A stretch of 64,000 bases of DNA, from the NCBI GenBank assembly GCA_040904565.1, contig JBBDTI010000031.1, forward strand, positions 9,766 to 73,765. The letters are read 5' to 3'. Below, piece after piece: positions 1 to 64,000 of this stretch (positions are counted from its first letter, which is position 1; each line of letters begins with the position of its first letter). The translations under genes were made by a program, and so were the position numbers. This stretch comes from Rhodothermales bacterium (lineage in GTDB: Bacteria; Bacteroidota; Rhodothermia; Rhodothermales; VXPQ01). The notes beneath the pieces are model-generated. The model had not been told where the DNA came from. It did not search any database and was given only the letters and a program-made list of their open reading frames with translations.

Positions 1-527
1 GTTTCGCGCGTGTCGCGGAAGAGGTGGAAATGGGCCTCCGAGTCCCACTCCCACTCAAAGGATGGATCGGTCGAAGGCTCCAGCTGGTCCCAGCTGCGGC
101 TCCGAAGTTGAGCATCGAGATATTCGTCAGACGAACGGTACCTGGCCACGTTCAGATAGAAGTCCCGACTCCTGTCGGTCCCTTCGACGCCGGCGTGCGT
201 GGCGGCCAGCGTCTGGTAGCTTTGAACCAGGTGTGCGCGATGCCGGATGGTGCCGAGCAGTCCGGCCCAGAGTCCGGCATCCGCCACGGCGAATACGGAT
301 CCCCACGCATCCCAGTCGCCTCCATGCACGTACCGGTGTCCGAGCCCGGGTACGACCAGGCTCAGTGCCAGCGCCTTTCTGGAAGATGGGGCGTCGAGGG
401 CGGCGTCGATCGCACCGGCGGACTGCGCCGCGGCCGTCGACGTACCGAGGAAAGACGGACTCGAAGCTGTCAGCAACACGGCGAAGAGGGCCGTGAACAA
501 AGCGACGACGGAACGGGTGTACTTCAT
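1..527 (-). CDS. hypothetical exported/membrane-associated protein (3' end cut by window edge)
   Basis: Not in the supplied track because it runs off the left edge. Hand translation of the minus strand from ATG at 527 gives MKYTRSVVALFTALFAVLLTASSPSFLGTSTAAAQSAGAIDAALDAPSS...SLVVPGLGHRYVHGGDWDAWGSVFAVADAGLWAGLLGTIRH...SFEWEWDSEAHFHLFRDTRE, with no stop down to base 1. It has a signal-peptide-like N-terminus. Confidence 0.5.
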   Translation of the reverse strand, partial: MKYTRSVVALFTALFAVLLTASSPSFLGTSTAAAQSAGAIDAALDAPSSRKALALSLVVPGLGHRYVHGGDWDAWGSVFAVADAGLWAGLLGTIRHRAHLVQSYQTLAATHAGVEGTDRSRDFYLNVARYRSSDEYLDAQLRSRSWDQLEPSTDPSFEWEWDSEAHFHLFRDTRE

Positions 528-564
528 CCGAAGCGGCAAGCGACCGGAAAGAGGGGCGAGCAAG

Positions 565-1239
565 ATGGACTTCGAGCTTTACCACGGGCACGATTGGGAT
601 GTTTCGACGGCGGAAGCGGTCGAGATCCAGCGTGCGCTCGCCGAACGTCTTCGATTCGAGTCCCTCGCGGTGAAGCCGGAGACGCTCGCCGGCGTCGACG
701 TGAGTTTTCGGCGTCTGGGATATAAGGAGTACGCGGCCCGGTGTGGCGTGGTCGTACTCTCGTTTCCGGAGCTGGAGCAGGTCGACTCGGCACGGTGGAG
801 CGGACGCGTGACGTTTCCGTACGTCCCGGGCCTGCTCAGCTTTCGCGAACTGCCGGCGGTACTTAATACGCTGGATGGACTGAGCGTCCGCCCCGACGTC
901 ATCATGACGGATGGACACGGGTACGCCCATCCGCGGCGGATGGGACTGGCGTGCCATCTGGGCCTGGCCCTCAACCTGCCGACCTTCGGCGTGGCCAAGA
1001 GCCGCCTCACGGGCACGCACGTCGAACCGGGCGGGGAGAAGGGGTCTACGACGCCTCTGCTCGACGGCGGAGAGGTGATCGGGATGGTCGTTCGCACGCG
1101 GACCGACGTGAACCCCGTCTTCGTCAGCGCCGGACATCTCATCACGCTGGAAGAGGCCGTCGATCTGGCGATCGCCGCGGCGCCGAGGTACAAGATTCCG
1201 GAGCCCACCCGAGCGGCACACCGCCTGAGCCGAGCATGA
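565..1239 (+). CDS. nfi: endonuclease V (deoxyinosine 3' endonuclease)
   Basis: This is the C-terminal 224 aa of ORF 247..1239, starting at the ATG at 565 (MDFELYHGHDWDVS...). Motifs typical of Nfi are present: AGVDVSF, FPYVPGLLSFRE, DGHGYAHPRRMGLACHLG, FGVAKS. The upstream part of the ORF is low-complexity and overlaps the divergent gene. Confidence 0.9.
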   Translation: MDFELYHGHDWDVSTAEAVEIQRALAERLRFESLAVKPETLAGVDVSFRRLGYKEYAARCGVVVLSFPELEQVDSARWSGRVTFPYVPGLLSFRELPAVLNTLDGLSVRPDVIMTDGHGYAHPRRMGLACHLGLALNLPTFGVAKSRLTGTHVEPGGEKGSTTPLLDGGEVIGMVVRTRTDVNPVFVSAGHLITLEEAVDLAIAAAPRYKIPEPTRAAHRLSRA

Positions 1240-1370
1240 AGATACCTTGAAAGTGTACTTGAGCCGACGCACGGTCCTCGTTACATTATCACGGCGCGGT
1301 CTGGTTCGGTGCCCCGGCCAATACGAATGGTCTCGCGCACGTCATTCCCGGAATTTAATCTGAGACGATC

Positions 1371-2255
1371 ATGTACAGAGTACTCGCAGCTATTCTCGTT
1401 CTTTTCCTGGCCGCTCCGGCGGTCCACGCGCAGCCGGCCGATCCGCCGCGCGTGATCATCTTCGGTGCGCATCCGGATGATGCGGAGCTGTCCGCGGGTG
1501 GCGTCGCCACGCTGTGGGCCCGAGAAGGTGCTTCCGTGAAAACCGTCGCGATGACGAACGGCGACGCCGGGCACTTTTCGCAGGGAGGTGGACCGCTCGC
1601 CCAGCGCAGAGCGGCCGAAGTGTCGGAGTGCGCGGACATCTTCGGGGCCACGAGCGAGGTGTACGACATCCACGACGGCGAGCTGATGCCGACGCTCGAG
1701 AACCGGCGGAAGGTCGTTCGGAGTATTCGCGAGTGGAACGCGGATATCGTGATCGGTCACCGTCGGTGGGACTATCACGCGGATCACCGGTACGTCGGTG
1801 AACTGGTCGAGGATGCCGCCGTGCTCGTCGTGGCGCCCTTTTTCGAGCCGCTTACGCCGGGTCTGGATCGGAACCCCATCATCCTCCACGACTCCGATAA
1901 TTTCGAAAAGCCGTATCCGTTCCAGCCGGACATCGTCGTGAGCATCGATGCTTCGGCCGAGGCCAAGTGGGACTGCATCCGGGCGATGCCCTCACAGATG
2001 GCAGATGCGGATTCGTGGCAGGGACGCTATCTCCCCGGTGTGCCGGACGACCAGGAGGGACGGGCGGAGTTCATTCTCAATCACATCCGCCAGCGCACGG
2101 CCGCCGTGGCCGATAAGCACCGCGACCGGCTCATCGAGCTCTACGGGGAAGAGGAAGGAAGCTCGGTCGTCTACGCGGAGGCGTTCGAAATTTGCCAGTA
2201 CGGCCGCCAGCCGTCGATGGAGGAGCTGCGGAGGCTCTTTCCCACGTTCGACTGA
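1371..2255 (+). CDS. PIG-L/LmbE family deacetylase, secreted
   Basis: Signal peptide MYRVLAAILVLFLAAPAVHAQ, followed by the PIG-L signature VIIFGAHPDDAELSAGG and HxDH-type histidines (YHADHR). Confidence 0.85.
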   Translation: MYRVLAAILVLFLAAPAVHAQPADPPRVIIFGAHPDDAELSAGGVATLWAREGASVKTVAMTNGDAGHFSQGGGPLAQRRAAEVSECADIFGATSEVYDIHDGELMPTLENRRKVVRSIREWNADIVIGHRRWDYHADHRYVGELVEDAAVLVVAPFFEPLTPGLDRNPIILHDSDNFEKPYPFQPDIVVSIDASAEAKWDCIRAMPSQMADADSWQGRYLPGVPDDQEGRAEFILNHIRQRTAAVADKHRDRLIELYGEEEGSSVVYAEAFEICQYGRQPSMEELRRLFPTFD

Positions 2256-2276
2256 CTCGGTGCCGAGGTCGGTCCG

Positions 2277-4736
2277 TCAGTACGTAAGCCGCAGCCGCAC
2301 GTTGAACGTGCGCGGGGTAAGGCGCGTCGGGATCCGTTCCCAGATGCCGGATCCGTTGGGTACCCAGGTGTACGCGACCGTATTGGTCATGTCGAAGACG
2401 TTCAGCACCTCGGCCGTCAGCTCGAGTTCGAGGAGGTCCTCGAATTCGATTCCTTTCGTGACGCCCATGTCGACCCTTCGATATTCCGGGTACCGCGCGG
2501 AGTGACGGTCGCCCGGCACCTGCGAGACGAATGCCCCGACCTGCTGCCCGGGAACGGGAGGCGTATAGGGCAGCCCGCTTCCGAAGAGCGCACGCAGGTG
2601 TACCTTCCACGTAGGATCGCGCGGAACGTAGTCCTGCACGAAAAGCGAGACCGTGTGACGCTGGTCGGATGGACGAGGAATCGTTCCGTTCGTTTCCTCC
2701 GTCCGGTAGGCAGGCAGAAATCGCTCTACGGCGTCGAGGTAGCTGTAATTGACCCAGCTTTCCAGACCGGGAACGAGCTCCCCGCGCAGGCGGACGTCCA
2801 GTCCGTATGCCCGGCCCTCCGAATCATTCTCGCCCGAATAGGTGACGCGTACGTTCTGGATGTCGTACGAGATGAGCGGGTCGAGGTGCTTGTAGTACGC
2901 TTCCGCGCGTAGATACAGCCGCCTGGACGGGATGAAATATTCTCCCCCGACGGCGTACTGGATGGCGCGCTGGGAGCGGATGTCGCGATTCAACGAACCG
3001 CGAATCGACTCGCCTGGCTCGGGGCGTCCTCGCAGCTCGCGGTACGTGGGCGCCTGATAGTAATATCCCCAGCCCGCCGTCAAAGATAGCTGATCGGAGG
3101 CGCCGTACCGTGCCGAGACGCGGGGAGCGACCGTCCATTCGTCATTAAACGAAAAATGGTCCGCTCGGAGTCCGGCCGCGACCGAAATATCGCCAACGGA
3201 CAGGTCATCCTGGAGGTAGAAGCCGGACTGCACGGCGGAGAGCCTCGCAGCGTCCGAGAGGCTGTCGACGACGATCCGAACGCGCTCTCCGTCGGCGTTC
3301 TTTCCGGCGAGCGCCGTACGCTCGTCGATCCGGTCGGCAAAGGAGAGTCCGCGTACGTGCCAGCCGCCTTCAAGTACGTGATCGCCGCGGAAGAATGTGT
3401 AACGGCCCCGCGCCGTCCAGGAATCGACCTCGACCCGGTTGTCGGCGAACTCGGCTTGCGAGGCATTGCCGATCGGGAGATGCCCCGTACCCGTATTCGG
3501 ATTGCCCGCTGCCGGGTCCACGCGGAAGATGATGGCCGTCCCGCCGATGTCGAATCGCTCGTGTTCTACGGTGCCGAAATAGGCGAGGTCGTGTTCGGTT
3601 CGGATGGCCGGACTGAGGCGGTTGGACAACCGCACGCCTGTGAAGCTCGTGCGATACCCGTCGTTCTCGGTGCCGTCGTAGCGGATCCAGAAGGAACGGA
3701 GGTCGGATGCGCCGCCCGGACTCGGGCTCACGATGCCGAAGTAGGTCTTCCGGCTCTGCGGCTGTAGCCGAAAAGTATGATCGGCATAGATGCCCAGCGC
3801 CAGCACGTCGTGTCCGGGCGCGATCCGATAGGCTAGCAAACCCTGTACGTCGGTGTAGTCCGGTTGATAGGTTCCCTCGAGCTCCTGCGTGCTGAAGAAG
3901 TGCCGCGCACGTGCTTTACGGAGTCCCACGTTCCAGCCGAAGCGTCCCCCGTTGACCGATCCGCGGTTCGTGAGGCTCGCATCCAGCAGAGAAAGCGATG
4001 CCGAACCTCGCATCGGCTCGCCGTCCGGCCGATCGTATCGCGTCTCCAGCGCCGACGACAACTTCCCGCCATACCGGGCCGGGAAGCCGCCCGTGTACAG
4101 GGTCAGGCGGTCCACCAGCTCGGGATTCAGCAGGCCGAGGCCTTCCTGCTCACCCTGTCTCGGGCGAAACGGCATGTGTACCTCGAAGCCGTTGATAAAA
4201 ATGAGGTTCTCGTTGAAGCCGCCGCCGCGGACCGAGTACTGGTTGGAGAGTTCGTTGTTGACGGCGACGCCGGGGAGGACGGCCAGCGATTGAAAGCCTT
4301 TAAAGGGGGAGGGCACGTCCAGCATCTCTCGAGGCGAAAGATCGTAGGCGCCGGGGTTGGACGGTATGGCCGTTTCTTCCACGGTCAGCTCGTCCATTTC
4401 GTACGTGGAAGGCAATAGCAGGACGTACGCGGTGGTCGTCTCGCCGGCGCGGACGGCGACCTGGCGGACGGCGGCGTCGAAGCCGACGGAGGAAAACCGG
4501 AGATCGTAGGAGGCCGCCGGCAATCGAACCGTGTAGGTGCCGTCCGCTTCCGTGGCCGTTCCGAAGTCGGTTCCGTCCACGACGACGCTCACGGCCGGGA
4601 CGGGACCTCCGGTCTCTGCGTCCGTCACCTGCCCGGTAACGGTGCCCCATGACTGTCCGACAGCCGCCGGGGTCGTTGCCCAGGTGATGGCCCCGACGAA
4701 AACGGCTGCCCGGAGGAGCGCGACGTAGACGCGCAT
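2277..4736 (-). CDS. TonB-dependent outer-membrane receptor with N-terminal carboxypeptidase-regulatory-like domain
   Basis: ORF 2277..5132. The plausible start is the ATG at 4736 (MRVYVALLRAAVFVGAITWATTPAAVGQ signal). A CarboxypepD_reg-like segment (GTVTGQVTDAETGGPVPAVSVVVDGTDFGTATEADGTYTV) is followed by a plug-like region and a long beta-barrel ending ...FNVRLRLTY with a terminal aromatic residue. Confidence 0.85.
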   Translation of the reverse strand: MRVYVALLRAAVFVGAITWATTPAAVGQSWGTVTGQVTDAETGGPVPAVSVVVDGTDFGTATEADGTYTVRLPAASYDLRFSSVGFDAAVRQVAVRAGETTTAYVLLLPSTYEMDELTVEETAIPSNPGAYDLSPREMLDVPSPFKGFQSLAVLPGVAVNNELSNQYSVRGGGFNENLIFINGFEVHMPFRPRQGEQEGLGLLNPELVDRLTLYTGGFPARYGGKLSSALETRYDRPDGEPMRGSASLSLLDASLTNRGSVNGGRFGWNVGLRKARARHFFSTQELEGTYQPDYTDVQGLLAYRIAPGHDVLALGIYADHTFRLQPQSRKTYFGIVSPSPGGASDLRSFWIRYDGTENDGYRTSFTGVRLSNRLSPAIRTEHDLAYFGTVEHERFDIGGTAIIFRVDPAAGNPNTGTGHLPIGNASQAEFADNRVEVDSWTARGRYTFFRGDHVLEGGWHVRGLSFADRIDERTALAGKNADGERVRIVVDSLSDAARLSAVQSGFYLQDDLSVGDISVAAGLRADHFSFNDEWTVAPRVSARYGASDQLSLTAGWGYYYQAPTYRELRGRPEPGESIRGSLNRDIRSQRAIQYAVGGEYFIPSRRLYLRAEAYYKHLDPLISYDIQNVRVTYSGENDSEGRAYGLDVRLRGELVPGLESWVNYSYLDAVERFLPAYRTEETNGTIPRPSDQRHTVSLFVQDYVPRDPTWKVHLRALFGSGLPYTPPVPGQQVGAFVSQVPGDRHSARYPEYRRVDMGVTKGIEFEDLLELELTAEVLNVFDMTNTVAYTWVPNGSGIWERIPTRLTPRTFNVRLRLTY

Positions 4737-4914
4737 GGAGAAACTACGCTCGGTTCGAGAAAACGGCGGAATACGTAGTATCGGTGGGTCCAGGCGGTGT
4801 CGGAGCGATGAGAGGAATGGTTGCGATGCGGATCCTGCACCGTTGAAAACGACGATGGTTGGGCCGCGTTCCAGCCGACCGGGGGCGCACGAATGGCGCA
4901 GCGTACGGCAGGCG

Positions 4915-5580
4915 CTACAGCCGGCCGGTCGCTTCCAGGGCCAGCAGCACGATGAAGGGTACGGCGAGGCCGAACACCATACCGGCCCACACCTCGCCGG
5001 GCGTGTGGGCATTCGAGCGAAGACGCGCCCACATGACAGCGCCGACGAGGCCGGCTGCCGCGAGGCCGGTGGCAGCGAGTCCAGCAGCGGGTACGACGGA
5101 CGAGGGGGGCGGCACGGTACGCGAGGCGGCATACAGGAGCATCGTCACGAATCCGGTAATGCTGGCGGCATGAAGGGAGATCTTCCATCGAAGATTGATG
5201 ATCGCCATCAGAGCCGTCCCCCCGCACAGGAGTCCGGCCAGGGCCAGGACGATCGGTCGTGCGGTCTGGACCGTCATGTCGACCACGAAGAAAGCGGCCA
5301 GCGTGCCCGCGAACCCGACGGCATATGGCAGGCGGCGCGCCTTTCGATCGAACAACTCGATGGACGCCGCCCGGCCCGTACGGAGCAGCACGAAGAGCAA
5401 GGCTAGCGGGAGTCCGGTGAAAAACATCGCCGCGATTCCGGCGACGAGTCCGATCTCGGCGGGAGGAGCATCGTAAAGGGCCAGGACGGATGCAAACAGC
5501 AGGGGAGGAAGCACGAGCGGGTTGACGACGTAGGCAATCGCACGCGCGAGTCGATCCGCAGTATGCACGCGGGCTGCCAT
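4915..5580 (-). CDS. polytopic membrane protein, PAP2-like phosphatase motifs
   Basis: 221 aa with about 6 hydrophobic segments. WKISLHAAS and R-x5-H-x3-E (ARLRSNAHTPGEV) resemble PAP2 motifs C2/C3. The family call is tentative. Confidence 0.55.
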   Translation of the reverse strand: MAARVHTADRLARAIAYVVNPLVLPPLLFASVLALYDAPPAEIGLVAGIAAMFFTGLPLALLFVLLRTGRAASIELFDRKARRLPYAVGFAGTLAAFFVVDMTVQTARPIVLALAGLLCGGTALMAIINLRWKISLHAASITGFVTMLLYAASRTVPPPSSVVPAAGLAATGLAAAGLVGAVMWARLRSNAHTPGEVWAGMVFGLAVPFIVLLALEATGRL

Positions 5581-5581
5581 C

Positions 5582-7060
5582 CTAGTACGACCGAGCGAAT
5601 ACGACGCGTCCCTTCGAGGGCTTGCCGGTCAGCATGTCGACGCCCTCTTCGTGCGTCGACTCCTCGAGGGGGATTAACCGGATGGTCGCCTTCGTCTCGT
5701 CCTTGATGCGCGCCTCGGTTTCATCGGTACCGTCCCAGTGCGCCTTGACGAAACCGCCCTCCTCGTCGAGCACCTTCTTAAAGTCCTCGTACGAATCCAC
5801 GCTGTGCGTGTGGGCCTCGCGGAAGTCCAGTGCCGCTTCATAGAGTGCACGCTGGATCGTGTCGAGGGTGTCTTTGATGCGCGTCGTCAGACCGTCCTGC
5901 GGTACGATCTCTTTCGACTTCGTATCGCGCCGCGCCAGCTCCACGTTGTTGTTCTTGATGTCTCGCGGGCCGATTGCCAGACGGATGGGCACGCCCTGGA
6001 CTTCATACTCGTTGAACTTCCATCCCGGACGCTGCGCCTCGGAGGCGTCGAGCTTCACGCGGATGTCCTGTTCCTGCAGGTCACGCTCGATAGCTTCAGC
6101 GCGTTCGAGAACGGCGGTACGTTCCTCGTCATTCCGGTAGATCGGAACGATGACGACCTGCGTGGGAGCGAGTCGGGGAGGCAGCACGAGGCCCTGATCG
6201 TCGGAGTGCGTCATGATCAGCGCCCCGATGAGTCGCGTAGAGACGCCCCACGACGTCGCCCACACGTATTCCAGCTCGTTATTGCGATTCTGGAACTGAC
6301 AGTCGAATGCTTTGGCGAAATTCTGGCCGAGGAAGTGACTCGTTCCCGCCTGGAGGGCCTTGCCGTCCTGCATCAAGGCCTCGATGCAGTACGTATCGAC
6401 GGCCCCGGCGAAGCGCTCGCTCGCCGTCTTGATGCCACGGATGACCGGCATCGCCATATACTCTTCCGCGAATGTTGCATACACATCCAGCATTCGGCGC
6501 GTCTCTTCGACGGCCTCTTCTTTCGTTTCGTGGGCCGTATGCCCCTCCTGCCAGAGGAACTCCATCGTGCGGAGAAACATCCTCGTCCGCATCTCCCAGC
6601 GAACGACGTTGGCCCACTGGTTCAGCAGGATGGGCAGGTCGCGCCACGACTGGATCCAGTTCTTGTACGCATCCCAGATGATGGTTTCGCTGGTCGGTCG
6701 TACGATGAGATTCTCCTCCAGCTTCGATTCGGGGTCGGGGATCAGCCCACCGCCGTCCGGGTCCGTCGTCAGCCGTGAATGGGTCACGATGGCGCATTCC
6801 TTCGCAAATCCCTCCACGTGCTCCGCTTCGCGGGCCAGGAAGGACTGTGGAATAAACAGGGGGAAATAGGCGTTCTGGTGGCCGGTCTCCTTGAACATCC
6901 CGTCGAGCGCGTCCCGCATGTTCTCCCAGAGTGCATACCCGTTAGGGCGGATGACCATGCAACCACGGACGGGCGAATAATCCGCCAGCTTGGCGTGCTG
7001 CACGACGTCCAGGTACCACTGAGAGTAATCCTGCTCGCGCTTCGTAATAACGTCGGCCAT
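5582..7060 (-). CDS. proS: proline--tRNA ligase (archaeal/eukaryote-like type)
   Basis: ORF 5582..7111. The start is taken at ATG 7060 ([46 protein letters not shown]...). Class II motifs are present, together with the C-terminal domain ending ...GRVVFARSY that is typical of this ProRS type. Confidence 0.95.
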
Positions 7061-7201
7061 AGTATACAGTCGGTGATGTCTTTCAGATACAAAACGGGAT
7101 GAAAATCGCACGTACCGACGGCCTTCAGGAGGAATGGCCGTTCGGTCCGATGTTTGTACGTCTTATCGGTAAGCGCGGTAACGAGGCCTGTACGACGGCG
7201 C

Positions 7202-7228
7202 AAAAGGGTCCGGAAGGTCCGGCGACCC
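7202..7228 (-). terminator. terminator-like hairpin plus U-run in the proS upstream leader (possible attenuator)
   Basis: The minus strand reads GGGU-CG-CCGGA-CCU-UCCGG-ACCC followed by UUUUG. It lies about 145-170 nt upstream of the proS ATG, and no upstream co-oriented gene exists for it to terminate. Confidence 0.35.
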
Positions 7229-7511
7229 CCGCCGCTCGTCACAGGGTATCTTTGAGCAGGCGCACCATTCGTTCTTTAACAGGGCGAGCAATATATTCTG
7301 TCGGACGCGTTCCGTTCACGTTACGGCGTTGAAGCATCCATTAAGATGCCGCGGAGGCGATTGGGCGCAGCCCGACGGGACGAAACGGCCGAAACGGTAC
7401 GGTTGGCACGAACAGGGCAATCCCGGCCGTCCCGAGGTCGTCCCGCGGCACTTTGCGCGTGCCGAGCAGTACATGATTCATGATGAGGCTGACAATTAAC
7501 CGCCTGGAGCC

Positions 7512-9002
7512 ATGGAACGATCCTATTCAGTGGTAGCACGAGCATCTCGCACGACGACGCTCCCGGCGCTCATCGCGTCCGCCTTTCTTGTTTTGCTGCT
7601 TACCGGGTGTTACACCCAGCTGGCCACGGTGGATCGCGGCCCCGACCACGTCGAGGTCGTTCAGGACGGCGAAGAGACGATTGTAACCGAGCACTACTAC
7701 AGTGATCGGTATCTCTATCAGCGACCGTACAGCTACAGCCGCTACTTCGATCGGTTTCACTACGGCTTCTACGATCCGTGGGATCCGTACTCCTACCGTT
7801 ATCGGGATCCGTTCTACTACGATCCCTGGCATTTCAATCCGCACCGCGGGAGCTTCTTCAGCGTTTCGTTCGGGTTCGGATGGGGATATCCGTCCTATAA
7901 TTATTACGACCCGTTCCATTACCGGCCGTACGGGTATTATCCGAGTTATGCGCACGTGACCTACCCGTACTATGGAGGATGGCGATACGATTATCCCGGT
8001 ACCATCAGGCCGCGGGGAAGTGCGTGGCAGCCGCGTGGCGCGACGATGGGGCGCGATGGGTTGACGACCATAGGCCGGGGATCGAGCGTCGGCGGTGGTC
8101 GGTCGTCCGACGGACGCGGAAGCATGGGGCGTGATGCACTGAGCAATTCGCCGGGTACCGATGCGCGCGACGTGCGGCGCGGCGTAGCTCGGGACGCCGG
8201 CGGCTCGTCCGCCGGAACAGGTACGACCTCTCGTACGAATACGGCAAGAGAGACGTCGCGCGATGCATCGAGCAGCGGTACGCGCGGTACGGTCGGGCGC
8301 AGTTCGGATACGCAGCGCGGCAGCACGGCTCGCGGGACCACGCGCGACACCGGTTCGGAGGCCCGTGGGTCTACGGTGACGCGTACGCCGAGCACGCGAG
8401 GCAGCGTGGGTACGACGCCCAGCCGTTCCGGTTCGTCGGGTACGACGCGCAGTTCGGGTACGACCCGCAGCAGCGGCTCGTCGGGTACGACGCGCAGTTC
8501 CGGTACGACGCGCAGCTCTGGGAGCAGCGATAGTCGAGGCACGTCTCGTACGTCGACGAATCGCTCCAGCAGTTCGAGTGTGGGCTCGTCGGCTCCGGGT
8601 GCCCGGAGTACCGGGGTTCCAAATCGAGACGCCGAGCGGTCACCTTATACCCGGACGCGAAGCGGAACGGTGGACCGCTCCGGTTCGTCGGTAGCGCCGC
8701 GACCGACCTCGCCGAATACCGGCGCGTCGAGCACGGATGGTCGGAGGTACACCCCTTCGACCCGTTCGTCGAGCGGCTCATACGATCGCAGCCGATCCTC
8801 GACCACGCGTAGCACGCCGTCGCGTACGGTCCGCTCGCAGCCGAGTCCGCGGTCGGCACCCTCCTATTCCGCACCCCGCTCCAGCGGGAGCAGCGTTCGA
8901 AGCGCTCCGTCGCGGAGCAGCTCGCGCGGAAGCAGTGTCCGCTCCTCGCCGTCGCGCTCCTCTTCACGCAGCACCGGCAGCTCGAGTCGCAGCCGCGACT
9001 GA
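7512..9002 (+). CDS. lipoprotein with aromatic/Pro/Asp-rich module and ~330-aa Arg/Ser/Thr/Gly-rich disordered tail
   Basis: ATG at 7512 is preceded by GGAG. The lipobox is LLLTGC. A Y/F/W/P/D-rich block (YYDPWHFNPHRG..., YNYYDPFHYRPYGYYPSY) is followed by a long RS/T/G low-complexity region that contains tandem repeats. Confidence 0.7.
   Translation: MERSYSVVARASRTTTLPALIASAFLVLLLTGCYTQLATVDRGPDHVEVVQDGEETIVTEHYYSDRYLYQRPYSYSRYFDRFHYGFYDPWDPYSYRYRDPFYYDPWHFNPHRGSFFSVSFGFGWGYPSYNYYDPFHYRPYGYYPSYAHVTYPYYGGWRYDYPGTIRPRGSAWQPRGATMGRDGLTTIGRGSSVGGGRSSDGRGSMGRDALSNSPGTDARDVRRGVARDAGGSSAGTGTTSRTNTARETSRDASSSGTRGTVGRSSDTQRGSTARGTTRDTGSEARGSTVTRTPSTRGSVGTTPSRSGSSGTTRSSGTTRSSGSSGTTRSSGTTRSSGSSDSRGTSRTSTNRSSSSSVGSSAPGARSTGVPNRDAERSPYTRTRSGTVDRSGSSVAPRPTSPNTGASSTDGRRYTPSTRSSSGSYDRSRSSTTRSTPSRTVRSQPSPRSAPSYSAPRSSGSSVRSAPSRSSSRGSSVRSSPSRSSSRSTGSSSRSRD
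8430..8519 (+). repeat. in-frame tandem repeat, 45 nt x2 (GSSGTTRSSGTTRSS x2)
   Basis: ggttcgtcgggtacgacgcgcagttcgggtacgacccgcagcagc is followed by a near-identical copy ggctcgtcgggtacgacgcgcagttccggtacgacgcgcagctct. Each unit contains a GGTACGACNCGCAG subrepeat. Confidence 0.8.
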
Positions 9003-9163
9003 GCGACCGCGTTCGTCGTCGGAAATTCTAACTACGACAGGTATATGGGAGCCGGGTGTTTTGGCCCGTGCATGAGCGCGGGCCTTTCTTATGCCCGGGT
9101 TACGGGCGACAACGTTTATATAACCCGTTTGAACACAACGACATAGATCCTACGTATAGACCG

Positions 9164-10711
9164 ATGAAAAGCAGACTGACCATTTTTACGGGCGTCCTTT
9201 TGGCGTGGGCATGGGTCGCTTCACCCATGGCCGCGCAGACGGCCGACGACGCACTGCGATTTACGGAACGCTCTCCAGCGACGGGTCCCCGGATGATGGG
9301 GATGGCAGGGGTCGGCATAGCTGGGATAGACGACTACGGTGCGCTGCAGGCGAATCCGGCCGGACTCGGATATTTCGAGGCGTCCGGCTTTGGGGGGGCG
9401 TTGAGTATGCTGTCCGCGTCCGACGAATCACGCTATCAGACGAGCGGGACGACGACGCTGGGTGATGGCGACGTCCGGTCGACGCGTCTGGGAAATCTGG
9501 CCTACGTTTACAAGCTTCCGACGTCGCGCGGGGCCATGGTTCTGGCCACGGCGTACAACCAGGTCAACACGTTCGATCGGAATCTGCTGTTCGGCGGACC
9601 CAACGCAGGAAGCTCGGTCAGCGATTCTTTTCTCCCGTTTCAGGACGAGTTTGAGGTGGTCGGGAGCGACGGTTCGTTTTCGCCCGAATTTTTCCACGTG
9701 ATTCCCGAGCTGGCCTATGAGGGGGGTGCCATCGAGTTCCTCGCTGAAAATGTCGGAACGAACCGGCCGCTCTTCTATCAAGCCGTGGTGCCCGGTACGA
9801 CGATCGATCAGAGCGGCGACGTGCTGGAGGAAGGACGCATGAAGGAGTTGAGCCTCGGCGGTGCCTGGGAGGCGGCGCAGGACGTCATGGTCGGCTTGTC
9901 GGCCAACTTTTCGTTCGGGACGTACCGCTTCAACAGTTTGTATGAAGAGGTCGACACGCGGAATGAGAATTTACCGGATGACTACATCGTCGTGTTGTCG
10001 GATGGAGAGCTGAGGGGATTTCACCGTCTCGCGTACGAGAACGGATTCGAATCGGATCTGACCGGATTTAATATCCGCGGCGGCATTTCTTCGTCCGTCT
10101 TAGAGGGCGTCCGCGTCGGCGTTACCGTCGAAACCCCCACGTACTACGAGATAAGTGAGGACTATTTCCGGGAGCTGGAGACGGTGTTCGACGAGGGCGG
10201 ATCGCTCAGCTCCTCGCAGAATGGCCGGTTCGAATATAGCCTGCAGACGCCCTGGCGTCTGGGCGGTGGTGGATCCTGGGAGCGAGGTAACCTCTTCGTC
10301 GCGGGAGACGTGGAGTACGTCGACTGGTCCCAGATGGAGTTTGGCGATGGAGACGGAACCTTCGGAGACGAGAATCGAGCGATTCGATCCGGTCTGGAAC
10401 CGGTCTGGAATGCACGCGTGGGTGCGGAGTATCGGTTCGGCCGCCTGGCAGCACGGGCCGGATTCGCGTACCAGCCGGATCCGCGAAAAGTCGAGATACA
10501 ACATCAGGGTGAGGCGACGGATCGAAGCAAGCGCTACGTCTCCGCGGGAATCGGTTACCGGTTCAGTCCACAGTTCGCTCTCGACGTCGGCTGGATGCAG
10601 GAGCGTTTCGATGATGAATACGTTCCGTACAGGAACGTGGAGAATCCTCCCGTTGCCGAGGAGAGCCTCTCCCGTAACCGGTTTGCCGTGGGCATGCGCG
10701 TGACGCTCTAG
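9164..10711 (+). CDS. outer-membrane beta-barrel protein, FadL/PorV-like
   Basis: ATG at 9164 gives MKSRLTIFTGVLLAWAWVASPMAAQ (signal). The N-terminal motif ALRF..S..GPRMMGMAGVGIAGIDDYGALQANPAGLGYF is typical of FadL/PorV-type barrels. The protein has an alternating beta-strand pattern and a C-terminal ...RFAVGMRVTL. Confidence 0.7.
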   Translation: MKSRLTIFTGVLLAWAWVASPMAAQTADDALRFTERSPATGPRMMGMAGVGIAGIDDYGALQANPAGLGYFEASGFGGALSMLSASDESRYQTSGTTTLGDGDVRSTRLGNLAYVYKLPTSRGAMVLATAYNQVNTFDRNLLFGGPNAGSSVSDSFLPFQDEFEVVGSDGSFSPEFFHVIPELAYEGGAIEFLAENVGTNRPLFYQAVVPGTTIDQSGDVLEEGRMKELSLGGAWEAAQDVMVGLSANFSFGTYRFNSLYEEVDTRNENLPDDYIVVLSDGELRGFHRLAYENGFESDLTGFNIRGGISSSVLEGVRVGVTVETPTYYEISEDYFRELETVFDEGGSLSSSQNGRFEYSLQTPWRLGGGGSWERGNLFVAGDVEYVDWSQMEFGDGDGTFGDENRAIRSGLEPVWNARVGAEYRFGRLAARAGFAYQPDPRKVEIQHQGEATDRSKRYVSAGIGYRFSPQFALDVGWMQERFDDEYVPYRNVENPPVAEESLSRNRFAVGMRVTL

Positions 10712-10770
10712 AAGCCTCGTTACGTTAATCCGCGTATATTTAAACGGCGCGGCGGACATCCTCCGCGACG

Positions 10771-11814
10771 TCAGTCTTCTCCGTTGCTCTGCTCCAGCCG
10801 TCGAAGGCGCATCAGCTCGTGGTATTCGCGGGCCGCGCGATTGTGTTCGGCGAGCGTTCGGCTGAACTGATGCGTCCCATCCCCCTTCGCGACGAAGTAG
10901 ACGTAATCGTGATCGGCCGGGCTCACGGCCGCACGGAGGGAGGAGGGTGACGGATTGTTCAGCGGTCCGGGCGGGAGCCCGCCGCGAAGGTACGTATTGA
11001 ACGGATGCCGGATGGCGTAATCCTCATAGAGCAGCCGGCGCTTCCGGCCTTCGCGCTGCATGACGATGTACTGCACGGTCGGATCCGCGTCGAGCTTCAT
11101 GCCGATGCGGAGCCGGTTGTGGTAGACGCCTGAGACCATCGCTTTCTCTGCGTTGTGGGACGTTTCCCACTCGATGATGCTCGCCAGAGTCACGACGTCC
11201 TGTTTCGAAAGCCCGAGGCGTTCCGCACCGGTCGCAAGCTCCCGATCGTAGAACGCATCGAACTGCTCCTTGATCGATCGGATCGCGTTCTCGGCGCTGG
11301 TGAGCCAGTAGAAAAAGTACGTTTCGGGCATCATGTAGCCGAAGAGCGCGGAGGTGTCCGTACCCAGCGAGGCAGCGAGTTCCGGATTGGAAAGGGCCTC
11401 TTCGAATGCCGTCGACTGGAAATGCATGTCCCGTCCGGCCACCGCGGCGACGACGCGCGGGCGTGAGCCGGGTGGGACGGTCAGGCGGACCGGTTCCTGC
11501 AGGCCGCGTCGCAGGATGCTCAGGATCTCGTAATTCGACGCGCCCGCCTCGAATCGATAGTGGCCCGCCTTCACCTGATCGCCCCAGCCCGTCAACCGTG
11601 CGAACAGCCGGAAGGAGGCGTCCCATTTCAGCACGTTTCCGGCACGAAGGGAGTCTACGACGCTATCGAACGATGCGCCCGGAGGAAGCTTGATGCCGCG
11701 TTCCGCTGCAGCAGGCTGCGTGTTCGGACCGAAGACCAGCCAGGCGGCCGACGCACCGGCCAGCACGCCGAGCAGCCCTAACAGGGCGGCGGCAATAAAT
11801 AGCTTGTGTCGCAT
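10771..11814 (-). CDS. mltG: endolytic murein transglycosylase MltG (YceG-like)
   Basis: The track ORF starts at a TTG (11820). An in-frame ATG at 11814 gives MRHKLFIAAALLGLLGVLAG (TM anchor). YceG signatures are present: ASIIEWET, VYHNRL..GM.L.ADPTVQY, YNTY...GLPPGPLNNP. Confidence 0.9.
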   Translation of the reverse strand: MRHKLFIAAALLGLLGVLAGASAAWLVFGPNTQPAAAERGIKLPPGASFDSVVDSLRAGNVLKWDASFRLFARLTGWGDQVKAGHYRFEAGASNYEILSILRRGLQEPVRLTVPPGSRPRVVAAVAGRDMHFQSTAFEEALSNPELAASLGTDTSALFGYMMPETYFFYWLTSAENAIRSIKEQFDAFYDRELATGAERLGLSKQDVVTLASIIEWETSHNAEKAMVSGVYHNRLRIGMKLDADPTVQYIVMQREGRKRRLLYEDYAIRHPFNTYLRGGLPPGPLNNPSPSSLRAAVSPADHDYVYFVAKGDGTHQFSRTLAEHNRAAREYHELMRLRRLEQSNGED

Positions 11815-11837
11815 AGGCAAGACGGCGGCGCCGGGCG

Positions 11838-12224
11838 TTACTCCTGATCCGGATCCTGATATTTATGCCGCTCCAGCGACCGCGTTTCGTCGATGACGCG
11901 CTCGAAGAGGCGGCGCACGGCGGCATCGGACAGCGGTCCCTCGTTGCCGGCTACGACGTTGCGAATGACATCTTCTTCACGGCTGGGCACGTACACCGGA
12001 AGGCCAAGTTTTTTCTTGATCGCGCCGATCCTGTTGGCGCACTGAACGCGCTCGTTCATGATCTGAAGCATGGCCTTGTCGATAAGATCGATGCGCTCGC
12101 GCCAGGTCTCCATATCGTCCGGAGAAGGTGCTTCCGGTACCTGCGGCGTTTCTTCTTCGAGCAGCTTGATGAGATCCTGGACAGCCTCAATCAGCATGGT
12201 CGACGGCTTTGAATGCGAGGGCAT
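11838..12224 (-). CDS. chorismate mutase (AroQ class)
   Basis: WRERIDLIDKAMLQIMNERVQCANRIGAIKKKLGLPVYVPSREEDVIRNV...LFERVIDETRSLE matches the AroQ helical-bundle pattern. An alternative start is the ATG at 12197. Confidence 0.85.
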   Translation of the reverse strand: MPSHSKPSTMLIEAVQDLIKLLEEETPQVPEAPSPDDMETWRERIDLIDKAMLQIMNERVQCANRIGAIKKKLGLPVYVPSREEDVIRNVVAGNEGPLSDAAVRRLFERVIDETRSLERHKYQDPDQE

Positions 12225-12344
12225 GGGAGTTTATGATATTAAGGGTGCTTCGTCGGCATCGCGGGCGAAGTGTACGTGAATAAGCGAACTCAGGTACTGC
12301 ATGGGCGGGGCCGTAAAAACGGTTCACGGGGCGTTGTTGCCGTA

Positions 12345-13364
12345 CTAAAGCTTGAGACCGGGCTCCGCCGTAAGCGAAAGCGGACTTTCGAGTCCGGCCG
12401 CGAGCTTGAAGTGCCCGGTGATGGCGATCATGGCGCCGTTGTCCACGCAATGCTCGGGGGCCGGTACGTGCAGCGTGACCCCCTTGCTCGCTGCCAGTCT
12501 CTCGGCCGACGTTCGCAACGCCGTGTTTGCCGAGACGCCTCCAACGATGGCGACGTGGTCAACCCCCGTATCGTCGATGGCCGCGTCGAGTACGTCCGTC
12601 AGCACGTCCACGACCGCCTGCTGGAAAGAGGCGCAGAGGTCGTTGATTCGGTCGCGGATCAGCTCCGATCGCTCGGCCTCGTCGAATCCGTTGAGATAAT
12701 AGAGGACGGATGTTTTCAGTCCACTGAACGAGAAATCGTACGTCCCGGGGCGGGATCGCGGGAAATCGTGAAAGGCCGGATCGCCGCTTCGAGCGAGCCG
12801 GTCGATGACGGGGCCGCCCGGGTAGCCGAGATCCAGCAGTTTGGCCACCTTGTCGAACGCCTCGCCGGCGGCATCGTCGCGGGTCGTTCCCAGGACGCGA
12901 TGCGTGAAACCGTCTTCGACGACGACCAGCTGGGTATGCCCGCCGGATACGATGAGACACAGATACGGAAACGAGGGCGGTTCTTCATTGAGGAAGACGG
13001 AGTAGATGTGGCCTTCCAGATGGTTGACGCCGATCAGGGGAACGTCCAGTCCGAATGCATACGCCTTCGCAAAGCTGACGCCGACCAGCAGCGATCCGGC
13101 CAGCCCCGGCCCGTAGGTTACCGCCACGGCGTCCACATCCGATCTCGACAGGCCGGCCTCGCGTAATGCTTCCTCTACCACGGGCACGATCAGCTGCTGG
13201 TGGGCCCGCGAGGCCAGCTCCGGGACGACGCCGCCGTACTCCATGTGAACGAGCTGCGACGAAACGACCGTAGACCGCAGCCGGCCGTCCGTCACCACGG
13301 CAGCTGCCGTGTCGTCACAGGAGCTTTCGATTCCAAGAATGACCGATCGGTGCGGCGGATGCAT
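12345..13364 (-). CDS. tsaD: tRNA N6-adenosine threonylcarbamoyltransferase
   Basis: ILGIESSCDDTAAAVV, AVAVTYGPGLAGSLLVG, HLEGHI and GGVSAN are signatures of Kae1/TsaD. Confidence 0.95.
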   Translation of the reverse strand: MHPPHRSVILGIESSCDDTAAAVVTDGRLRSTVVSSQLVHMEYGGVVPELASRAHQQLIVPVVEEALREAGLSRSDVDAVAVTYGPGLAGSLLVGVSFAKAYAFGLDVPLIGVNHLEGHIYSVFLNEEPPSFPYLCLIVSGGHTQLVVVEDGFTHRVLGTTRDDAAGEAFDKVAKLLDLGYPGGPVIDRLARSGDPAFHDFPRSRPGTYDFSFSGLKTSVLYYLNGFDEAERSELIRDRINDLCASFQQAVVDVLTDVLDAAIDDTGVDHVAIVGGVSANTALRTSAERLAASKGVTLHVPAPEHCVDNGAMIAITGHFKLAAGLESPLSLTAEPGLKL

Positions 13365-13476
13365 GCGTGCAGAGGCTGTCGTGGCTGGTGATGTACTTGA
13401 TTCGGCAGCGCTTAGGTCGCTTAGTGCCCGGTGGAAAATCGGGCTGGATCAGAACATTAGGGCACGTCTTTGGTTA

Positions 13477-13505
13477 TTGACAAACGCCCGGCTACGTTCT
13501 ATACT
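13477..13505 (+). promoter_or_regulatory. near-consensus sigma70-type promoter (TTGACA-17-TATACT)
   Basis: TTGACA at 13477-13482, a 17-nt spacer, and TATACT at 13500-13505. It lies about 54 nt upstream of the ATG at 13559. Confidence 0.5.
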
Positions 13506-13558
13506 GACCGTTGTACTCGGGCCTTGTTTTGACGCGAACCATTGCTACGGGAAGTCTT

Positions 13559-14128
13559 ATGCGGAATCTGCTGTCCCTCGTTACGCTGATCGTTCTTCTC
13601 GGGGTAGCCGCGCCGGCTGAGGCGCAGTTGCGTGCCAACGTGCAAAATCAGGAGACGCGAACGCAGCTCTACGGGCAGCAGAATTCGGCATTTTCATTGA
13701 ATGACCTGTTCAGCCCCGAGCATTTTCAAATGAGCCATTCGTACGAGATGTCGTTCGGTTCGTTCGGCGGCAGTTCGAGTTCGATGGGGATGTACACGAA
13801 TACGATGCGCTTCCAGTTCAACAGCCAGCTGGCTGCACGGGTCGACATGGCGTATGCCTTTTCGCCCTTCGGACAGGCGAGCGCATTCGGTGGAGCGAGC
13901 GAGCAGGGCCAGCTTTTTCTCCGGAATGCGGAGATCGCGTATCGACCGTCGGAGAACGTCCAGCTGCACATTCAGGTTCGGCAGAGTCCCTACGGCCGTT
14001 ACATGAGTCCGTACGGCTACAGCCCGTACGGCTACAGTCCGTATAGTGGAGGATACGGCAACCACATGCACGTAGGCTTTGACTCCCGACGAGCCGACGA
14101 TATGTTCTGGAACGACGGCCTTCGCTGA
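13559..14128 (+). CDS. hypothetical secreted protein with Tyr/Pro/Gly-rich C-terminus
   Basis: The ATG at 13559 gives MRNLLSLVTLIVLLGVAAPAEAQ (signal). The C-terminus is SPYGRYMSPYGYSPYGYSPYSGGYGNHM. I do not recognise a family. Confidence 0.6.
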   Translation: MRNLLSLVTLIVLLGVAAPAEAQLRANVQNQETRTQLYGQQNSAFSLNDLFSPEHFQMSHSYEMSFGSFGGSSSSMGMYTNTMRFQFNSQLAARVDMAYAFSPFGQASAFGGASEQGQLFLRNAEIAYRPSENVQLHIQVRQSPYGRYMSPYGYSPYGYSPYSGGYGNHMHVGFDSRRADDMFWNDGLR

Positions 14129-14152
14129 GTGAACGGGCACCCTGTACCATGC

Positions 14153-14198
14153 AACGCGGCGTGCCGAGAATTCGGTGTGCCGCGTTTTCTATTTGTTT
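14153..14198 (+). terminator. intrinsic terminator
   Basis: AACGCGGC-GUG-CCGA...UCGG-UGU-GCCGCGUU forms a long hairpin (14153-14186) followed by UUUUCUAUUUGUUU. It lies 25 nt after the stop codon at 14126-14128. Confidence 0.6.
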
Positions 14199-14228
14199 CG
14201 CCTGCATTTTCGACCTGAGCTGCTCAAT

Positions 14229-14687
14229 ATGCGTAGTCGCCGCTCGAAGGTTGCTAGCATCTCGACGAATGCAGCGATTTTTGTGCTCGGTGCCTTCGTC
14301 ATTGTGCTGGTCTATGGACTGGTGACGAGGGTGATGGCGCCGCGCGTCGACCCACTCCGGGAAAGCAATGCCGGACAGCTCGTAGGAGAGATCATTCAGG
14401 TAGAGGTGCGGAATGGATGTGGCGTATCCGGGCTCGCTGCGCGGACGACCATGTATCTGCGCGACTACGGCTTCGACGTCGTGGAAGTAGGCGATTTCGA
14501 GTCGTTCGACGTGGCCTACTCGAAGGTCATCGATCGAGTGGGTGACCTGGCGTCGGCCAGGAAGGTCGCTGCCGTACTCGGCATCCCGGAAGATCGCGTG
14601 GAGCAGGAGATCCGTCCCGAATACTATCTGGATGCGTCCGTGGTTATAGGTCGAGACTACGAGACGCTGCGGCCTTTTGAAGATTGA
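14229..14687 (+). CDS. LytR_C domain-containing membrane-anchored protein
   Basis: The ATG at 14229 (MRSRRSKVAS...) is followed by a TM segment (AAIFVLGAFVIVLVYGLV). The LytR C-terminal pattern follows: VEVRNGCGVSGLAARTTMYLRDYGFDVVEVGDF... Confidence 0.75.
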   Translation: MRSRRSKVASISTNAAIFVLGAFVIVLVYGLVTRVMAPRVDPLRESNAGQLVGEIIQVEVRNGCGVSGLAARTTMYLRDYGFDVVEVGDFESFDVAYSKVIDRVGDLASARKVAAVLGIPEDRVEQEIRPEYYLDASVVIGRDYETLRPFED

Positions 14688-14826
14688 AGGTCGGACGAAA
14701 CCGCGCGGCTGTTTATGGAGGTAACATCGGCGCCGTCAGCGCGTCAAATAGACGACGCGGGACAGGCCGGAGATGGCAGGCCGGAACGGTACCATTCGTC
14801 GTTATTACGGACATCCAACAATCTGT

Positions 14827-15318
14827 ATGAGCTCACTCGAAAAGGAGATTACCACGGCACGTAAGGCCAAGAAGAGATCCACGCCGAATCCGTCGCACGT
14901 CCTGGCGGCGCACGCCGTCGACGCGATGCTGGACAAAAAGATTCACGACGTGACGGTGATGGACATGCGAAAGGTTAGCGGCGTCGCCGATTATTTCGTG
15001 ATCGGAAGCGGGACCTCAGATCTGCAGATTAAGGCCGCGGCCGACGCCGTACGAGAACGAATCCGCGAACATTGTGCTGAACGGCCCTGGCATACGGAGG
15101 GGACGAATAGCTGGCAGTGGGTCTTGCTGGACTACGTAGACGTGGTCGTACATCTGTTTTCGGTCGAGAAGCGGTCGTTCTACGATCTCGAACGCCTGTG
15201 GGGAGATGCTCCGAGTGAACGCGTGGACGACGAGGGTGCGTCGACCGATGTGGAACTGCTGCAGACCGCTGCCCGACAGGGTGGCGCCGATCAGCGAAAG
15301 GCGGGAGGGGACGGTTGA
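14827..15318 (+). CDS. rsfS: ribosome silencing factor RsfS (iojap)
   Basis: LDKKIHDVTVMDMRKVSGVADYFVIGSGTSDLQIKAAADAV...WVLLDYVDVVVHLFSVEKRSFYDLERLWGDAP. The start is taken at ATG 14827. Confidence 0.9.
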   Translation: MSSLEKEITTARKAKKRSTPNPSHVLAAHAVDAMLDKKIHDVTVMDMRKVSGVADYFVIGSGTSDLQIKAAADAVRERIREHCAERPWHTEGTNSWQWVLLDYVDVVVHLFSVEKRSFYDLERLWGDAPSERVDDEGASTDVELLQTAARQGGADQRKAGGDG

Positions 15319-15827
15319 GGTATGCCGATCTTCTCATAGCATGCTTGATGGCGTCCGTCGTCGCGTCCTGCACCGGCTCCAAGGAGGTCGAAGCACCGCC
15401 GGACGAACGCTTCGGCCACCGGTTCGTCGACCAGGGGCCGGAAGGGAGACGGACGATTGACGTCACACCGCCCCGTTCGGGGGCTGAGTTTTATTACTAT
15501 CCGGCCGTTATAGACACGGTACAGGTTCGTCCGGCGTCATTTACAACGGGATTGGCGGAAAGCGGACAGGTGCCCGTTGAGGTTCTGGTGAAGGGATCGC
15601 TTCCCGATGCCTGCACGGAACTGCATGACGTCGATCAGGAGCGGATGGGCCACCTCATCGAAATACGGCTCGAGATGCGCCGGCCGCGGGGCGTTGTATG
15701 TGCCGCCGTCGCTCGCCCCTATCGCTTCTATCTCGCCCTGGATGGTCTATACGGGCCGGGGTCCTACACCTTGAAGCTGAACCGAAAGGTGTTTCCGTTC
15801 GGGATCCGCCCGCCTGACGCGGGATAA
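15315..15827 (+). CDS. hypothetical lipoprotein
   Basis: The TTG start overlaps the rsfS stop (TTGA). The N-terminus MRYADLLIACLMASVVASC has a lipobox (VASC). I do not recognise a family. Confidence 0.55.
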   Translation: MRYADLLIACLMASVVASCTGSKEVEAPPDERFGHRFVDQGPEGRRTIDVTPPRSGAEFYYYPAVIDTVQVRPASFTTGLAESGQVPVEVLVKGSLPDACTELHDVDQERMGHLIEIRLEMRRPRGVVCAAVARPYRFYLALDGLYGPGSYTLKLNRKVFPFGIRPPDAG

Positions 15828-15882
15828 GACCTGGTGGCATGCATCGCGACCAAACGCTTACGCATCAAACTAACCTGGCCAC

Positions 15883-16251
15883 GTGAGTCGATTCTTTCTT
15901 GGAACGGGGGCCGTGTTGGCCGGTCTGGCTGTAGCCCTTGGTGCGTTTGCAGCGCACGCGCTCAGTGGGCGCGTAACGCCGGAGCGGATAGACGTTTTCG
16001 AGACGGCAGCACGGTATCAGATGTACCATGCGCTTGCCCTGATCGGATTGGCATGGACGGTTCGGCACTGGCCCGTATGGCAGATGCACTGGGCCGGTTA
16101 CTGCTTTCTCGCCGGCATCGTCCTCTTCTCGGGAAGCCTCTACCTGCTCGTACTGACGGACACCGGGTGGCTGGGGGCCGTTACGCCGCTCGGTGGCGCC
16201 GCCTTCATAGCCGGGTGGGCGCTGATGGCGTGGGCTGCCTTTAGCGGCTAA
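15883..16251 (+). CDS. DUF423 (YgdD/TMEM256-like) membrane protein
   Basis: GTG start. GAVLAGLAVALGAFAAHAL...ARYQMYHALAL...LFSGSLYLL is the characteristic 4-TM DUF423 pattern. Confidence 0.85.
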   Translation: MSRFFLGTGAVLAGLAVALGAFAAHALSGRVTPERIDVFETAARYQMYHALALIGLAWTVRHWPVWQMHWAGYCFLAGIVLFSGSLYLLVLTDTGWLGAVTPLGGAAFIAGWALMAWAAFSG

Positions 16252-16310
16252 ACGGACGACGGCGATGCCGCGGCGTCGGTCAATCCATCGCCGGCGATCG
16301 TCGCGCGTCG

Positions 16311-16676
16311 CTATGCGACTTCGTCTTCCTCGAAGAGCAGCGTGATGCTTGGCATCAGGTTGTACTGGTTTGCCAGGCCCAGGAGGGCGTCTGCCGCGGC
16401 TTCCGGCGCGTCGAACGCCGCATGCTCTTTGCTGTCGACCGCAAGCGCGTAGCCGATCTCTGCATCCTCGTCGAGACCGTCTTCCCATTCGGTTGCCTCC
16501 TCGATGACGAACGAACCGTCCTCGGGCATGAATGAAGCGATGAACCGCTCCTTTCCAGCATTCGTGTCGATCAGACTCAGGCTTCCGATGGCGCCGTACT
16601 CTTCATCGTAGAAGAGCGTTTCCGCAACGAGGCGGCGGGTGAAATGCTCCATGTTGAAAGGATTCATCGTGGCCAT
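16311..16676 (-). CDS. hypothetical acidic cytoplasmic protein
   Basis: This is ORF 16311..16739 with the start taken at ATG 16676 (MATMNPFNMEHF...). It is strongly acidic (D/E-rich). I recognise no family, and the start is uncertain. Confidence 0.45.
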   Translation of the reverse strand: MATMNPFNMEHFTRRLVAETLFYDEEYGAIGSLSLIDTNAGKERFIASFMPEDGSFVIEEATEWEDGLDEDAEIGYALAVDSKEHAAFDAPEAAADALLGLANQYNLMPSITLLFEEDEVA

Positions 16677-16859
16677 ATAGGGATGTCGCGTCGTTTGTCC
16701 GTTTGCGCAAGGGATAACTGTAAGTCCGATCCCGCCCATATGATCCCGCAGATGCTACCTGCCCGCATGTGTCAGGTGAGGTCGTGCGGGCCTGACCCGC
16801 AGGTCTGCGGCGCGGGTGCACGTTTCTCCCCCGCCGGAGCGCGGCACGGGCACGGTTTC

Positions 16860-17621
16860 CTATCCCGCCGGTGTGTGGCGCGGGCGCGATAATCGTTCGA
16901 GATAGGCTTCGGCTTCCCTGCCGTCGAGATGGTGGAGGTCAACGTCGAACAGGTCGGAAAAGTCGTGGACGAGCCGCTTTTTTACGGTCGAAACGTCGAC
17001 ATCTCGACCCAGTTCTTCGCGCATCGACGTCACGCCGCGGTCCGAGATGCCGCACGGCACAATGTGCGAGAAGTAGGATAGATCCGTGTTAACGTTCAGT
17101 GCGAAGCCGTGCATCGTCACCCACCGGCTGCACCGTATGCCCATCGCGCAGATTTTTCGCTCGTTCCCCGTATCGTCCGGCCCGATCCAGACGCCGGTTC
17201 GATTCTCGCTTCGCCGCCCTTCCAGGCCGAATGCGCCCACGGTCCTGATGATCGACTCTTCCAGCTGGCGCAGGTAGCGGTGGATGTCGGTAAAGAACCG
17301 GTCGAGGTCCAGGATGGGATAGCCGACGATTTGTCCGGGACCGTGGAAGGTGATGTCGCCTCCACGATCGATCTCGACGAACGACGCGCCGCGCTTCCGA
17401 AGCAGCTCGTCGGATGCGAGCAGATGTCCGGCGTCGCCGCTCTTGCCAAGCGTGTAGACGGGGGGGTGCTCCACGAGCAGCAGGACGTGAGGGACGCGGT
17501 GCGGTGGTGTGCCGCGTTTCGCGGAAATGAGAGCGGATTGCACCCGGCGCTGGAGCTCCCAGGTCGGACGGTAGGCCGCGTGGCCCAGATCGCAGACGAC
17601 GACGGTTTCTCTAGCGTTCAT
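16860..17621 (-). CDS. lipB: octanoyltransferase (lipoyl(octanoyl) transferase)
   Basis: The start is taken at ATG 17621 (MNARETVVVCDLG...). Signatures: LLLVEHPPVYTLG, RGGDITFHGPGQIVGYPILDL, KICAMGIR...TMHGFALNV. The upstream 125 codons of the track ORF are R/S/T-rich junk. Confidence 0.9.
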   Translation of the reverse strand: MNARETVVVCDLGHAAYRPTWELQRRVQSALISAKRGTPPHRVPHVLLLVEHPPVYTLGKSGDAGHLLASDELLRKRGASFVEIDRGGDITFHGPGQIVGYPILDLDRFFTDIHRYLRQLEESIIRTVGAFGLEGRRSENRTGVWIGPDDTGNERKICAMGIRCSRWVTMHGFALNVNTDLSYFSHIVPCGISDRGVTSMREELGRDVDVSTVKKRLVHDFSDLFDVDLHHLDGREAEAYLERLSRPRHTPAG

Positions 17622-17757
17622 TTCTTGTTTCCAACTCACGCGGTTCGATGTGACGGTTCGCCTGCGCGTCGTACTAACGCGCGGCCAGGCGACGAAGCTC
17701 CGATCCGGTGGGGCGGTTCGCTCGGGCGGGATGTGCAGGGGTGCCGCGCCGACGAGT

Positions 17758-20700
17758 CTAGTTGGAGATGCTGACGCGAAAGTTGAAACCGCCGTTGATG
17801 TTCGTCGACGACGGCTGCCGGCTGTCTTCACTTTCGAAGTTTTCGTAGCGCAGCGTAAAGTCGGCGGCCACCCGATTGCTGAACTGGTAAGAGATACGCG
17901 GCACGACCGTGATGCGGGTGGAGGCCGTAATGACCGAGACGTTTTCGCCCTCAAGGGCATCCTCGAGCACGAACTCGTCTCCGCGTGAAATGGCATCGGT
18001 CAACCCGCGGCGGAGAGACAGCCGCTGATCCTTCAGGTTGGCCCTCGAAACCGTGACGCTAAAGCTGATGCGGTTGTTCAGGCGGGAGAGAAACGGAAGC
18101 TTCAATCCGCTGCGCGCGTAGCTGGCGTTGAACGTGATCTGACTGTTGTCGTTTTGAGAGACCTCGAAATTCGTCGTGCTCAGGGAATACGCCGTGCTCT
18201 TCTCCCAGGCGACGCTGGACTGTATGCTGCCCCTGAACGTAAGGTCGACGCCGATGAGCGGCTGGTACCGCTCGTTCACCCGAACCCCGCCGATTTCGTG
18301 TTCGGGGATCGTGAAGCGAATCTGGCGCCCGCTCAGCTCGAAGGCCCGCAAGGAGTCCGCGGAAGCCAGGTTGCGCCGATAGTCCGTGCTGTAGTCCGAG
18401 CTGTACCCGTGGCGCAGGGTAGCGTTGGTTACCAACGAACGAATCAGCGGCCAGTTGCCGAGCCCGTTATAGGAGATCTGCCAGTTCGGCATGGGGAACG
18501 GCAGGAAGCCCCGACCGTCCACCGTTCCGAATCCGGAGAGATAGGTTTGCTGAAAATCGTCGACAATCGATTCATTCGTGAGTACGACGCGCCCGTCGCC
18601 GTTGGCATCGCCGAAGGCCAGCTTGTCGTCCGCCTGGTTGAAGTCGAGCCGGTACGTTTCGAGCTGTCGTTCGAAGAGCGTCAGATAGTCGGCGTTGAAG
18701 GCCCACACCGACGCCCGGTTCGATCCGCTGAAGGTCCGGGAAAGATTGACGTTCGGGTCACGGCGGTAACTGACGTTCGTGTTTTCGTCCCAGTTGGCGT
18801 TCCACGTGAGGTTGATCTGGAGCGCTTGGCTGGGATTGAGTGTCGCGCGGCTCTGAATCTGGTGGCCGGTCGATAACGCATCGGTCACCTGGAGATTGGA
18901 GCTGATGACCCGCTGGTCGAGCGGAAGCGTCCGTTCCAGGCCGAATCGATAGCCGACGGGCGGTCCGCTTCCGGAGATGGCGTCGATCAGGGAGTACGGC
19001 GACTCGACGTCCACGAGTTCGCCGTGCTCGTTTCGAGTCCCCGTTCCAACGTTGCTGGAATTCGACGACTGGTTGCCGCTGTAGGTGATGGTCATATCAC
19101 GAATGCCTGTGGCCGCCAGCACTGCCTGGCGCGCGAGAGAGACCGGATTGGGCAGGGGCAGTGAGAAGCCGCCGCCGTCGTCAGCAGGCTCCCGGCCTTC
19201 CGCAGGCTCGTCGCCCATTTCGGCCTCGTCGTCCGTCGCCGCATCGGTTCCGTCGCCTTCATCGTCCGCCGTCTCCTCCGTCGGCGGGCCTTCCCCATCC
19301 ACCTGCATTTCGTCCTCCGGCGTCTGCAGTTCGTCCTCCGGCGTTCGCTCGGCCGCCTCCTGCTCTGCACCTTCGCGCCGCGCCTCTTCTTCCTGTCGCC
19401 GGCGTTCCCGCTCGGCGCGCGCCTGCTCGCGCGCCTGCTGCCGTCGCTGGCGCTCCGCCTCCTGTTCCTGTTCGTAATCGCTCTGTGCGCGTTCCAGCGC
19501 CGTGTACAGCGGGATCTTTCGGAAGAGTTCCTGCGGGCGCAGTGTGACGCCGCCGCGGAGGTTAAGCTGGTTGCCGGCGGTGGCACCCGTATTGCGGCCT
19601 ACGGAGCCGTTCTGCCACCGAAACTGGGAGCCGTAGACGACGTCTTGCAGGCTGATCCAGTCAAGCGCGCTGATGCTGCTGATGTTGGGTCTAAAACTCG
19701 CCGTGAAGCTCTCGTTGTGCTGATCCGCGCGCAGGCCTTCGTGGCCCGAGAAGACGCGGTTGACGATTTGTCCGGCGGGTACTGGGCGCAGCTCGCTCAC
19801 CTGAAAGAAGGTGTCGGAGGTGTCGACGACCCCATCCTGGAGCGCCTCGTCGACCGACAGGCCGTCGAACTGCGTTCCCTGGCCCAGGCTGTCCATGCGA
19901 ATCACGCTGAAGAGCGTGTCCACGCCGAGGGCGTTGAGGCTCTGGCTCGTGTTCGCGTCGAACGATAGGTTCAGGAACTGAAACGGATTGTACTGGATGC
20001 TCCCGTTCCGCCGGTGCGAGAGCGCATGCGTCTGTCGAATCGGAAACTCGACGAGTTCGGGCAGCTGGGGTCCCTCCGGATTGGGAAGCGTCCGCGGCCG
20101 GTCCTGGGATTCCGAAAAGTTGCGGGCCGCCGTGGCACCGGCGGAGACGGATTGCGGTGCGTAGTTGAAGTCGATGCCGCCCAGTACCCCCAGCAGCGGG
20201 ATGTTCTCCAGAAACCAGAAGGGTTTTACGGTACGCGGCCTGCGGATATTCAGCCGGTAGTTCAATGAGGTCGTCCAGCGCCAGTTGTCCCGCATGCGCT
20301 GCGACGGGCTGCGCGCCGCCGTCGTGGAGAGCGAATAGTTGAAGGCGATGCCGTCGATCGTATTGCGCAGCAGGCGCGACTCCGAGTCGTTCTTCTGGAC
20401 GCGCGTGTTGAACGAGCGGGTACGCGTCGCCGTCTGTGCGGCTTCGACGAGTTCTTCTTTCTTCTGTTCGCGCTCCGCCTCGGAAAGGGACTCGTCCTCA
20501 TCCGCCTGCGAAACGAGTTCTTCCAGTCGGATGTCTCCCCGATTCGGTGCGAAGCGCGGCGTCTGGGTCTGGTTGCTCACCTGGACGGAGACGGGGATCC
20601 TCCATCCGAACCGCTCCGGTACGAATTTGTCCATATTGACGTCCGTCGTGACGCTCCAGTTGTAGAGGTCCGACTGCTCGCGGTCGCCGAGCGTGCTTTC

Positions 20701-23700
20701 CAGGCCCCCGAATCCGTCCGTCTGATTCTGCCAGCTGGCCTTGATCGATCCGAGGTCGGCGAGTCGGATGTCGGCGTTGGCAATCGCCGCCCAACCGTTC
20801 GTTTCGTCGTAGCCCGATACGCGGAGCTCGTTCCCCCAGACGGTAACGTCGTCGAGGATGTCCTCGGGGCGCGTATTCGCCACGCCCCCGACGGTCGAGT
20901 CGGCCGCATTCCGAATGCCGAGCACCACCGTGTTGATCCGACCGAGAGAGGGCGTTCCCTTGATGCCGAGTCGCGTCCCCGGCGGGGCGAAGTCGTCGAG
21001 GGTCGGACTCAGCGGTACGTCATTGTCGTCCGACCAGTAGACGCTGTCCGTCGGAAAAATGTCCTCGTCGCGCGACACCTTGAGCTGGTTAAAGGCACCG
21101 AGGACGATGTTGACGGAGTTCAGGTCCATAACCTCCCCGCCCACCAGCTGATGGGTCTGCCAGAGCACGTCCGGGTCGCCCGACGTGACCGAGCTCGGCG
21201 ACAGCGGCATTTCGTACTCATAATAATCGTTCGTTTCGTTGCTTCCGAGCCGGAGGAAGATCTTGACCTTGTCGCGCGATTCGATGGGTGTACCGTCGCC
21301 GAGCACCCCATGCATGTGGGTAAACATGCGCAGGTTGGAGTACTTGAGCAGGTCGAGATCCTGATTGTAGGTCTTGAAGATCGCCCGATGCCTTCCGGGC
21401 ATCAGGTTCTCGGCGCGGAGGACCATGGCCTGCTCGCGGGCCTGCTGCGTGGTGCCGGTAGCGAGGCGATTTTGGCTGATGATCGTACCGTTTGGCGTAG
21501 CGTACGTGTCGCTGTTTTCCTCGTTGTTGATGCTCGACACCGACAGGCGCGTCTGGTTCTTGAGCGTGTCCGTAGGCAGTTCGCGCTCCAGTGAGATGGC
21601 CTCCGACTTCTGCCACTGGGCACCGACGAGTTCGAAGGTGGGGAAACGGAGTGTGACGGCCTCGTCGTGGCCGGTAGTCCACACGCGGATCGTCTCGATG
21701 AGGCTGAAATCCTGGATGTCGCCGACCTTCCGGGTGAAGTCGCGGACCGGGATGCGGATCTGATACCAGCCTCGGCCTTCCGTGATCTCCGTCACCACGT
21801 AATCGTCGACCCGTTCCGGATGCGCGAGGGAGTCGAGCGCCGATTGCGTAATCGGGAGCTCGTACTGGAAATAGCTGTTGTCCGTATCGACGGTCGAGTT
21901 CAGGTTGAGGTCCTCCGTATCCGGCGACCGGGAGTTGCCCCGCTTGCCGTGCAGCGACGAAGCGAGCTTGTTCTGGGCCTCGAAGGAATTGATCTCCAGT
22001 CCCGGGAAGTACCGTGTGAAACGCTCCTGAATGCTTGCCCCGCCCGGGTAGAATTCGGGGTCGTCGAAATACTCGTTCGCCCCGAAATAGAAGAAATCGT
22101 CGCCGGAGGGGTCACGCATGGCCTTGGCGACCTCCGCACGATACCTGGCATCGCCGCTGCCCGCGTTCATCGCGTCCAGGAAATCCCGGAAATGGTGTTG
22201 CTCGGTCATGATGGGATCGTAGTCACCCGGAGCGTACGACGCCAGGCCGTCCAACCCGAGGTCTTCGGTACGGCGCGAACTCTCATCGACGTCGATCGTC
22301 GAGTTCTGCGTGCCGCCGGCAGTTCGTCCCCACGCATCGAAATCGCGCTGATTGGCGGACGACATCGTCAATCCGTCTTCCGTGTTCAGCTGGCCGTTCG
22401 GTATGACATCCTCCGAGATAGAGCCGAGATCCACGTACAGTCTGGCATCGGGATTGACGCTGTCGCCGTCCTTCGGGTAGACCTTTACGATGAACTCGAT
22501 AAATTCGACGTTATTGAGGGCGAAGTCGGTGTATCCCTCGGGAAGGCGCTGCATCATGCCGCCCCAGGCATCTTTCGGCGTGCTGAGAAACTGTTCCAGA
22601 TCGCGCGTATAGTTGTACGGTCCACGCTGCTGGGGATCGAAATAGACGTCGAGCGGCTGTATGTACGGGTGCGTGTCCCCGCGCGTATCCTTGTTGGGAA
22701 AGACCTCGTTGATGTGGACCTGGCAGACGGCGGGATCGATCTGGTCGCAGCTCTGATTGCTGCCGATCAGGTCTCGCAGCACGTTCTCGTGCACGGAGTA
22801 CCAGCCCATCGAGGCGCGCCAGTTCGTGCGGAGCGAATCGACGCCGGGGACGAGCATATCGGATGGGTACGGACGAATGCCGGCGGGGGTCGACGACAGT
22901 CTCCATCCGCCGGGCTGACGAAGGGAGTAGGTGTTCTCGAATCCTTCGAAGTCGTCCAGGTACGAGACGCCGCTCAGCTCGTCCGACTTGAAGTCACGAT
23001 CCTGCCTGGCGAGGGATTCCCTGGACCGTTCGAAGGCGACGGTCTGGCTGGCGCCCGGCCGGAGCTGGGCGAACTCACCGGATATCTGAATGGAGCTCGG
23101 CGCGCGGGTCTGCACGAAGGGGAGGGCATCGATCGCTCGCGTCAACCATTGCGGTTGGATGTCGAGTAAACCGTCGACCCCCCAGATAGTATTGGAGATG
23201 GGCTCTTCGCCGATTCGAAACTTGTCGATAGGAGATTTCTGATTCAGGTTGAAGAGCGTGCCGCCGAGGGCCAGGTGATCGTTGAAGACGTAGTCGGCGC
23301 GGGCACCCAGAAGCGTTTTCTTCTGAATATTGAAGTACGAATTCTGCTCGTACGTGATTTCTATGTCGCGCCCGGAAGTGAGGAAGGCTGGATTGGTGAT
23401 GGTCACGGTACCGCCCTGGTAGTCCACGACGTAATCGGTTCCTTCCGTGAGGCGACTCCCTCCTGACGTTACGTTGACGGATCCCTCGATGAGTCCGGCG
23501 AACGCCCTCAGGTCGTAAAAGTCCTGTACGGAGCCCCGGTACGAGCCCCTGATACGGTACACGTCCAGCTGCGAATCCCGGCGGGCCTGCTCCTTCTTCT
23601 CGGAATAGAGTCTGCTGAAGACGTACTGTTGCTTTTTGCTCGCCTTTTCTTGCTCCGAGTCATCGAGCCCGTCGATGACGGCTTCGATCCGGCTGCCGAA

Positions 23701-25677
23701 CGGCTGCAGATAGGGAAAGATCAGCTCGCCGTCTTGCGGGTCGATGGTGAAGTTGGCGAGATAGTCGAACCGGTCGTCCGGCTGCTCGGCCCCGTCGCTG
23801 TTCAGCTTATCGAGTCCGAGAAGCTGCAGCATCGTGCGCTGTCTGTTGCCGGCCAGATCCGAGACGACCGTGGCGGACGGTTGTCCGGGCGGCTGATACT
23901 CGACCTGGAGCTCGAAGTCGGCTGGATTGAATCCGCGTCCCGGCAGGCGATAGATGTTGCGGAGCTCGAGATACCATGCGGCTGGATTGAATCCCTCCTC
24001 GCGATTCGGCTGCCTGAGGTTGACGGGCTTGATCAGTTTCAGGATGATGCGGTCCGAGTTCTGACCGCCGGACGATCCGCCCGTCTCCGTCGAGAAATCG
24101 CCTACCTGGTAGATCTGTCCGTTCGCCTGATAGCGGAACGCTACGGCGAGGGCGTGGCTATCCTGAACGCGTTGATTGAGGGAGAGGTAGCCGAGCGCCG
24201 TATCCAGCTCGTAATCCGTTCCCCGTCGCAGCTTCTTGAACTTGCCGACCTGAAAGTCGTCGTCGCTGAGTCCGGCCGAGGTCAGATAATCCTGCGGCCT
24301 GGCGCCGCCGTCGCGAAGCTCCGCATCGAGCACCTCGTCGGGATACCGGTACTCACCCGTTCCGGGAAGAATCTCCTGCGTGAAGCCATCTGCCTGCGTG
24401 ACGACCTCCTGAGGCTCACCAAGGTCCACCATGGCGACCGCCTGGCGGACGTTTTCTTCCTCCGGACTCGTGGGCTCGAGCTTCCATACTTCGATGTCCG
24501 TGATGTTCTCGAATCCGTTGGCGACGAAGATCTGCGGCGGATTCGCGAGGGCGTCTTCCCATCGGTTTCGGAAATAGTAGGAGATGAAAAAGTGGGTGTT
24601 GTCGTCGTAGTCGGTCGGTTTCAGCTCGAATTCCGTCGTCTGGGATCCGCCTTCGATGGACAGGTTGTTGGACTCTCCTTCCTGCTGGCTGGCTACGGTG
24701 GTGAGCTGCAGGCCGCCGAGCTGAAGCTGGCTCTTTATCCCGAAGAGGCTCTGGCCGCCGCGGATGAGCCGGGACGGCGAGTTCAGATTGACGTTGCCGG
24801 CCTCGATGCTCTGGATGATTTCGTCTTCGTAGCCCTGGTACTGGAGCCGGAGCTGGTTCTGAAAGTCGAACTGATTGTTCGTATCCCAGTTGACGTCGAC
24901 GCGCAGCTTGTCGCCGATCGAGCCGGTGATGCCGAGGCGAAGATCCTGCTTGAAGTCCGGGTCGATCTGCGACGACCGTCCCGTAACGGCCACCTGCTGG
25001 TCGCTCTTTCGGTAGTCGAACCCGGCCGTGATATCTGCTTGCCCGTTCACGCGGAGGTCCACGCTCGGCTCGCCGAAAATGGTAGTGAAGGCGCTTTCCT
25101 GTCCGCCCGGGACCTCGATGTTGAATCCGAGTCCGCCGTTTCGCCGCCGCTCGCGCTGCTGTTCGCGCTGTCGGACGATACTGCGCCAGCCGCGAGCCAG
25201 GTCGGCCTCCAGGCGCCGCTGGCGGTAGGTCTCGTAGTCGAGCGTCAGCGGATCGCGGACCTCCGACCCGCCGACGTGCTCGCGGATGGTAAACTGCCGG
25301 CTCGTCGAATCGAGCGTGACCTCATGCTGCCAGTATCCCCCGAGTCCGGGATGGAACGGTCGCCGCGTGCGCTGAACGGGTGAAGCGGTCCAGGAGTCCC
25401 GCCGCCATCGAGGGATATAGAATTCGACCCGGCGAAAGTCAGTGGTATCCACCAGTGTCGAATCCGTCGTGTCGGCCAGCGTCGAATCCGTCGAATCAAT
25501 AGCGACCGTGGATGCGGCCGCGCTGTCGGAATCGGCCCGCACGGTCCACGCCGTGAGCCCGGGATGCCCGTCGGTCGTTCGTCCGGTCGCGACGCTGCTC
25601 AAGAGGAGCAGGGCACCCGCGATGGCCCAGCCGAAGAGCATCGCCAGCGTGCGGAGCGGCCGGGTATGGGCCACCAT
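17758..25677 (-). CDS. sprA: T9SS translocon / gliding-motility protein SprA
   Basis: A giant ORF of about 2,640 aa, with the start taken at ATG 25677 (MVAHTRPLRTLAMLFGWAIAGALLLLSS signal). Size and beta-rich composition fit SprA, as do blocks such as DLRVNGQADITAGFDYRKSDQ, QLRLQYQGYEDEIIQSIEAGNV and the C-terminal ...INGGFNFRVSISN. Confidence 0.9.
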   Translation of the reverse strand: MVAHTRPLRTLAMLFGWAIAGALLLLSSVATGRTTDGHPGLTAWTVRADSDSAAASTVAIDSTDSTLADTTDSTLVDTTDFRRVEFYIPRWRRDSWTASPVQRTRRPFHPGLGGYWQHEVTLDSTSRQFTIREHVGGSEVRDPLTLDYETYRQRRLEADLARGWRSIVRQREQQRERRRNGGLGFNIEVPGGQESAFTTIFGEPSVDLRVNGQADITAGFDYRKSDQQVAVTGRSSQIDPDFKQDLRLGITGSIGDKLRVDVNWDTNNQFDFQNQLRLQYQGYEDEIIQSIEAGNVNLNSPSRLIRGGQSLFGIKSQLQLGGLQLTTVASQQEGESNNLSIEGGSQTTEFELKPTDYDDNTHFFISYYFRNRWEDALANPPQIFVANGFENITDIEVWKLEPTSPEEENVRQAVAMVDLGEPQEVVTQADGFTQEILPGTGEYRYPDEVLDAELRDGGARPQDYLTSAGLSDDDFQVGKFKKLRRGTDYELDTALGYLSLNQRVQDSHALAVAFRYQANGQIYQVGDFSTETGGSSGGQNSDRIILKLIKPVNLRQPNREEGFNPAAWYLELRNIYRLPGRGFNPADFELQVEYQPPGQPSATVVSDLAGNRQRTMLQLLGLDKLNSDGAEQPDDRFDYLANFTIDPQDGELIFPYLQPFGSRIEAVIDGLDDSEQEKASKKQQYVFSRLYSEKKEQARRDSQLDVYRIRGSYRGSVQDFYDLRAFAGLIEGSVNVTSGGSRLTEGTDYVVDYQGGTVTITNPAFLTSGRDIEITYEQNSYFNIQKKTLLGARADYVFNDHLALGGTLFNLNQKSPIDKFRIGEEPISNTIWGVDGLLDIQPQWLTRAIDALPFVQTRAPSSIQISGEFAQLRPGASQTVAFERSRESLARQDRDFKSDELSGVSYLDDFEGFENTYSLRQPGGWRLSSTPAGIRPYPSDMLVPGVDSLRTNWRASMGWYSVHENVLRDLIGSNQSCDQIDPAVCQVHINEVFPNKDTRGDTHPYIQPLDVYFDPQQRGPYNYTRDLEQFLSTPKDAWGGMMQRLPEGYTDFALNNVEFIEFIVKVYPKDGDSVNPDARLYVDLGSISEDVIPNGQLNTEDGLTMSSANQRDFDAWGRTAGGTQNSTIDVDESSRRTEDLGLDGLASYAPGDYDPIMTEQHHFRDFLDAMNAGSGDARYRAEVAKAMRDPSGDDFFYFGANEYFDDPEFYPGGASIQERFTRYFPGLEINSFEAQNKLASSLHGKRGNSRSPDTEDLNLNSTVDTDNSYFQYELPITQSALDSLAHPERVDDYVVTEITEGRGWYQIRIPVRDFTRKVGDIQDFSLIETIRVWTTGHDEAVTLRFPTFELVGAQWQKSEAISLERELPTDTLKNQTRLSVSSINNEENSDTYATPNGTIISQNRLATGTTQQAREQAMVLRAENLMPGRHRAIFKTYNQDLDLLKYSNLRMFTHMHGVLGDGTPIESRDKVKIFLRLGSNETNDYYEYEMPLSPSSVTSGDPDVLWQTHQLVGGEVMDLNSVNIVLGAFNQLKVSRDEDIFPTDSVYWSDDNDVPLSPTLDDFAPPGTRLGIKGTPSLGRINTVVLGIRNAADSTVGGVANTRPEDILDDVTVWGNELRVSGYDETNGWAAIANADIRLADLGSIKASWQNQTDGFGGLESTLGDREQSDLYNWSVTTDVNMDKFVPERFGWRIPVSVQVSNQTQTPRFAPNRGDIRLEELVSQADEDESLSEAEREQKKEELVEAAQTATRTRSFNTRVQKNDSESRLLRNTIDGIAFNYSLSTTAARSPSQRMRDNWRWTTSLNYRLNIRRPRTVKPFWFLENIPLLGVLGGIDFNYAPQSVSAGATAARNFSESQDRPRTLPNPEGPQLPELVEFPIRQTHALSHRRNGSIQYNPFQFLNLSFDANTSQSLNALGVDTLFSVIRMDSLGQGTQFDGLSVDEALQDGVVDTSDTFFQVSELRPVPAGQIVNRVFSGHEGLRADQHNESFTASFRPNISSISALDWISLQDVVYGSQFRWQNGSVGRNTGATAGNQLNLRGGVTLRPQELFRKIPLYTALERAQSDYEQEQEAERQRRQQAREQARAERERRRQEEEARREGAEQEAAERTPEDELQTPEDEMQVDGEGPPTEETADDEGDGTDAATDDEAEMGDEPAEGREPADDGGGFSLPLPNPVSLARQAVLAATGIRDMTITYSGNQSSNSSNVGTGTRNEHGELVDVESPYSLIDAISGSGPPVGYRFGLERTLPLDQRVISSNLQVTDALSTGHQIQSRATLNPSQALQINLTWNANWDENTNVSYRRDPNVNLSRTFSGSNRASVWAFNADYLTLFERQLETYRLDFNQADDKLAFGDANGDGRVVLTNESIVDDFQQTYLSGFGTVDGRGFLPFPMPNWQISYNGLGNWPLIRSLVTNATLRHGYSSDYSTDYRRNLASADSLRAFELSGRQIRFTIPEHEIGGVRVNERYQPLIGVDLTFRGSIQSSVAWEKSTAYSLSTTNFEVSQNDNSQITFNASYARSGLKLPFLSRLNNRISFSVTVSRANLKDQRLSLRRGLTDAISRGDEFVLEDALEGENVSVITASTRITVVPRISYQFSNRVAADFTLRYENFESEDSRQPSSTNINGGFNFRVSISN

Positions 25678-26351
25678 CCGTTGTCCCGGCCCGCCGTCGA
25701 CGTTTGCCGAATGGCGCCACGTCACGTCATCTCGGCCGAGACGTTCGTGTCCCGCTATGCGTACGGAGTCTGGTTGCACCCGGACCTGTTCTTCGAACTA
25801 CTTATAAAAGATGACAGGACGATACCCGCATGCCCGGATATTGGGCGTGCCATAGCGCGTCTGCCATACAACGAGAAAGTCTGTAGCAAGAAGTGCCGAT
25901 ACGCTAATCTCTCGTTTGCTCGCAAGAATAGGGGTGCCGGTAGACGGCGGACGCCGAGAACGGGAACGAAGTACGGCTGTATCTCCTCGTCCGCTCCGGT
26001 TTGCCGACGAATACCATGTACGGGCCAAAGCTAAATAGTTTCCCCATGCGCTTCAAGACCGTTCGGTGTCCATTGTGTCTGACGTTCAGAGGCTTGTAAA
26101 TAAACGTCTTATGTATTTACTGTAGGGGCGATTTCCGAAGAGGTGTCTGCATGCGTAGACGCGGCCCGCCTTCGGGCTGTCGTTCGAGCCATTGTTCGGG
26201 CGAAACGGGGCTCGTATGTTGAGGCGTTCCGGCAGGGTCTTTCCGCATAGCCTACACGCGGAGCCGGGAGGATGACTAGGATGCGGATGTGGGACCGGGA
26301 TGCGTGATACATCGCTGCGGCATATTAATCGAAGAAGAATTCACTCCAGGC

Positions 26352-27020
26352 ATGTCGATTCTACGAGACCAGGTCATTGTCGTGACGGGTGCATCCGGAC
26401 GCCTCGGGCGTCGTATGGTGCAGCGTTTCGCGCAGGATGGCGCTGCGATCGCCGCCGTCGTGAGAAAGGAGGAGGATGCGCGAGGGCTACCGTTTCCGGA
26501 CGAAGGGGAGGGATGGGCGTTCCCGGTGGACGTGACTGATGACGATGTCGTGCGTGCCTGTTTCGATCAGATCCTCGAGCAGTTCGGTCGGGTTGACGCC
26601 CTCGTTCACACCGTCGGCATGTGGGAGAGTCGCCCGCTCATGGAAACGTCTCTCGACCAGTGGCAGCACGTCATGCGCGTGAATCTGACGTCGACGTTTC
26701 TGTGTTTTCGCGAAGCCGTGCGCGTCATGGCGGGCTCGGGTCGCCTCGTCGCGTTCACGTCGGAGCAGGGAGCGGATCGGGGGGTGGCGCAGCAGGCGGC
26801 CTATGCATCCGCGAAGGCCGGCGTGGTGCGTCTCGTTGAATCCGTGTCGTCGGAGTTCGAGGGGATAACCGCGCACGCCATCGCGCCGTCGACGATCAGG
26901 TACGATGAAACAGGTGACGGAGTCGCGGCCGACGATCTGGTCGAGCTCTGCCGGACGATCCTGACGACGACGGGTGATGCGGTTGACGGCAGCGTCATCC
27001 GTGCATATGGGAGGCGCTAG
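26352..27020 (+). CDS. SDR family oxidoreductase
   Basis: The ATG at 26352 gives MSILRDQVIVVTGASGRLGRRM (TGxxxGxG Rossmann). The catalytic YxxxK is YASAKAG. The stop overlaps the convergent neighbour by 4 nt. Confidence 0.85.
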   Translation: MSILRDQVIVVTGASGRLGRRMVQRFAQDGAAIAAVVRKEEDARGLPFPDEGEGWAFPVDVTDDDVVRACFDQILEQFGRVDALVHTVGMWESRPLMETSLDQWQHVMRVNLTSTFLCFREAVRVMAGSGRLVAFTSEQGADRGVAQQAAYASAKAGVVRLVESVSSEFEGITAHAIAPSTIRYDETGDGVAADDLVELCRTILTTTGDAVDGSVIRAYGRR

Positions 27021-28222
27021 GATCTGTCGCCGGATCCGGATGGGTCGCGTACTCCCGGATGCCTCACGTCGACGTACCCGTCGTACCAGGACGTGGAGAT
27101 GTCGAGGCCGCGCTCGGCGATGATTTTGAGATACTCTTCCTTGGGGACGCAGTTTTCGGGCGGCACGGCGCCCCCACCCTTTATCGATCCCGTCGCTATA
27201 AGATAGGCGGCCGCGGCGGCCGGAATGCTCGTACACCGCTTCATCGCGCTGATCTCGGTTTCCCGGTCGAAGAGATCCACCATTTCGTAGACGAGGGTCT
27301 TCTTCTCACCGTCCTTCTTACCTTTAATGACCACGCGCATGAGGACGGCATCCTCGTAGGTGCCCCCGAGCCGCTTTCGCATACGTCGGACGAGGATGTC
27401 CCTGTAGGTAAGGTGGGTTCGCACGTCGATACTCCGGTCTTCACCGAATCCAAGCTCGAGCAACGCGTGCATCTGGTTAGCGTGTCCCGGCCATCGAATG
27501 GTCTTGTGATCCAGCGTCTTGACCTTGTCCGCCAGCTCGTCGGTAAGCGTCGATAGCCCACCGGCCGTACAGAAAGACTCCATGCTCCCGAACGGCTCGG
27601 GAAAGGAGATCGGTTCCAAGCGCGAGAGCGGTTCTGCCGTACGCACTTTTCCCTTTTCGATGAGCTGGACCGGATGCGTGTAGTCGTCAATGATCTTCTC
27701 GGCCGACCACGAGATGCGGAAGTTGAACGGAGGCTCCGGATAGAGCGGTACGTCACCCACGCGCAGATGCGCGAACTCCACCTCATCGAACTGCTCGATG
27801 CCGGCAAGACACAGCACGTTGACGAGTCCGGGCGCCAGTCCGCAGTTGGGAACGATCCAGACGGATTTCTGCCGGGCGCGGTCGTGGAGGGCGAGTTCTT
27901 TTTCGACGATCTCGTCGTTGCCGCCGAGATCACAGAAGTGAATGCCGAGATTCAGACACGTCTCCGCGAGGATCGGATTGACTTCAGGCAGCGCGCATCC
28001 GATGACGCAGTCGCTTCCGCGAAGGATCGGCTCGAGCACGTTGAAGTCGCGCACGTCCACCTGAAAAGAGCGCAGCTTCGAGCTCTTTATCTCGGCGTGA
28101 AGCTCCTGAAGGGATCGCGCGCGCGCGTCTAATATCTGGATCTGTGTCACGCCCTCGCGATCGTTCAGTTCACGAGCTATGGCCGAGCCGATCAAACCGG
28201 CTCCAATGACGGTAATTCTCAT
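27017..28222 (-). CDS. saccharopine dehydrogenase family NAD(P)-binding protein
   Basis: MRITVIGAGLIGSAIAREL (Rossmann) begins at ATG 28222; an upstream in-frame ATG at 28264 is also possible. The Sacchrp_dh N- and C-domain pattern is present (CDLGGN, VPNCGLAPGL, RWPGH). Confidence 0.8.
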   Translation of the reverse strand: MRITVIGAGLIGSAIARELNDREGVTQIQILDARARSLQELHAEIKSSKLRSFQVDVRDFNVLEPILRGSDCVIGCALPEVNPILAETCLNLGIHFCDLGGNDEIVEKELALHDRARQKSVWIVPNCGLAPGLVNVLCLAGIEQFDEVEFAHLRVGDVPLYPEPPFNFRISWSAEKIIDDYTHPVQLIEKGKVRTAEPLSRLEPISFPEPFGSMESFCTAGGLSTLTDELADKVKTLDHKTIRWPGHANQMHALLELGFGEDRSIDVRTHLTYRDILVRRMRKRLGGTYEDAVLMRVVIKGKKDGEKKTLVYEMVDLFDRETEISAMKRCTSIPAAAAAYLIATGSIKGGGAVPPENCVPKEEYLKIIAERGLDISTSWYDGYVDVRHPGVRDPSGSGDRS

Positions 28223-28376
28223 GCGCTCAGACAGATAAGTCGGGGAATTTGCGGGCGGCGACATGCTTCGCAGCCCGGGCGTTACCGCGCTCTCACGATG
28301 CGGAGTCGATGACGCATCGTGGAGCGTTAATTTACGGGGATGGTCGACGAAGATAAGATGAAACTATGCCGGCGCG

Positions 28377-30044
28377 TTAAAACACCTGTCCGAGGCTCGA
28401 ACCGTCGCGTGCCACGGCACGCACGGTTAGCGTGGATAGCCCGATGAGTATCATGAGAAAGACGCTGTATGCCGCAGCCGCTCCGAAATCGTAGATGCGC
28501 AGTTGCGCCAGAATTTCGACACTGATGGGTCGGTTATTGAAGACGTACAGCATGATCGACGAGACGAATTCGCCGAGCGCCGCCACGAAGGTCAGCAGCG
28601 TGCCGGCCAGAATTCCCGGTGTGATGGCCGGTAAGACGATGCGGCGAAACGTCGTGGCGAACCGGGCTCCGAGGTCGGAGGAGGCTTCGACGAGCCGGTC
28701 ATCGAAACGCTCCAGTGCGGCTGTCGTCGAGCGGACCACCAGCGGGATGTTTCGGATGAAATAGGCCAGCGGCAGGATCCAGAAACTACCTATCATAACC
28801 GCATTCATCGCCAGCACGCTAGGCTCATTGAACGTCACGATCAGATTGACGGCGATGACGGTTCCGGGTATGGCGAAGGGAAGCGCCGTCAGCAGCCGCA
28901 TCATGCCCCGCCCGGGCAGGCGGCCCTTCGCGATGTACAGGGCGGCTCCGACGCCGAAGAGAACGTTTCCGGCCGTCGCGATCAGCGCCATGCGGAGGCT
29001 GTTCGAGATGGGCTGCAGCACGTCCGGATCGCGGAAAAGGACGGTATAGTTATCGAGCGTATAGGCCGCGGGGAGGATCTGGTACGTCCAGCTTCCTTCC
29101 TGAACGAAGGAAATGAGGACGACGGTAACGATGGGCAGCATCAGGAAGAGGAGAATCAGCACGGCGGCGGAAACGGCGACGGAGCGTCCCCATCCACTCG
29201 TAATCGGTGCGGGAGGCGCCGAAACGCCCTTAGCAGCGCCGACGCTCCGCCCCCGGCTGTAGCCCGTCTCCAGGATCAACAGAAAGAGCAGGCAGATGGC
29301 CGTCAGCACGGTCGAGACGGCGGCGGATAGCGCCAGATTGCCGTTCGTCTTGTAGTTGTAGATCTGCAGCGTGAGAAAATTTTCCGTGCCTGCGAAGAGC
29401 AGGGGTGCGGTAAAGGACGCCATCGAGATCATAAAGACGAGGAGGGACGCTCCCACGAGGGCGGGTTTGAGCTGGGGAAGCACGACCCGACGAAAGGTCG
29501 TGACGCCCGACGCTCCGAGTCCGGCCGACGCCTCGAGCAAGCTCCGATCGATGCCGCCGAGGGCCGACATGACGAAGAGATAGAAGTAGACGTACATCGT
29601 ATATACGTGCACGAGCCAGACGGCCCAGAGTCCGTCGAACGAGAAGGGTACGCTCTGAAGGTCGAGCAGTGCCTGGAGGCCGCGCGGCAACATCCCGCTT
29701 TCCCCGTAGAGAAACAGAAACGCGAGGACGCCGACGAGGGGAGGAAGGGCCAGCGGAAGGGCGGCCACCGCCATGAGAAGCCCGCGCAGCGGGAACGTGA
29801 AACGATGGAAGAAAAATGCGAGCGCCGTCCCCAGGAGTCCGGCACCGAGGACCGTCGTGATGGAGATGAAGACGGAGTTATAAAGTGCCCGGACGTTGGC
29901 GGAGGACCACGAGGAAAAGAGGCGCGCGTAGTTGTCGATCGTCATCCCGATCTCGAACGTGCGCAGGCTCGGATAGAGGACGTACGCTGAGAGGATCAGT
30001 AAGAGCGGGACCGCAAGGTAGGCCGTAGCGCGGCGCGTCAGCAT
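28377..30044 (-). CDS. ABC transporter permease, duplicated (two-domain, ~12 TM) Fe(3+)/thiamine-type
   Basis: 555 aa with two internal MetI-like halves, each carrying an EAA-type loop (LLEASAGLGASGVTTFRRVVLPQLKP and LVEASSDLGARFATTFRRIVLPAITP). Confidence 0.85.
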   Translation of the reverse strand: MLTRRATAYLAVPLLLILSAYVLYPSLRTFEIGMTIDNYARLFSSWSSANVRALYNSVFISITTVLGAGLLGTALAFFFHRFTFPLRGLLMAVAALPLALPPLVGVLAFLFLYGESGMLPRGLQALLDLQSVPFSFDGLWAVWLVHVYTMYVYFYLFVMSALGGIDRSLLEASAGLGASGVTTFRRVVLPQLKPALVGASLLVFMISMASFTAPLLFAGTENFLTLQIYNYKTNGNLALSAAVSTVLTAICLLFLLILETGYSRGRSVGAAKGVSAPPAPITSGWGRSVAVSAAVLILLFLMLPIVTVVLISFVQEGSWTYQILPAAYTLDNYTVLFRDPDVLQPISNSLRMALIATAGNVLFGVGAALYIAKGRLPGRGMMRLLTALPFAIPGTVIAVNLIVTFNEPSVLAMNAVMIGSFWILPLAYFIRNIPLVVRSTTAALERFDDRLVEASSDLGARFATTFRRIVLPAITPGILAGTLLTFVAALGEFVSSIMLYVFNNRPISVEILAQLRIYDFGAAAAYSVFLMILIGLSTLTVRAVARDGSSLGQVF

Positions 30045-30050
30045 ACGATC

Positions 30051-30743
30051 CTAGAGATTGCTGCGGCCTTCGAGGGCACGCGATAGGGTCGCTTCGTCGG
30101 CGTACTCGAGGTCGCCGCCGATCGGCAATCCGCGTGCGATGCGCGTAAGTCGGACGCCGTGCGGTTTCAGGAGCTGCGAGATGTAGTAGGCCGTCGTATC
30201 GCCTTCGACGTTCGGGTTCAGCGCCAGAATGACCTCCTCGACGGCGGGGCGTTCGTCAGGTTCATACGGCAGGGCGTTTTCGGCCACGGCGGCCTCCCCG
30301 TTTTCACCAGATACCTTCTCCGATGAGACCCGCTCGAACTCCGGGTCGATGCGTCCCACGAGGGACCGGATATTGAGATCCTCAGGTCCGATGCCGTCCA
30401 GCGGCGAGATAACTCCGCCGAGGACGTGATAGACCCCGCGATATTCGTTCGTTCGCTCGAGCGCCATCACGTCGTTAGCATCTTCCACGACGCAGATCAA
30501 CGAGTGGTCGCGGCGATGCGATCGGCAGATCGAGCAGGGATCCTCATCCGTCACGTTGTTGCAGACCGAGCAATTCTTGACCCGGTCTTTTACGTTGACG
30601 AGGGCTTCGGCCAGCTCGACGACGTCCGCCCGCGCCATCTTCAGGACATACGAGGCGAGCCGCTGCGCGGTCTTTCGGCCGATCGTCGGCAGCTTCGTGA
30701 ATTGCTCGACGAGCGCCTCGACCGACTCGGACGTGAAATTCAT
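30051..30743 (-). CDS. recR: recombination protein RecR
   Basis: [20 protein letters not shown] (HhH), a Cys4 zinc finger (CSVCNN...CSIC) and a Toprim domain ([17 protein letters not shown]...YHVLGG). It carries an extra ~28-aa acidic insert compared with typical ~200-aa RecR. Confidence 0.95.
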
Positions 30744-30803
30744 GGTGGAGGCGAAGTTAGTCCGCGGGCAGGTAGGAGCAGGCGTGCATCGACGCGGTCG
30801 ATG

Positions 30804-31142
30804 CTAGAGTCCGAGCGAGGAGAGGTCCATTCCCGGAGGAAGCATTCCGCCCGCGGCTCCAGACATCTCCTGCTGAGCCATTTCCTGCGCTTCGTCCAAT
30901 GCTTTGTTTACACCCGCGATGACCAGATCTTCCAGCAGTTCAAGGTCGTCGGGATCGATCGCGTCCGGCTCGATCTTGATGCTCGTAACGCGCTGCGCGC
31001 CATTGGCGGTCACCTTGACCATGCCGCCGCCGGCCTCTGCCGTTACCGACTTCGAGGCCAGGTTCTCCTGGACCTCGTTCATCTTCTTCTGCATCTCCAT
31101 GATCTTGCCGAACATATCGGCCATATTTCCACCGTTGGACAT
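30804..31142 (-). CDS. ybaB: nucleoid-associated protein YbaB/EbfC
   Basis: MADMFGKIMEMQKKMNEVQENL...AGGGMVKVTANG...IKIEPDAIDPDDLELLEDLVIAGVNKAL is the classic YbaB pattern, and the gene has the classic position between dnaX and recR. Confidence 0.9.
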   Translation of the reverse strand: MSNGGNMADMFGKIMEMQKKMNEVQENLASKSVTAEAGGGMVKVTANGAQRVTSIKIEPDAIDPDDLELLEDLVIAGVNKALDEAQEMAQQEMSGAAGGMLPPGMDLSSLGL

Positions 31143-31277
31143 GAGGTACCCTGCAAATTTTGCTGAATGGAACTCGAGTCGACGCTAAACCACTGTGTAA
31201 CCACTGTGCTCCGCTATCGGCGGCGTCACGGAGACGCGTGCGATGGAGGCGTTCCGACAACGCGGCGCCCCCCTTAC

Positions 31278-33374
31278 TTACCAGACCAGCTCACCGCCGA
31301 ACTGATCGAAGATGGCACGGACGACCGGGTTTTCCTCCCGCTTCCGTTTCATGTACTCGTACGGATCGAAATCTGAGGCGGTTTCTTGGGACGCCGTCTC
31401 ATCCATCGATTCGCGAATCGAGAACTGAATCGTACGGATCGAAACGTCGACCAGCTCTTCGAGGTGGCCGAGCACGTAGGACGACTGGCTGGTCAGTACG
31501 CGCCGGTGAAAATCGTTGGGTACGGCAATTTGAACGACGCCGTCGTCGAAGGCTTCGGGCTCGGTGTGATGAAGAAGCGACCACACCTGGATCTTGTCGT
31601 TCTTGACGGCCTCGAGCAGCTCGTCCCACGCGCCGGTGATCGGGCCCGCGTCTGCTCGGTCGGGCGGCGCGCGATCCGGTTCCGCCTCGTTGTCGTCTGT
31701 CGACGCTTCGGCGGGCGACGGCCTGCGAAGGGCCGGTTTCCCGAGGAGGTCCGACGCACCGCTGCCTGGTGATTGTTTCGGGCTGGTGGCCGGCTGCGGT
31801 GACTCTTCAGGGGGCGGGGTGGACGACGTGCCGTCGCCGAGATGTTTCGGCGACGGCTCGTCTACCAGAGACAACGTCGTCGTAGATCCCGCTGCACCGG
31901 GCGCAGCCGTTCGTGCGCTCCGGGCGGTCGCTTCGGCATCCGACGAGGCCGGCGTGGGTTCCCGCGATGCCCCGGAGACTGGGGGCTCAGCGTCCGTCTT
32001 CGGCGGTTTCGATTTCGGCGGCGACGGATTCGCCGTGTTCTGATCCGGCGTGGACCGTGACGCATCGGACGGTTTCGCCGTGCTCTTTTTCGGCGTGGAC
32101 CGTTTGGGTGTGTCGGCCGGCACGCGGGAGGGGGTACGGGACGGCGCATCGGCGGGGGCGCTCGACGATGTCTCGCCGGAAAGATCGCCGGTGGGGAGTT
32201 CTCCCCGACGCGCCATCTCCTCCAGTCGGTCGATCTTCGAGAGGGCGGTACGGAGGTCCGCGCCGAGTGTTATCGATGCCATCTTCAGCAGCGTGGTCTC
32301 CACCTTCAGGCGCGGCTGCGTGGCCCCTTTGATCGCGTCTTCCGCATCGGCCGCCACGGTGAGCAGGCGAAGGAGGTCGGATTCGGTGAAGTCAGCGACG
32401 GCGTCGCCATAGCGCGCCCGGGTCGTCTGCGCCGCCTCGATGAGATCGAGATCCTCCATCGTCCGTGCGACGAGGAGATTTCGAAGGTGCTCCGACAGCC
32501 CGGAGAGGAATTCCTGTAGATCGTGCCCGGCGCGTACCGTGCGCTCCACCAGCCGCAGCATGCCGCCCGTGTCGCGCGCGGCGACGAGGTCGGTCACCTC
32601 GAAATAGCGGTCGACTTCTACGACGCCCAGTGCTTTGGCCAGCTCCGCGTATTCGATGTCGTTACCACAGAGCGATACGGCCTGATCGAAGACGGAGAGG
32701 GCATCACGCAGCGCCCCGTCGCCCTTCCGTGCGATGAGCATCAGCGAGGCTTCATCCGCCCGAATGTTCTCCTCCTCACAGATCTCTGTCAGCCGGTCCG
32801 TGATTTCGGGTACGGCAATGCGGCGAAAATCGAACCGCTGGCAGCGCGAGAGGATCGTCGGCAGCACCTTGTGCGGCTCCGTCGTCGCAAAGATGAACAG
32901 CACGTGCGGTGGTGGTTCTTCGAGCGTCTTCAGCAGGGCGTTGAATGCCGCCGTCGAGAGCATGTGCACCTCGTCGACGATATACACTTTCTTGCGACCG
33001 CCTTGCGGTGGAATGCGAACGGTCTCCCGAAGGTCGCGAATGTCGTCGACACGGTTGTTCGAGGCCGCGTCGATTTCGATGATGTTGAGGCTGCGTCCTT
33101 CCTCGAACGTACGGCACGAGTCGCACGACCTGCACGGTTCCGCATTCGCTTCCCGCTCTTCGAGCGGCGTCGTGCAGTTGATCGCTTTTGCGAGAATGCG
33201 CGCCGCCGTGGTTTTGCCGACGCCGCGCGGCCCGCTGAACAGATACGCGTGTGCCAGGCGGTCGAGCCGGATGGCATTCTTGAGGGTCTCGGTAACGTGC
33301 TGCTGGGCTACGAGCTCACTGAAGAGCTGCGGTCGGTACTTGCGAGCGGTTACGAGATACCTCTGAGCGGACAT
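31278..33374 (-). CDS. dnaX: DNA polymerase III subunits gamma/tau
   Basis: ATG at 33374 (MSAQRYLVTARKYRPQLFSELVAQQHV). Walker A is GPRGVGKTT, with a Zn module (C..C..C) and VYIVDEVHMLS. A ~200-aa Pro/Ser/Thr/Ala-rich linker precedes the C-terminal domain. Confidence 0.95.
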   Translation of the reverse strand: MSAQRYLVTARKYRPQLFSELVAQQHVTETLKNAIRLDRLAHAYLFSGPRGVGKTTAARILAKAINCTTPLEEREANAEPCRSCDSCRTFEEGRSLNIIEIDAASNNRVDDIRDLRETVRIPPQGGRKKVYIVDEVHMLSTAAFNALLKTLEEPPPHVLFIFATTEPHKVLPTILSRCQRFDFRRIAVPEITDRLTEICEEENIRADEASLMLIARKGDGALRDALSVFDQAVSLCGNDIEYAELAKALGVVEVDRYFEVTDLVAARDTGGMLRLVERTVRAGHDLQEFLSGLSEHLRNLLVARTMEDLDLIEAAQTTRARYGDAVADFTESDLLRLLTVAADAEDAIKGATQPRLKVETTLLKMASITLGADLRTALSKIDRLEEMARRGELPTGDLSGETSSSAPADAPSRTPSRVPADTPKRSTPKKSTAKPSDASRSTPDQNTANPSPPKSKPPKTDAEPPVSGASREPTPASSDAEATARSARTAAPGAAGSTTTLSLVDEPSPKHLGDGTSSTPPPEESPQPATSPKQSPGSGASDLLGKPALRRPSPAEASTDDNEAEPDRAPPDRADAGPITGAWDELLEAVKNDKIQVWSLLHHTEPEAFDDGVVQIAVPNDFHRRVLTSQSSYVLGHLEELVDVSIRTIQFSIRESMDETASQETASDFDPYEYMKRKREENPVVRAIFDQFGGELVW

Positions 33375-33683
33375 GCAGATAATGCGTTGCGGAGTGGGGA
33401 AATCGTTGTGCCGGTGCCGGACCGTCTTCAACAACCGTCGTCAACAGGAGCGGGGCGCGGGCCGGGATGGACGGCGGCGTCGTGTCGAATCGGGTAGCGC
33501 CGTGCCGCGGTTCCAATCAACTTAGCAGACGATGCCGTGAGGCGCAAGATCCCTGAGGCTCGAAGACGGGGAAATTGGACCGTGTCGTGTGGACTCCGCC
33601 GCGCCATCGAGGCCCACGCCATCGGTGCCCGAGCGACACGTTCCGACGCCGCGCCGCGGCCCTGGTGGTCCTCTGTTCCGATC

Positions 33684-34436
33684 TTATATCGTGCCGTAGG
33701 TACCTGCGAGCACCCATCCGGTCGTGCCGTTGGGGAGCTGGACCTCGCTCCACGCGGCACGTTGAGTCACGACCTTGACGACGGTTCCTTCGTGGACCTG
33801 CACGTCGGTCCGGCCACCGTTCGGTCGATCGAGCAGCGTCGTTCGATTTTCGAGCATGACGGCTCGAACGGTATGTACGCGATCGTACGACGCCGTAAGT
33901 CCCAGAAGGATGAAGCATACGCCCGGGAGACCTAATCCGTAGGCGGCGCGGCGAAGCCACGCCGATCGACCGCGGCGGATCCACATTGCAAGGGCTCCCG
34001 CCGCGCCGAGATAGAGGAGGAGTCCGACCGTGAAGAGCGCTGCTGGACTCCAAACCTGACCGATCCGCTCCAGCGCCGTTCGCCATATGGGCGGCGGGAC
34101 GCGCGAGAACGAATCGGAGATTTGCCCTCGCGCCAGCGAGAGGTTGTGGGCTACATCCGTACGGGCGGGCAGCCACCTGGCGGCTTTTTCGTAGTACCGA
34201 ATGGACTGGCCGAGCTCGTCCATTCTAAAGTACGCGTTCCCCATATTGTAATAGAGCGATCCGCTGCCGTACCCCGCCTCGATCGCCATCCGATATTGCT
34301 CGACGGCTGCCTCGAAATCTCCTTCTCGGAAAAGCCTGTTACCCTCGTCGAAATGACGGTCGGCCACGTCGACCCCCTGCGCGCGGACGGGGGCGGCGAA
34401 GAGCAGTACAGCGGCTATGAGGCACCGGACCGTCAT
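33684..34436 (-). CDS. batE: BatE-like TPR + SH3 domain protein
   Basis: Signal peptide, TPR repeats (GNRLFREGDFEAAVEQYRMAIE...YYNMGNAYFRMDELGQSIRYYEKA), TM segments and a C-terminal SH3b-like domain (GTVVKVVTQRAAWSEVQLPNGTTGWV). It is the last gene of the bat string. Confidence 0.75.
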   Translation of the reverse strand: MTVRCLIAAVLLFAAPVRAQGVDVADRHFDEGNRLFREGDFEAAVEQYRMAIEAGYGSGSLYYNMGNAYFRMDELGQSIRYYEKAARWLPARTDVAHNLSLARGQISDSFSRVPPPIWRTALERIGQVWSPAALFTVGLLLYLGAAGALAMWIRRGRSAWLRRAAYGLGLPGVCFILLGLTASYDRVHTVRAVMLENRTTLLDRPNGGRTDVQVHEGTVVKVVTQRAAWSEVQLPNGTTGWVLAGTYGTI

Positions 34437-34439
34437 ATG

Positions 34440-36305
34440 CTACACCGAGGCCGGTTCTGAGCGGCGTGCCTTGACGGCCTCATCTACGGCGAGAATGACG
34501 GCTGCCGCGCGCTCACCGGCGTGTTCCATGGTTTCCCGCTCCGGTACCAGGGGAGCGAATCGCACCCGATCGCACTCATCGAGCAGGTTGCGCAGCACGG
34601 TCCGATCGTCACGGCCGACCCCGACGCTTACCAGGAGTGCGTCGATCTGGTTGCGCGTCAAACCGGTTGCCGCGACATGTAATCGATTGCCGATGAAGCC
34701 GGTGACGGCTCGTTCGATCTCCTTATAGAATGCCCGCGATCGTCCGTCGGCGAGATGCTCCTGTGCCGACCGGAGGTGTTTTCCGGCGAGCGGATGAGCC
34801 ATGCGACTCCGCGCTCGACGCGGGTCGTCCGTCAGGGCGCTCTCGCGTCTCCTGGCTGCATAGAGAAAAAGGAGCAGGCCGATGGGGAGTGCCAGCGCGG
34901 CATACGGCCACGCCCGCCGGTGCAGAGGGGGAGCATCGACGGCGTGCCACGAAGCTGCTCCTGCGTGAATAGGAGCGATATCGTCGATGGGAAGTCCGCC
35001 CGACGTCGTGCCGGCCGCCAGAGGCGAAGCCGAACCCGTCACGCGGAGCGCAGGGAGCGCCGCCTCGGACGTTTCATACCGTCCGCTTTCGGGGTCGAAA
35101 TAGGTCAGCGTGACGGGCGGAAGCTCGTAGGTACCGTTCGATCGAGGTACCAGGACGTACCTGAACGTCTTGCTCCCACGGATGCGTCGTCCGTCTCGGT
35201 CGATGGACGTTTCAATGCCCGGATCGTAGCGTTCGAAAATGGCCGGGGGTTGGAAGCGGGGCGCGTCCAGCGTGGCGAGATTTCCCGCGCCGCGGACGAC
35301 CACCTCAAGCTGCACGGGTTCTCCGACCTCGACGTCGGATTCGTCGATCCCGGCCTCTACGGCGTACGTACCGACAGCTCCCGAGAACGAGCCCGGCGCG
35401 TTATCGGGCAGCGGACGCACGCGGAGGTGCACGGGCGGGGACGAGAGACTGACCGACTCGAACCGGCCCCGCATCGAGAAGAAACGGTCGAAGGCGTCCG
35501 ACGCGCCCGACGGCACGTAGGCTTCCGTCTCAATTTCCAGTGGATCGATCGTCAGGTCGCCCGATCGCGTCGGAAAAACGGCCACTCGCTTCAGCACGAT
35601 CATGTGATAGACGATGCCGTTTTCGACGCGCGTTTCCGGTACGGGTCTGGAATCCACGTTGAATTCCTCTCTCCAGAACCCCTCTGCGTCCCACGAGCCG
35701 GCAAGACGGCTCTGGCGCAGTTGCACGCCGTCCCGAAAAAAGAGCTGATATTCGATGGTGACCTGTTCGTTCAGCCGGGCCTCTAACGTACTTGCGACGG
35801 CCCGGATGAACAGGTCGCGCGCCCTCTCGACGGCGTTGTCTGGGCTCTCCTGAGTGGACGATCCGGCTGAAGGCCACTGCGGACGCGCGTTCCGACCGTT
35901 CGGGCGCTGTGACTGATCGACGACCGTTATCGATATCGGTTCGGTGGAATACGTCCGATCGCCAACTGCGACGGAAGCCGCCTTGATGCGGGCCGGGCCC
36001 GCCTCCTGCGGCCTATAGGTCCACCTGAACGAGACCGACTGCTGGAGCCGGCCGTTGATGATCGTCATGCTCCGGTGCGTGCTCGGCGTGCGCTGCACGA
36101 GAACCAGTCCGGATACGTCGGGAGGCGACGGGGTACGTACGTCGGAAAGCGAGGCGCCCTCGATCTCTACACTGAAAACGACGGACTCCTGCGTGCCGAT
36201 GGTCGTTTCCGACACGCTGCCGCGCACGGCGACGTCCTGCGCGAGAGCCGGCACGGTGAGGACGAAGGCCAGCATGCCGAATATGGCGAGACGTACGTCT
36301 ATCAT
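34440..36305 (-). CDS. batD: BatD (oxygen-tolerance) protein
   Basis: The start is taken at ATG 36305 (MIDVRLAIFGMLAFVLTVPALAQ). The N-terminal BatD fold pattern is present (TIGTQESVVFSVEIEG...FRWTYRPQEAGPARI), followed by a TM helix near the C-terminus and a cytoplasmic tail. Confidence 0.8.
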   Translation of the reverse strand: MIDVRLAIFGMLAFVLTVPALAQDVAVRGSVSETTIGTQESVVFSVEIEGASLSDVRTPSPPDVSGLVLVQRTPSTHRSMTIINGRLQQSVSFRWTYRPQEAGPARIKAASVAVGDRTYSTEPISITVVDQSQRPNGRNARPQWPSAGSSTQESPDNAVERARDLFIRAVASTLEARLNEQVTIEYQLFFRDGVQLRQSRLAGSWDAEGFWREEFNVDSRPVPETRVENGIVYHMIVLKRVAVFPTRSGDLTIDPLEIETEAYVPSGASDAFDRFFSMRGRFESVSLSSPPVHLRVRPLPDNAPGSFSGAVGTYAVEAGIDESDVEVGEPVQLEVVVRGAGNLATLDAPRFQPPAIFERYDPGIETSIDRDGRRIRGSKTFRYVLVPRSNGTYELPPVTLTYFDPESGRYETSEAALPALRVTGSASPLAAGTTSGGLPIDDIAPIHAGAASWHAVDAPPLHRRAWPYAALALPIGLLLFLYAARRRESALTDDPRRARSRMAHPLAGKHLRSAQEHLADGRSRAFYKEIERAVTGFIGNRLHVAATGLTRNQIDALLVSVGVGRDDRTVLRNLLDECDRVRFAPLVPERETMEHAGERAAAVILAVDEAVKARRSEPASV

Positions 36306-36306
36306 C

Positions 36307-37092
36307 CTACCAATCCTTCTCGACCGTACGCGGTTGCCCACTGAGCCGCTGCACCTCGCGAAGCAGCTGTTCCTCTTCGTTCTGGAGGGCCTGCAGGATC
36401 CGTTCGGCCTGCGCCTCGCTCAGCCGCTCGTCGGCCTGTCCTTCCTGCTGCGGCGAACGCTGCTGCTGCTCGCCGTTCGCGGCATCCTGTTCACGCGAAT
36501 CGTCGTTCTGCTGCTCCTGCTCGGGTTGCGCTTCGTTGTCGCCCGCCCGGTTCTCCTGGTTTGCGTTCTCCCCGTCGCCATCCTCCTCACCACGCGGGTC
36601 CGACTCGTCGGAGTCCCCCTCCTGTTGCTGCTGCTGTTGTTCTTCCTGTTCCTGAAGGCGTCGCTTGACGAACTCATAGTTATACTTCGCGTCCGCATGG
36701 TCCGGATCGCGCAGCAGGCTTCGGCGATAGTTTTCCAGGGCGGCCTGGAGATCCTGGGCGGCATAGGCGGCATTTCCGGCATTGTAGGCCGTACGCGTCA
36801 CCTCCGCATCCGTCGTCGCAACGGCAAGCGCCTGGTCGAAGGCTTGCCGCGCATTCGGTGCATCTCCGGACCGCAGCAGCGCGGCCCCAAGATTATTGTG
36901 GAGGGCGTAGCGGAGCCGAGCCGGAGCGTCGTCCGCCAGAACGGCCAGCCCGCTGGCAAACGCCTCGGCGGCCTCTTCGTAGGCCTCTTCGTCGTACAAC
37001 CGGTTCCCGCGTCTTCCGTCCTTTTCCCCATCGTCGAGGAAAAGGGTGGTCGGACCGAGGAACAGAAGGAGAATGATCGTGAGGATGCGCAC
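36307..37092 (-). CDS. batC: BatC-like TPR protein with Gln/Glu/Asp-rich tail
   Basis: N-terminal TM/signal segment, TPR repeats (GNRLYDEEAYEEAAEAF..., YNAGNAAYAAQDLQAALENYRRSL) and a long acidic/Q-rich C-terminal region (QEQEEQQQQQQEGDSDESD...). Confidence 0.75.
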   Translation of the reverse strand: MRILTIILLLFLGPTTLFLDDGEKDGRRGNRLYDEEAYEEAAEAFASGLAVLADDAPARLRYALHNNLGAALLRSGDAPNARQAFDQALAVATTDAEVTRTAYNAGNAAYAAQDLQAALENYRRSLLRDPDHADAKYNYEFVKRRLQEQEEQQQQQQEGDSDESDPRGEEDGDGENANQENRAGDNEAQPEQEQQNDDSREQDAANGEQQQRSPQQEGQADERLSEAQAERILQALQNEEEQLLREVQRLSGQPRTVEKDW

Positions 37093-37214
37093 GGTGGATG
37101 CTGCGTTTGGCCGGGTTGCGTGTGGTCGAGCTCAGTCGGGTCAGATGGCGTGTCAGGCTGCCTCTGGTAAGGTGCGTGCGGTCAGGCTGCGTGCGGTCGG
37201 GCGTATTCCGGTGG

Positions 37215-38249
37215 TCAGCTGTCGTCCGTCGCCGCGGCCGAGCGGATCTTACGCCGATCCGTGACCAATCGTTCGAGCATAAGCAGGATGAGCGCTGCAG
37301 CCAGCGGCCACTGGTACCGCTCGTCGTACTCCTCGAACTCTTCGGTGGCAAACTCCTGTCGTTCCAAACGTTCGAACGACGACGTTATTCTGGGGAGGGA
37401 GCTGGACGTGCGGGCGATGCGAAAATAGGCCCCGTCGCCGGCGAGCTGCTGCAGCACCGCCTCCTCCAGCCGGGTTCGAACCGGTTCTCCCTGGGCGTCC
37501 TGCTTGAACCCCGTTCGCCGCCCATTCTCTGTCGTGGGGATGAGAGCGCCCTCGGTCTCGCCGACGCCCGCTGCATACATGACGATGCCTTCCTGGCGAG
37601 CCTCGGCGACGAGTTCGTCGACGGCAGCGACGTGATTCTCGCCATCGGATACGAACAACAGCGCCCGCGTCGGCTCATTATCCGGCGTATCGGTGGGTAC
37701 CTGAAACGCCTGCATGGCCATACGGAAGGCGGCACCGAAGTCGGTGCCCGGCGTCGGAATCATGGTAGGATCGGCCACGTCGAGAAACAGGCGCACGGCG
37801 GAATAGTCCGTCGTCAGCGGGCACTGAATGAACGCATCCCCTGCGAAAATGACGAGGCCGACACGATCCCCCCGCAGTTCGTCGAGCAGCTTCTTTATTT
37901 CGTTTTTCGATCGCTCCAGGCGGTTCGGTCCGACGTCCTCCGCCTGCATCGACTGAGAGACGTCGAGCGCGATGACGAGATCGATGCCTTCACGTCTGAC
38001 CTCGCGAAGTTCCGTGCCGAAACGCGGTCCGGCCAGAGCGAGCGCCAGAAGGACGATGCCGCCGGTTACCGCGGCCGCTTTCCAGCGGCGGCGGCGGGCA
38101 CTGACGGTCATGGAGAGCCGGGCGACGACCACCTCGCTGCCGAAGCGTCGGATCGCCTCGCGTCGCTTCCACGCTGCCCAGAGAAACAGGGTCACCGCGA
38201 GGGGAGCGGCACCGAGCGCCCATAAATATGTCGGATGAAGCCAGTCCAT
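37215..38249 (-). CDS. batB: BatB, VWA domain membrane protein
   Basis: MDWLHPTYLWALGAAPLAVTLFLWA (TM) is followed by a vWFA domain with a MIDAS motif (LVIALDVSQSM...). It is positioned after batA. Confidence 0.85.
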   Translation of the reverse strand: MDWLHPTYLWALGAAPLAVTLFLWAAWKRREAIRRFGSEVVVARLSMTVSARRRRWKAAAVTGGIVLLALALAGPRFGTELREVRREGIDLVIALDVSQSMQAEDVGPNRLERSKNEIKKLLDELRGDRVGLVIFAGDAFIQCPLTTDYSAVRLFLDVADPTMIPTPGTDFGAAFRMAMQAFQVPTDTPDNEPTRALLFVSDGENHVAAVDELVAEARQEGIVMYAAGVGETEGALIPTTENGRRTGFKQDAQGEPVRTRLEEAVLQQLAGDGAYFRIARTSSSLPRITSSFERLERQEFATEEFEEYDERYQWPLAAALILLMLERLVTDRRKIRSAAATDDS

Positions 38250-38264
38250 GCGTTTGGTAGGCGG

Positions 38265-39248
38265 CTACGGTGTTCGGCGAAGCCGGGTGTTGGTCAGCAG
38301 TAATTCCAGAAGCAGCAGTCCAAATGCCGGCCAGAGGAAGACGGCGTAGCGCTCCTGGTAATCGGTATATACGCGCTCCTCGATCTCCGTCCTTTCGAGC
38401 TCTCCGATCTCATCGTACACCTCTCGCAGCGTTTCCTTATCGGTTGCCCTGAAGTAACGACCGCCGGTGTTCGTGGCGACGGTGGTCAGCATCTCTTCAT
38501 CGATCTCCACGGGAACCATCCTGCGGCGTTGACCACCGAAGGGATCGTTGAAGAGGAACGGAGCCTCTCCGTGCGTTCCGACGCCGATCGAGTAAATGCG
38601 AACGCCGATCGTTTCGGCCACCTCGGACGCCGTGACGGGATCGATCTCTCCCCGATTGTTCTGTCCGTCCGTGAGCAGGATGATGACCTTGCTGTCCGCC
38701 GTACTCTCTCTGAGCCGGTTGGCGGCCATGGCAACGGCCGTGCCGATCGCCGTACCGTCTTCGATGACGCCTACATTGACCTCGTCGAGCATCCGCAGCA
38801 GAAAGTCGTAGTCGAGCGTAAGCGGCGTCTGCGTATACGCCTTCGCGGCAAAAACGACGAGGCCCACGCGATCGGACGTGCGGCCTCGGATAAACTCTGC
38901 TGCGACGTCGCGCGCCGCCTCGAATCGATTGGGCGCGAAGTCCTGCGCGCGCATGGACGTCGAGGTATCCAGAACGAGCATGATGTCGATGCCTTCGGCG
39001 AATCGCTCCTGGACCACGTTGCGATCCTGGGGCCGGGCCAGAGCGAGGATGCCGAGCACGAGAACGCCGACGCGGAGCAGGACCGGAAGACCGCGGATGC
39101 GCGCCCAGACCGAACGGGGTGCGTCCCGGGCCGGTGCGACGTTACTGTACCGCATACCCCGCCGGCCCCGGCGTCGCCACCAGGTGTACCAGACCATCGG
39201 TGGTACGAGCGCAAGCAACCAGAGCCATTCGGGTTGTGCGAACTGCAT
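38265..39248 (-). CDS. batA: BatA, VWA domain membrane protein
   Basis: MQFAQPEWLWLLALVPPMVWYTWW, then a vWFA/MIDAS domain (IMLVLDTSTSM), and a C-terminal TM segment (FLWPAFGLLLLELLL). Confidence 0.85.
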   Translation of the reverse strand: MQFAQPEWLWLLALVPPMVWYTWWRRRGRRGMRYSNVAPARDAPRSVWARIRGLPVLLRVGVLVLGILALARPQDRNVVQERFAEGIDIMLVLDTSTSMRAQDFAPNRFEAARDVAAEFIRGRTSDRVGLVVFAAKAYTQTPLTLDYDFLLRMLDEVNVGVIEDGTAIGTAVAMAANRLRESTADSKVIILLTDGQNNRGEIDPVTASEVAETIGVRIYSIGVGTHGEAPFLFNDPFGGQRRRMVPVEIDEEMLTTVATNTGGRYFRATDKETLREVYDEIGELERTEIEERVYTDYQERYAVFLWPAFGLLLLELLLTNTRLRRTP

Positions 39249-39379
39249 GGTGGACCGTTTCGATGAGACGATGGGGGCGCGTGCTCGTTCGGCGCGGGCC
39301 CTGTAGAACGCGTGAGCTACATGTGGATGCGGTGATTCTCTACCATCGGACGCGCGATTTGTTGCCGCGGCGAGTGGAC

Positions 39380-40147
39380 TCAGCCGGAGGTGAAATCCGG
39401 GTGCCGCCGCACGGCGTCGACGAGGGCGGGGAGGACCTCGCCGGCCGGACCGACAACGGTCTCGTCGATTTCGTGGGCGATCGCGCTCGCTTCCACGTTG
39501 ATTTCGGCGACGTAGGCCCCCGAATCGGCGGCGCGAAGCGGGAGCGCGGCGGCTGGATACACGACGGCGCTCGTGCCGATGCTCAGAAATACGTCGGCGC
39601 GTTCGGCCGCTGCATGGGCGCGTTCCATGGCCCCGGCCGGCAGCATCTCGCCGAACCAGACGACGTCGGGACGTATGAAGCCTCCGCAGTCCGGGCAGAC
39701 GGAGGGTTTGCCGTCCGCCGGCGGTTGCAGATCATCCTGCGTGGCTTCGTGCTCGCAGTCGATGCAGTAGCTGCGCAGGATGTTGCCGTGGAGTTCCACG
39801 ACGTTCCTGCTTCCGGCCCGGTGGTGCAGGCGGTCCACGTTCTGCGTTACGATCGTAACGCCATTCGTCATCGTCTCGAGCTCGGCGAGGGCCGTGTGGC
39901 CACGGTTCGGCTCTTTTTCCAGTACGATGCTGCGGCGATGCTCGTACCACTTCTGCACGAGTTCCGGATTCCTCAGAAAGGCGTCGACGTTGGCCAGCTC
40001 TTCGGGCTTGAATCGATTCCAGATTCCGCCTTCGCCCCGGAACGTAGGTATCCCGCTCTCCGCGCTGACGCCGGCCCCGGTCAGGACGCCGATCCGCCGG
40101 GCGCGAGCAAGACGTCCGACGAGCTCGTCACTGAAGGCTTGAGGCAT
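39380..40147 (-). CDS. cobB: NAD-dependent protein deacylase, Sir2 family
   Basis: The start is taken at ATG 40147 (MPQAFSDELVGRL...). Signatures: GVLTGAGVSAESGIPTFRG, TQNVDRLH, ELHG and a Cys4 zinc ribbon (CIDC...CPDCGG). The start overlaps the upstream gene's 3' end by 20 nt. Confidence 0.9.
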   Translation of the reverse strand: MPQAFSDELVGRLARARRIGVLTGAGVSAESGIPTFRGEGGIWNRFKPEELANVDAFLRNPELVQKWYEHRRSIVLEKEPNRGHTALAELETMTNGVTIVTQNVDRLHHRAGSRNVVELHGNILRSYCIDCEHEATQDDLQPPADGKPSVCPDCGGFIRPDVVWFGEMLPAGAMERAHAAAERADVFLSIGTSAVVYPAAALPLRAADSGAYVAEINVEASAIAHEIDETVVGPAGEVLPALVDAVRRHPDFTSG

Positions 40148-41207
40148 CAGGTCGTTCCGGATAATCAGGCGAGGGGCGAGGTGCATCGTCCACCGGTGCG
40201 AACTCGGACCTCGGCGGTTGGAGACCGCTCGTATGATCCGACCCATTAGGGTCTGCCTGGTCGGTCACGGGCGCTGGCCGGAGGTCGCGTTCTACATCCT
40301 CTACGATGTCCCGGGCGACGGACGTGAGCCGGAGCGCCTTCGACGGAGGTGGCGAGGCGTTTGCAAACTTGACGTAGTCGGCGGCTACGAGGACGTTTCG
40401 AAGGCGTGCGGTCGTTTCTTCCGAAGGCGTGCCGTGTCGCCTGAGCTCGTGAATGAGCTCCCCCGTCGTGCTTTCAAGAGCCCGCACGTGCAGCCGCCGG
40501 GCGACGTACGTCCGCAGCAGCGCGGAAAGCTCGTCATAATACGGCGGGATGTTGGCCGGATCGGTCAGGTCGAGTCGCTCCAGCGCGTCCAGGCGCTCGA
40601 ACGCCTCTCGGTCCGCCGGTACGGGAGGAGCCTGGGGGAGCGCCGACGTGGTCCCGCCCTTCCGTTTGCGATAGAGGTAGAATGCCAGCAGGGCGGCGGC
40701 GACCAGCAAGACCGCCGCCGCGGCGAACGGCCAGGTGGCGGACGGAAAGTCGACGAGCGGCGCCACGTCCTTGATCCCTTCGGCATCGTCCGGCACCAAC
40801 GGGGTGACGGGAATCACCCTGGCCTCGGTACGAACGGTAAACGTATCCTCTCCGGCTGTGAACAGGACCGGAATGGAGGCGACGTGCGCCGTGTCCAGCG
40901 CGAAGGTGGTTACCTCATATACGATGCTGTCAATCCGCGGACCCTCAGCCCTGGTGTCCTCGAAGAGGCGGTGAGAGATGACCTCGACGTCGCCGAACTG
41001 AAGGACGGTGGACGTGTCGGCGATGGGAAACCGGGCGGGAGCGGCAAAGTCGTGACGTGCCGTTACTGAGAGCTGAAAGCGATCGCCCACCGTGACGCTG
41101 TCGACCGTCACGCGGAGGTCAACCTGCTGGGCGGATGCGAACGGCACGGCCAGCAGAAGGACGAGAGCCACGGTTGCGCCGGCAACCGGGCGGAAGGAAG
41201 TTGTCAT
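40128..41207 (-). CDS. single-pass membrane protein, BatD-N-like ectodomain + DUF4381-like cytoplasmic tail
   Basis: The ATG at 41207 overlaps the DUF58 stop (ATGA). It has a signal peptide (MTTSFRPVAGATVALVLLLAVPFASAQQ) and a TM segment (WPFAAAAVLLVAAALLAFYLY). The tail motif (...ELSALLRTYVARRLHVRALESTTGELIHELR...LVAADYVKFA) parallels the BatD C-terminal tail. Confidence 0.65.
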   Translation of the reverse strand: MTTSFRPVAGATVALVLLLAVPFASAQQVDLRVTVDSVTVGDRFQLSVTARHDFAAPARFPIADTSTVLQFGDVEVISHRLFEDTRAEGPRIDSIVYEVTTFALDTAHVASIPVLFTAGEDTFTVRTEARVIPVTPLVPDDAEGIKDVAPLVDFPSATWPFAAAAVLLVAAALLAFYLYRKRKGGTTSALPQAPPVPADREAFERLDALERLDLTDPANIPPYYDELSALLRTYVARRLHVRALESTTGELIHELRRHGTPSEETTARLRNVLVAADYVKFANASPPPSKALRLTSVARDIVEDVERDLRPAPVTDQADPNGSDHTSGLQPPRSEFAPVDDAPRPSPDYPERPDASSLQ

Positions 41208-42082
41208 CGAGACGTCTTGTTTCGGTGGCGGAAGAAGCGTATCAGCGGCTCCACGTACCCTTCGTCCGTGTGAATCGGGACGTAGTCCATCCGGATCCGG
41301 CGAAAGAGTTCCTGCGTGTAGGTTCGGCGCCGGCGGGCCTGCCACGCGAAAGCTTCTCGCGTTCGCCTGGAGCCCGTATCGATGACGACCGTCTCATCGG
41401 TTTCTGCGTCTGTCAGCTCTAGCAGGCCCATGGACGGCAGGTTCTCTTCGCGTGGATCGATGAGATGAACGGCAATCGTATCGTGACGGCGGGCGACGAC
41501 GCGCAGCGGTTTGGCGAATCCGTCGTCCATGAAGTCACTCATCAGGAGAACGATCGAATGCCGGCTCAGCACGTGGAGGATGTGATTCAGCGCGACAGAC
41601 AGGTCCGTGCCGCGCGACGCCGGTTCGTGAGCGAAGAGGTCGCGCAGCAGGCGCAGCACGTGACGCCTTCCTTTCTTGGGCGGTACAAAGAGCTCGATCT
41701 GATCGGAGACCAGCAGCAGTCCAACCTTATCGTTGTTCGAGATGGCGCTGAAGCCTACGATCGCGCAAATTTCCGCGGCCACCTCCCGCTTGAAGTGGGT
41801 CTGCGAGCCGAAATCCTCTGACCCCGAGACGTCGACGACGAGCATGACCGTCTGCTCCCGCTCTTCCTCGAACACCTTGACGTACGGGTCTCCCGTTCGC
41901 GCCGACACGTTCCAGTCGATACTTCGGATGTCGTCGCCGAACTGGTAGGGCCTGACCTCGGAGAACTCGATCCCGCGTCCCTTAAAGGCCGAATGGTATT
42001 CTCCGCCGAAGACGTTGTTTACCAGTCCCTTCGTACGGATCTCTATCCGGCGGATTTTCTTGAACAGTTCCTTGGGAATCAT
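41204..42082 (-). CDS. DUF58 domain protein (MoxR-partner, VWA-like)
   Basis: The start is taken at ATG 42082 (MIPKELFKKIRRIEIRTKGLVNNVFGGEYHSAFKGRGIEFSEVRPYQFGDDIRSIDWNVSAR...). This is the canonical DUF58 N-terminal signature. Confidence 0.85.
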   Translation of the reverse strand: MIPKELFKKIRRIEIRTKGLVNNVFGGEYHSAFKGRGIEFSEVRPYQFGDDIRSIDWNVSARTGDPYVKVFEEEREQTVMLVVDVSGSEDFGSQTHFKREVAAEICAIVGFSAISNNDKVGLLLVSDQIELFVPPKKGRRHVLRLLRDLFAHEPASRGTDLSVALNHILHVLSRHSIVLLMSDFMDDGFAKPLRVVARRHDTIAVHLIDPREENLPSMGLLELTDAETDETVVIDTGSRRTREAFAWQARRRRTYTQELFRRIRMDYVPIHTDEGYVEPLIRFFRHRNKTSR

Positions 42083-42095
42083 CGTCGTGAACCGA

Positions 42096-43067
42096 TTACT
42101 GAGACCATTCCGTCGGTTCTCGGTCCCATCGGTGCTCCGCAAGGCGATCGAGGAGGTCCGCGTCGAGGCCGCCCTTATCGCTGGCGCGCATGTTGGCTTC
42201 CACGTGGCGCAGCTTCCGCATGCCGGGGATGACGGTCGAGACCGTATCGTTCGAGAGGATGAACCGGAGCGCCATTTCGGGCAGGTCCATCTCGCCGGGC
42301 ACGAGCGGTTTCAGGGCATCCGCATGCTCGACGCTCGGGATGAGGTTCTCCGGTACGAAATACGTGTTGCGCCAGTCGCCTTCCGGCCAGGTCGAGTCCT
42401 TTGTCAGCTTGCCCGTAAGCGTGCCTTCGTCGAATGGAACGCGCGCGATGACCGCTACGTCGTGGTCCCTGCAGGCGGGGAAGAGTTCGTCTTCCGGAGC
42501 CTGATCGAAAATGTTGTAGATAACCTGCACGGAGTCGACCAGTCCGCTCCGGACGGCCTTGACGCCGTTCCACGGCTCCCAGCGATTGAGGCTGATGCCG
42601 ATGGCGCGGATGAGGCCCTGGCGACGGAGGTCGTCGAGTTTCCCGTACCACCGATCATCATCCACCCAGCTGTCTTCCCAGACGTGCAGCTGCATCAGGT
42701 CGATGTGGTCGAGTCCGGTGTTTTTGAGGCTCTCCTCGACGCACGCCTGGATGTAATCGGGTGGAAATACCTCGTCCAGCGTGAAGCCGCGCCGGCTGGG
42801 CCACTCCCGGTTCTTCGGGGGGACCTTCGAGGCCGTATAGAGGGTTTTACTGGGATGCTGCTGAACAAGCCTGCCAAGCAGTTTTTCACTGTGTCCTTCG
42901 CCGTATGCCAGGGCGGTATCGAAGAAATTGCATCCCAGTTCGATGGCACGATTCAGCGAGCGCAGCGACTGCTCGTCGTCCGAATTCTCCCATCCTCCCA
43001 TACCCCACATGCCGTAACCGACGTCACTGACCTGCCATCCTGTTCGTCCGAATCGGCGATAGTTCAT
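42096..43067 (-). CDS. aldo/keto reductase
   Basis: [24 protein letters not shown]..., [30 protein letters not shown]. This is the AKR family pattern. Confidence 0.9.
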
Positions 43068-43249
43068 TATTTAACGCTTATTGGTTTGCGGTTCGCGCGC
43101 CGCTACGATGCGGCACGTATTATGATGCGGCGACTATTATAATGACAAGCTTCGAGGAAGATGCCGCCGAATGTGGATCTCGATGCCTGCCGGCAAGTTA
43201 CCACACCGTCTCGCCGGGATACCATGCAATCTTCACGAACACCAGTAGA

Positions 43250-43957
43250 ATGGCCGTCACGTTTGGAATCATCGTCTTTCCGGGATCGAATTGCGACCAC
43301 GACGCCTACCACGTCGCAAAGCACGTATTCGATCAAGATGCCCGTTTCATATGGCATAAGGAGGCACAGCTCGGCGACGTCGACGTGGTGATCGTTCCGG
43401 GCGGCTTTTCGTACGGAGATTACCTTCGGTCCGGAGCCATCGCGCGATTTTCTCCGATCTTGCAGGATGTCGTTCGTTTTGCCGAGAAGGGAGGGCTGGT
43501 CTTCGGTATCTGCAACGGGTTCCAGATCCTGTGCGAGGCCGGCCTCCTACCCGGTGCGCTGATGCGCAACGCGGCGCTGCGATTCGCCTGCAAGCAGACG
43601 CACCTGCGCGTCGAGAATGCCGAGACTCCCTTTACGTCTCGGCTCAAAGAGGGGCGCGTGCTGCAAATTCCCATCTCTCACGGGGACGGGAATTATTTTG
43701 CGTCGGATGACGTGCTGGACCGGTTGGAAGAGAATCGTCAGGTCGTCTTTCGTTATGCGGAGGCTGACGGACGCATTACGGAGGAGGCCAATCCGAATGG
43801 GTCGGCCCGAAACATTGCCGGTATCGTCAACGAGGGCCGTAACGTGCTCGGAATGATGCCGCACCCCGATCGCTGTGCGGAGGCGGTGCTCGGCAGCGGC
43901 GACGGACGGTACATCTTCGAATCGATACTCGATCACGTCTCGGCCGTACACGCGTAG
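43250..43957 (+). CDS. purQ: phosphoribosylformylglycinamidine synthase subunit PurQ
   Basis: ATG at 43250 ([18 protein letters not shown]...). The GATase triad context is present: [30 protein letters not shown]. Confidence 0.95.
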
Positions 43958-43989
43958 CCGTCTCTCCCCAGTCTCTTTCTGCGCATCGG

Positions 43990-44634
43990 ATGTTCGACTT
44001 CTCGGAAGCGCCGATCACGCTGATCCTGATCCTGGTCAACGTGCTGGTCAGCGGATACGCGTTGTTCTTCGATGAGTCGCTGATCGATCGGCTGGCGTTC
44101 AAGCCGCGGGAGATCCTTCGGCAGGGGCAGTACCGGCGTTTGTTCACGGCCGGATTCGTACACGTAAGCGGATCGCACCTGCTCTTCAACATGATCACGC
44201 TCTATTTCTTCGGGCGTCCGATGGAGCAGTACGTGCTGGGGCCCGGCAAATTTCTGCTGCTCTACGTTGGATCGGAGCTGGCAGCACACGCCCTCTCGCT
44301 TGTCCTGCATCGGGATACGGCGGGATACGCGGCCGTAGGAGCGTCAGGCGCCATCAGCGGCGTCCTCTTCGGATACTGTCTGTTCGCCCCGCTCCAGCCG
44401 ATCTACCTGTTCTTCGTGCCCATCGGCATTCCCGCGGCGCTCTTTGCCGTGGGGTACGTCTTCCTTTCGATGTACGCCATGCGGCGGGGGCGGGAAGGAG
44501 GACGCTCCATGACGGGCGGCATCGCGCATGAGGCGCACCTCGGCGGGGCGTTCGGTGGCCTGTTGCTCACGGTACTGTTAGAGCCGCGCGCCATCTCCAT
44601 CTTTCTCCAGGAACTGAGTCGCATCGGGATGTAG
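43990..44634 (+). CDS. rhomboid family intramembrane serine protease
   Basis: Six TM segments. Motifs: YRRLFTAGFVHVSGSHLLFNM, the catalytic GASGAISG, and AHLGGAFGG. Confidence 0.85.
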   Translation: MFDFSEAPITLILILVNVLVSGYALFFDESLIDRLAFKPREILRQGQYRRLFTAGFVHVSGSHLLFNMITLYFFGRPMEQYVLGPGKFLLLYVGSELAAHALSLVLHRDTAGYAAVGASGAISGVLFGYCLFAPLQPIYLFFVPIGIPAALFAVGYVFLSMYAMRRGREGGRSMTGGIAHEAHLGGAFGGLLLTVLLEPRAISIFLQELSRIGM

Positions 44635-44890
44635 CTCGATCTAAAACCGTTATTGCACACGGCGGTTGACCCATGTATCCAAGGGGTTACGCGAAAAGCA
44701 CCGTTATTGCCACTTGCGATTAGATCGTGGCGGATCTATATTAAGATCACCTCATGCGCCTGGAGACCCATTCACGTGGGGACCATCAGTCGCTTCAACG
44801 TGGGCTTCAAGAAGCTCGGTCTGGTGGGCAGGCCGGGCTTTTTGGTCTCCGGCCCTCGGATGCCCAGCTTGTCAACACGCCGCCGACGTC

Positions 44891-44928
44891 TTGTGGATAT
44901 CGTGTTAGTCAATTGTGGATTAGTCGTG
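44891..44928 (+). repeat. two direct repeats TTGTGGAT(n2-4)TCGTG just upstream of the strong promoter
   Basis: ttgtggatatcgtg (44891-44904) and ttgtggattagtcgtg (44913-44928), with starts 22 bp apart. The repeats end 12 bp before the -35 hexamer at 44940. The core TGTGGAT resembles a DnaA-box core. Confidence 0.5.
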
Positions 44929-44939
44929 GCGCGATTCTC

Positions 44940-44968
44940 TTGACGTGCGCACCCTTCCACGCTATAAT
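44940..44968 (+). promoter_or_regulatory. consensus sigma70-type promoter (TTGACG-17-TATAAT)
   Basis: TTGACG at 44940-44945, an exact 17-nt spacer, and a perfect TATAAT at 44963-44968. No ORF with coding character follows it. Confidence 0.6.
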
Positions 44969-44974
44969 AAGCCC

Positions 44975-46009
44975 AGTGCCTGACGGCACTGTTCCTTGAC
45001 GCGACTGAAAACTCTGGGCTGCATGAGGATGCCCGTGCACTGATCGTAAGATCAGTCAGGAGATGCGGCAATCGAACGGCAGGCGGTGCCGGTTGGTCTG
45101 AAGGGGTTCGCCCTCGCAGGCTTTCTGGAACGGCTGCCGGTTTGGATGCATGCGTATCCATTCGCTCACAGACGCGCTGCTTCGGCAGTTAAGTGTGAGT
45201 CGGGTGGAATCGCCAAGCCTTCTCGTCGTGGACCGTGGCTTCGGCCGCCGGTCCCCTCGGTTTCGGCCTTCGGGTCGGCCGAACGGAAGCGACGGATGGT
45301 GCGCATCAGTCCCGCGCGATGCTATGAAGCGATCGGCTGAAAAGCCGTCTGCGGAGAGCGGCGTTTGTTGATGCAGTGAGCTGGAGGATGTTCGGTGGAG
45401 GCCGGACGCGTGATGAAACCGTCTGTCGAAGGACGACGGTGGAACGTGTCCCGGTCGGTGAAGCCGGTATTCGCCACGTGCTCGCCGAGAGCGGTTTGTG
45501 ACGAAGCGGCCGTACCTTTGGGTGCGACGTGGATCCAACCGCTCGATGACGCGGCCAACCGCTCGCTGCGGAGAACGACGTTCGACGAACCAGGCGGTGC
45601 CGGATCGACTCCGGAGCACGGACGCTCTATGACGCGACGGCAGCAATGCCGCCGCTGAGAGCCGACGTGTGATGAAGGAGTGGATCGGCCAGATCAGCCG
45701 GGCGTGGAGCGCGAGCGAGAAAACTGAACGTGCGGGCAATCAAAGGTCCGTGGCTGCTAAACCGTCTGCCCATGCGGTTTAGACGTATCGCTGCCGGGAA
45801 ACCGACAGCCGTGCGCACGGCCACCAGTGCCGGTCTTCGTACCGGCAGGAGAGTTGGCCTCCCCACCGATGGTAGGTTGCTGTTTCGGCAGCGAACTGCA
45901 TCGAGGGAGGCCGGTCGCGCTGAGGGATAATTACATGGCGCACTCCGGATGCGCCGCACGATTGCACACGATTCTCTGATGCCGCCTGCTCTCGCAGACG
46001 GCATTTTTT
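44975..46009 (+). ncRNA. candidate large (~1.03 kb) structured non-coding RNA of unrecognised family
   Basis: The unit is bounded by the consensus promoter (44940-44968) and an intrinsic terminator (45979-46009), and only junk ORFs occur in all six frames. It has many short perfect hairpins capped by stable tetraloops. UUCG loops: CUGC-UUCG-GCAG 45177-45188, GUGGC-UUCG-GCCGC 45235-45248, GGCC-UUCG-GGUC 45265-45276, GCUGU-UUCG-GCAGC 45879-45892. GNRA loops: ACUGAUC-GUAA-GAUCAGU 45039-45056, CGGCA-GCAA-UGCCG 45638-45651. There is also an 8-bp enclosing helix, GGCCUCCC 45856-45863 paired with GGGAGGCC 45905-45912. The ends are approximate. Confidence 0.45.
45979..46009 (+). terminator. intrinsic (Rho-independent) terminator
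   Basis: AUGCCGCCUGC-UCUC-GCAGACGGCAU forms 10 bp with one C/A mismatch, followed by a U-tract running through 46009. It lies 80 nt upstream of the next gene start at 46090. Confidence 0.7.
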
Positions 46010-46089
46010 ATGACAGGGCTTCCCGTTGGGCGCGGAATGGACATTCCGTTCGCATGTTTCCCTCCATCAGCCGTTAGCTGGTTTTCGGC

Positions 46090-46740
46090 ATGTCCCTCGC
46101 CGCGCGCGTCCACGTCATCGTCGTCAACTACCAGACTCCGGACCTGCTGGATACGGCCGTGCGGTCGTTCGTCGAGCACTACCCGGACGTTCCCCTGCTG
46201 ATCGTCGACAACGGGTCCCGCGACGCGTCACGAGACGTCATCGAGACACTGCATGCTGACCTTGCGAACGTGTCGTCCCTCCAGTTGGAGGAAAACCGCT
46301 ATCACGGGCCGGCCATGGACCTGGCCCTGCGGCACGTAGATGTCGACTACGTGTTTTTGCTGGACAGCGACACGAAGACCATGAGGGGAGGTTTCCTCGA
46401 GGAGATGCTGGCGCGATCCGAGGAGCCGAACGTATACGGTGTCGGAAAGATCGCGGAGGTAAACGAACGTGGATTTGCCGCGACACGGGGCATACCCGTG
46501 CTCGTGAGCGCCTACATGCTCATCGATCGAGAACGCTATCTCGACCTTCCGCCGTTTATTCACCACGGTCTTCCCGCCCTTCAAAACTTTCGCGCGGCGG
46601 CCGAAGCAGGATACCGACTCGAACCCTTTCCCGTAGACGAGTATATCGAGCATTTCGGACGGGGGACGGCCGAGCGGTACGGATACGGGTTGGGCTGGAA
46701 GGGGCGCCTCGATTACCTGCTCAACAAGCTGGGCTTTTAG
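46090..46740 (+). CDS. glycosyltransferase family 2
   Basis: VHVIVVNYQTPDLLDTAVRSF...LLIVDNGSRD...FLLDSDT is the GT-A/GT2 N-terminal pattern with a DxD-like motif. Confidence 0.8.
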   Translation: MSLAARVHVIVVNYQTPDLLDTAVRSFVEHYPDVPLLIVDNGSRDASRDVIETLHADLANVSSLQLEENRYHGPAMDLALRHVDVDYVFLLDSDTKTMRGGFLEEMLARSEEPNVYGVGKIAEVNERGFAATRGIPVLVSAYMLIDRERYLDLPPFIHHGLPALQNFRAAAEAGYRLEPFPVDEYIEHFGRGTAERYGYGLGWKGRLDYLLNKLGF

Positions 46741-46824
46741 GCTTCGCGCGATGACGGCGCTATCGCATGGCGCTACCACATGGCACTATCGCCTTGCGCC
46801 TCTACCGATCGCCGCAGCGGAACA

Positions 46825-48186
46825 TCACCACGGCAAACTCGAGGTCGGGCGGCCTACCACCCCCTCCATTTCGCGGAATTCCTCGGCATACCGTTTCACC
46901 TCGTCACGTTCGATCACACCCCGTTCGGTCGCGTACGCGTCGATGAGGTCTGCCGGCACGCGTTCGAAGATCTCGGTTCTAACATCTACGCGGTCCGACA
47001 CAAGCCCGACGCTGGAACGATCCGCTCGTTCTTGCTCGGCAGCGACATCTCCGAACCGGCCGTCAAGTTCTCGCTTTACGGCGACGTCCTCGGAGCGGTC
47101 GTCACGTTCTTGCTTCTCGGACGCCTCCCCGGAGCGATCCGATTCATTCGTCGCGAGCAGCTTGTCGAGGGCAACCGCTACATAGACAGGCACGCCCCGA
47201 CCGCGTGCGACGAGTGCGGCCAGGCGTGAGCCTACCTTGTTGACGATCGATCCATCGGGGAGCAGGGTATCGCACCCCAGCAGCACGGCATCGAAGGGCG
47301 GTGCCGAAGCCATGGACGCGTCGGGGATGAGCGTCACGTCGAGCCGTGCCCGATCGAGCCGTCGCGCTACCTCCACACCTTCGCCACCCGGAAGCGAGAC
47401 GGCCACGACGACGCGTGCCCGCGTCGACAGGAGTGCATCCAGCACCGTTCCCGAACGGGAGACCGTAAGCACCGTTGCGCCGCCGATGAACTCGGCTGCC
47501 GCACTCGATGCAGCGTGGTCGGACGAAACGGCTTCCCGAAGCACGGTATGAATACACGCGGCCCGTTCGCCGCCGTCCGGCATCGACGTCAGGCACCGAC
47601 GCATCGCACGGTTGATCCGGTTCCGGACGGCTGCCATGGACGGACGAGCAGCGACCAGTTCCTTCGCGAGCGCTCTAATATGAGTCCGGGAGGAGGCCTC
47701 GGCCGCGCGATCGCGGAGAACTTCGAGCGCCCGCAACGACAGGTAGGCCGAACCGTGTTCACGATCCGTTCGCACGTCAGCTACCGACGGCGCGACGGCC
47801 CGGTACGACCGCCACAGCTCCGGAACGGTCGCCCGCTGCAGTATGTCGGGCGGGGCCGCCCATTCCCCCTCGGTCGACTCTTCATTGAGCGCGGGCTGTC
47901 GCCGGCGCCCGTCGAAGAGGTACGGATGCACCGTCCACGCGATGCCGAGTTCTTTGTCTTCGACGGAGAAGGGGTTGCCGCGTCGGACGAGTTCCACGTC
48001 GGTGAACCCCGTTTCCTCTTCGATCTCGCGACGAGCCGCTTCGTCCGGGTCGCCTTCGGCATGCCCGGCTACGGCTCCCCACCTTCCGGGATAGGACCCC
48101 ACCTCGCTGCTGCGTCGCAGCAGCAGGACCTCGGCCTCGGCTCGAACGAAGCACGTTACGACGTGCCTGACTTCAAGATCGACCAT
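46825..48186 (-). CDS. fusion protein: N-terminal NUDIX hydrolase + C-terminal eIF-2B alpha/beta/delta-family (ribose-1,5-bisphosphate / MTR-1-P isomerase-like) domain
   Basis: The N-terminus has a Nudix box, GAVAGHAEGDPDEAARREIEEETG. The remainder matches the IF-2B family layout (ARPSMAAVRN..., TVLTVSRSGTV, LLGCDTLLPDGSIVNKVGS, VPVYVAV, ...FERVPADLIDAYATERGVI), with an acidic insertion before the last strand block. Confidence 0.8.
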   Translation of the reverse strand: MVDLEVRHVVTCFVRAEAEVLLLRRSSEVGSYPGRWGAVAGHAEGDPDEAARREIEEETGFTDVELVRRGNPFSVEDKELGIAWTVHPYLFDGRRRQPALNEESTEGEWAAPPDILQRATVPELWRSYRAVAPSVADVRTDREHGSAYLSLRALEVLRDRAAEASSRTHIRALAKELVAARPSMAAVRNRINRAMRRCLTSMPDGGERAACIHTVLREAVSSDHAASSAAAEFIGGATVLTVSRSGTVLDALLSTRARVVVAVSLPGGEGVEVARRLDRARLDVTLIPDASMASAPPFDAVLLGCDTLLPDGSIVNKVGSRLAALVARGRGVPVYVAVALDKLLATNESDRSGEASEKQERDDRSEDVAVKRELDGRFGDVAAEQERADRSSVGLVSDRVDVRTEIFERVPADLIDAYATERGVIERDEVKRYAEEFREMEGVVGRPTSSLPW

Positions 48187-48191
48187 ATGCT

Positions 48192-49067
48192 TCAGGCGTC
48201 GATGAAGTGTTCCAGTCGTTTTACCTCATCCTGCGACAGCGTCACGTCGGCCGCCTTCGCCGAATCCGCAATGCTCTCAGGCCGCGACGCGCCTGGGATG
48301 GGGAGGACGACGGGAGATTTCGCTCGCAGCCACGCGAGCGCGATACAGTGTGGGGAACGTTCCCGCGCCTGGGCCATCTCGACGAGCACGTCGTGCTCGC
48401 CGACCCGCTTGGCACGCCGTCGTCCACCGACGGGTCCCCAGGGCAGGAACGTGAGTCCCTCTCGGTCACAGTACTCCAACGTGCCGTCCTCGAGCGGCTT
48501 TCGGTGCCAGAGTGAGAACTGGTTCTGGACGGATACGACGCGGATCACGTTACGAGCACGCTCGATTTCCTCGACGGAGTAGTTCGATACGCCCACATGC
48601 CGGATCAATCCCTCATCGACGGCTTCGCGCACCGGTGCCAGGGAGGCCTCGATGGATACGTCCGGATCCGGTGCGTGATGCTGCCACAGCTGGATGGGTT
48701 TGCCGCCCAGTGCCTCGACGCTCTCGCGGATGGTGCGCCGAAGGTGATCCGGATCACCGTTTCGCGGCCATCCGCCCTCGTGGCGCATCAGTCCGCCTTT
48801 CGTCGCGACGACGACACCGGATCGATCGCCTTCGTACGCCTCTAGGGCTTCCCGAATAAGCCGTTCGTTATGGTGCTTGTCTGGTTCATCCAGACAGTAC
48901 GAGTCGGCCGTATCGATGAATGTAATGCCGCTGTCGAGGGCACGATGCACGACAGAGAGGGCCTGATCGCGCGGCGGCCGTCCATCGATCGAGAGGTGCA
49001 TCCCGCCGAAGCCGATGACACTGACCTCAAGATCCGTATCGCCGATCGTCGTGGTGGGCAGTTTCAT
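48192..49067 (-). CDS. aldo/keto reductase
   Basis: TDLEVSVIGFGGMHLS, FIDTADSYC, IQLWQHH, VGVSNYS. The stop lies only 5 nt before the NUDIX-fusion start. Confidence 0.9.
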   Translation of the reverse strand: MKLPTTTIGDTDLEVSVIGFGGMHLSIDGRPPRDQALSVVHRALDSGITFIDTADSYCLDEPDKHHNERLIREALEAYEGDRSGVVVATKGGLMRHEGGWPRNGDPDHLRRTIRESVEALGGKPIQLWQHHAPDPDVSIEASLAPVREAVDEGLIRHVGVSNYSVEEIERARNVIRVVSVQNQFSLWHRKPLEDGTLEYCDREGLTFLPWGPVGGRRRAKRVGEHDVLVEMAQARERSPHCIALAWLRAKSPVVLPIPGASRPESIADSAKAADVTLSQDEVKRLEHFIDA

Positions 49068-49166
49068 GGTGGGCGTCGTCTCGTTGTTTCGGTTCTCCCG
49101 CGGATTTGGTCGTCTCGCCGTATTGGTCGTTTCGAACGTCCGGCCTCTACTTCTTCAAAACGTCGA

Positions 49167-50048
49167 CTACAGCGCAACGTTCAGCTTCTTCCCCAGAAGC
49201 AGATGCGCCAGGGCATACAGCTCCAGTCCGAATGGAGGATACCCCAGGTATCCCAGGAGGGGCATCTCAAAGAAGTACAGGAATTCGACGCCGGGCGTAC
49301 GATACGTCCATCGCGGGAAGGAGTACATATTCCAGAGCTCCCAGAAGAAGCCGCAGATGAGGGCGCCGAGCGCGAGGGACAGGGCGGGGCGCCAGTCGCA
49401 GCGGTCCAGCGCATCGAAGAGGGAAGGTTGCCCCGTCCACAGGTTAGCGGCCTCGATCAATCCGAAAAGCATCCCCCAGATAAATGGATAGAAGCCGTCC
49501 GGATACATGTAGATAAGCAGGGCCGCAGCGACGCCGGCCGAAAAGGAGGCGGCCGCCGTATGACGGCTGGCTGGTATCCGCGGGCCCGTTCGACGTTCAT
49601 CCACCCACCGAAAGGAACGGACGAGTTCAGCCGTTTCAAACACGGCCGGCATCACCGTCGAAAAGGCTACCGTACAAAGTATGGCATATTCCAGGTCGGA
49701 AAACAGCTCGGCGCCGACGTACGTCCAGTTCTGCGTGTGGAGATTGATCATCTCGAAGAGCCACCAGGCCGGTGCCGATGCGACGAACAGGGCGACGAAA
49801 CCCCTGCGCGAGCGCGACAGGATGGACGCTCCTCGTCGCAGGTGGACGAGCCCGTCGACGGCAAGGATGTAGCCGAGCCACAGCGGGAAGAAGAAGACGT
49901 GGGTACGCGGTCCGTCGACCGTCCAGTTCAGCGCCCAGAACGCCAGGACCAGGGCCGCGCCGGCCCAGCCGTGAACGGGAAACCGGTGCTCGGCGACGCG
50001 TTGGGGGTCCGGAGCAGAAGACACGGGTCTATTCGATCCGTTTCTCAA
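49167..50048 (-). CDS. hypothetical polytopic membrane protein with internal duplication
   Basis: About 8 hydrophobic segments. It has a repeated motif W(W/E)LFEMINLHTQNWTY / FWELWNMYSFPRWTY. The track start is TTG at 50048, overlapping the GNAT stop by 20 nt; an in-frame GTG at 50024 is an alternative. Confidence 0.6.
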   Translation of the reverse strand: MRNGSNRPVSSAPDPQRVAEHRFPVHGWAGAALVLAFWALNWTVDGPRTHVFFFPLWLGYILAVDGLVHLRRGASILSRSRRGFVALFVASAPAWWLFEMINLHTQNWTYVGAELFSDLEYAILCTVAFSTVMPAVFETAELVRSFRWVDERRTGPRIPASRHTAAASFSAGVAAALLIYMYPDGFYPFIWGMLFGLIEAANLWTGQPSLFDALDRCDWRPALSLALGALICGFFWELWNMYSFPRWTYRTPGVEFLYFFEMPLLGYLGYPPFGLELYALAHLLLGKKLNVAL

Positions 50049-51168
50049 ACATCGCGTATTCCTTGTCTACGACGCCCCCGAACGATTCGAGCGCGTTGCG
50101 GAGCCGCTTGTTGCTGTCGAGCACCCAGCTCATCTCGCTTGCATCGTAGCCGTTCCGGGGGCCTTCCTGAATGACGGCCAGATTGAGGACGGCATCCAGC
50201 CCGCGGCCCTGGTATTCGCGGAGCACGCCCATGAGCGGCGTCCGGCACTCGTAGAGTCCACCCCACTTCGCATAGGCAAGCATCTTCGGCAGCCCGAACG
50301 GCAGCAGGCGACCGTCGTCGACGTGCCGGAGCAGCTGGTTTATGTTTGGGAGGGAGATCGAGAAGGCGACGGGCCGTCCCGCATCCTCCAGGATAAAGAC
50401 GATGTTCGGGTCGACGATCTGCTTCATCTCGCCGGCGAGCTGCCCGAATTCGCCTTCCGTCATCGGAACGTGCCCCCAATTGTTCGACCAGGCGTCGTTG
50501 TAGATGTGGAGAATGGTCCTGGCTTCTTCCTCGAACCGGTCCATATCGATCGTCCGAACGCGGATGCCCGGGTTGCGCTGCTTGACGATTTCCACGCCGC
50601 GTTCCAGCCTCTCCGTCGACGCGTACTTCTTGTGGATGTAATACGCCCACATCGTCATGGCGCGTTCGAATCCGTGGCGCTCCAGGAAGGCCTCGTAATA
50701 CGGCGCGTTGTAGGGCATGAGCACGGACGGTTCGCGATCGAATCCACCTACGAGGAGTCCGGCCGTGTCGTTTAGAGACGGGTTCGCGGGGCCTCGTACC
50801 CCGGTGAGGCCTTCGCTCCTGAGGCGCTCGATGGCCGCGTCGAGGAGCGCTTCCGCTACGGCATAGTCGTCGATGGTTTCGAAAAAACCGAAGAAACCGT
50901 TACCATCGTCGTATTTCTGCAGGTGCATGCCGTTGACGACGGCAGCGATGCGGCCCACCACGCGACCGCTCGCATCTTCGGCAAGCATCGAGTGGATGGC
51001 GCTGTGTTCGAAAAAGGCGTTCTTCCTGGGATTCAAGACACGGCGCACGTCACGCCGGAGGGGTGCGACCCAGGCGGGATAGTCGCGGTAGAGATCATAC
51101 TGGAAATCAATGAACCGCTTAAGGTCTTTCTTCGAGGAGACCGGGCGGACCGTTACGCGTGTCGACAT
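50029..51168 (-). CDS. GNAT-fold acyltransferase-like protein (~379 aa family)
   Basis: MSTRVTVRPVSSKKDLKRFIDFQYDLYRDYPAWVAPL..., and a C-terminal acyl-CoA N-acyltransferase-like core (VLREYQGRGLDAVL). Its function is unknown. Confidence 0.7.
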   Translation of the reverse strand: MSTRVTVRPVSSKKDLKRFIDFQYDLYRDYPAWVAPLRRDVRRVLNPRKNAFFEHSAIHSMLAEDASGRVVGRIAAVVNGMHLQKYDDGNGFFGFFETIDDYAVAEALLDAAIERLRSEGLTGVRGPANPSLNDTAGLLVGGFDREPSVLMPYNAPYYEAFLERHGFERAMTMWAYYIHKKYASTERLERGVEIVKQRNPGIRVRTIDMDRFEEEARTILHIYNDAWSNNWGHVPMTEGEFGQLAGEMKQIVDPNIVFILEDAGRPVAFSISLPNINQLLRHVDDGRLLPFGLPKMLAYAKWGGLYECRTPLMGVLREYQGRGLDAVLNLAVIQEGPRNGYDASEMSWVLDSNKRLRNALESFGGVVDKEYAMFEKRIE

Positions 51169-51281
51169 GAATGGCAGATCGGTGAGCGATGTGAAGCGCG
51201 TCCCGAAATGAAGACGCGCCCTATGAAGATAGGAAGGGACGTACAGCGGGTCGAGGAAGCCGATCGCGATGGGCGTCCTGT

Positions 51282-52574
51282 CTAGACGGCCCCGTTATTA
51301 CTGATGATTCCGTGCTTGCGGCCTACGCGTTTGAATGCCTCAAGGATGAAGTCGAGCTCGTCGTTCGTGTGCGTCGCCATATAGGAGGTGCGCATCAGGG
51401 ACTGACCCTGCGGCACGGCCGGTGGAACGACGGCGTTGACGAATACACCCTCTTCCAGGAGGTCGCGCCAGAATTTGAAGCACGTCATCATGTCACCGAT
51501 GACCACCGGAATGATCGGCGTCTGGCTCGTCCACACATTGAATCCCAGGTCACGAAAGCCCTCACGCATATAGTCTGAGATCTCCCAGAGCCTGTCGAGT
51601 CGTTCCGGCTCACTTTCCAGGATATCGAGACACTTGATGACCGTCGCCACGTTAGCGGGCGGCATGGAGGCGCTGAAGACGTGTGTAGAGCTGCGATGCC
51701 GGATGAACTCGATCACGTCCCGATCGCCGACGCAGAATCCTCCCAGTGAGGCGAAGCTCTTGGAGAACGTGCCCGTCACGAGATGCACGTGATCGTCGAG
51801 GTCGTGATAGGCCGCCGACCCACGGCCCCCGGGCCCGATGACGCCGCATGCATGGGCATCGTCGAGCATCAGCGCGGCACCGAACTCTTCGGCCAGCCCC
51901 ACGAGTTCGGGTACCTTCGCGATAACCCCGCTCATCGAGAACACGCCGTCGGTGACGATGAGCTTTCCGGCATCCGGGCGATCGTCGTGCACCTTTTTCA
52001 TCTGGTGGCGCAGATGGTTCATGTCGTTGTGCCGGTAGCGCAGCGTTTCCGCGTGGCTGACCTGCGTTCCCGCCACGATACATGCGTGGTTGTCCTTGTC
52101 GGAAAAGATGAAGTCCCCCTTGCCGGTTACGGCCTGAATGACGCCCTCGTTCGTCATGTATCCTGTCGAAAACAGGACGCAGGCGTCGCGGCCCATGAAG
52201 GCGGCCAAACGCTCTTCGAGTTCGATGTGGAGGTCCAGTGTGCCGTTCAAGAACCGGCTTCCCGTGCAGCCCGTGCCGTACTGTTTGATCGCCTTTGCGG
52301 CCGCCTCCTGGACGCGCGGGTCGGACGTCAGGCCCAGGTAGTTGTTCGATCCGGCCATGATGATTTCACGGCCGTTCATAATGGCGCGCGATCCCTCATT
52401 TCGCTCGATCTGGCGGAAATACGGATACAGATCTGCCTTCTTGACCTGTGCGTAGTCCCCGGATTCATCGAAGAACCGGTGGCACTTATCGAAAAGTGTC
52501 GGTTCGCCTCGCAGCGTTTGAACGTCCGACGGCGGCGTGCCGTCGTCCTCCTTGTGAAAGTCAGGCGTCGTCAT
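51282..52574 (-). CDS. alpha-oxoamine synthase, serine palmitoyltransferase-like (PLP-dependent)
   Basis: The start is taken at ATG 52574 (MTTPDFHKEDD...). Signatures: SNNYLGLTSDPRV, DKDNHACIV, DDAHACG, and the PLP lysine context TGTFSKSFASLGG. The long N-terminal extension (LYPYFRQIE) is typical of SPT/cysteate-acyltransferase-type enzymes rather than BioF. Confidence 0.85.
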   Translation of the reverse strand: MTTPDFHKEDDGTPPSDVQTLRGEPTLFDKCHRFFDESGDYAQVKKADLYPYFRQIERNEGSRAIMNGREIIMAGSNNYLGLTSDPRVQEAAAKAIKQYGTGCTGSRFLNGTLDLHIELEERLAAFMGRDACVLFSTGYMTNEGVIQAVTGKGDFIFSDKDNHACIVAGTQVSHAETLRYRHNDMNHLRHQMKKVHDDRPDAGKLIVTDGVFSMSGVIAKVPELVGLAEEFGAALMLDDAHACGVIGPGGRGSAAYHDLDDHVHLVTGTFSKSFASLGGFCVGDRDVIEFIRHRSSTHVFSASMPPANVATVIKCLDILESEPERLDRLWEISDYMREGFRDLGFNVWTSQTPIIPVVIGDMMTCFKFWRDLLEEGVFVNAVVPPAVPQGQSLMRTSYMATHTNDELDFILEAFKRVGRKHGIISNNGAV

Positions 52575-52705
52575 GTTCGACTCGAGGGTGATGCTGGGAG
52601 GGTAGCGGTGAAGGTGCGAGAAGAACAATTCTTACGAGCAAGGGCACCCTAAGTGCTGGAGACCATGCGGTTAGCAGGTATAATATGCAATATCTTGCTC
52701 GCATC

Positions 52706-53851
52706 TTAATCGAACCTTCCTGTCGACGGCGTAACGCCGGCGGCGGAAGCGTCTCGCTTCCGTGCACGCGGCGGAGTTGATACGGCGGTGTGTCGCGAAA
52801 GGACTCCTTCGATCGCTTCGACAGCGTGATCGTTTCCGCAGGTAGCGTGGGCCTCGAGTCGTTCCTCGAAGGTGGAGTGACCGTCCAGAAAGGAGGTCAC
52901 GTCCTCCTCCGTTAGCGGGCGGTCGATGACGGCCTCACCGAGACCCTCACGTTTCAGAAAGAGTGCATTGAGCGTTTGTTCGAAGATCCCGCGGTTGGGA
53001 ACGACCAGCAGGGGTTTGCCCAGAAACAACGTTTCGCTCGTCAGCGTGAAGCCCGCCGTCGAGATGACGCCGCGGCTCGATGCCAGATCGCTGAGGAATT
53101 CGTCGATACACGGTTCCTTGAATCGGACGTTCGGGTAACGGTGGCCTCCGCCGGGCGGGTCGAAGTTATATGCGACGAACGGTGCGTCTACGTTTCGCAG
53201 CGTGCGAAGCACGTGTTCGGCGCCGTCCGTGTGATTGTAGTATACAAGGATGTGTTCGCCGCGCGTCGGGACGAGGTTCTGAACCGCCGGTCGGATGATC
53301 GGAGGCACGAGCTTTACGCGATCGGGGCGGCGCAGGGGTGGATAAAAGAAAGAAGTGATGAGCGTGAGCTCTGGAGAGGGCGGGACGATCAATCGGATGA
53401 CGAGTCCCGTGAGGCCGGCTCCCCATCGATACTGCCAATCGAGACGGTACCTGGTTTCCGTTACAATCTGCTGGTGATTGAACGAAACCACGGGGACCCC
53501 GAGGCGGTCGGCCGCGCGGTGAGAGAACGCCTCGAAATCGGTGATGACCAGGTCGGGATCGACGATCGCGAACGTATCAGCGAGATCCGTCACGATCCGA
53601 TCCAGATGAACGATCGAATCCCAGTTGGCATGGACGGTCTGAAAGATGCACACCTTGTTTCCCTCCATCACCTGTCTAAGTGACGGCACCTCAATGACCG
53701 CCTCATCCTTCATCGTAAGAATGTCTCGGGACGTACCGCCGCAGCAGAACACGATCTCGTGGCCGCGTGCCCGCAGCGCATCGGACACCGCCATGACGCG
53801 CGACGCATGTCCCCGACCCTGTCCACTTAAAGCGTAAATGATTCTAGCCAT
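52706..53851 (-). CDS. GT-B glycosyltransferase (MGT / TIGR00661-like)
   Basis: The start is taken at ATG 53851 (MARIIYALSGQGRGHASRVMAVSDALRARGHEIVF). The C-terminal half carries the donor-binding pattern (ISTAGFTLTSETLFLGKPLLVVP). Confidence 0.75.
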   Translation of the reverse strand: MARIIYALSGQGRGHASRVMAVSDALRARGHEIVFCCGGTSRDILTMKDEAVIEVPSLRQVMEGNKVCIFQTVHANWDSIVHLDRIVTDLADTFAIVDPDLVITDFEAFSHRAADRLGVPVVSFNHQQIVTETRYRLDWQYRWGAGLTGLVIRLIVPPSPELTLITSFFYPPLRRPDRVKLVPPIIRPAVQNLVPTRGEHILVYYNHTDGAEHVLRTLRNVDAPFVAYNFDPPGGGHRYPNVRFKEPCIDEFLSDLASSRGVISTAGFTLTSETLFLGKPLLVVPNRGIFEQTLNALFLKREGLGEAVIDRPLTEEDVTSFLDGHSTFEERLEAHATCGNDHAVEAIEGVLSRHTAVSTPPRARKRDASAAGVTPSTGRFD

Positions 53852-54125
53852 ATATATCCGGGGCTCTACGTGGCGGCAGGACCGTTCGAGTGCTCCTCTT
53901 CGTGTGGCGTGTCCGGATAAAAAAGAGGCGGACTGTCTTTCCAGAGATGACCCTCCAGAGACGATCCGCCATCCATACGCCAAATGTTACGGTTTCCCAA
54001 TTATAAAGGTTCGAATCCCCACCGGGCGTCCGGCTGCACTCTCGAGCAGCCGACGGGGTGTGACGCGCCCGGATGGATCATCGCATGTATCATCGCGCGT
54101 GTGGCCGTGGGGATGATGCCGGCCG

Positions 54126-54749
54126 TCACGGCCTCAGTCGCAGGCTTGCGGCAAATCCGCCAACGGCGGGACGTACCGACAACGACAGGTCTTCACCGAC
54201 GTCGAAGTCGAGGAGATGGGCGCTGACGTAGGCATCAAGTATCGAGAGCCCATAAAATAAGCCGCTGCCAATGTACAAAAGGTCACGGTTTCGCCGAAGA
54301 TTGTCGCGATTCTGCCGGAAGAGTGTGCTCAGGCGACCCTGAATGCCGTCGGCATCTTCCGGCGTCAGCCCCAGGTCGGATATGAGATCCAGATAGTCGT
54401 CTTCATAGGACGTCGGCACGTCGATGGTGGCCGACTCACGGACGATCCAGAGATACGCGTGGCGATATCGCAGGTACCGATGGTTGACGAAAAGCGCCGA
54501 TCCGGCGAAACCTGCCAGCCCGCCCCATACGACGGGCAACTTGTAGTACTGGTGATTGTAGAGCTGTCCCCAGCCCGGGGCCGCGGCAGCCCGCCACAGG
54601 GCACCGCGAGGGGAATGGTCGGCCGGCAGAGAGGAGTCCGCCGTGTCGCCGATCGATTCCTGCTGGGCAACCGACGATCGAACGACCAGGAATGAGGTCG
54701 CCGCGACCGCCACCACGGCGATGCGCAGGACGACGATCCGCTTCCGCAC
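54126..54749 (-). CDS. DUF5683 domain membrane protein
   Basis: The GTG start at 54749 lies 2 nt after the parB stop. VRKRIVVLRIAVVAVAATSFLVV is a signal/TM segment. The motif PGWGQLYNHQYYKLPVVWGGLAGF is present. The conserved parA-parB-DUF5683 order of Bacteroidota-type genomes is kept. The upstream part of the track ORF overlaps parB and was dropped. Confidence 0.7.
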   Translation of the reverse strand: MRKRIVVLRIAVVAVAATSFLVVRSSVAQQESIGDTADSSLPADHSPRGALWRAAAAPGWGQLYNHQYYKLPVVWGGLAGFAGSALFVNHRYLRYRHAYLWIVRESATIDVPTSYEDDYLDLISDLGLTPEDADGIQGRLSTLFRQNRDNLRRNRDLLYIGSGLFYGLSILDAYVSAHLLDFDVGEDLSLSVRPAVGGFAASLRLRP

Positions 54750-54751
54750 GG

Positions 54752-55675
54752 CTATTCCTCTAGGATCAGTTCGAGTAACCGTTCGAGATCTTCGTTGGAA
54801 TAGTACTCGATTTCGATGTGTCCCCCGTCGCTCTTGTGTCGAATCTTGACCTGCGTACTCAAGAAATTTCGGAGTCGGGTCGTATAGTTTCTCACTTGAA
54901 GCGAATCCCTGTCCACCAATTCCCGCCCTGTAGGTTCGGTCTGTTTCGGCGGTTCGGTAGCCTCTTCCTGCGCTCGATGCCATCGGCGCACCTTCTTTTC
55001 AACGTCTCGAACGGACAGATCCTGGTCCTCTATCTCTTCGATCAGGCGTTGCTGAACGTCTTCGTCGTCGACGTTTATCAGCGCACGGGCATGTCCGACC
55101 GATACCATCCCGTCTCGCAGACTGGCCTGGATCCGCGCCGGGAGTTTCAGCAAGCGCAGGAAGTTGGCGATCGTGGCGCGCCCCTTTCCGACCTTCTCCG
55201 CCACGCCTTCCTGCGTGAGGCTGCATTCGTCGATAAGCCGCTGGTATCCGAGGGCGACCTCGATAGGATTCAACTCTTCGCGCTGGATATTTTCGACGAT
55301 GGCCATCTCGAGCATTTCTTCGGAGTCGGCCTCGCGCACGTAGGCAGGAATGCGGCTTAAGCCGGCTCTGCGCGCGGCGCGGAGGCGACGTTCCCCGGAG
55401 ATGATCTCGAAGCCGTCCTCTGTCGTGCGCACCGTGATGGGCTGGATTACCCCGAGCTGCTTGATGGACTCCGCCAGCTCGTCGAGAGCCGAATCGTTGA
55501 AATCCTTTCGCGGCTGGTAGGGGTTCGGCCGTACGAGAGATACGTCGACCTGAGCGACGCGACCGGCGAGGCGGTCGCGGCTGGTTCGCCGAGGCGCTTC
55601 CTGCTCGTCGTCCTCCTCGTCTGACGGAAGGATTGCGCTCAGGCCGCGTCCCAGTGCTGCTTTTTTCGATGCCAT
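54752..55675 (-). CDS. parB: chromosome partitioning protein ParB
   Basis: LGRGLSAILP, VRPNPYQPRK, IQPITVR, ISGERRLRAA and an HTH (LTQEGVAEKVGKGRATIANFLRLL). Confidence 0.95.
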   Translation of the reverse strand: MASKKAALGRGLSAILPSDEEDDEQEAPRRTSRDRLAGRVAQVDVSLVRPNPYQPRKDFNDSALDELAESIKQLGVIQPITVRTTEDGFEIISGERRLRAARRAGLSRIPAYVREADSEEMLEMAIVENIQREELNPIEVALGYQRLIDECSLTQEGVAEKVGKGRATIANFLRLLKLPARIQASLRDGMVSVGHARALINVDDEDVQQRLIEEIEDQDLSVRDVEKKVRRWHRAQEEATEPPKQTEPTGRELVDRDSLQVRNYTTRLRNFLSTQVKIRHKSDGGHIEIEYYSNEDLERLLELILEE

Positions 55676-55696
55676 GCTCGTAGGTGTGTCTAAGGC

Positions 55697-56560
55697 CTAG
55701 TTCGTGTACCCGTTGGCGGCTTCGGATGAGCCGGAGAGGGCCGCCCCGCCGCTCGGTTCGCCGATGGGCTCCTGCGCTTCGTCGGGATCGAGAAACGACT
55801 CGCTGTTCTTGATGATCTCCCTCGCCAGCGCGATATAGTTTCGTGCCCCGACGCACGTAGCATCGTAAAGGATGACCGGCTTTCCAAAGCTGGGCGCCTC
55901 TGAGAGGCGGACGTTACGCTGAATGATCGTGTTGAAGACCTTGTCTCCAAAATAGCGGCGCACCTCCTCGGCGACCTGATTCGAAAGTCGCAGCCTGGTG
56001 TCGAACATCGTCAAGAGCACCCCCTCGATCTCGAGGTTCTTATTGAGGTGCTGCCGTACGATCTTGATCGTGTTGAGCAGCTGCCCGAGCCCCTCCAGCG
56101 CAAAATATTCCGCCTGAACGGGGATAAGCACGGAATGCGAGGCGGTCAGCGCGTTGACCGTGAGCAATCCAAGAGACGGAGGGCAGTCGATTATGACGAA
56201 GTCATACGAGCGCCGGACACTGCGCAGCGCACGCTTGAGAATGCGTTCTCTTTCCGCCACGTCAACCATCTCGATTTCCGCTCCGACCAGGTTGATGTGG
56301 CTCGGAACGACGTCGAGAAAGTCCATTTCCGTCGACCGCACCGCGTCTTCGACGGGAATGTCGCCGATCAACACTTCATAGGTCGAATTGCCCGGCGTCT
56401 TGTGTTCGATCCCAATGCCTGAGGTGGCGTTCGCCTGGGGGTCGACGTCAATAAGAAGAGTCGGGTGCTCCGTCGCAGCCAGCGATGCCGCGAGGTTAAT
56501 CGACGTCGTCGTCTTACCTACGCCGCCTTTCTGGTTGGCGACCGAAATGACTTTTCCCAT
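55697..56560 (-). CDS. parA: chromosome partitioning ATPase ParA/Soj
   Basis: [25 protein letters not shown] (deviant Walker A), [20 protein letters not shown]. It has a ~35-aa acidic C-terminal extension. Confidence 0.95.
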
Positions 56561-56811
56561 TGACTACCTGAGTTACTGACGTGACGTCCAGCTTCATGCG
56601 TTGATTTGGCCGGTCTGTTCTCGAGCGCCCAATCTATGAAGATTCGCGCTCCCAAACCAGTTGGGATAGGGGTCCGCACCTTCCTATCCTCTAATTCATT
56701 CGTGGTTTCATCGTTTATGCAAGTTATTGATTATAATGATCTTGTATAAAATTGGATCTTCCGTATGTCTGAGCGATAGGGTTGACGCGGTAGCGGCGCG
56801 GCGTTTATTAC

Positions 56812-58959
56812 GTGGTGTCGTTTGCGTACTCTGTGAGCGTCTCTACGAATCCATTTCTCTCATCGTACATCGTGGCCCGCCGATTCGTACTGAAATCAGA
56901 TGATCGTGACGGGCTGGACGGCCAGCTCACGATCGATTATGCGGCGGAGCTGAACGAACAGCAGCTGGCAGCGGCCACGGCGTCGGGGGGACCCATACTG
57001 GTCGTCGCGGGCGCCGGTACCGGCAAGACGCGGACGCTCGTATATCGGGTAGCCTATCTCGTCGAGACGGGCGTCGAGCCGGATCAGATCGTGCTGCTGA
57101 CCTTCACCCGTCGGTCTGCCCGAGAGATGCTGACCCGCGCCGCAACGCTGCTCGACGGTCGCTGCACGCGCGTGGCCGGAGGGACGTTTCATTCGTTCTC
57201 TCTCGGCATCCTGCGCCGTTACGCCGGTATGCTCGGCTATCCTAACCATTTCAACATCCTGGATGCGGCCGATGCGGCTGACGTGGTCGACGTGCTGCGC
57301 ACCAGGAAGGGGCTGCATCGGACCGACAAGCGCTTTCCCCGGAAAAAGACCATCCACACGATCTTCTCGTCCGCCACCAATCGCGGCCAACCGCTCGAAG
57401 AGTTGCTGGAGTCGAAGTATCCTCAGTTTTTCGAGTTCGTCGACGAACTCGCGGAGCTTCGAGGCGCCTATGCCGAATACAAGCGGGATCACGGTCTGAT
57501 GGACTACGACGATCTGCTGCTGCGCACGCTGGAGCTCTTCGACGATCATCCGAACGTGGAGAAGCAGGTCGCCGCCGGCTGCCGTCACGTGCTCGTCGAC
57601 GAGTATCAGGACACGAACCGTCTTCAGGCGGAGCTCGTAGCGCGATTCGCGTCGGTGCACGGCAACGTGATGGTCGTGGGGGACGATGCCCAGAGCATCT
57701 ATCGGTTTCGTGGGGCGGACTTCCGAAACATCTTCGAGTATCCACAGCGATTCGACGGTGCACGCGTGCTCAAGCTGGAGAAGAATTACCGATCTAATCA
57801 GCCGATTCTAGACCTGGCCAACCATCTCATCCGGAAGGCCTCGCGAAAGTATGAAAAGACGCTGCACAGCGACATCAAGGGAGGGGAGCGGCCGGCCGTC
57901 GTCCCGGCGCCCGACGATCGGGACGAGAGCCGCTTCGTGAGTCAGATGGTGCTTCACCTCCGCGAGCAGGGCGTGGCTCTCAACCGAATGGCCGTGCTGT
58001 TTCGAAGCAGCTTCAACTCGTACGATCTCGAGATCGAGCTGAACCGTCACAATATCCCGTTCGTGAAATACGGCGGACTAAAACTGAGTGAAGCGGCGCA
58101 CATCAAGGACGCAGCCGCCCATCTCAAGGTGGTCGAGAATCCGATGGATGCCATTTCGTGGAACCGCGTCCTTCAGCTCCTGGACGGAATCGGGCCGAAG
58201 ACGGCGGCGGATCTCATCGACTGGATCACGGCGGCCGAAGAGGACCCGTTCCTCATAGAAGATCGGCCGTTTTCGCCGCGCTACGTCGATGAGATCAAGA
58301 AACTGTTCGAGATGTTGCGTAAGCTTCGCAACGGCGACCTTGCACTGGTCGACCAGGTGGAAGCCGTCGTCACGTATTACGAACCCATTCTTAAGCGGCG
58401 CTATTACGAGGATTATCCGAAGCGCCTGCAGGACCTCGAGCATTTTGTGGCGCTGGCCGGAAATTTCGAGGAGCGAGGCGCCTTTCTGGCCTCCATGGCG
58501 CTCGATCCTATCGAACTGACGGCGCTCGACGCCGATCCGTCAGAGGAGGATGAGGCGCCCCTCGTGCTGTCCACCATTCATTCGGCGAAGGGTCTCGAAT
58601 TCCATACGGTGTTCATCATTCACGCGCTCGACGGCGTCCTTCCGTCAGGCTATGCCTTGAAGGATCCCGATGCGATCGACGAAGAGCTCCGCCTGCTGTA
58701 CGTGGCCGTGACGCGGGCCGAGGAGAATCTGTTCATCTCGTATCCTATTTTGCAGTATCGGCGGTATCAGGGGCAGTACCTGACCGAACCGAGCCGTTTT
58801 ATTCAGGACGTACCCGATAATTTGCTCGAAGAAATGAAGCTCGTTGAGGAAGAGTCGACCTCGCTCCCCGAGACCGGGGAGGTGCCACTCCTCGGAGGGC
58901 GCGGGCCGGACGACCCGTCGCGGTCGGAGTCCGAATCGGATGACGCATTGCCGTTCTGA
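56812..58959 (+). CDS. UvrD/PcrA/Rep-family ATP-dependent DNA helicase
   Basis: LNEQQLAAATASGGPILVVAGAGTGKTRTLVYRV (motifs Q/I), VDEYQDTN (II), GDDAQSIYRFRGA (III), YRSN, STIHSAKGLEF (V), YVAVTRA (VI). The start is uncertain: the track uses GTG at 56812, and an in-frame GTG at 56872 is an alternative. Confidence 0.9.
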   Translation: MVSFAYSVSVSTNPFLSSYIVARRFVLKSDDRDGLDGQLTIDYAAELNEQQLAAATASGGPILVVAGAGTGKTRTLVYRVAYLVETGVEPDQIVLLTFTRRSAREMLTRAATLLDGRCTRVAGGTFHSFSLGILRRYAGMLGYPNHFNILDAADAADVVDVLRTRKGLHRTDKRFPRKKTIHTIFSSATNRGQPLEELLESKYPQFFEFVDELAELRGAYAEYKRDHGLMDYDDLLLRTLELFDDHPNVEKQVAAGCRHVLVDEYQDTNRLQAELVARFASVHGNVMVVGDDAQSIYRFRGADFRNIFEYPQRFDGARVLKLEKNYRSNQPILDLANHLIRKASRKYEKTLHSDIKGGERPAVVPAPDDRDESRFVSQMVLHLREQGVALNRMAVLFRSSFNSYDLEIELNRHNIPFVKYGGLKLSEAAHIKDAAAHLKVVENPMDAISWNRVLQLLDGIGPKTAADLIDWITAAEEDPFLIEDRPFSPRYVDEIKKLFEMLRKLRNGDLALVDQVEAVVTYYEPILKRRYYEDYPKRLQDLEHFVALAGNFEERGAFLASMALDPIELTALDADPSEEDEAPLVLSTIHSAKGLEFHTVFIIHALDGVLPSGYALKDPDAIDEELRLLYVAVTRAEENLFISYPILQYRRYQGQYLTEPSRFIQDVPDNLLEEMKLVEEESTSLPETGEVPLLGGRGPDDPSRSESESDDALPF

Positions 58960-58965
58960 TCGACC

Positions 58966-59439
58966 ATGAGCGTACGTCCCGCGAAGAGTTCTTTCCTCTC
59001 TCACCCGGATGCCGGTACACGGATCGAGGAAGTAGATTTCGACGCTATCGAGACGATCCGGGAGATGAACGTCGCCATCTTCGATGAGGTACGCATCATC
59101 AATACGTTCGACCGGGAAGACCTGATGATGCTGATCGCGTGGGTGGAGGATCGGCCGGCCGGTTTTAAGGTCGGCTATCGCGAGAACCGCTTCGCCTTCT
59201 ACAGCGCCAAAGGCGGTGTGCTGCCGGAATATCGCCGGCAGGGTCTGGCACGACAGCTGTTGCTGTACATGATGGAGGAAGCCAGGCGCCGCGGGTACGT
59301 CCGCCTCACGTACGATACCTTCCCGAATCGCGATCGGGGGATGACGATTCTGGGCCTCAACGAAGGGTTTCGCGTCGTGAAGGCCGATTTTAACAAAACC
59401 TACAAGGACTGGCGACTACGACTCGAAAAACGGCTCTAG
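58966..59439 (+). CDS. GNAT family N-acetyltransferase
   Basis: 157 aa with the acetyl-CoA-binding motif A, LPEYRRQGLARQLLLYMMEEARRRGY. Confidence 0.8.
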   Translation: MSVRPAKSSFLSHPDAGTRIEEVDFDAIETIREMNVAIFDEVRIINTFDREDLMMLIAWVEDRPAGFKVGYRENRFAFYSAKGGVLPEYRRQGLARQLLLYMMEEARRRGYVRLTYDTFPNRDRGMTILGLNEGFRVVKADFNKTYKDWRLRLEKRL

Positions 59440-59467
59440 CGAGGACGTCCTTCGGCCACCCGAGGCA

Positions 59468-59626
59468 CTAGAACAGGGCGTAGACGAAGGGTGCCAGCGC
59501 CGACCCCTGCGTCATAACCATAAGCAGGCTCAGCATGACGAGCATCAGAACGATGGGCGCCAGCCAGAATTTTTTGCGGATGCGCAGGAAGGTCCAAAAT
59601 TCGCGAAGAATGGAAGTTTTTGCCAT
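59468..59626 (-). CDS. 52-aa membrane micro-protein, DUF5989-like
   Basis: Below the track's size cutoff. Hand translation from ATG 59626 gives MAKTSILREFWTFLRIRKKFWLAPIVLMLVMLSLLMVMTQGSALAPFVYALF, with stop TAG at 59470..59468. The pattern (E)FW.F.R.RKKFWL.PI...L...G.L.V...GSA.APF.Y.LF is what I remember for DUF5989-type peptides. Confidence 0.6.
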   Translation of the reverse strand: MAKTSILREFWTFLRIRKKFWLAPIVLMLVMLSLLMVMTQGSALAPFVYALF

Positions 59627-59725
59627 GAGTTGGGCTGGTATGGACGTTGGAGAGCGTTGTATTCTGGCCGTACTCGACGGCGACGTGCGGGGTCGCCGCG
59701 CACCTCGGATAATTACTCCAATTTC

Positions 59726-60430
59726 ATGCCGAACACAGATTCTGCCAAGCTAGCCGCCGGAAAACATGCGGCTGCACTCGTTGAAAACGGGATGCACGTC
59801 GGCCTGGGTACCGGGTCTACGACGGCTTTTGCGCTCGAAGAGCTCGGGCGGCGCATTCGCGAGGAGGGGTTGTCCGTCGTCGGGACGCCCACGTCGTCCG
59901 CTTCGGAACGGATGGCCCGGCGCGTCGGAATACCCCTCGTAAGCCTCGACGAGGTGGATCGGCTCGACATCGCGCTGGACGGAGCCGATGAGGTCGATCC
60001 TGATCTGAACCTGATCAAGGGACGAGGTGCGGCGCATACACGCGAGAAGATCGTGGCATCGCTGGCCGACCGGTTCGTCGTGCTGGCTGACGAATCGAAG
60101 CTGGTCGAGCGTCTGGGCGTTCGGGCGCCCGTACCCGTCGAGGTACTTCCCATGGCCGCGCATCCCGTCGAACGGGCTCTTGCACGACTGGGCGGCGCGG
60201 CGGTGCTGCGCATGGGGCAACGGAAGGACGGCCCCGTGGTGACCGATCAAGGTTTCTGGATCCTCGACGTGACCTTCGAAGGGATCGACGATCCTGACGG
60301 ATTGAATGCGGCCATCAAGCAGCTTCCGGGGGTTCTCGATCACGGCCTGTTCGTTCACCTGGCCTCGGATGTGATCGTCGGACAGGAAAACGGTACGTAT
60401 CGGGTCATCTCCACCGACGACTCGACGTAA
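59726..60430 (+). CDS. rpiA: ribose-5-phosphate isomerase A
   Basis: ATG at 59726 (MPNTDSAKLAAGKHAAALVENGMHVGLGTGSTTAF...). Signatures: DGADEVD, LIKGRGAAHTREKIVA, VTDQG. Confidence 0.9.
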   Translation: MPNTDSAKLAAGKHAAALVENGMHVGLGTGSTTAFALEELGRRIREEGLSVVGTPTSSASERMARRVGIPLVSLDEVDRLDIALDGADEVDPDLNLIKGRGAAHTREKIVASLADRFVVLADESKLVERLGVRAPVPVEVLPMAAHPVERALARLGGAAVLRMGQRKDGPVVTDQGFWILDVTFEGIDDPDGLNAAIKQLPGVLDHGLFVHLASDVIVGQENGTYRVISTDDST

Positions 60431-60473
60431 GCGCGATGGCGTAAGGATCTATAGTTCTGAGCGCGCGAAGGCG

Positions 60474-61064
60474 TCAGCTTCCATGGCTCGGTGGGAAGAT
60501 TTCGGATACGTGCAGCGTGTCGCCTCCCGGCAAATGCAGGTCCGTCGGTGTTTCTCGAAGCGCATAGACGTTTCGCTCGGGCAGGCTATAGACGTCGACG
60601 ATGCGCTCGTGGACGTCTACGATCCACACTATCGGGACGCCGGCACGTGCGTAGCGTTCGAGCTTGACGTCCCTGTCGTAGGCGATGCTCGTGTCCGCCA
60701 CCTCGACGACCACCAGCGCATGCGGACCGAGAATAGGCCCGTCCGGGTCCCGATCCGGACGTAAGATGACGAGATCGGGCTGCGGCTCGGTGTACGCGGA
60801 GAGCCGCAGCGGATTCCGTGGGCTGATCGGAAAGGGCGTTCGGTGGATACAGAGCCGCGTCAGCTTGGTGACGGTGTTCGCGTGCGGCCAGCCGATCGGT
60901 TCCATGACGATCAATCGACCGTCGATCAGCTCCACGCGGTCGTCGTCGTTAAGAATGCCCGCTTCCACCATCGCGTGCATGTCGTCCGCCGAGATGCGCC
61001 GAAGCGGCGCGTCGGCCAGGTTCATGGCGGTCTCCGGTTGATGCATCGTCCAGCGTTCTCGCAT
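60474..61064 (-). CDS. Uma2 (DUF820) family PD-(D/E)xK endonuclease-like protein
   Basis: RVELIDGRLIVMEPIGWPHA...PDLVIL...VVEVADTSIAYDRDVKLERYARAGVPIVWIVD is the typical Uma2 core. The start is ambiguous (in-frame ATGs at 61064, 61046 and 61025). Confidence 0.8.
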   Translation of the reverse strand: MRERWTMHQPETAMNLADAPLRRISADDMHAMVEAGILNDDDRVELIDGRLIVMEPIGWPHANTVTKLTRLCIHRTPFPISPRNPLRLSAYTEPQPDLVILRPDRDPDGPILGPHALVVVEVADTSIAYDRDVKLERYARAGVPIVWIVDVHERIVDVYSLPERNVYALRETPTDLHLPGGDTLHVSEIFPPSHGS

Positions 61065-61098
61065 ATAGACACGCTCGGCGTCGCCGCATAACCTCCAA

Positions 61099-61132
61099 CA
61101 ACAAAAAAGCCCCGCTCACAGAGGAGCGGGGC
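61099..61132 (-). terminator. intrinsic terminator downstream of tonB
   Basis: The minus strand reads GCCCCGCUC-CUCUGU-GAGCGGGGC (a perfect 9-bp GC-rich stem, 61132..61109) followed by UUUUUUGUUGUU. Confidence 0.75.
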
Positions 61133-61250
61133 TTCTTGATACGTGTTGATACGTGTCTGGCGGACGATGATACGGACGACCCCGTTTGGAGGGCGTATGC
61201 AGCCCGCACGAAATCCGGCCGCCGCGCATCCCGAGAACCAGGTGAACCGG

Positions 61251-61913
61251 TTAGTTAAGCCGGAACGTGATCGGGAGCGACATCTTTACCTTGACGGGAC
61301 GACCGCGCTGCTGGCCGGGCGTAAACGTTGCCTGCCGCACGGCACGGACGGCTTCTTCGTCGCATCCGGCACCGATGCCGCGGACGACGACGGGATCCTG
61401 CACGTTACCCTGTTCGTCGACGACGAACTGAACGATGACCCGCCCTTCGACGCCGGCCTTTTTGGCGATTTCCGGATACTTGATCTTGCTCTGGATGGAG
61501 TTCAGCCCGCCGATCAATTCGGGCATCTGCTCCACGATAACGAAGATTTCCGGCTCCTCTTCTTCTTCCTCTTCAACAGGCGGCGGAGGCGGCGGTGCCG
61601 CGGCCACCGGCGCGTCCAGATCCAGCGACGCATCCAGGTCGAGTGCTACATCTTCCAGGACCTCGTCGTTCGGTACCTCAACGGGGACCGGAGGCTTCGG
61701 CGGAGGCGGCGGCTGCTCGATCTGCGTCGTCTGCTGCACCTCTTCCATGGTAATCTGCTCCTGCTCCGGCATGTCGATCTTGAAATCTGAATTCGAGGAC
61801 CAGTCGACGCGGAACCCGACAATCAGGACACCCAGTGCCACGACGAGACCGATCTCGATGTAGAGCGGATACCTGTTGTGCAGGTTAGCATTGTCTTCTT
61901 TGCGTACGGGCAT
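61251..61913 (-). CDS. tonB: energy transducer TonB
   Basis: An N-terminal TM anchor (LYIEIGLVVALGVLIVGF), a Pro-rich spacer (QPPPPPKPPVPVEVP...APPPPPPVEEEEEEEPE) and a C-terminal TonB domain (YPEIAKKAGVEGRVIVQFVVDEQGNV...GRPVKVKMSLPITFRL). Confidence 0.85.
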   Translation of the reverse strand: MPVRKEDNANLHNRYPLYIEIGLVVALGVLIVGFRVDWSSNSDFKIDMPEQEQITMEEVQQTTQIEQPPPPPKPPVPVEVPNDEVLEDVALDLDASLDLDAPVAAAPPPPPPVEEEEEEEPEIFVIVEQMPELIGGLNSIQSKIKYPEIAKKAGVEGRVIVQFVVDEQGNVQDPVVVRGIGAGCDEEAVRAVRQATFTPGQQRGRPVKVKMSLPITFRLN

Positions 61914-61926
61914 GTCGGCGGTCTCT

Positions 61927-61959
61927 GTAAGTACGGTGTAAGTACGGCGTAAGTACGGC
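61927..61959. repeat. 11-bp tandem repeat x3 in the tonB 5' leader
   Basis: The plus strand reads GTAAGTACGGT GTAAGTACGGC GTAAGTACGGC; the tonB-sense strand reads GCCGTACTTAC GCCGTACTTAC ACCGTACTTAC. The repeat lies 14-46 nt upstream of the tonB ATG at 61913. Confidence 0.8.
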
Positions 61960-62056
61960 GATCGGATAAACAGGCCGGGATGAAACGTGGGATCCCCGCC
62001 GGTAACGTTTCACTAGAACTGCTCAACCTCCGGAAATCGAATTCGGTTCCGTGAAT

Positions 62057-62482
62057 TCAGTCCGGGCGTGTGGGCTTAGGTGGTCTTTCTGTCGCCGCGC
62101 TAGACGTGGGGTCATGTCCACCGGAGGATGGGGGATGCCTGGAGGGGCGCCAGAAGAGGTAACCCGCGACGCCGCTGAGGAGTCCGGCCGTGTTGGCCAG
62201 GGCGTCGAACAGATCCGGATCGCGGTGGAAGGGAATCAGTCCCTGATAGATCTCCGTTCCACCGGCGAGCAGGAGTCCGGCTACGATTACGTTTCGCACG
62301 GCGGACGTCCGACCGTTGCGGGTCACGTGGAGCCAGAGGACGGCGAAGCCGACGAATAATCCGAAGTGAACGAACTTATCGGCTCCCACAATGCTCGTTC
62401 CGGGGAGGTTCTGGCCCGGGAGGGTGCACAGGGCTACGATGAGCAGCGTCCAGCCGACGGCGGCGGCAAATCTCCAGGTCAT
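62057..62482 (-). CDS. VanZ family membrane protein
   Basis: The ATG at 62482 overlaps the nnr stop (ATGA). MTWRFAAAVGWTLLIVALCTLPG...DKFVHFGLFVGFAVLW...GGTEIYQGLIPFHRDPDLFDALANTAG is the VanZ-like 4-TM pattern. Confidence 0.75.
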   Translation of the reverse strand: MTWRFAAAVGWTLLIVALCTLPGQNLPGTSIVGADKFVHFGLFVGFAVLWLHVTRNGRTSAVRNVIVAGLLLAGGTEIYQGLIPFHRDPDLFDALANTAGLLSGVAGYLFWRPSRHPPSSGGHDPTSSAATERPPKPTRPD

Positions 62483-64000
62483 GAATGAAGTCGATCCTTC
62501 ATGACGGGAGGAAGCGAATCGAGCAGATCCATGGCCTGCAAGGAGCGGGCGGATCGGTCCCGTGTATACCGGTCGGCTGCCGCTCCCCCCAGATGAAGTG
62601 CGGAGATGGCGGCCTGCTCCGGGCTGAGTCCCTGGGCGAGGAGTCCTACGCACAATCCGGCCAGTACGTCGCCGGTACCGGCGGAGGCGAGCGCGGGTCC
62701 GCCCGTGGCGTTGATCCATGCGGACCCATCTGGGGTGGCGGTTACGCTCGGCAATCCCTTCAGGATGAGCACGCAGTTCCACGCCCGGGCGAAGTGCTGC
62801 GCGAGGGCGACGCGGTCGTCAGGATCGATATCCACCGCATCGAGCTCGCGGCCGGCGAGGCGTCTAAATTCGCCCATATGCGGGGTAAGGATCCAGCGAC
62901 CACGAGCGTGCTCGGTGATAAAATCTGTCTGTCCAGAAAGTGCGTTGAGTCCGTCCGCGTCGATTACGACGGGCAGCCGTGCGCTTTCAAGGAGCCGCCG
63001 CACGAACTCCTGCGTATCGGGAGCTCGCCCGAGGCCGCAGCCTACCAGCAGGGCGCCGGCTTTCTCGAGCCGCGGGCTCAGTGCCTCCAGCCCACCATCA
63101 GGACCGATGCCGCGGTCGGAGGCCGGTAGCGGTATGGTGGTAATCTCCGTAAGTTTGCCGGCGAGCACGTCCTGAATCCGTTCGTCGCAACCGCAAACGA
63201 CGTAGCCGGCGCCGACGCGTGCTGCTGCCGAAGCCGCCATCACGGGGGCCCCGGTCATGCCCCTTGACCCTGCGACGACGAGGGCGAGTCCGACCGAATA
63301 CTTATGGGCATCGCCCCCGCGCTCGGGCATCCACCCGCGAACGATATCATCGGAGGAGAGGCGAGCGCATCCGGATCCGTGCTCCTCGCCGGCGCGGAGG
63401 AGCGCGAAGTGCGGGATGCCGATTTCGAGGACCTCGACGCGGCCGGCGTACGAGGGGCCATCGTTGAGGAGCAGGCCGGGCTTGGCCGCGCCCATCGTAT
63501 AGGTTTCGTCGGCACGGAAGGCCACGCCGAGCGGCCTCCCGACGTCGGCGTGCAGTCCGGTCGGAATGTCTACCGCGACCTTCTGGCCGGACGCTGCGTT
63601 AAGTCGGGCAACGAGTCCGCGCACGGGTTCCCGTAGATCGCTCGTCAGACCCGTTCCCAGCAGCGCGTCGACGTGCACGTCGACGTCCGGCAGCGGTGCG
63701 TCGTCTTCCAGCCGGGCGATATGCAGTCGGGAATCGGGCATCGTACTGCCGAGACGTTCGAGAAGCTCGAAATGGGCGTCGGCATCGGTGGACATCGAGC
63801 CAGGCCCGGCGAGATGGATGACGTGTACGTCTGCACCCGCGTCGCAAAGGTAGCGCGCGATGACGAATCCGTCACCGCCGTTGTTGCCCTTCCCGCAGTA
63901 GATGGCGAACGACGCGGCCGATCCGAAGCGGCGAAGCAGCTCGTACGCGGCACCGCGCCCGGCCGATTCCATCAGCGTGAAGCCCGGAATGCCGAATCGA
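62479..64000 (-). CDS. nnr: bifunctional NAD(P)H-hydrate repair enzyme (epimerase/ADP-dependent dehydratase), 5' end cut by window edge
   Basis: The YjeF_N part is ...GIPGFTLMESAGRGAAYELL...IYCGKGNNGGDGFVIAR; the reading frame stays open to base 64000. The carbohydrate-kinase part is KYSVGLALVVAGSRGMTGAPVMAA...TGGPALASAGTGDVLAG. Confidence 0.9.
   Translation of the reverse strand, partial: RFGIPGFTLMESAGRGAAYELLRRFGSAASFAIYCGKGNNGGDGFVIARYLCDAGADVHVIHLAGPGSMSTDADAHFELLERLGSTMPDSRLHIARLEDDAPLPDVDVHVDALLGTGLTSDLREPVRGLVARLNAASGQKVAVDIPTGLHADVGRPLGVAFRADETYTMGAAKPGLLLNDGPSYAGRVEVLEIGIPHFALLRAGEEHGSGCARLSSDDIVRGWMPERGGDAHKYSVGLALVVAGSRGMTGAPVMAASAAARVGAGYVVCGCDERIQDVLAGKLTEITTIPLPASDRGIGPDGGLEALSPRLEKAGALLVGCGLGRAPDTQEFVRRLLESARLPVVIDADGLNALSGQTDFITEHARGRWILTPHMGEFRRLAGRELDAVDIDPDDRVALAQHFARAWNCVLILKGLPSVTATPDGSAWINATGGPALASAGTGDVLAGLCVGLLAQGLSPEQAAISALHLGGAAADRYTRDRSARSLQAMDLLDSLPPVMKDRLHS

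What the first reader, a model, noticed from the sequence alone, without database searches (positions are those of the whole stretch)
7512..9002. Lipoprotein with an aromatic/Pro/Asp module and a ~330-residue Arg-Ser-Thr-Gly 'RS-like' disordered tail
After a lipobox (LLLTGC), the protein has about 130 aa extremely rich in Y/F/W/P/D (for example YYDPWHFNPHRG and YNYYDPFHYRPYGYYPSYAHVTYPYYGGWRYDY). About 330 aa follow that are made almost only of S, R, T and G, with almost no hydrophobic residues and a strong net positive charge. This tail includes an exact 45-nt tandem duplication (8430-8519). That composition is very unusual for a bacterial envelope protein. It resembles eukaryotic RS domains or polyanion-binding/condensate-forming tails, so it could bind eDNA, LPS or polyphosphate, or act as an entropic spacer. 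It is followed 160 bp downstream by a FadL/PorV-like barrel (9164-10711) on the same strand, which may be a partner. The frame is supported by the start context (GGAG-n5-ATG), the lipobox and the long open frame. However, GC-rich genomes generate long spurious ORFs, so expression should be verified.
Basis: partly seen in the sequence, partly recalled or inferred. Interest (0 to 1): 0.6.

Follow-up and report, generated by a model that had tools for sequence, protein, structure and literature searches.

The report
Disordered lipoprotein paired with FadL-like barrel
This is a real gene, missed in the public gene calls on record for this genome, for an outer-membrane lipoprotein with no predicted folded domain (a tyrosine-rich acidic block, then a long, evenly charged serine/arginine tail); it belongs to a widespread uncharacterised family in Bacteroidota and related phyla that is always encoded next to its own FadL-type barrel.

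Summary
The ORF at 7512-9002 is real. Two details were wrong. The "exact 45-nt duplication" is 39/45 identical in DNA, and all six differences are synonymous, so the 15-aa peptide repeat is exact. GGAG lies 2 nt from the ATG, not 5.

The worry about a spurious GC-rich ORF is refuted. At least 583 cluster representatives share the architecture: lipobox, aromatic/acidic block, basic Ser/Arg/Thr/Gly tail and a basic C-terminus. In 35-47% GC genomes only the sense frame stays open. The gene calls on record for the source MAGs miss the gene and list antisense ORFs instead.

AlphaFold2 with 108 homologues finds no fold in the mature protein. Arg spacing in the tail is non-random (every 4-8 residues, with RR depleted).

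In 50 of 50 informative loci from five FCB phyla, a FadL-fold barrel follows on the same strand. This barrel keeps the NPA hatch motif. It fails the BamG and PorV thresholds.

My best reading is an outer-membrane lipoprotein docked on its dedicated barrel, carrying a polycationic disordered tail that binds anionic envelope polymers. The pairing is shown. Docking, topology and ligand are inferred. No Pfam, NCBIfam, PDB or literature match exists for the lipoprotein. The "RS-domain" likeness is compositional only.

The parts
7512..7610 (+). Signal peptide with lipobox (aa 1-33; L-T-G-C, lipidated Cys33)
   Evidence: The translation shows a positively charged n-region, a hydrophobic core and LLLTGC. 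This is the only segment AF2 predicts with confidence (helix 17-31). The MERS start is conserved in L008.
7608..7625 (+). Conserved mature N-terminus Cys-Tyr-Thr-Gln-Leu-Ala
   Evidence: C33, Y34 and T35 are invariant and Q36 is at least 90% conserved in the 108-sequence alignment A3. Caveat: the sequences in A3 and were chosen with a C-[YST]-T-[QE] filter, and the genome scan used this motif as its search pattern. Of the 164 proteins held, 107 were at least 280 aa and carried the motif. The Bacteroidia/Cytophagia subfamily has C-x-T-G-S-Y-V instead. No acidic residue occurs in the first six positions after Cys.
7611..8006 (+). Aromatic/acidic low-complexity block (aa 34-165). It has an acidic lead-in, YDPF/YDPW repeats and a central alternating stretch SFFSVSFGFGWGY.
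   Evidence: Composition: Y 22%, P 10%, D 8%, F 8%; D+E 15, R+K 10, H 7. It is 78% identical to L008, with pN/pS 0.116/0.831. The profile of this block finds 583 proteins at E<=1e-3 among 1.84 billion representatives. AF2 pLDDT is about 40, so no autonomous fold is predicted. TRF finds a 24-nt period at 7769-7829.
8025..8063 (+). Conserved hinge motif W-x-P-R-G-x-T-M-G-R-x-x-L (aa 172-184)
   Evidence: R175 is invariant in A3. R175 and R181 are nearly invariant in the 16-sequence alignment A1. The consensus 'Y.PRG.T.GR..L' is seen in A1 and A2.
8007..8999 (+). Basic Ser/Arg/Thr/Gly disordered tail (aa 166-496), followed by the stop codon at 9000-9002
   Evidence: SRTG content is 74% and net charge is +38. 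pLDDT is 36-54. It is 59% identical to L008, with all indels in frame and codon-position differences of 118/73/176. dN/dS is about 0.31. Basic residues are regularly spaced: RR pairs number 2 against 8.7 expected, matched by 13 of 5000 shuffles. Every family member with enough sequence has such a tail, 46-378 aa long, with net charge +6 to +72.
8430..8519 (+). Tandem duplication of a 15-aa unit, GSSGTTRSSGTTRSS x2
   Evidence: DNA identity is 39/45 and all 6 differences are synonymous. TRF reports period 45, 2.0 copies, 93%. One copy is missing in L008 (a 14-aa gap), so the duplication is lineage-specific.
8955..8999 (+). C-terminal Ser-rich run ending in a basic cluster (...SSRSTGSSSRSRD)
   Evidence: Across the family, positions -15 to -7 are about 45% Ser and the last six residues carry about 2.5 R/K (about 1.2 expected). 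The final residue is R in 40% and N in 25%. R493 is at least 90% conserved in A3.
9063..9084 (+). GC-rich hairpin followed by TTTCTTAT, lying between the lipoprotein and barrel genes (terminator-like)
   Evidence: It has 9 pairs, 8 of them G-C. The stem is identical in L008 although the flanks have diverged, and the loop differs. The intergenic RNA folds with z = -2.4.
9164..10711 (+). Partner gene: a FadL-family outer-membrane barrel (515 aa) with an N-terminal hatch carrying an invariant NPA motif
   Evidence: Pfam Toluene_X E = 4.9e-11, above the cutoff. AF2 pLDDT 90.7. Foldseek PDB hits: BamG 1.9e-16, FadL 5e-16, TodX 4e-15. N64-P65-A66 are invariant in 57 homologues. The protein is 100% identical to P0165, named 'outer membrane protein transport protein [Rhodothermales bacterium]'. 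A homologous barrel lies downstream in 50 of 50 informative loci.

Best explanation
SHOWN: 7512-9002 encodes a genuine outer-membrane-type lipoprotein of a large, uncharacterised family found across the FCB superphylum (Rhodothermota, Bacteroidota, Ignavibacteria, Calditrichia, Fibrobacterota, Marinimicrobia). The mature protein has no predicted fold. It is a two-block low-complexity chain. After a conserved lipidated N-terminus (Cys-Tyr-Thr-Gln-Leu-Ala) comes a block of about 130 aa that is Tyr/Phe/Trp/Pro/Asp-rich and slightly acidic. A short conserved hinge (PRGxTxGR) follows, then a polycationic Ser/Arg/Thr/Gly tail of about 330 aa. The arginines in the tail are evenly spaced, and the chain ends in a basic cluster. 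Selection acts on composition, charge spacing and the termini rather than on the tail sequence. The gene is genomically coupled to a dedicated FadL-fold barrel immediately downstream.

INFERRED: The lipoprotein and the barrel form a complex in the outer membrane. The conserved lipidated N-terminus, and possibly the alternating SFFSVSFGFGWGY strand of the aromatic block, dock on the barrel, whose own most conserved region is its mature N-terminal hatch. This would resemble the way the BamH N-terminus is wedged into the FadL-fold barrel BamG. No acidic lipoprotein export signal follows the Cys, so the chain most likely stays on the periplasmic face of the outer membrane. There the flexible, evenly charged polycationic tail would bind anionic envelope polymers such as peptidoglycan or acidic lipid head groups. 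It would act as a non-covalent electrostatic tether or brush anchored at the barrel.
For: The gene is real:
- Homologues share the architecture.
- There are 583 profile hits at E<=1e-3.
- 60 genomic loci were recovered from several phyla (taxonomy).
- Third-codon-position substitutions dominate and all indels against L008 are in frame.
- dN/dS is about 0.31 in the tail, and pN/pS in the N block is 0.116/0.831.
- The differences between the two copies of the duplicated 15-aa unit are all synonymous.
- In 35-47% GC genomes only the sense frame is open.

Disorder: AF2 with a 108-sequence MSA gives mean pLDDT 47, and only the signal helix is confident.

Non-random tail: basic-residue gaps of 4-7 are 1.5x enriched, adjacent pairs are 0.6x and gaps of 12 or more are 0.5x. 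The C-terminal basic cluster is conserved.

Coupling to the barrel:
- 50 of 50 loci with at least 900 nt downstream carry a homologous barrel on the same strand within about 1 kb, often 0-60 nt away.
- The flanking genes differ outside Rhodothermales.
- The pairing holds in cultured Pontibacter korlensis and Gaoshiqia.

Barrel fold and conserved hatch.

Precedent for FadL-fold barrels docking the conserved lipidated N-terminus of a lipoprotein: BamG-BamH in PMC12611786 and PMC12578637.

Periplasmic orientation: no acidic residue occurs in the six positions after Cys, whereas Bacteroidota surface lipoproteins have at least two (PMC12578637).
Against: - No direct evidence of expression, complex formation, topology or ligand was obtained.
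- The docking model rests on analogy. A complex prediction could not be run.
- The export-signal rule was established in Bacteroides, Capnocytophaga and Flavobacterium, not in Rhodothermales.
- The barrel keeps the FadL NPA hatch motif. By sequence profile it is nearer to transporting FadL/TbuX proteins than to BamG or PorV. It may therefore be a true small-molecule channel rather than a docking platform.
- A terminator-like hairpin separates the two genes in this genome.
- Tail length varies from 46 to 378 aa, which argues against a fixed-length spacer.
- The invariance of the CYTQ N-terminus is partly built in by how sequences were selected.
- Binding of Arg-rich disordered chains to peptidoglycan is my own inference, not an established property.
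Confidence: 0.4

Rival explanations
1. The barrel is a working FadL-type channel for hydrophobic molecules, and the lipoprotein is its accessory. The aromatic-rich block would capture hydrophobic or aromatic ligands at the hatch or lateral opening, or hand them over. The basic tail would only keep the accessory at anionic membrane surfaces.
For: Pfam Toluene_X scores above its gathering cutoff. The NPA hatch motif is invariant in 57 homologues. The barrel profile hits only FadL, TbuX and the P. aeruginosa FadL homologue among PDB sequences, at 7e-7 to 5e-4, and not BamG or PorV. The hatch is the most conserved part of the barrel.
Against: None of the solved FadL, TodX or TbuX transporters matched here is described with a lipoprotein partner (my own knowledge). 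This does not explain a conserved polycationic tail of 150-380 aa with regular charge spacing. The barrel is about 90-100 aa larger than FadL, and its best structural match is BamG. The neighbourhood contains no catabolic or lipid-metabolism genes.
Confidence: 0.2
2. This is a surface-displayed polycation. The lipoprotein is flipped or threaded to the cell surface with the help of the dedicated barrel, in an RcsF-like, Slam-like or BamG/BamH-like way. The tail then coats the surface and binds LPS phosphates, acidic exopolysaccharide or eDNA.
For: There is a dedicated barrel partner in every locus. The FadL-fold barrels BamG, PorV and PorQ all handle surface-exposed proteins in this superphylum. 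The tail is hydrophilic, unfolded and therefore translocation-competent. An acidic stretch begins at position +9 after Cys.
Against: No acidic residues occur within the first six positions after Cys in either subfamily, so the Bacteroidota lipoprotein export signal is absent (rule in PMC12578637). There is no T9SS C-terminal domain. No mechanism is known for moving a +38 chain through a plugged 14-stranded barrel.
Confidence: 0.2
3. This is a periplasm-spanning reach, analogous to LpoA/LpoB. The outer-membrane-anchored disordered chain passes through the peptidoglycan mesh, and its conserved basic C-terminal motif contacts an inner-membrane or peptidoglycan enzyme.
For: The C-terminal Ser-run plus basic cluster is conserved in an otherwise free-evolving tail. 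mltG (YceG) is adjacent in Rhodothermales. That LpoA and LpoB have long disordered linkers is my own knowledge.
Against: The mltG linkage is confined to Rhodothermales. Tail length varies about eight-fold, and Ignavibacteria carry mini-paralogues with tails of about 90 aa. There is no folded effector domain at the tip.
Confidence: 0.1
4. The pair is simply the Rhodothermales version of bamH-bamG, the accessory subunits of the Bacteroidota-type BAM complex. These genes are adjacent in Salinibacter, Ignavibacterium, Fibrobacter and others.
For: BamG and BamH are neighbouring genes in several FCB species (SRU_0789/0790, IALB_1455/1454, FSU_1156/1157; Supplementary Table 1 of PMC12611786). The best Foldseek hit of the barrel is B. 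thetaiotaomicron BamG. The best NCBIfam hit is BamG.
Against: The barrel scores 48.5 bits against the BamG equivalog cutoff of 250, and orthologous barrels from other phyla score 40-61 bits. The barrel profile does not detect any BamG chain in the PDB at E<=1. The lipoprotein profile finds no BamH chain. BamH is a folded two-domain surface lipoprotein with an acidic export signal, whereas this protein is unfolded and lacks that signal. I could not fetch SRU_0789/0790 to show directly that they are a different locus.
Confidence: 0.06
5. The ORF is not a real gene. It is a long open frame produced by GC-rich, low-complexity DNA, and the true genes are the short minus-strand ORFs listed in the public gene calls.
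For: The gene calls on record for GCA_040875675.1 and GCA_040878475.1 list four small minus-strand ORFs (46, 77, 183 and 56-59 aa) and no plus-strand gene here. Antisense frames of the tail are largely open in GC-rich relatives; one is fully open in L008.
Against: The sense frame is continuous with a conserved signal peptide, lipobox and N block in more than 150 homologues. In low-GC relatives all other frames carry 3-25 stops while the sense frame stays open for 184-297 codons. The duplicated unit differs only by synonymous changes. Substitutions fall mostly at third positions and dN/dS is below 1. The gene was called in other genomes, for example Salinibacter altiplanensis P0014.
Confidence: 0.02

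Closest known systems
BamG-BamH (FadL-fold barrel plus lipoprotein of the Bacteroidota BAM complex; PDB 9n2d, 9hiv, 9hjm)
   Same: Both are a FadL-fold 14-stranded barrel encoded next to a lipoprotein in many FCB genomes. In both, the partners are most conserved at their mature N-termini. In BamGH, the lipidated N-terminus of the lipoprotein is wedged into the barrel. B. thetaiotaomicron BamG is the top structural hit of this barrel.
   Different: This barrel fails the BamG equivalog threshold (48 against 250 bits), and its profile does not hit BamG sequences. BamH is a folded, surface-exposed protein with an acidic export signal. This lipoprotein is unfolded, lacks the signal and carries a polycationic tail.
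FadL/TodX/TbuX hydrophobic-compound channels (Pfam PF03349 Toluene_X)
   Same: The barrel matches PF03349 above its cutoff. It shares the fold, the N-terminal hatch and the invariant NPA motif, and it hits FadL, TbuX and the P. aeruginosa FadL homologue at the sequence level.
   Different: This barrel is obligately paired with a lipoprotein gene. It is about 90-100 residues longer. The N-terminal part of related barrels matches the PorV/PorQ family model. Transport was not tested.
PorV/PorQ (T9SS FadL-fold barrels that bind cargo or anchor PorZ)
   Same: These are FadL-fold barrels of the same superphylum that work as protein-binding platforms. There are weak PorV_fam hits to the N-terminal region.
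   Different: Scores of 28-46 bits fall below the PorV_fam cutoff of 90. The Foldseek hit to PorV (8gl6_F) is only 1.4e-5, against 1e-16 for BamG and FadL. The lipoprotein has no T9SS C-terminal domain.
RcsF and other OM lipoproteins with disordered, positively charged linkers (E. coli); LpoA/LpoB
   Same: These are OM lipoproteins in which a disordered segment does the work by threading through a barrel or reaching across the periplasm. About half of E. coli OM lipoproteins have disordered N-terminal linkers (abstract of bioRxiv 10.1101/2021.01.05.425367, listed). The rest of this comparison is my own knowledge.
   Different: Those proteins end in a folded functional domain and their linkers are tens of residues long. 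Here the whole mature chain of 463 aa is unfolded, and there is no sequence similarity.
Eukaryotic RS domains, FUS-type Tyr/Arg low-complexity regions, and phosvitin ('Vitellogenin II', the automatic UniRef name of some homologues)
   Same: The likeness is in composition: Ser plus Arg richness, and a Tyr-rich block plus an Arg-rich block in one chain.
   Different: There are no alternating RS dipeptide runs; the longest is (RS)2, and Arg is spaced every 4-8 residues. The envelope location makes kinase-driven regulation unlikely (my inference). There is no homology. The UniRef names come from compositional matches or from the neighbouring proS gene.

Membership tests
Bacterial lipoprotein (signal peptidase II substrate) | N-terminal signal peptide ending in a lipobox [LVI][ASTVI][GAS]C | tested here: met
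   The window has L-T-G-C with Cys33 after a charged n-region and a hydrophobic core. G32 is at least 90% conserved and C33 is invariant in 108 sequences.
Bacterial lipoprotein (signal peptidase II substrate) | Actual lipidation and outer-membrane localisation | not testable with these tools
   This needs biochemical work (globomycin sensitivity, palmitate labelling, fractionation).
Bacteroidota surface-exposed lipoprotein (LES-bearing) | [quoted passage not shown] | tested here: not met
   Positions +2 to +7 are Y-T-Q-L-A-T/V. Acidic residues start at +9. The Bacteroidia/Cytophagia subfamily has C-T-T-G-S-Y-V. The rule is taken from PMC12578637.
FadL/OMPP1/TodX family (PF03349), for the partner barrel | Match to the Pfam model above its gathering score | tested here: met
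   42.2 bits against 29.7, E = 4.9e-11.
FadL/OMPP1/TodX family (PF03349), for the partner barrel | FadL-type beta-barrel fold with an N-terminal hatch | tested here: met
   The AF2 model has pLDDT 90.7. Foldseek gives probability 1.00 to BamG, FadL, TodX and TbuX, with TM(target) 0.61-0.68.
FadL/OMPP1/TodX family (PF03349), for the partner barrel | Conserved NPA motif in the hatch | tested here: met
   N64-P65-A66 are invariant in 57 homologues and align to the NPA region of the P. aeruginosa FadL homologue. The motif is also present in the Pontibacter orthologue.
FadL/OMPP1/TodX family (PF03349), for the partner barrel | Transport of hydrophobic substrates | not testable with these tools
   This needs uptake or liposome assays.
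BamG (NCBIfam NF053685 equivalog) | Score at or above the curated equivalog cutoff (250 bits) | tested here: not met
   The window barrel scores 48.5 bits, and orthologous barrels from four other loci score 39.5-61.5 bits.
BamG (NCBIfam NF053685 equivalog) | Detectable sequence relationship to solved BamG chains (9hiv_F, 9hjm_F, 9n2d_B) | tested here: not met
   The profile of 57 barrel homologues against all PDB sequences hits only FadL, TbuX and the P. aeruginosa FadL homologue at E<=1. The similarity to BamG is structural only.
BamG (NCBIfam NF053685 equivalog) | Physical association with BamA | not testable with these tools
   This needs a pull-down or cryo-EM.
BamH | Folded two-domain lipoprotein (CBM-like proximal domain) related to the solved BamH chains | tested here: not met
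   The lipoprotein profile finds no relevant PDB chain even at E<=10. AF2 finds no folded domain. The description of BamH comes from PMC12611786.
PorV/PorQ family (NF033709) | Score at or above the family cutoff (90 bits) | tested here: not met
   The window barrel scores 28 bits, and related barrels score 34-46 bits.
Eukaryote-type RS domain | Runs of consecutive RS/SR dipeptides | tested here: not met
   The longest alternating run is RSRS/SRSR. There are 25 RS and 13 SR dipeptides in 331 aa, and the commonest gap between basic residues in the window tail is 5.
YXWGXW-repeat protein / any Pfam or NCBIfam family (for the lipoprotein) | Match to a curated model | tested here: not met
   The window protein has no Pfam or NCBIfam hit at E<=0.1. 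Six homologues have none above cutoff. The precomputed Pfam column is empty for all but one of the homologues listed.

The most novel reading that the evidence does not exclude
The family is a new class of bacterial envelope protein: a dedicated 'sticker-and-spacer' intrinsically disordered lipoprotein, with a Tyr-rich block plus an evenly charged Arg-rich block. Its own FadL-fold barrel would install or anchor it. It would act through collective material properties, such as a polycation brush, a coacervate with envelope polyanions or cation-pi self-association, rather than through a folded domain. This would extend the emerging theme that FadL-fold barrels in the FCB superphylum (BamG, PorV, PorQ) are protein-handling platforms, adding a third, unrelated client type.
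Probability: 0.15. Interest if true: 0.85.

Novelty: new variant of a known kind. Interest (0 to 1): 0.6.

Why it matters
1. The gene calls on record for the source MAGs leave this gene out and list antisense ORFs instead. That is a concrete example of systematic annotation loss for low-complexity envelope proteins.

2. The family is large (at least 583 50%-identity clusters) and spans five FCB phyla plus Marinimicrobia. It has no Pfam or NCBIfam model, no solved structure and no paper. Automatic names such as 'Vitellogenin II' and 'Prolyl-tRNA synthetase' are wrong.

3. Its invariable pairing with a distinct FadL-fold barrel adds a third barrel-protein partnership in these phyla, alongside BamG-BamH and PorV/PorQ. 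These are phyla whose outer-membrane biology has recently proved very different from the E. coli model.

4. A mature outer-membrane lipoprotein with no predicted folded domain, but with conserved termini and regular charge spacing, would be a tractable system for asking what disordered polyelectrolytes do in the bacterial envelope. Cultured carriers exist (Pontibacter korlensis, Gaoshiqia, Salinibacter, Roseithermus sacchariphilus).

Tried and rejected
- Pfam and NCBIfam scans of the lipoprotein and six homologues gave nothing above cutoff.
- The PDB sequence search with the N-block profile gave nothing relevant.
- phmmer of the barrel against the PDB gave only a weak FapF hit (E = 0.02), treated as chance.
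- AF2 of the full protein gave no fold, so I ran no fold search on that model.
- I looked for repeat-number polymorphism between the two public assemblies of this organism. L068 is identical to the window, and L069 differs only by a masked run of 100 N, so there was no information.
- The Rfam scan of 6900-9300 gave only a sub-threshold lncRNA hit, treated as chance.
- The sigma-70 promoter scan found none, as expected for this group.
- The Bacteroidota O-glycosylation motif D-[ST]-[AILVMT] is absent from the protein.
- The RS-domain test found no alternating runs.
- The k-mer search for a repeated linear motif in tails found 'VGRS', 'TTRS' and 'RSSG' enriched 5-8x. This looks like local repeat expansion rather than a universal motif, since VGRS occurs in only 30 of 147 tails.
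- Antisense-ORF openness is uninformative as evidence in GC-rich members.
- Five literature searches found no description of the family.
- P0020 has no lipobox and no barrel neighbour, so I did not count it as a family member.
- I considered the bamHG hypothesis seriously after seeing Supplementary Table 1 of PMC12611786 and rejected it.


Full report
**1. The observation**

The ORF at 7512..9002 (+) exists and encodes 496 aa. Residues 166-496 are S 28%, R 17%, T 15% and G 14%, with 7% hydrophobic or aromatic residues and net charge +38.

Two details are wrong:
- The 45-nt duplication at 8430-8519 is 39/45 identical, not exact (TRF 93%). All six differences are synonymous, including an AGC/TCT serine switch. 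The 15-aa peptide GSSGTTRSSGTTRSS is therefore repeated exactly, which itself argues for translation in this frame.
- GGAG (7506-7509) lies 2 nt, not 5 nt, before the ATG.

**2. Is the gene real?**

The window is identical to Rhodothermales MAG records (GCA_040875675.1 and GCA_040878475.1). The gene calls on record for those contigs omit this ORF and list four short minus-strand ORFs in its place. The family evidence nevertheless settles the question.

- A whole-protein search found 23 proteins. Nearly all share the layout: lipobox, acidic stretch, aromatic block, 'PRGxTxGR' hinge and basic Ser/Arg tail.
- A profile of the N-terminal block alone, without the tail, found 583 proteins at E<=1e-3 and 73 at E<=1e-10 among 1.84 billion cluster representatives.
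- A genome scan returned 60 loci. They come from Rhodothermales, Salinibacteraceae, Roseithermus, Rhodothermus, Chitinophagales, Ignavibacteria, Marinimicrobia, Calditrichia and Chitinivibrionales (Fibrobacterota).
- Every locus with enough sequence has an aromatic block of typically 110-190 aa (about 30% Y/F/W). Each also has a tail of 46-378 aa with net charge +6 to +72.
- Against the closest relative (L008), the N block is 78% identical and the tail 59%. All 13 indel runs are in frame.
- Nucleotide differences concentrate at third codon positions: 35/25/87 in the N part and 118/73/176 in the tail.
- pN/pS is 0.116/0.831 for the N block and 0.314/0.622 for the tail (dN/dS about 0.31). The barrel gives dN/dS 0.10. 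Synonymous sites are saturated and tail alignments are uncertain, so these are rough values.
- Antisense frames are often open in GC-rich members and so are uninformative. In 35-47% GC genomes, however, the sense frame stays open for 184-297 codons while each of the other five frames has 3-25 stops.
- The duplicated unit is missing in L008, which carries a different internal repeat. The tail therefore evolves by local expansion and contraction.

**3. Anatomy**

AlphaFold2 with a 108-sequence alignment gave mean pLDDT 47. Only the signal-peptide helix is confident. The aromatic block and the tail both sit near pLDDT 40. The whole mature chain is thus predicted to lack an autonomous fold.

Several features are conserved:
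- The first residues after the lipidated Cys are C-Y-T-Q-L-A. This is partly enforced by my selection pattern. A Bacteroidia/Cytophagia subfamily has C-x-T-G-S-Y-V-T-N-x-Y-D-D-I-Y-Y instead.
- A central alternating stretch in the aromatic block (SFFSVSFGFGWGY).
- The hinge, with R175 invariant.
- A Ser/Gly run followed by a basic cluster at the very C-terminus.

The tail is not random low complexity. Across 144 tails, adjacent basic residues are depleted (0.6x), gaps of 4-7 are enriched (about 1.5x) and gaps of 12 or more are depleted (0.5x). In the window, RR occurs twice against 8.7 expected, a level matched by 13 of 5000 shuffles. The result is an evenly charged polycation. It has no alternating RS runs and no Bacteroidota O-glycosylation motif.

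**4. The partner**

The downstream gene (9164-10711) is a FadL-family barrel:
- Pfam Toluene_X scores above its cutoff.
- The AF2 model has pLDDT 90.7.
- Foldseek hits include B. thetaiotaomicron BamG at 1.9e-16, then FadL, TodX, and the P. gingivalis and F. johnsoniae BamG chains. PorV scores only 1.4e-5.
- N64-P65-A66, the FadL hatch motif, is invariant in 57 homologues, and the hatch is the most conserved region.

In 50 of 50 loci with at least 900 nt downstream, a homologous barrel follows on the same strand. It is often 0-60 nt away and never more than about 1 kb. The flanking genes differ otherwise. proS lies divergently upstream only in Rhodothermales and some Bacteroidota, and mltG only in Rhodothermales.

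The triad proS / lipoprotein / barrel is also present in cultured Pontibacter korlensis and Gaoshiqia sp. (hhalign probability 99.9% for the Pontibacter barrel).

In this genome a GC-rich hairpin followed by a T-rich tract (9063-9084) lies between the two genes. Its stem is conserved in L008. Co-transcription here may therefore be partial.

**5. Which known system?**

BamG and BamH are adjacent genes in several FCB species (Supplementary Table 1 of PMC12611786), so I tested whether this pair is bamH-bamG. It is not, on present evidence:
- The barrel scores 48.5 bits against the 250-bit BamG equivalog cutoff, and orthologues from other phyla score 40-61 bits.
- The barrel profile hits only FadL, TbuX and the P. 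aeruginosa FadL homologue among PDB sequences, not BamG or PorV.
- The lipoprotein profile finds no BamH chain.
- BamH is a folded surface lipoprotein with an acidic export signal. This protein is unfolded and has no acidic residue in the six positions after Cys.
- PorV_fam scores are also below the cutoff.

The barrel is therefore a distinct subfamily of the FadL/PorV/BamG superfamily. The lipoprotein has no curated family, no solved relative and no literature. Some Bacteroidota homologues carry the automatic names 'Vitellogenin II', 'Prolyl-tRNA synthetase' or 'YXWGXW repeat-containing protein'. These reflect composition or the neighbouring gene.

**6. Mechanism**

Shown: a conserved two-gene module, consisting of a lipoprotein with no predicted fold and a dedicated FadL-fold barrel.

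Inferred: the two form an outer-membrane complex. The conserved lipidated N-terminus, and perhaps the alternating strand of the aromatic block, would dock on the barrel's conserved N-terminal hatch or lateral opening, as BamH does on BamG. The missing export signal suggests a periplasmic orientation. The evenly charged tail would bind anionic envelope polymers as a tether or brush.

I give this specific mechanism about 0.4. The descriptive core, a real gene and a functional pair, I put above 0.9.

The main rivals are:
- an accessory to a genuine FadL-type channel (0.2; the NPA motif and FadL-like sequence favour it);
- a surface-displayed polycation that binds LPS, EPS or eDNA (0.2);
- an Lpo-like reach across the periplasm through the conserved C-terminus (0.1);
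- bamHG (0.06);
- a spurious ORF (0.02).

**7. Verdict**

The RS-domain analogy is compositional only. The novelty lies in a widespread family that is uncharacterised and, in this genome's gene calls, missed, together with its strict pairing with a new FadL-fold barrel subfamily. Function remains open, and cultured carriers make it testable.

Noticed in passing
window 7991-8542 (-), plus three smaller minus-strand ORFs between about 7341 and 8815: The gene calls on record for the source MAGs (GCA_040875675.1 and GCA_040878475.1) list antisense ORFs of 46, 77, 183 and 56-59 aa here and omit the 496-aa plus-strand lipoprotein gene. The 183-aa ORF is the reverse reading of the Ser/Arg tail. These are almost certainly annotation artefacts.
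   Followed up: yes
window 9063-9084 (+): A 9-bp GC-rich hairpin followed by TTTCTTAT lies between the lipoprotein and barrel genes. Its stem is identical in L008 although the flanks have diverged, and the loop differs. It could be a terminator, an attenuator or an mRNA-stability element that sets the lipoprotein-to-barrel ratio.
   Followed up: partly
L054 6175-6663; L060 6207-6701: Ignavibacteria loci carry a second, miniature paralogue (162-164 aa) between the long lipoprotein and the barrel. It has the lipobox G-C-Y-T-(V/I)-I-W, a short aromatic block (YYGDTYYGDYYYFYDTPWWWDY), and a Ser/Gly/Asn tail of about 90 aa ending in RSSGGRR/K. It shows the same design at a quarter of the size.
   Followed up: partly
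L060 4020-4793; L062 3995-4759; L049 3986-4756; L046 3968-4732; L054 4004-4807: A conserved protein of about 255 aa lies immediately upstream of the lipoprotein in Ignavibacteria and some Bacteroidota MAGs. It has a signal peptide, and the L060 copy ends in an OMP-like C-terminal ...SIF. Two of three copies scanned gave a sub-threshold Pfam YjbH hit (20-21 bits against a cutoff of 24). It may be a third component in those lineages.
   Followed up: partly
L007 5339-5722: A 127-aa lipoprotein with S-C-Y-T-K-L-A and a basic Pro/Lys-rich tail lies just upstream of the family member P0008. It may be another short paralogue.
   Followed up: no
P0016 (672 aa) and P0020 (430 aa; locus L005): An aromatic block plus a Ser/Arg tail also occurs fused to other N-terminal parts. 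P0016 has a DUF4384 region. P0020 has an ordinary signal peptide, no lipobox and no barrel neighbour. This is either module shuffling or compositional convergence.
   Followed up: no
P0347, P0354, P0356, P0398 (UniRef 'Vitellogenin II'); P0369 ('Prolyl-tRNA synthetase'); P0359, P0394 ('YXWGXW repeat-containing protein'): The automatic names of the Bacteroidota homologues are misleading. They derive from the Ser-rich composition, from the neighbouring proS gene, or from a Pfam repeat family that these proteins do not actually match.
   Followed up: partly
window 5582-7111 (-): The mechanical proS ORF starts at GTG 7111, but homologues align only from residue 17-18 (MADVITK...). The true start is probably the ATG near 7060, which leaves a divergent intergenic region of about 450 nt before the lipoprotein gene.
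   Followed up: no
window 7769-7829 (+): A degenerate 24-nt (8-aa) tandem repeat, 2.5 copies at 66% match, lies inside the aromatic block. It encodes the YDPW / DPFYYDPW units.
   Followed up: no
window 7118-7264 (-): The only Rfam hit in 6900-9300 is the vertebrate lncRNA model Six3os1_5, at 21 bits against a gathering score of 50. I treat it as chance.
   Followed up: yes

What the first reader, a model, noticed from the sequence alone, without database searches (positions are those of the whole stretch)
44940..46009. ORF-free ~1 kb transcription unit with a perfect promoter, tetraloop-rich hairpins and a strong terminator: candidate novel large structured ncRNA
There are about 1.45 kb without a credible ORF between the rhomboid gene (ends 44634) and the GT2 gene (starts 46090). 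This is in a window where genes are otherwise separated by 0-300 bp. The gap contains TTGACG-17 nt-TATAAT (44940-44968), the best promoter match I see in the window. About 1,035 nt downstream lies a 10-bp GC-rich hairpin plus U-tract (45979-46009). The interval between them is packed with short perfect stems capped by thermodynamically special tetraloops: at least four UUCG loops (45177-45188, 45235-45248, 45265-45276, 45879-45892) and two GNRA loops (45039-45056 GUAA, 45638-45651 GCAA). There are also nested helices (GGCCUCCC 45856-45863 paired with GGGAGGCC 45905-45912, enclosing a UUCG hairpin). That density of capped hairpins is characteristic of folded RNAs rather than decayed coding sequence. 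I could not find the signature blocks of RNase P RNA (GAGGAAAGUCC), tmRNA (tRNA-like 3' end or tag ORF), SRP RNA (GGAAGGAAGCAGC), 6S RNA, rRNA or group II intron domain V. The size class recalls large ornate bacterial RNAs (OLE, GOLLD, ROOL), but I see no evidence that it belongs to any of them.
Basis: partly seen in the sequence, partly recalled or inferred. Interest (0 to 1): 0.85.

Follow-up and report, generated by a model that had tools for sequence, protein, structure and literature searches.

The report
New large RNA built from K-turns
The gap holds a previously undescribed ~1 kb non-coding RNA gene, found only in some Rhodothermales bacteria, that carries nine textbook kink-turn motifs in repeated arms and has a small partner RNA gene next to it.

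Summary
Window 44975-46009 (+) is a separate transcription unit. Its TTGAC[GC]-17-TATA[AC]T promoter and its terminator are kept in all 15 full-length homologues, all from Rhodothermales MAGs or metagenomes and always downstream of purQ-rhomboid. It is not coding, because indels are rarely multiples of 3 and substitutions show no 3-base periodicity. It matches no Rfam 15 family. A 238-pair consensus structure is 92.9% paired, and 72 pairs changed on both sides (35.7 expected from shuffles).

New here:
- The central domain (45313-45717) holds nine internal loops with the canonical K-turn signature (bulged strand NNN-GA-N, opposite strand N-GA, C:G at -1b:-1n, mostly A:G at 3b:3n).
- Most K-turns come in pairs that share an 11-12 nt C helix, inside uniform 74-79 nt arms.
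- Relatives carry 3, 4 or 9 K-turns (about 545, 707-727 and 919-1035 nt).
- A co-occurring ~95 nt sRNA lies just upstream. All its non-terminator invariant blocks are complementary to invariant blocks of the large RNA.

Function is unknown. I favour a self-folding K-turn scaffold that docks the partner sRNA. This is a new RNA class.

The parts
44647..44709 (+). Two CCGTTATTG boxes (44647-44655 and 44701-44709), 54 nt apart. The second abuts the -35 of the sRNA promoter. Probably a regulator binding site.
   Evidence: These are the only two matches in the 64 kb window (0.19 expected). In the loci the motif occurs only upstream of the sRNA.
44714..44742 (+). Promoter of the companion sRNA (TTGCGA-17-TATATT).
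   Evidence: Conserved as TTGCG/TTGCA-17-TATCTT-like in the homologues.
44746..44843 (+). Companion sRNA (~95 nt; ends inferred). It has a 5' block CCUCAUGC (44750-44757), a block UCAGUCGC (44786-44793), UGGGCA in the terminator loop (44825-44830), and a terminator hairpin 44818-44839 plus a U run.
   Evidence: Its non-terminator invariant blocks are all complementary to invariant blocks of the large RNA. No Rfam hit.
44891..44919 (+). Direct repeat TTGTGGA (44891-44897 and 44913-44919) just upstream of the large-RNA promoter. Possibly a regulator site or UP element.
   Evidence: Conserved between the window, L003 and L008. Function not tested.
44940..44968 (+). Promoter of the large RNA (TTGACG-17-TATAAT).
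   Evidence: Both hexamers are conserved in all 15 full-length homologues with a variable spacer.
44975..46009 (+). The large structured ncRNA (1035 nt; the 5' end is inferred from the -10 hexamer, the 3' end from the terminator).
44975..45037 (+). Near-invariant 5' core. It contains the P1 hairpin (44975-44990), the 5' strand of the closing helix (44992-45005), the sRNA-complementary blocks GCGACUGA (45001-45008) and GCAUGAGG (45021-45028), and the 5' strands of the long-range helices (45010-45015 and 45016-45037).
   Evidence: 100% identical to L003 over 63 nt. Helices 1-6. Coordinates.
45039..45308 (+). Variable 5' domain made of UUCG- and GNRA-capped hairpins. In the short forms a single UUCG hairpin replaces it.
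   Evidence: helices 7-13, several pairs changed on both sides.
45313..45717 (+). K-turn domain with nine K-turns. Bulged / non-bulged strands:
- KtA 45323-45328 / 45706-45708
- KtB 45584-45589 / 45353-45355
- KtC 45367-45372 / 45570-45572
- KtD 45457-45462 / 45397-45399
- KtE 45412-45417 / 45441-45443
- KtF 45545-45550 / 45486-45488
- KtG 45500-45505 / 45531-45533
- KtH 45671-45676 / 45613-45615
- KtI 45628-45633 / 45656-45658
   Evidence: z-score -3.9.
45391..45468 (+). Double-K-turn arm D-E: outer NC helix, K-turn, 12-13 nt C helix, K-turn, and a 23 nt NC hairpin with a GAAG loop.
   Evidence: model R1, 63.4 bits.
45480..45556 (+). Double-K-turn arm F-G (paralogue of D-E).
   Evidence: model R1, 68.9 bits.
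45607..45682 (+). Double-K-turn arm H-I (12 nt C-helix strands with a central 4x4 loop; tip with a GCAA loop). This is the one arm type present in all size classes.
   Evidence: The equivalent arm in short and intermediate forms was found by a model that never saw an H-I arm (E 1.6e-7 to 2e-4).
45731..45927 (+). 3' core. It contains the 3' strands of the long-range helices (45731-45749), the invariant hairpin 45757-45782 with the 10-nt loop UCUGCCCAUG, a GAAA hairpin, AGAGUU (45850-45855), the GGCCUCCC/GGGAGGCC helix that encloses a UUCG hairpin, and the 3' strand of the closing helix (45914-45927).
45981..46009 (+). Intrinsic terminator of the large RNA (hairpin plus U6).
   Evidence: helix 38; 9 pairs, 2 with changes on both sides.

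Best explanation
The locus is a two-gene non-coding RNA module.

Shown:
- An independently promoted and terminated ~1 kb RNA folds into a closed body.
- The first ~60 nt pair with three segments near the 3' end, at 45731-45749, 45850-45855 and 45914-45927.
- From this near-invariant core emerge a variable hairpin domain and a long arm that enters through one K-turn.
- That arm branches into 74-79 nt arms. Each arm has two consensus K-turns on opposite strands, separated by an 11-12 nt C helix and capped by a 22-25 nt hairpin, usually with a GNRA loop.

Inferred:
- By the published 3b:3n rules, about two thirds or more of these K-turns belong to the class that folds in Mg2+ without protein. The arms are therefore rigid, self-folding building blocks that set the shape and valency of a stable RNA or RNA-protein particle. 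They can be added or lost in evolution (3, 4 or 9 K-turns).
- The functional centre is the near-invariant core. Three core segments are complementary to the sRNA's three non-terminator invariant blocks: GCGACUGA, GCAUGAGG and the loop UGCCCA.
- I therefore think the large RNA docks this sRNA by three-point pairing, which competes with the RNA's own 5'-3' closing helix.
- That would make the pair a decoy/partner system that controls how much sRNA is free, or the conformation of the large RNA.
For: Independent gene:
- The promoter and terminator are conserved in 15 full-length homologues.
- Downstream genes differ in L006.

Structure:
- 238 pairs, 92.9% of cells paired against 33-44% when the partners are slid.
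- 72 pairs changed on both sides, against 35.7 +/- 3.9 in shuffles (0 of 500 reached the observed value) and 13-23 in slid controls.

K-turns:
- Nine 6x3 or 3x6 loops.
- Over 56 instances: G1b 55, A2b 54, A1n 55, G2n 52; -1b:-1n is C:G 37 and U:G 14; L1 is G in 47; L3 is U in 45.
- 3b:3n is A:G 29, U:G 10, C:C 6, A:C 5, with only two Watson-Crick cases.
- The rules that 3n=G or 3b=C permits Mg-only folding, and that Watson-Crick 3b:3n requires protein, come from PMC5061560 section 13.

Constant geometry with varying sequence:
- C-helix strands are 10-13 nt, mostly 11-12; tips are 22-25 nt; arms are 74-79 nt.
- Arm helices covary: 17 of 26 pairs changed on both sides.

Modularity:
- The arm model finds one arm in short forms and several in long forms. 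It finds nothing below E 0.01 outside these RNAs in the 64 kb window, in the flanks of the RNA-bearing loci, or in the six RNA-free loci searched.

Partner sRNA:
- It is present in 15 of 15 loci that hold a large RNA and enough upstream sequence.
- It was not detected in the two relatives that lack the large RNA, L005 and L007.
- 5 of its 10 invariant 6-mers are complementary to invariant 6-mers of the large RNA, against 0.085 expected. Of the other five, four are terminator and one (ACCTCA) overlaps block 1, whose first base is unmatched.
- Two complementary stretches of 8 or more bases fall in the first 60 nt of the large RNA; 0.2% of sRNA shuffles reach this.
- The second duplex extends to 10-12 bp in L008, L021, L022 and L024.
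- The two genes stay conserved when separated by a 2.1 kb insertion in L019.
Against: - There is no expression data, so the ends are inferred.
- The K-turns are assigned from sequence and secondary structure only.
- The blocks proposed to pair between the two RNAs are invariant, so there is no inter-RNA covariation. Each could be conserved for another reason.
- The closing helix and the other long-range core helices mostly vary on one side only (helices 2-5 have no pair changed on both sides; helix 6 has one), so the competition idea rests on weak structural support.
- The very uniform K-turn sequence (L1-L3 = GAU, like box C) could instead reflect one common protein partner.
- KtB and KtC can also be drawn as two local K-turn hairpins.
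- Only 7 long or intermediate sequences underlie the covariation counts, and the structure was predicted from the same alignment.
Confidence: 0.5

Rival explanations
1. Protein scaffold or sponge. [quoted passage not shown] The RNA assembles or titrates that protein, and the number of sites is tuned by arm duplication.
For: - The K-turn loops are strikingly uniform and resemble box C: bulged strand C-GAU-GA, with L3 = U in 45 of 56.
- Repeat-number variation is typical of titrating RNAs.
- A bacterial L7Ae homologue (YbxF/OapC) binds the K-turn of OLE RNA (PMC9723947).
- All 3b:3n variants still bind L7Ae.
Against: - The 3b:3n spectrum (A:G dominant, almost no Watson-Crick) is that of protein-independent K-turns such as SAM-I, and the opposite of U4 and box C/D.
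- No L7Ae-like gene was found in the 64 kb window or the held loci. This is a weak test that used sequences recalled from memory.
- No conserved neighbouring gene for an RNA-binding protein was found.
Confidence: 0.25
2. RNA-only higher-order assembly. Like ROOL, GOLLD and OLE, the RNA forms homo-oligomers. The K-turn arms and the palindromic segments (GCAUGC-type loops, self-complementary GAGCGxCGCUC C-helix strands) make contacts between molecules.
For: - Large ornate bacterial RNAs form homo-oligomeric cages or dimers through kissing loops and A-minor contacts (PMC12286853).
- Synthetic double-K-turn duplexes form horseshoe units that assemble into closed objects (PMC5058347).
- The KtB/KtC strands are nearly self-complementary and can pair locally or at long range, so in principle also in trans.
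Against: No direct evidence. The tools cannot separate intermolecular from intramolecular pairing. The covariation is explained by intramolecular helices.
Confidence: 0.15
3. Cis-regulatory leader or long 5' UTR of the downstream GT2 gene.
For: The RNA is on the same strand as the GT2 gene and ends 80 nt upstream of it. GT2 follows the RNA in most long-form loci.
Against: - The strong terminator is conserved.
- In L006 the next genes differ and are on the opposite strand.
- The 5' and 3' ends pair with each other, as in stable RNAs.
- 1 kb far exceeds any known leader.
Confidence: 0.03
4. Decayed or unannotated protein-coding gene, or a diverged member of a known RNA family that Rfam missed.
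For: Long ORFs occur on the minus strand (227 aa in the window). Gene callers placed ORFs there in L004, L006 and L008.
Against: - No Pfam hit.
- The longest ORF changes frame and strand between homologues.
- Only 1 of 16 to 5 of 26 indels are multiples of 3.
- The mismatch rate is flat across codon positions: 0.338, 0.372, 0.339.
- Rfam 15 gives no hit at the gathering threshold and none better than E 0.32.
Confidence: 0.02

Closest known systems
Kink-turn (K-turn) motif, Kt-7 type
   Same: - Three-nucleotide bulge followed 3' by G.A and A.G pairs.
- C:G at -1b:-1n.
- A:G at 3b:3n.
- L1 = G.
Definition from PMC4316175 and PMC5061560.
   Different: Nine copies sit in about 400 nt of one bacterial ncRNA. 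My literature searches found no natural RNA described with such an array. The three-dimensional kink itself is not shown here.
Large ornate bacterial ncRNAs (OLE, ROOL, GOLLD, raiA, HEARO)
   Same: - Size class.
- Own promoter and terminator.
- Intricate conserved structure.
- Narrow lineage distribution.
- Unknown biochemical function.
- OLE also contains a K-turn, bound by YbxF/OapC.
   Different: - No sequence or structure match to any of them.
- A different phylum (Rhodothermota).
- The architecture is dominated by repeated double-K-turn arms.
- It has a dedicated partner sRNA.
- It was not found on viral contigs.
Box C/D sRNA (C/D K-turn plus C'/D' K-loop)
   Same: - Two K-turn-type motifs per unit of about 75 nt.
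- Bulged strand xGAUGA resembles box C (RUGAUGA) and the opposite strand xGA resembles box D (CUGA).
- About 12 nt lie between motifs.
   Different: - The order of elements is permuted.
- The 11-12 nt spacers lie on the C-helix side and pair with each other, so there is no free guide.
- 3b:3n is A:G rather than U:U.
- The host is bacterial, with no Nop5 or fibrillarin context.
Synthetic double-K-turn duplex (Huang and Lilley, PDB 4CS1; PMC5058347)
   Same: Two Kt-7-type K-turns with their loops on opposite strands of one duplex, roughly one helical turn apart. The synthetic unit adopts a two-fold symmetric horseshoe.
   Different: The synthetic unit joins the K-turns through their NC helices (10 bp). 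Here they are joined through the C helix (11-12 nt), often with a small central internal loop.
sRNA sponge or decoy pairs (knowledge-based examples: SroC-GcvB, 3'ETS-leuZ with RyhB/RybB)
   Same: A conserved sRNA seed at the 5' end is complementary to a conserved site on another non-coding transcript.
   Different: Here the 'sponge' is a 1 kb highly structured RNA with three complementary sites. The two genes are syntenic and co-inherited. Pairing has not been shown experimentally.

Membership tests
K-turn motif | Three-nucleotide bulge with a regular (C) helix on its 5' side | tested here: met
   Nine loops have 6x3 or 3x6 geometry. 56 of 63 instances across 7 sequences fit it. -1b:-1n is C:G in 37 and U:G in 14.
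K-turn motif | Tandem G.A and A.G pairs immediately 3' of the bulge (G1b, A2b, A1n, G2n) | tested here: met
   G1b 55/56, A2b 54/56, A1n 55/56, G2n 52/56.
K-turn motif | Flanking C and NC helices are real (they covary) | tested here: met
   Helices 14-31 of A2 and the arm alignment A4: 17 of 26 pairs changed on both sides, against 10.8 in shuffles.
K-turn motif | Kinked 3D geometry with A-minor contacts of A1n and A2b into the C helix | not testable with these tools
   Needs FRET, crystallography, cryo-EM or L7Ae gel shifts.
Any Rfam 15 family (RNase P, tmRNA, SRP, 6S, group I/II introns, OLE, GOLLD, ROOL, raiA, HEARO, riboswitches) | Covariance-model score at or above the gathering threshold | tested here: not met
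   0 hits in the whole window. The best sub-threshold hit is M23 at 21.5 bits against a threshold of 41.2, E 0.32.
Box C/D sRNA | 5'-C box, unpaired guide, D', C', unpaired guide, D box-3', closed by a terminal stem | tested here: not met
   The order is xGA, spacer, GAUGA, hairpin, xGA, spacer, GAUGA. The two spacers pair with each other to form the C helix.
CsrB/RsmZ-type protein sponge | Many GGA motifs exposed in hairpin loops | tested here: not met
   The repeated element lies in internal loops, and its first base is often C or U (CGA, UGA) while GA is invariant. That fits a K-turn, not a CsrA site.
Protein-coding gene | Conserved reading frame, indels in multiples of 3, third-position bias | tested here: not met
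Large ornate bacterial ncRNA (descriptive class) | More than 500 nt, independent transcription signals, conserved multi-domain structure with covariation, no coding capacity | tested here: met
   Transcription itself was not tested.

The most novel reading that the evidence does not exclude
A natural RNA nano-architecture. The double-K-turn arms act as prefabricated rigid corners that fold the 1 kb RNA, alone or as an oligomer, into a defined particle. A dedicated trans-acting sRNA opens, closes or assembles this particle by invading the 5'-3' closing helix and kissing the invariant 10-nt loop. That would make it an RNA-only two-component machine (switch, cage or ribozyme) with no known counterpart.
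Probability: 0.2. Interest if true: 0.95.

Novelty: categorically new. Interest (0 to 1): 0.86.

Why it matters
Large, highly structured bacterial RNAs are rare, and each one found has opened new biology or new RNA structural principles (OLE, ROOL, GOLLD, raiA).

This one would be the first from Rhodothermota. As far as my searches show, it would also be the first natural RNA whose body is built from an array of paired consensus K-turns, a design so far explored only in synthetic RNA nanotechnology.

Three features make it a tractable system:
- The arms are uniform.
- Natural 3-, 4- and 9-K-turn versions exist.
- A co-inherited partner sRNA has three complementary blocks.

It could be used to study how K-turn geometry builds large folds, how RNA modules duplicate in evolution, and how two non-coding RNAs might regulate each other. 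At about 330 kDa it is a good cryo-EM target.

Tried and rejected
- Rfam at the gathering threshold on the whole window, and in E-value mode on the gap, gave nothing usable.
- tRNA/tmRNA scan: none.
- Pfam on all larger ORFs in the gap: none.
- Viral contig scan with the invariant 18-mer: 0 hits, so there is no phage link.
- The metagenome scan added only 4 loci, so the family is rare.
- tblastn with L7Ae, YbxF and YlxQ sequences recalled from memory against the window and loci found nothing below E 0.9. This is a weak test because whole genomes are not held.
- My first reading of the repeats as self-contained local hairpins (NC stem proximal) was replaced. For most sites the data fit nested double-K-turn arms with long NC hairpins, supported by covariation. 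It remains a live alternative only for KtB and KtC.
- A CsrA-type GGA sponge reading was rejected because of the CGA and UGA variants.
- Hammerhead-like CUGA..GA strings were considered and dropped, because there was no Rfam ribozyme hit.
- An RNAduplex shuffle test timed out. I replaced it with exact-complement counting.
- Four literature searches for a prior description found none.
Full report
OBSERVATION. The 1.45 kb between the rhomboid gene (43990-44634) and the GT2 gene (46090-46740) is as described.
- The promoter TTGACG-17-TATAAT at 44940-44968 matches 11 of 12 positions.
- The four UUCG hairpins, the two GNRA hairpins, the GGCCUCCC/GGGAGGCC helix and the terminator (hairpin from about 45981, U6 ending at 46009) are at the stated coordinates.
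- ORFs exist in the gap (up to 227 aa on the minus strand), but none has a Pfam match.
- The + strand folds much better than the - strand: -508.7 against -428.6 kcal/mol.
- GC skew is positive (+0.08 to +0.18) in every composition window between 45000 and 45899, while flanking genes range from about -0.17 to +0.12.
- The central 405 nt has a folding z-score of -3.9 on the + strand and -2.35 on the - strand.

HOMOLOGUES. I used rhomboid homologues to fetch neighbourhoods. I also ran one scan of GTDB species genomes with an invariant 20-mer and one metagenome scan with a 5' block.
- These found the element in 17 other contigs. All are Rhodothermales MAGs or metagenome contigs (lineage).
- The four other genome hits (Syntrophales, Streptomyces, Sulfurovum, Clostridia) have no further similarity to the RNA and are about what chance gives for the pattern.
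- No viral contig matched.
- Fifteen copies are full length.
- All keep TTGAC[GC]-17-TATA[AC]T with a variable spacer, a start at AGUGCC, and a terminal hairpin plus U run.
- Wherever upstream sequence is held, the order is purQ, rhomboid, small RNA, large RNA.
- Two relatives with 70-71% identical rhomboid proteins (L005, L007) have neither RNA detectable.
- GT2 follows in most loci. In L006 the downstream genes differ and lie on the other strand, so the element is not a leader of GT2.

NOT CODING, NOT A KNOWN FAMILY.
- Against the six other long or intermediate copies, only 1 of 16 to 5 of 26 indels are multiples of three.
- Mismatch rates by position modulo 3 are 0.338, 0.372 and 0.339.
- The longest ORF jumps between frames and strands from one homologue to the next.
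- Rfam 15 gives no hit at the gathering threshold anywhere in the window. In E-value mode over the gap it gives only chance-level hits, E 0.32 and 4.1.
- Four literature searches found no description.

STRUCTURE. RNAalifold on seven long or intermediate copies (62-74% identical to the window copy) predicts 238 pairs.
- Counted independently, 92.9% of cells are paired, against 33-44% when the partners are slid by 1-3 columns.
- 72 pairs have changes on both sides. Column shuffles give 35.7 +/- 3.9 (0 of 500 reach the observed value) and slid controls give 13-23.
- The caveat is that the structure was derived from the same alignment and n = 7.

The architecture is closed.
- P1 hairpin: 44975-44990.
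- A 14-pair helix joins 44992-45005 to 45914-45927.
- AACUCU (45010-45015) pairs with AGAGUU (45850-45855).
- 45016-45037 pairs with 45731-45749.
- These core helices are almost invariant, so their support comes mainly from one-sided changes. There is one change on both sides in L022, and by inspection there appears to be A-U/G-C/G-U variation among the short forms.
- From the core emerge a variable hairpin domain (45039-45308), the K-turn domain (45313-45717) and a 3' domain.
- The 3' domain contains an invariant hairpin (45757-45782) with the loop UCUGCCCAUG.

THE K-TURN ARRAY. I listed all internal loops of the consensus structure.
- Nine loops have 6x3 or 3x6 geometry. One strand reads NNN-GA-N (typically GAUGAA) and the other reads N-GA (GGA, CGA or UGA).
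- This is the definition of a K-turn: a three-nucleotide bulge followed 3' by G.A and A.G pairs, with a regular C helix 5' of the bulge (PMC4316175).
- Over 56 instances: G1b 55, A2b 54, A1n 55, G2n 52.
- -1b:-1n is C:G in 37 and U:G in 14. L1 is G in 47 and L3 is U in 45.
- 3b:3n is A:G 29, U:G 10, C:C 6 and A:C 5, with only two Watson-Crick cases.
- The published rules say that 3n = G or 3b = C allows folding in Mg2+ alone. A:G is the best case and is typical of K-turns that work without protein (SAM-I, Kt-7). K-turns such as U4 and box C/D do not fold in metal ions alone; U4, for example, has G:C at 3b:3n (PMC5061560).
- By these rules at least 37 of the 56 instances should fold on their own.

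Eight of the nine K-turns come in pairs (B-C, D-E, F-G, H-I).
- The two K-turns of a pair share one C helix, and their bulges lie on opposite strands.
- The C-helix strands are 10-13 nt, mostly 11-12.
- The distal NC hairpins are 22-25 nt, usually with a GAAA-type loop.
- Whole arms are 74-79 nt although their helices differ in sequence.
- In the 12-arm alignment, 17 of 26 pairs changed on both sides.
- A covariance model built only from D-E and F-G arms recovers H-I arms in short and intermediate forms at E 1.6e-7 to 2e-4. It finds nothing below E 0.01 outside these RNAs in the 64 kb window, in the flanks of the RNA-bearing loci, or in the six RNA-free loci searched.

MODULAR EVOLUTION.
- Long forms (919-1035 nt, six copies) have nine K-turn positions. 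Some are degenerate in one lineage, for example KtC in L021.
- L024 (727 nt) has four. At the B/C position it has a simple local K-turn hairpin, CUGU-GGA-GAGC-UUU-GCUC-UUU-GAA-GCAG.
- L022 (707 nt) and the short forms (about 545 nt, seven full copies) keep KtA, KtH and KtI.
- In long forms the KtB and KtC strands are nearly self-complementary. They can pair at long range, enclosing arms D-E and F-G, and the pair 420:619 supports this.
- Alternatively they can form two local hairpins at 45347-45378 and 45564-45593. I could not decide between the two.

THE PARTNER sRNA. Inside the same 'gap', upstream of the large RNA, lies a second unit.
- It has two CCGTTATTG boxes (44647-44655 and 44701-44709). 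These are the only matches in the window, and in the loci the motif occurs only at this place.
- It has a promoter, TTGCGA-17-TATATT (44714-44742).
- It has a transcript of about 95 nt (about 44746-44843) that ends in a terminator.
- It was found in 15 of 15 loci that hold a large RNA and enough upstream sequence. It was not detected in L005 or L007.
- In L019 a 2.1 kb insertion separates it from the large RNA. The insertion carries an AAA_21 ATPase gene and a DUF4276 gene, so the two RNAs are separate genes.

The sRNA's non-terminator invariant blocks are all complementary to invariant sequences of the large RNA.
- CCUCAUGC (44750-44757) matches GCAUGAGG (45021-45028).
- UCAGUCGC (44786-44793) matches GCGACUGA (45001-45008). 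This duplex extends to 10-12 bp in L008, L021, L022 and L024.
- UGGGCA (44825-44830, in the terminator loop) matches UGCCCA (45767-45772, in the 10-nt loop).
- 5 of the 10 sRNA 6-mers that are invariant across 15 copies are complementary to invariant 6-mers of the large RNA, against 0.085 expected.
- Two stretches of 8 or more bases complementary to the first 60 nt occur in only 0.2% of sRNA shuffles.
- The first two blocks are in the order expected for an antiparallel bipartite duplex.
- The GCGAC target overlaps the 5' strand of the closing helix, so sRNA binding and closure would exclude each other.
- All of these blocks are invariant, so there is no covariation between the two RNAs. The pairing is an inference.

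MECHANISM.

Shown:
- The locus is a conserved, non-coding, independently signalled RNA of about 1 kb.
- It has a covarying multi-domain fold and an array of consensus K-turn sequences in arms of constant geometry.
- It has a co-inherited small RNA complementary to its core.

Inferred, at about 0.5 confidence:
- The arms are self-folding rigid modules that build a stable particle.
- The near-invariant core docks the sRNA, giving a decoy/partner relationship that may be coupled to opening of the closing helix.

Rivals:
- A scaffold or sponge for one K-turn-binding protein (0.25). It is favoured by the box-C-like uniformity of the loops and disfavoured by the 3b:3n spectrum.
- An RNA-only oligomer like ROOL, GOLLD or OLE (0.15; PMC12286853).
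- A leader of GT2 (0.03).
- A coding remnant or a missed known family (0.02).
The first two rivals are compatible with the sRNA docking idea.

COMPARISON WITH WHAT IS KNOWN.
- It works like the large ornate bacterial RNAs in its general character, but it belongs to none of them.
- Each K-turn meets every sequence-level criterion of the motif. The 3D kink is untested.
- The double-K-turn arm resembles box C/D RNAs and the synthetic Huang-Lilley double-K-turn duplex (PMC5058347). It differs from both in topology: the K-turns are joined through a paired C helix, and there is no free guide.

VERDICT. This is a real feature. It is a new RNA class of high interest whose function is unknown.

Noticed in passing
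window 44746-44843 (promoter 44714-44742): A second, small non-coding RNA gene (~95 nt) with its own promoter and terminator lies upstream of the large RNA. It was found in all 15 loci that hold a large RNA plus enough upstream sequence. Three of its invariant blocks are complementary to invariant blocks of the large RNA. It has no Rfam match.
   Followed up: yes
window 44647-44655 and 44701-44709: The CCGTTATTG box occurs twice, 54 nt apart, and the second copy abuts the sRNA -35. It occurs nowhere else in the window or in the loci. It is probably a transcription-factor site, but the factor is unknown.
   Followed up: partly
window 44891-44897 and 44913-44919: A direct repeat TTGTGGA, spaced 22 nt, lies just upstream of the large-RNA -35. 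It is conserved in the long-form loci (TGTTAAT...TTGTGAA in the short forms). It may be a regulator site or an UP element.
   Followed up: no
L019 3248-5064: A two-gene cassette (AAA_21/AAA_15 ATPase of 397 aa, plus DUF4276 of 208 aa) is inserted between the sRNA and the large RNA in one short-form genome. It looks like a defence-type insertion. It shows that the two RNA genes can be separated and both still kept.
   Followed up: partly
L001 (end at 6787), L002 (end at 4056), L004 (end at 4625), L025 (end at 1640): Four metagenome or Logan contigs break inside this locus, at the start of the sRNA or inside the large RNA. This may reflect strain-level variation in the variable and arm regions. 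I did not examine it.
   Followed up: no
window 45347-45378 and 45564-45593: The strands of KtB and KtC are nearly self-complementary (GAGCGxCGUUx). They can form either two local K-turn hairpins or one long-range double-K-turn helix that encloses arms D-E and F-G. L023 has changes compatible with both. This could be a conformational switch or a trans-pairing site.
   Followed up: partly
window 45620-45623 with 45663-45666: A 4x4 internal loop (GGAC / CGAC) lies in the middle of the H-I C helix. GA is retained on both strands in most homologues, which suggests tandem sheared G.A pairs or a further non-canonical motif.
   Followed up: no
window 45021-45028 and 45769-45775: Within the large RNA, the invariant GCAUGAGG could also pair with the invariant loop CC-CAUGC (7 bp with a bulged A), giving a possible pseudoknot or kissing contact. 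Both segments are invariant, so covariation cannot test it.
   Followed up: no
window 46825-48186 (- strand): The gene downstream of GT2 encodes a fusion of a NUDIX domain with an IF-2B family domain (453 aa). It is syntenic in the long-form loci.
   Followed up: no

Follow-up and report, generated by a model that had tools for sequence, protein, structure and literature searches.

The window, i.e., the whole 64-kb stretch of DNA that was analysed, contains between a rhomboid gene and a GT2 gene a gap of 1455 nt (44635-46089), which the original prediction had picked out as about 1.45 kb without a credible ORF. This description holds: the ORFs present in the gap, e.g., one of 227 aa on the minus strand (45056-45739), have no Pfam match. 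The gap contains two adjacent non-coding RNA genes, one encoding a folded RNA of about 1 kb (the large RNA) and the other a complementary RNA of 95 nt (the sRNA), whose features are listed in Table 1. The former had been proposed from the start as a novel large structured non-coding RNA, but the gene of its partner and the DnaA-box-like words in the upstream 300 nt had been missed. Observations named beforehand as speaking against the proposal, such as a known RNA family, a conserved ORF or helices devoid of covariation, were not made among those testable here. Associated protein genes (Cas, SmpB, IEP) are absent at the locus of the two RNAs.

Table 1. Features of the two-RNA locus and of the flanking genes (positions in the window)
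Feature	Position	Strand	Basis or remark
Rhomboid gene	43990-44634		Pfam Rhomboid
CCGTTATTG box 1, candidate operator	44647-44655	+	Exact match, upstream of sRNA promoter
CCGTTATTG box 2	44701-44709	+	4 nt upstream of sRNA -35; aligned column, 55 loci
sRNA promoter TTGCGA-17-TATATT	44714-44742	+	Consensus scan
Partner sRNA gene, ~95 nt	44749-44843	+	Alignment A4, model R2
sRNA S1	44750-44765	+	
sRNA variable hairpin	44767-44780	+	
sRNA S2	44786-44793	+	
sRNA S3	44800-44805	+	
sRNA terminator	44811-44843	+	
Two DnaA-box-like 9-mers, ATATCCACA and TAATCCACA	44892-44900 and 44914-44922	-	18-48 nt upstream of -35
Large-RNA promoter TTGACG-17-TATAAT	44940-44968	+	Consensus scan, 11/12
Large RNA primary transcript	44974-46009	+	Promoter and terminator kept in homologs; start predicted at ~44974-44976
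P1 hairpin CAGUGCC-UGAC-GGCACUG	44974-44991	+	Covaries; alifold and single-sequence MFE
Pa closing helix	44992-45005 with 45914-45927	+	Duplex in homologs, alifold, MFE
Candidate sRNA docking sites L2 and L1	45001-45008 and 45012-45028	+	Complementarity to S2 and S1
Pb helix	45010-45015 with 45850-45855	+	5' strand between L2 and L1, overlaps L1
Pd irregular helix	45016-45037 with 45731-45749	+	RNAalifold (7 family sequences), MFE
Variable expansion domain, tetraloop-capped hairpins	45038-45730	+	Length spread, family-level helices, loop enrichment
Hairpin with invariant loop CUGCCCAU	45757-45782	+	Alignment A3; loop is L3
L3, candidate docking site for S3	45766-45773 (loop)	+	S3:L3 complementarity
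3' core (Pb 3' strand, Pc, Pa 3' strand)	45850-45927	+	Alignment A2
Pc helix (GGCCUCCC/GGGAGGCC)	45856-45863 with 45905-45912	+	Encloses UUCG hairpin 45879-45892
Intrinsic terminator	45978-46009	+	Hairpin 45980-46003, T-run 46004-46009
GT2 gene	46090-46740	+	Pfam Glycos_transf_2; same strand as large RNA

The large RNA is a single-copy gene conserved across most Rhodothermales families, and its promoter and terminator are retained in place in 67 non-redundant homologs from this order, which are 547-1275 nt long, with minimal versions of 550 nt such as the L019 and L055 types; the check on conservation across families thus came out in favour of the original prediction. The promoter is of the sigma-70 type and close to consensus; in most homologs, a constant spacing separates TTGAC-17-TATAAT/TATACT from the conserved 5' domain. 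The promoter had been ranked as the best in the window. It is real, but the scan of the 64 kb shows that it is tied with a site at 13477, which precedes a protein gene. The terminator, described as a 10-bp hairpin followed by a U-tract, is also real, but its pairing is not perfect: one C.A mismatch leaves 9 of the 10 pairs, and because of it the consensus scanner did not list the element. In the alignment of the family it forms a 13-bp helix with five compensatory pairs, and a comparable terminator is present in most homologs.

Expression is supported by metatranscriptome contigs from four studies, which span the body of the large RNA and leave aside its flanks and the GT2 side. Coverage is restricted to 44935-45968, in contigs from which strand, exact ends and true abundance are not readable, and its lack on the flanks is weak evidence. 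Contigs from three studies stop at 45924-45928, leaving no loose end, and the mature 3' end may lie there rather than at the terminator; the transcript had been expected to end near 46009, where the terminator does exist, but the mature molecule may end near 45928 instead. The large RNA is about 955 nt long if processed at its closing helix and 1036 nt long to the terminator. Summed metatranscriptome depths pile up on its conserved blocks; they reach 1.2 million in X1, a sum over many contigs, possibly of several organisms, that is unusable as a measure of abundance. The sRNA region has a depth of just 2-5, in one run. The metatranscriptomes with the large RNA are from soil, ice, and salt-lake samples. 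It is probably widespread in nature, and likely makes up a sizeable, unannotated share of the reads in Rhodothermales-rich habitats.

The near-invariant 5' domain of the large RNA pairs with the 3' domain via Pa, Pb, and Pc. The molecule is thereby closed around a junction, on which the GCCCAU-loop hairpin also sits. The compensatory changes of these helices in relatives are well above those of shuffled and slid controls, as the proposal of a folded RNA had called for. Pa, a duplex of 12-15 bp, was found in 46/46 homologs, with a mean energy of -18.9 kcal/mol vs -7.5 with shuffled tails, and covaries in one genome (G163, GUUCUGUAGC:GCUAUAGAAU, by eye) and in the L038 clade (A-U). P1 covaries as well, e.g., as GCGUC/GAUGC in four loci (L038, L052, L059, L087). 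For Pb, cognate strands give a mean of -9.75 vs -7.67 for non-cognate ones, and none of 1000 permutations was as good. The 3' core has 16 pairs, 14 of them with double changes (90.9% of cells paired; slid controls, 37-53%), and the GCCCAU-loop hairpin has nine pairs, eight of them with double changes (85.5% of cells paired, more than in all slid controls); in neither case did any of 500 shuffles do as well, with the reservation that shuffle, slide, and permutation controls all ignore phylogeny. P1, Pa, Pb, Pc, and the GCCCAU-loop hairpin were each recovered independently by alifold on seven members and by the single-sequence MFE. The covariation of Pd, whose internal loop contains GCAUGAGG, is weak and amounts to one double change.

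Between the two halves of this core lies a domain that varies between 211 and 859 nt among homologs; at the level of the family, many helices in it show compensatory pairs. All the tetraloop hairpins of the original prediction (four UUCG and two GNRA) and its GGCCUCCC/GGGAGGCC helix are where it had placed them. The density of tetraloops exceeds chance: over 60 homologs, the variable regions contain 106 copies of CUUCGG (6.4 expected), 71 of CGCAAG (11.7 expected), and 63 of CGAAAG (9.8 expected). The folding of the large RNA is strand-specific, with -479.7 kcal/mol on the plus strand (z = -7.85) and -396.5 kcal/mol on the minus strand (z = -4.6). The words GAUGAAGC and GUGGAG are repeated and enriched in the variable domain, but we could assign them to no motif such as a k-turn or a protein site. 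We discarded two further pairings: that of the GCCCAU loop with the 5' UGGGC/UAGGC of the large RNA, seen by eye without covariation and dropped in favour of S3:L3, and an AGCCCAG/CUGGGCU pairing at the 5' end of the window, which is not conserved beyond close relatives.

The large RNA neither encodes a conserved protein nor belongs to a known family. The ORFs that start at its single conserved AUG code for 2-193 aa and have only their first two residues (MR) in common between species, and the longest ORFs differ in position and frame from one species to another. We therefore rejected a coding region or leader peptide, for which there is neither a Pfam match nor a conserved ORF. The scan of Rfam 15 returned nothing at gathering thresholds in the whole window or in the loci of seven relatives, and the best match with permissive filters between 44600 and 46120 is M23 (21.5 bits for a gathering threshold of 41.2, E = 0.32); OLE, GOLLD, ROOL, raiA, HEARO, SRP, and group I/II introns are among the families of Rfam 15 without a match. 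The RNase P RNA and the tmRNA are on other contigs (C13, 242 bits, and C65, 172 bits), in line with the original prediction, which had seen the signature blocks of neither. 6S RNA, a rod-shaped molecule of about 180-200 nt that has a bubble in its centre, was rejected as an identity for the large RNA, which has no RF00013 match here, is 550-1275 nt long, and has a branched fold. The possibility that it replaces 6S RNA was rejected because the weak 6S-like matches (25-41 bits) are not complementary to its distribution, being found both in a family with the large RNA (f6) and in one without it (f61). No published description of such an RNA was found in the full-text literature outside subscription journals. 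The 5' domain that we propose as the mark of the family, GUUCCUUGACGCGACUGAG...GGCUGCAUGAGG, with a P1 hairpin before it and a 3' strand ..UCGCG..AGGGA closing it, is present at 44974-45028 and 45914-45927 with Pa formed, and model R1 scores 81.5 bits here.

The gene of the sRNA, scoring 61.5 bits with model R2, has its own promoter and terminator, the former conserved at the TTGC and TATCTT columns across 55 aligned loci. The sRNA has no Rfam match in the scan of the whole window, and its sole ORF is frame-broken by a 1-nt indel between relatives. It is nearly the reverse complement of the 5' domain of the large RNA: S1 is complementary to CUCUGGGCUGCAUGAGG (L1), S2 to GCGACUGA (L2), and S3 to the GCCCAU loop (L3), so that the tandem upstream sRNA with S1/S2/S3 complementary to L1/L2/L3, which also defines the family, is found here. 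The L2:S2 and L1:S1 complementarities exist in all loci examined, with an 'invariance' of L1/L2 that is partly due to ascertainment, because the 72 loci were collected by a pattern that forced invariance at GTTCCTTGA, GCGA, GA, and GCATGAG. Cofolding both RNAs brings a gain of -26.3 kcal/mol in the window and, on average over 55 species, of -23.9 kcal/mol vs -8.0 with a shuffled sRNA.

Most intermolecular pairs never vary; judging from the aligned loci, the pairings between the two RNAs nevertheless covary. The compensatory changes fall in separate lineages: U-A became G-C in one locus (L011), G-C became A-U in four loci (L004, L005, L007, L063) and in two others (L129, L130), and A-U became C-G in L128, which also has a perfect 14-bp L1:S1 duplex. 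Another locus (L015) has three compensations within a perfect 14-bp duplex between the two RNAs, CGCG changed to CAUG on both RNAs in G163, and compensatory changes are also seen in L012 and L131. A C-to-A change in the L019 and L038 clades is compensated by the intramolecular partner alone and not by the sRNA. Loci tend to have both S3 and L3 or neither of them: by a crude count, 42 have both, 10 have neither, and 11 are discordant. The two RNAs probably act as a base-paired pair. The pairing with the sRNA and the Pa and Pb helices use the same nucleotides, which makes their full coexistence impossible.

Among the genomes searched, the two-RNA system is confined to the order Rhodothermales. 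The sRNA is found in 92 of the 151 genomes of the order (R2, E <= 0.001), where the weakest matches look like chance hits on the terminator; these include the ones in family f3, where we rejected an sRNA homolog as the R2 matches are terminator-only false positives. When found with the large RNA, the sRNA is always 110-300 nt upstream on the same strand. The co-occurrence of both genes per family is tight, their tandem order is invariant, and the tandem persists in four genomes (G027, G197, G163, G202) where the rhomboid gene is elsewhere. Both genes are inherited together, as one unit. The rhomboid protease was rejected as a specific partner: it has an ortholog in 147/151 genomes, some of them from families that lack the RNAs, and in several genomes the rhomboid gene is far from the RNA pair.

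Each of the two genes has its own upstream words. At least one CCGTTATTG box precedes the sRNA in 55/65 homologous loci, and two do in 41/65; in this genome, the word also clusters upstream of gyrA. At least one DnaA-box-like word occurs in the 380 nt upstream of the large RNA in about 56/63 homologous loci, mostly at the position seen in the window, with about 0.08 expected per locus. Such words also occur in 6/9 divergent loci, and G163 has three perfect DnaA boxes. Judged from sequence alone, these are candidate sites of DnaA binding, the words being short and 348 similar ones being present genome-wide. We rejected a replication origin: the GC skew stays positive along all 150 kb of the contig, with no switch, and the dnaA genes, like every cluster of at least three DnaA boxes, are on other contigs.

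How might the two RNAs work together? Our best guess, which we hold with moderate confidence, is a two-RNA system in which the large RNA has its 5'-3' closing junction remodelled when the sRNA docks. Docking would take place at the L3 hairpin loop and at L1, an internal loop that is exposed; as the sRNA competes for the nucleotides of Pb and of the inner Pa, it would then invade these helices. The large RNA would thereby pass from a closed state, in which its ends are protected, to an open one, and this proposed switch would govern its activity, its stability, or the binding of partners. Since separate conserved words stand at each promoter (DnaA-box-like ones at the large RNA; at the sRNA, a CCGTTATTG pair that gyrA has too), the ratio of the RNAs would track the status of replication or DNA topology. 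A more speculative extension, which we put forward tentatively and think unlikely to hold as a whole, is a chromosomally encoded bimolecular RNA machine whose junction is opened or completed by the sRNA and whose promoters answer to DnaA and to a regulator that also acts on gyrA, with the RNA pair reading out or feeding back on replication initiation or DNA topology. To our knowledge, riboregulation of this kind would be without precedent among large bacterial non-coding RNAs.

The alternative that survives best, though we deem it improbable, is an obligate heterodimer or split RNA, where the sRNA is a permanent subunit completing the core of the large RNA, the active particle always includes both RNAs, and the overlap with Pa/Pb is solved by partial pairing. 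This would explain why almost all of the sRNA outside its terminator is complementary to the large RNA at three separate sites, far beyond a regulatory seed, why the genes are adjacent and strictly co-occur, why S3 and L3 are lost together, and why the three-way junctions that the 5' domain forms with the sRNA and with the 3' strand of the large RNA are similar. However, Pa and Pb share the nucleotides of S2/S1 pairing and covary, so that no static complex satisfies all the supported pairs, and the differing upstream words suggest that the two genes are independently controlled. We give rather little credit to the view that the sRNA is a trans regulator of mRNAs that the large RNA titrates or stores, or that the sRNA triggers decay of the large RNA: our search for near-perfect sites (not seeds) found no other one for S1, S2, or S3 in this genome, the complementarity covers three segments, and a conserved covarying three-way-junction core, the Pc domain, and ornate hairpins over 0.5-1.2 kb are nothing that a sponge needs. 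What it would account for is the predicted presence of one extended sRNA-binding surface on the large RNA, the apparently very high abundance of the latter in RNA libraries (from depths unusable as abundance), and the fact that the AUG-containing word under S1, GCAUGAGG, is of a type seen at start codons. Both elements are on the same strand, about 240 nt apart, and read-through of the sRNA terminator is compatible with the contig data, which would fit an inverted repeat acting in cis in one transcript (a long-range helix or attenuator) or a protein-binding DNA palindrome. This is very improbable, given that the sRNA terminator and the large-RNA promoter with its upstream boxes are conserved in nearly all loci and that the compensations keep Watson-Crick or G.U pairing, the latter being sensible only at the RNA level; the lack of RNA-library coverage at 44841-44934 adds weakly to this, as relatives may not align there. 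Finally, the gap is unusually long and precedes GT2 on the same strand, but the absence of any dedicated RNA gene (the gap being the 5' leader of GT2, a pseudogene or missed gene, or a divergent RNase P RNA, tmRNA, 6S, OLE, GOLLD, or ROOL) is hardly tenable, with a terminator before GT2, GT2 itself downstream in a minority of loci only, no conserved ORF, a variable length brought about by indels of all sizes, other loci in the genome for RNase P RNA and tmRNA, and no Rfam family reaching E = 0.1 here.

The system in which the sRNA remodels the junction resembles several known ones in part. Like OLE, GOLLD, and ROOL, the large RNA is a non-coding RNA of 0.5-1.3 kb with many covarying helices and stable tetraloops, a narrow taxonomic range, a high apparent abundance, and, as theirs was at discovery, an unknown function. 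Unlike them, it is found in Rhodothermales and not in Bacillota or phages, shows no homology to them in sequence or structure (no Rfam match), varies more than 2-fold in length through one expandable domain, and is not linked to oapA-like or phage genes; it also has a separately transcribed complementary sRNA partner, of which we know none for those RNAs. The ColE1 RNA I/RNA II pair likewise combines a small RNA (about 100 nt) with a structured one (at least 550 nt) to whose 5' region it is complementary; a DnaA box is nearby, and in both cases binding would begin at loops and remodel the longer RNA. In contrast to RNA I, the sRNA is encoded in tandem on the same strand without overlap and is not an antisense of the same DNA; the locus is chromosomal, single-copy, neither at a GC-skew switch nor beside dnaA, and no sign of primer formation was seen at the large RNA. 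With hok/sok, our system shares a long-range 5'-3' closing helix, possible 3' trimming, and a small antisense RNA over a conserved AUG-containing region, but it has no conserved toxin ORF, its large RNA is far larger, and the pair is single-copy and vertically inherited, unlike these type I toxin-antitoxin systems. The sponges SroC, 3'ETS-leuZ, and chb IGR have a conserved binding site for one specific sRNA, as the large RNA does. They are short or by-products with a single site of seed length, whereas the large RNA has three sites covering the sRNA and a big conserved core fold of its own. Two RNAs encoded by adjacent genes also join by conserved base-pairing into one functional structure in two-piece tmRNA, crRNA:tracrRNA, and tscA of trans-spliced group II introns; unlike these bipartite RNAs, to which they have no homology, the RNAs described here have separate promoters and terminators and no common precursor.

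We know of only a handful of large structured bacterial RNAs of unknown function (OLE, GOLLD, ROOL, raiA, HEARO), and each of these opened new biology or a new RNA architecture. In the present case, a partner sRNA with mapped candidate docking sites and compensations provides a handle for structure-function work, while the conserved DnaA-box-like words and the box shared with gyrA suggest replication or DNA topology as the physiological axis. The RNA pair is present in Roseithermus sacchariphilus (locus L031/L009, at about 193.4-193.7 kb of CP030158), which is in culture, and this makes it tractable.

The gene-free gap at 44635-46089, between a rhomboid gene and a family-2 glycosyltransferase (GT2) gene, almost certainly harbours a genuine gene for a structured non-coding RNA, the large RNA (44974-46009, +), and our conclusion is that the observation holds and that the RNA represents a new family; we found no prior description of such an RNA in the literature. 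The features listed in the original prediction were all found in the sequence, among them four UUCG and two GNRA hairpins, the nested GGCCUCCC/GGGAGGCC helix, and the terminator (hairpin 45980-46003, T-run 46004-46009), which was skipped by the scanner because of one C.A mismatch. The promoter TTGACG-17-TATAAT (44940-44968) is present and scores 11/12; it is not the sole best match in the window, as had been claimed, being equalled by one sigma-70-type site preceding a protein gene (TTGACA-17-TATACT, 13477-13505, +). The start of that gene resembles a signal peptide.

The Rfam 15 scan proposed with the original prediction returned no family at gathering thresholds, either in the window or in the loci of seven relatives, and permissive filters gave chance-level matches only. 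RNase P RNA or tmRNA in disguise is rejected, since both lie on other contigs of the genome. Of 40 related genomes searched by BLASTN, 31 contain the region, one copy each, with two strongly conserved blocks (44962-45040 and 45732-45927) flanking a middle of very different lengths. When a degenerate pattern derived from this 5' block was scanned against one genome per species in about 185,000 species, 72 matched, nearly all labelled Rhodothermales, Rhodothermia, Rhodothermaceae or Bacteroidetes/Bacteroidota MAGs and including Roseithermus sacchariphilus; a few labels were uninformative (one 'Flavobacteriia', a few 'uncultured bacterium'). A covariance model of the 5' domain (R1) gave exactly one match in each of 87 genomes, out of 151 sampled throughout the order, and had no match in roughly 140 sampled genomes of the phylum outside it. 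The 67 non-redundant homologs are 547-1275 nt long and retain a promoter (TTGAC-17-TATAAT/TATACT) at constant spacing from the conserved 5' block and an intrinsic terminator at the end. A coding function is rejected: no ORF is conserved, the longest ORFs shift place between homologs, and the sole conserved AUG opens unrelated frames of 2-193 aa that share only their first two residues (Met-Arg).

The + strand at 44974-45928 has a folding energy of -479.7 kcal/mol (z = -7.85 relative to 20 dinucleotide-shuffled sequences) and beats its reverse complement by 83 kcal/mol. The helices P1, Pa, Pb and Pc and the GCCCAU hairpin were recovered by RNAalifold from the window's own family (seven sequences) and likewise by single-sequence MFE, both of which add an irregular helix (45016-45037 with 45731-45749). 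Pa takes a 12-15 bp form in 46/46 homologs tested, with a mean energy of -18.9 kcal/mol versus -7.5 for shuffled tails. In Pb, cognate 5' and 3' strands pair more stably than non-cognate strands (0/1000 permutations as good) and compensatory changes are visible, e.g., UCUUU:AAAGA, AUCUCU:AGAGAU and GAAUCUC:GAGGUUC. In Pc, 14 of the 16 pairs show double changes, 90.9% of cells are paired, and every shuffle and slid control is far worse. The GCCCAU hairpin has a freely covarying stem (8/9 pairs) and an invariant loop, U-GCCCAU. The variable domain contains 6- to 16-fold more UUCG and GNRA hairpin words than expected. Between its hairpins (45300-45730 and homologous regions), GAUGAAGC, GGUGAAG and (U/C)GUGGAG recur (GATGAA 43 versus 7 expected; TGTGGA 40 versus 6.6), and the number of these modules seems to track RNA length.

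Features of the locus and of related sites (window positions unless a contig is named).
Feature	Position	Remark
Rhomboid gene	43990-44634	Pfam
sRNA promoter	44714-44742	TTGCGA-17-TATATT; separate from large-RNA promoter
S1 with L1	44750-65 with 45012-28	sRNA segment with docking site
S2 with L2	44786-93 with 45001-08	sRNA segment with docking site
S3 with L3	44800-05 with 45768-73	sRNA segment with docking site
P1 hairpin	44974-44991	start of large RNA; covarying
Pa, closing helix	44991-45005 with 45914-45927	GUUCCUUGACGCGAC with GUCGCGCUGAGGGA; 5' strand near-invariant
Pb	45010-15 with 45850-55	AACUCU with AGAGUU; three nucleotides beyond the Pa 5' strand
Variable expansion domain	between 45038 and 45730	211-859 nt among homologs
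GCCCAU hairpin	45757-45782	upstream of Pb 3' strand
Pc	45856-63 with 45905-12	between Pb and Pa 3' strands; contains inner UUCG hairpin
GT2 gene	46090-46740	Pfam
CCGTTATTG(C) cluster (L127)	C75 ~194193-194330	
CCGTTATTG(C) cluster (L125)	C42 ~30757-30853	
CCGTTATTG(C) cluster (L126)	C74 ~17617-17697	

The 300 nt upstream of the large RNA are not spacer; they contain a second conserved RNA gene (44749-44843) with its own terminator. We conclude that the locus is a two-RNA system and, for that reason, of more interest than first described. The sRNA consensus begins with (A)CCUCAUGC(C)GCCUGGA, followed by a variable hairpin, CUCAGUCGCG, a short spacer, AUGGGCA and the terminator. It is close to the reverse complement of the large-RNA 5' domain, with an additional stretch that is complementary to the GCCCAU loop. 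The two RNAs probably pair functionally: the predicted binding gain is -26.3 kcal/mol in the window and averages -23.9 over 55 species, versus -8.0 for shuffled sRNAs. No other near-perfect sRNA target was found in this genome. The two genes have nearly identical per-family distributions, and the sRNA gene lies invariably in tandem, 110-300 nt upstream, even where hundreds of kilobases separate the pair from the rhomboid gene. S3 and the L3 hairpin tend to co-occur (by a crude count, both in 42, neither in 10, discordant in 11). Most intermolecular paired positions are invariant, partly because the search pattern fixed them; the variable ones compensate in separate lineages, including at loci found by the covariance model and not by the pattern.

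Compensatory changes between the two RNAs in homologous loci (L) and a related genome (G163).
Source	Large RNA	sRNA	Change
L011	CGCGAUGGAG	CUCCGUCGCG	U-A to G-C
L004, L005, L007, L063	..CUGAA	UUCAG..	G-C to A-U
L015	GGACUGCAUGAGAG	CUCUCAUGCAGUCU	perfect 14 bp, three compensations
L128	CAGGCAGCAUGAGG	CCUCAUGCUGCCUG	perfect 14 bp
L128	CGCGACUGC	GCAGUCGCG	A-U to C-G
L129, L130	GCUACAUGAG	CUCAUGUGGC	G-C to A-U
L131	GCGACUGUU	AACAGUUGU	two compensatory changes
G163	AGCAUGACUGA	UCAGUCAUGCU	CGCG to CAUG in both RNAs

Since S2 and S1 need nucleotides of Pa (inner half) and Pb, the sRNA-bound and the fully closed states are alternatives, each backed by covariation. Most of L1 falls within an internal loop, and L3 is part of a hairpin loop, which leaves both accessible as first contacts. 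In the simplest mechanism, which we propose tentatively, the sRNA would bind by such toeholds and then displace the 3' strands of Pb and Pa, opening the junction by which the two ends of the large RNA are joined; this may activate, inactivate or destabilise it. The large RNA could equally sequester the sRNA. The logic of the pair recalls sRNA sponges, bipartite RNAs, hok/sok fold-back mRNAs and RNA I/RNA II. To the bipartite RNAs there is no homology, and no associated protein genes were found; hok/sok and RNA I/RNA II are rejected, as the pair fails a defining test of each. OLE, GOLLD and ROOL are alike in size, ornateness and unknown function; they are not homologous and, unlike them, the large RNA has an expandable middle and a dedicated sRNA partner.

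Contigs aligned at ≥80% identity across 44935-45968 were found in metatranscriptomes of four studies (one of ice, two of soil, one of a salt lake), some of them from close relatives (93-95% identity inside the variable region); none aligned to 44841-44934 or 45969-46100. Contigs from three studies end at 45924-45928 with no loose end; the closing helix has its final base pair exactly there, which hints weakly at trimming of the 3' end. Such contigs carry no strand, true ends or dependable abundance, and the depths summed over the conserved blocks, though very large, are not to be taken as expression levels. In the ice run X1, these reach 3.4e5 and 1.2e6 over 44982-45028 and 45734-45827, summed over 516 aligned contigs and too high for plain expression; a very abundant RNA, assembled into numerous variant or error contigs, may be the cause.

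DnaA-box-like 9-mers (at most one mismatch to TTATCCACA) lie at 44892-44900 and 44914-44922, 18-48 nt upstream of the large-RNA -35 element. Such words travel with the large-RNA gene: of 63 homologous loci, about 56 carry at least one within the 380 nt upstream, mostly at the same position, and G163 has three perfect copies. A replication origin here is rejected, since the GC skew keeps its sign along the whole contig (150 kb) and both dnaA and the box clusters are located on different contigs. Two CCGTTATTG boxes, conserved at most loci, precede the sRNA promoter. Clusters of two or three CCGTTATTG(C) words occur at other intergenic sites of the same genome, one immediately in front of a GyrA-family gene (Pfam DNA_topoisoIV, E = 9.6e-150), and may mark the regulon of a DNA-binding protein. 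As leads, these motifs suggest that the two RNAs may be separately controlled by factors linked to replication and DNA topology. Two full-length genes of the DnaA family are present in the genome (C67:13361-13846 and C94:25833-26315, in open frames of 568 and 519 aa), and clusters of at least three DnaA boxes within 300 bp occur only on C94, close to one of these genes.

None of 151 Rhodothermales genomes gave a match to the Rfam 6S model (RF00013) at its cut-off, and only nine had weak matches (25-41 bits); the 6S RNA of the order is therefore very divergent or undescribed. A 453-aa ORF at 46825-48186 (-) joins an N-terminal NUDIX to an IF-2B-family (methylthioribose-1-phosphate isomerase-like) domain, an uncommon fusion. 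Two ORFs adjoining the locus, at 46751-47185 (+, 144 aa) and 42015-43142 (+, 375 aa), have no Pfam match; the latter has ~40% identical relatives upstream of the GATase-rhomboid pair at some other loci.
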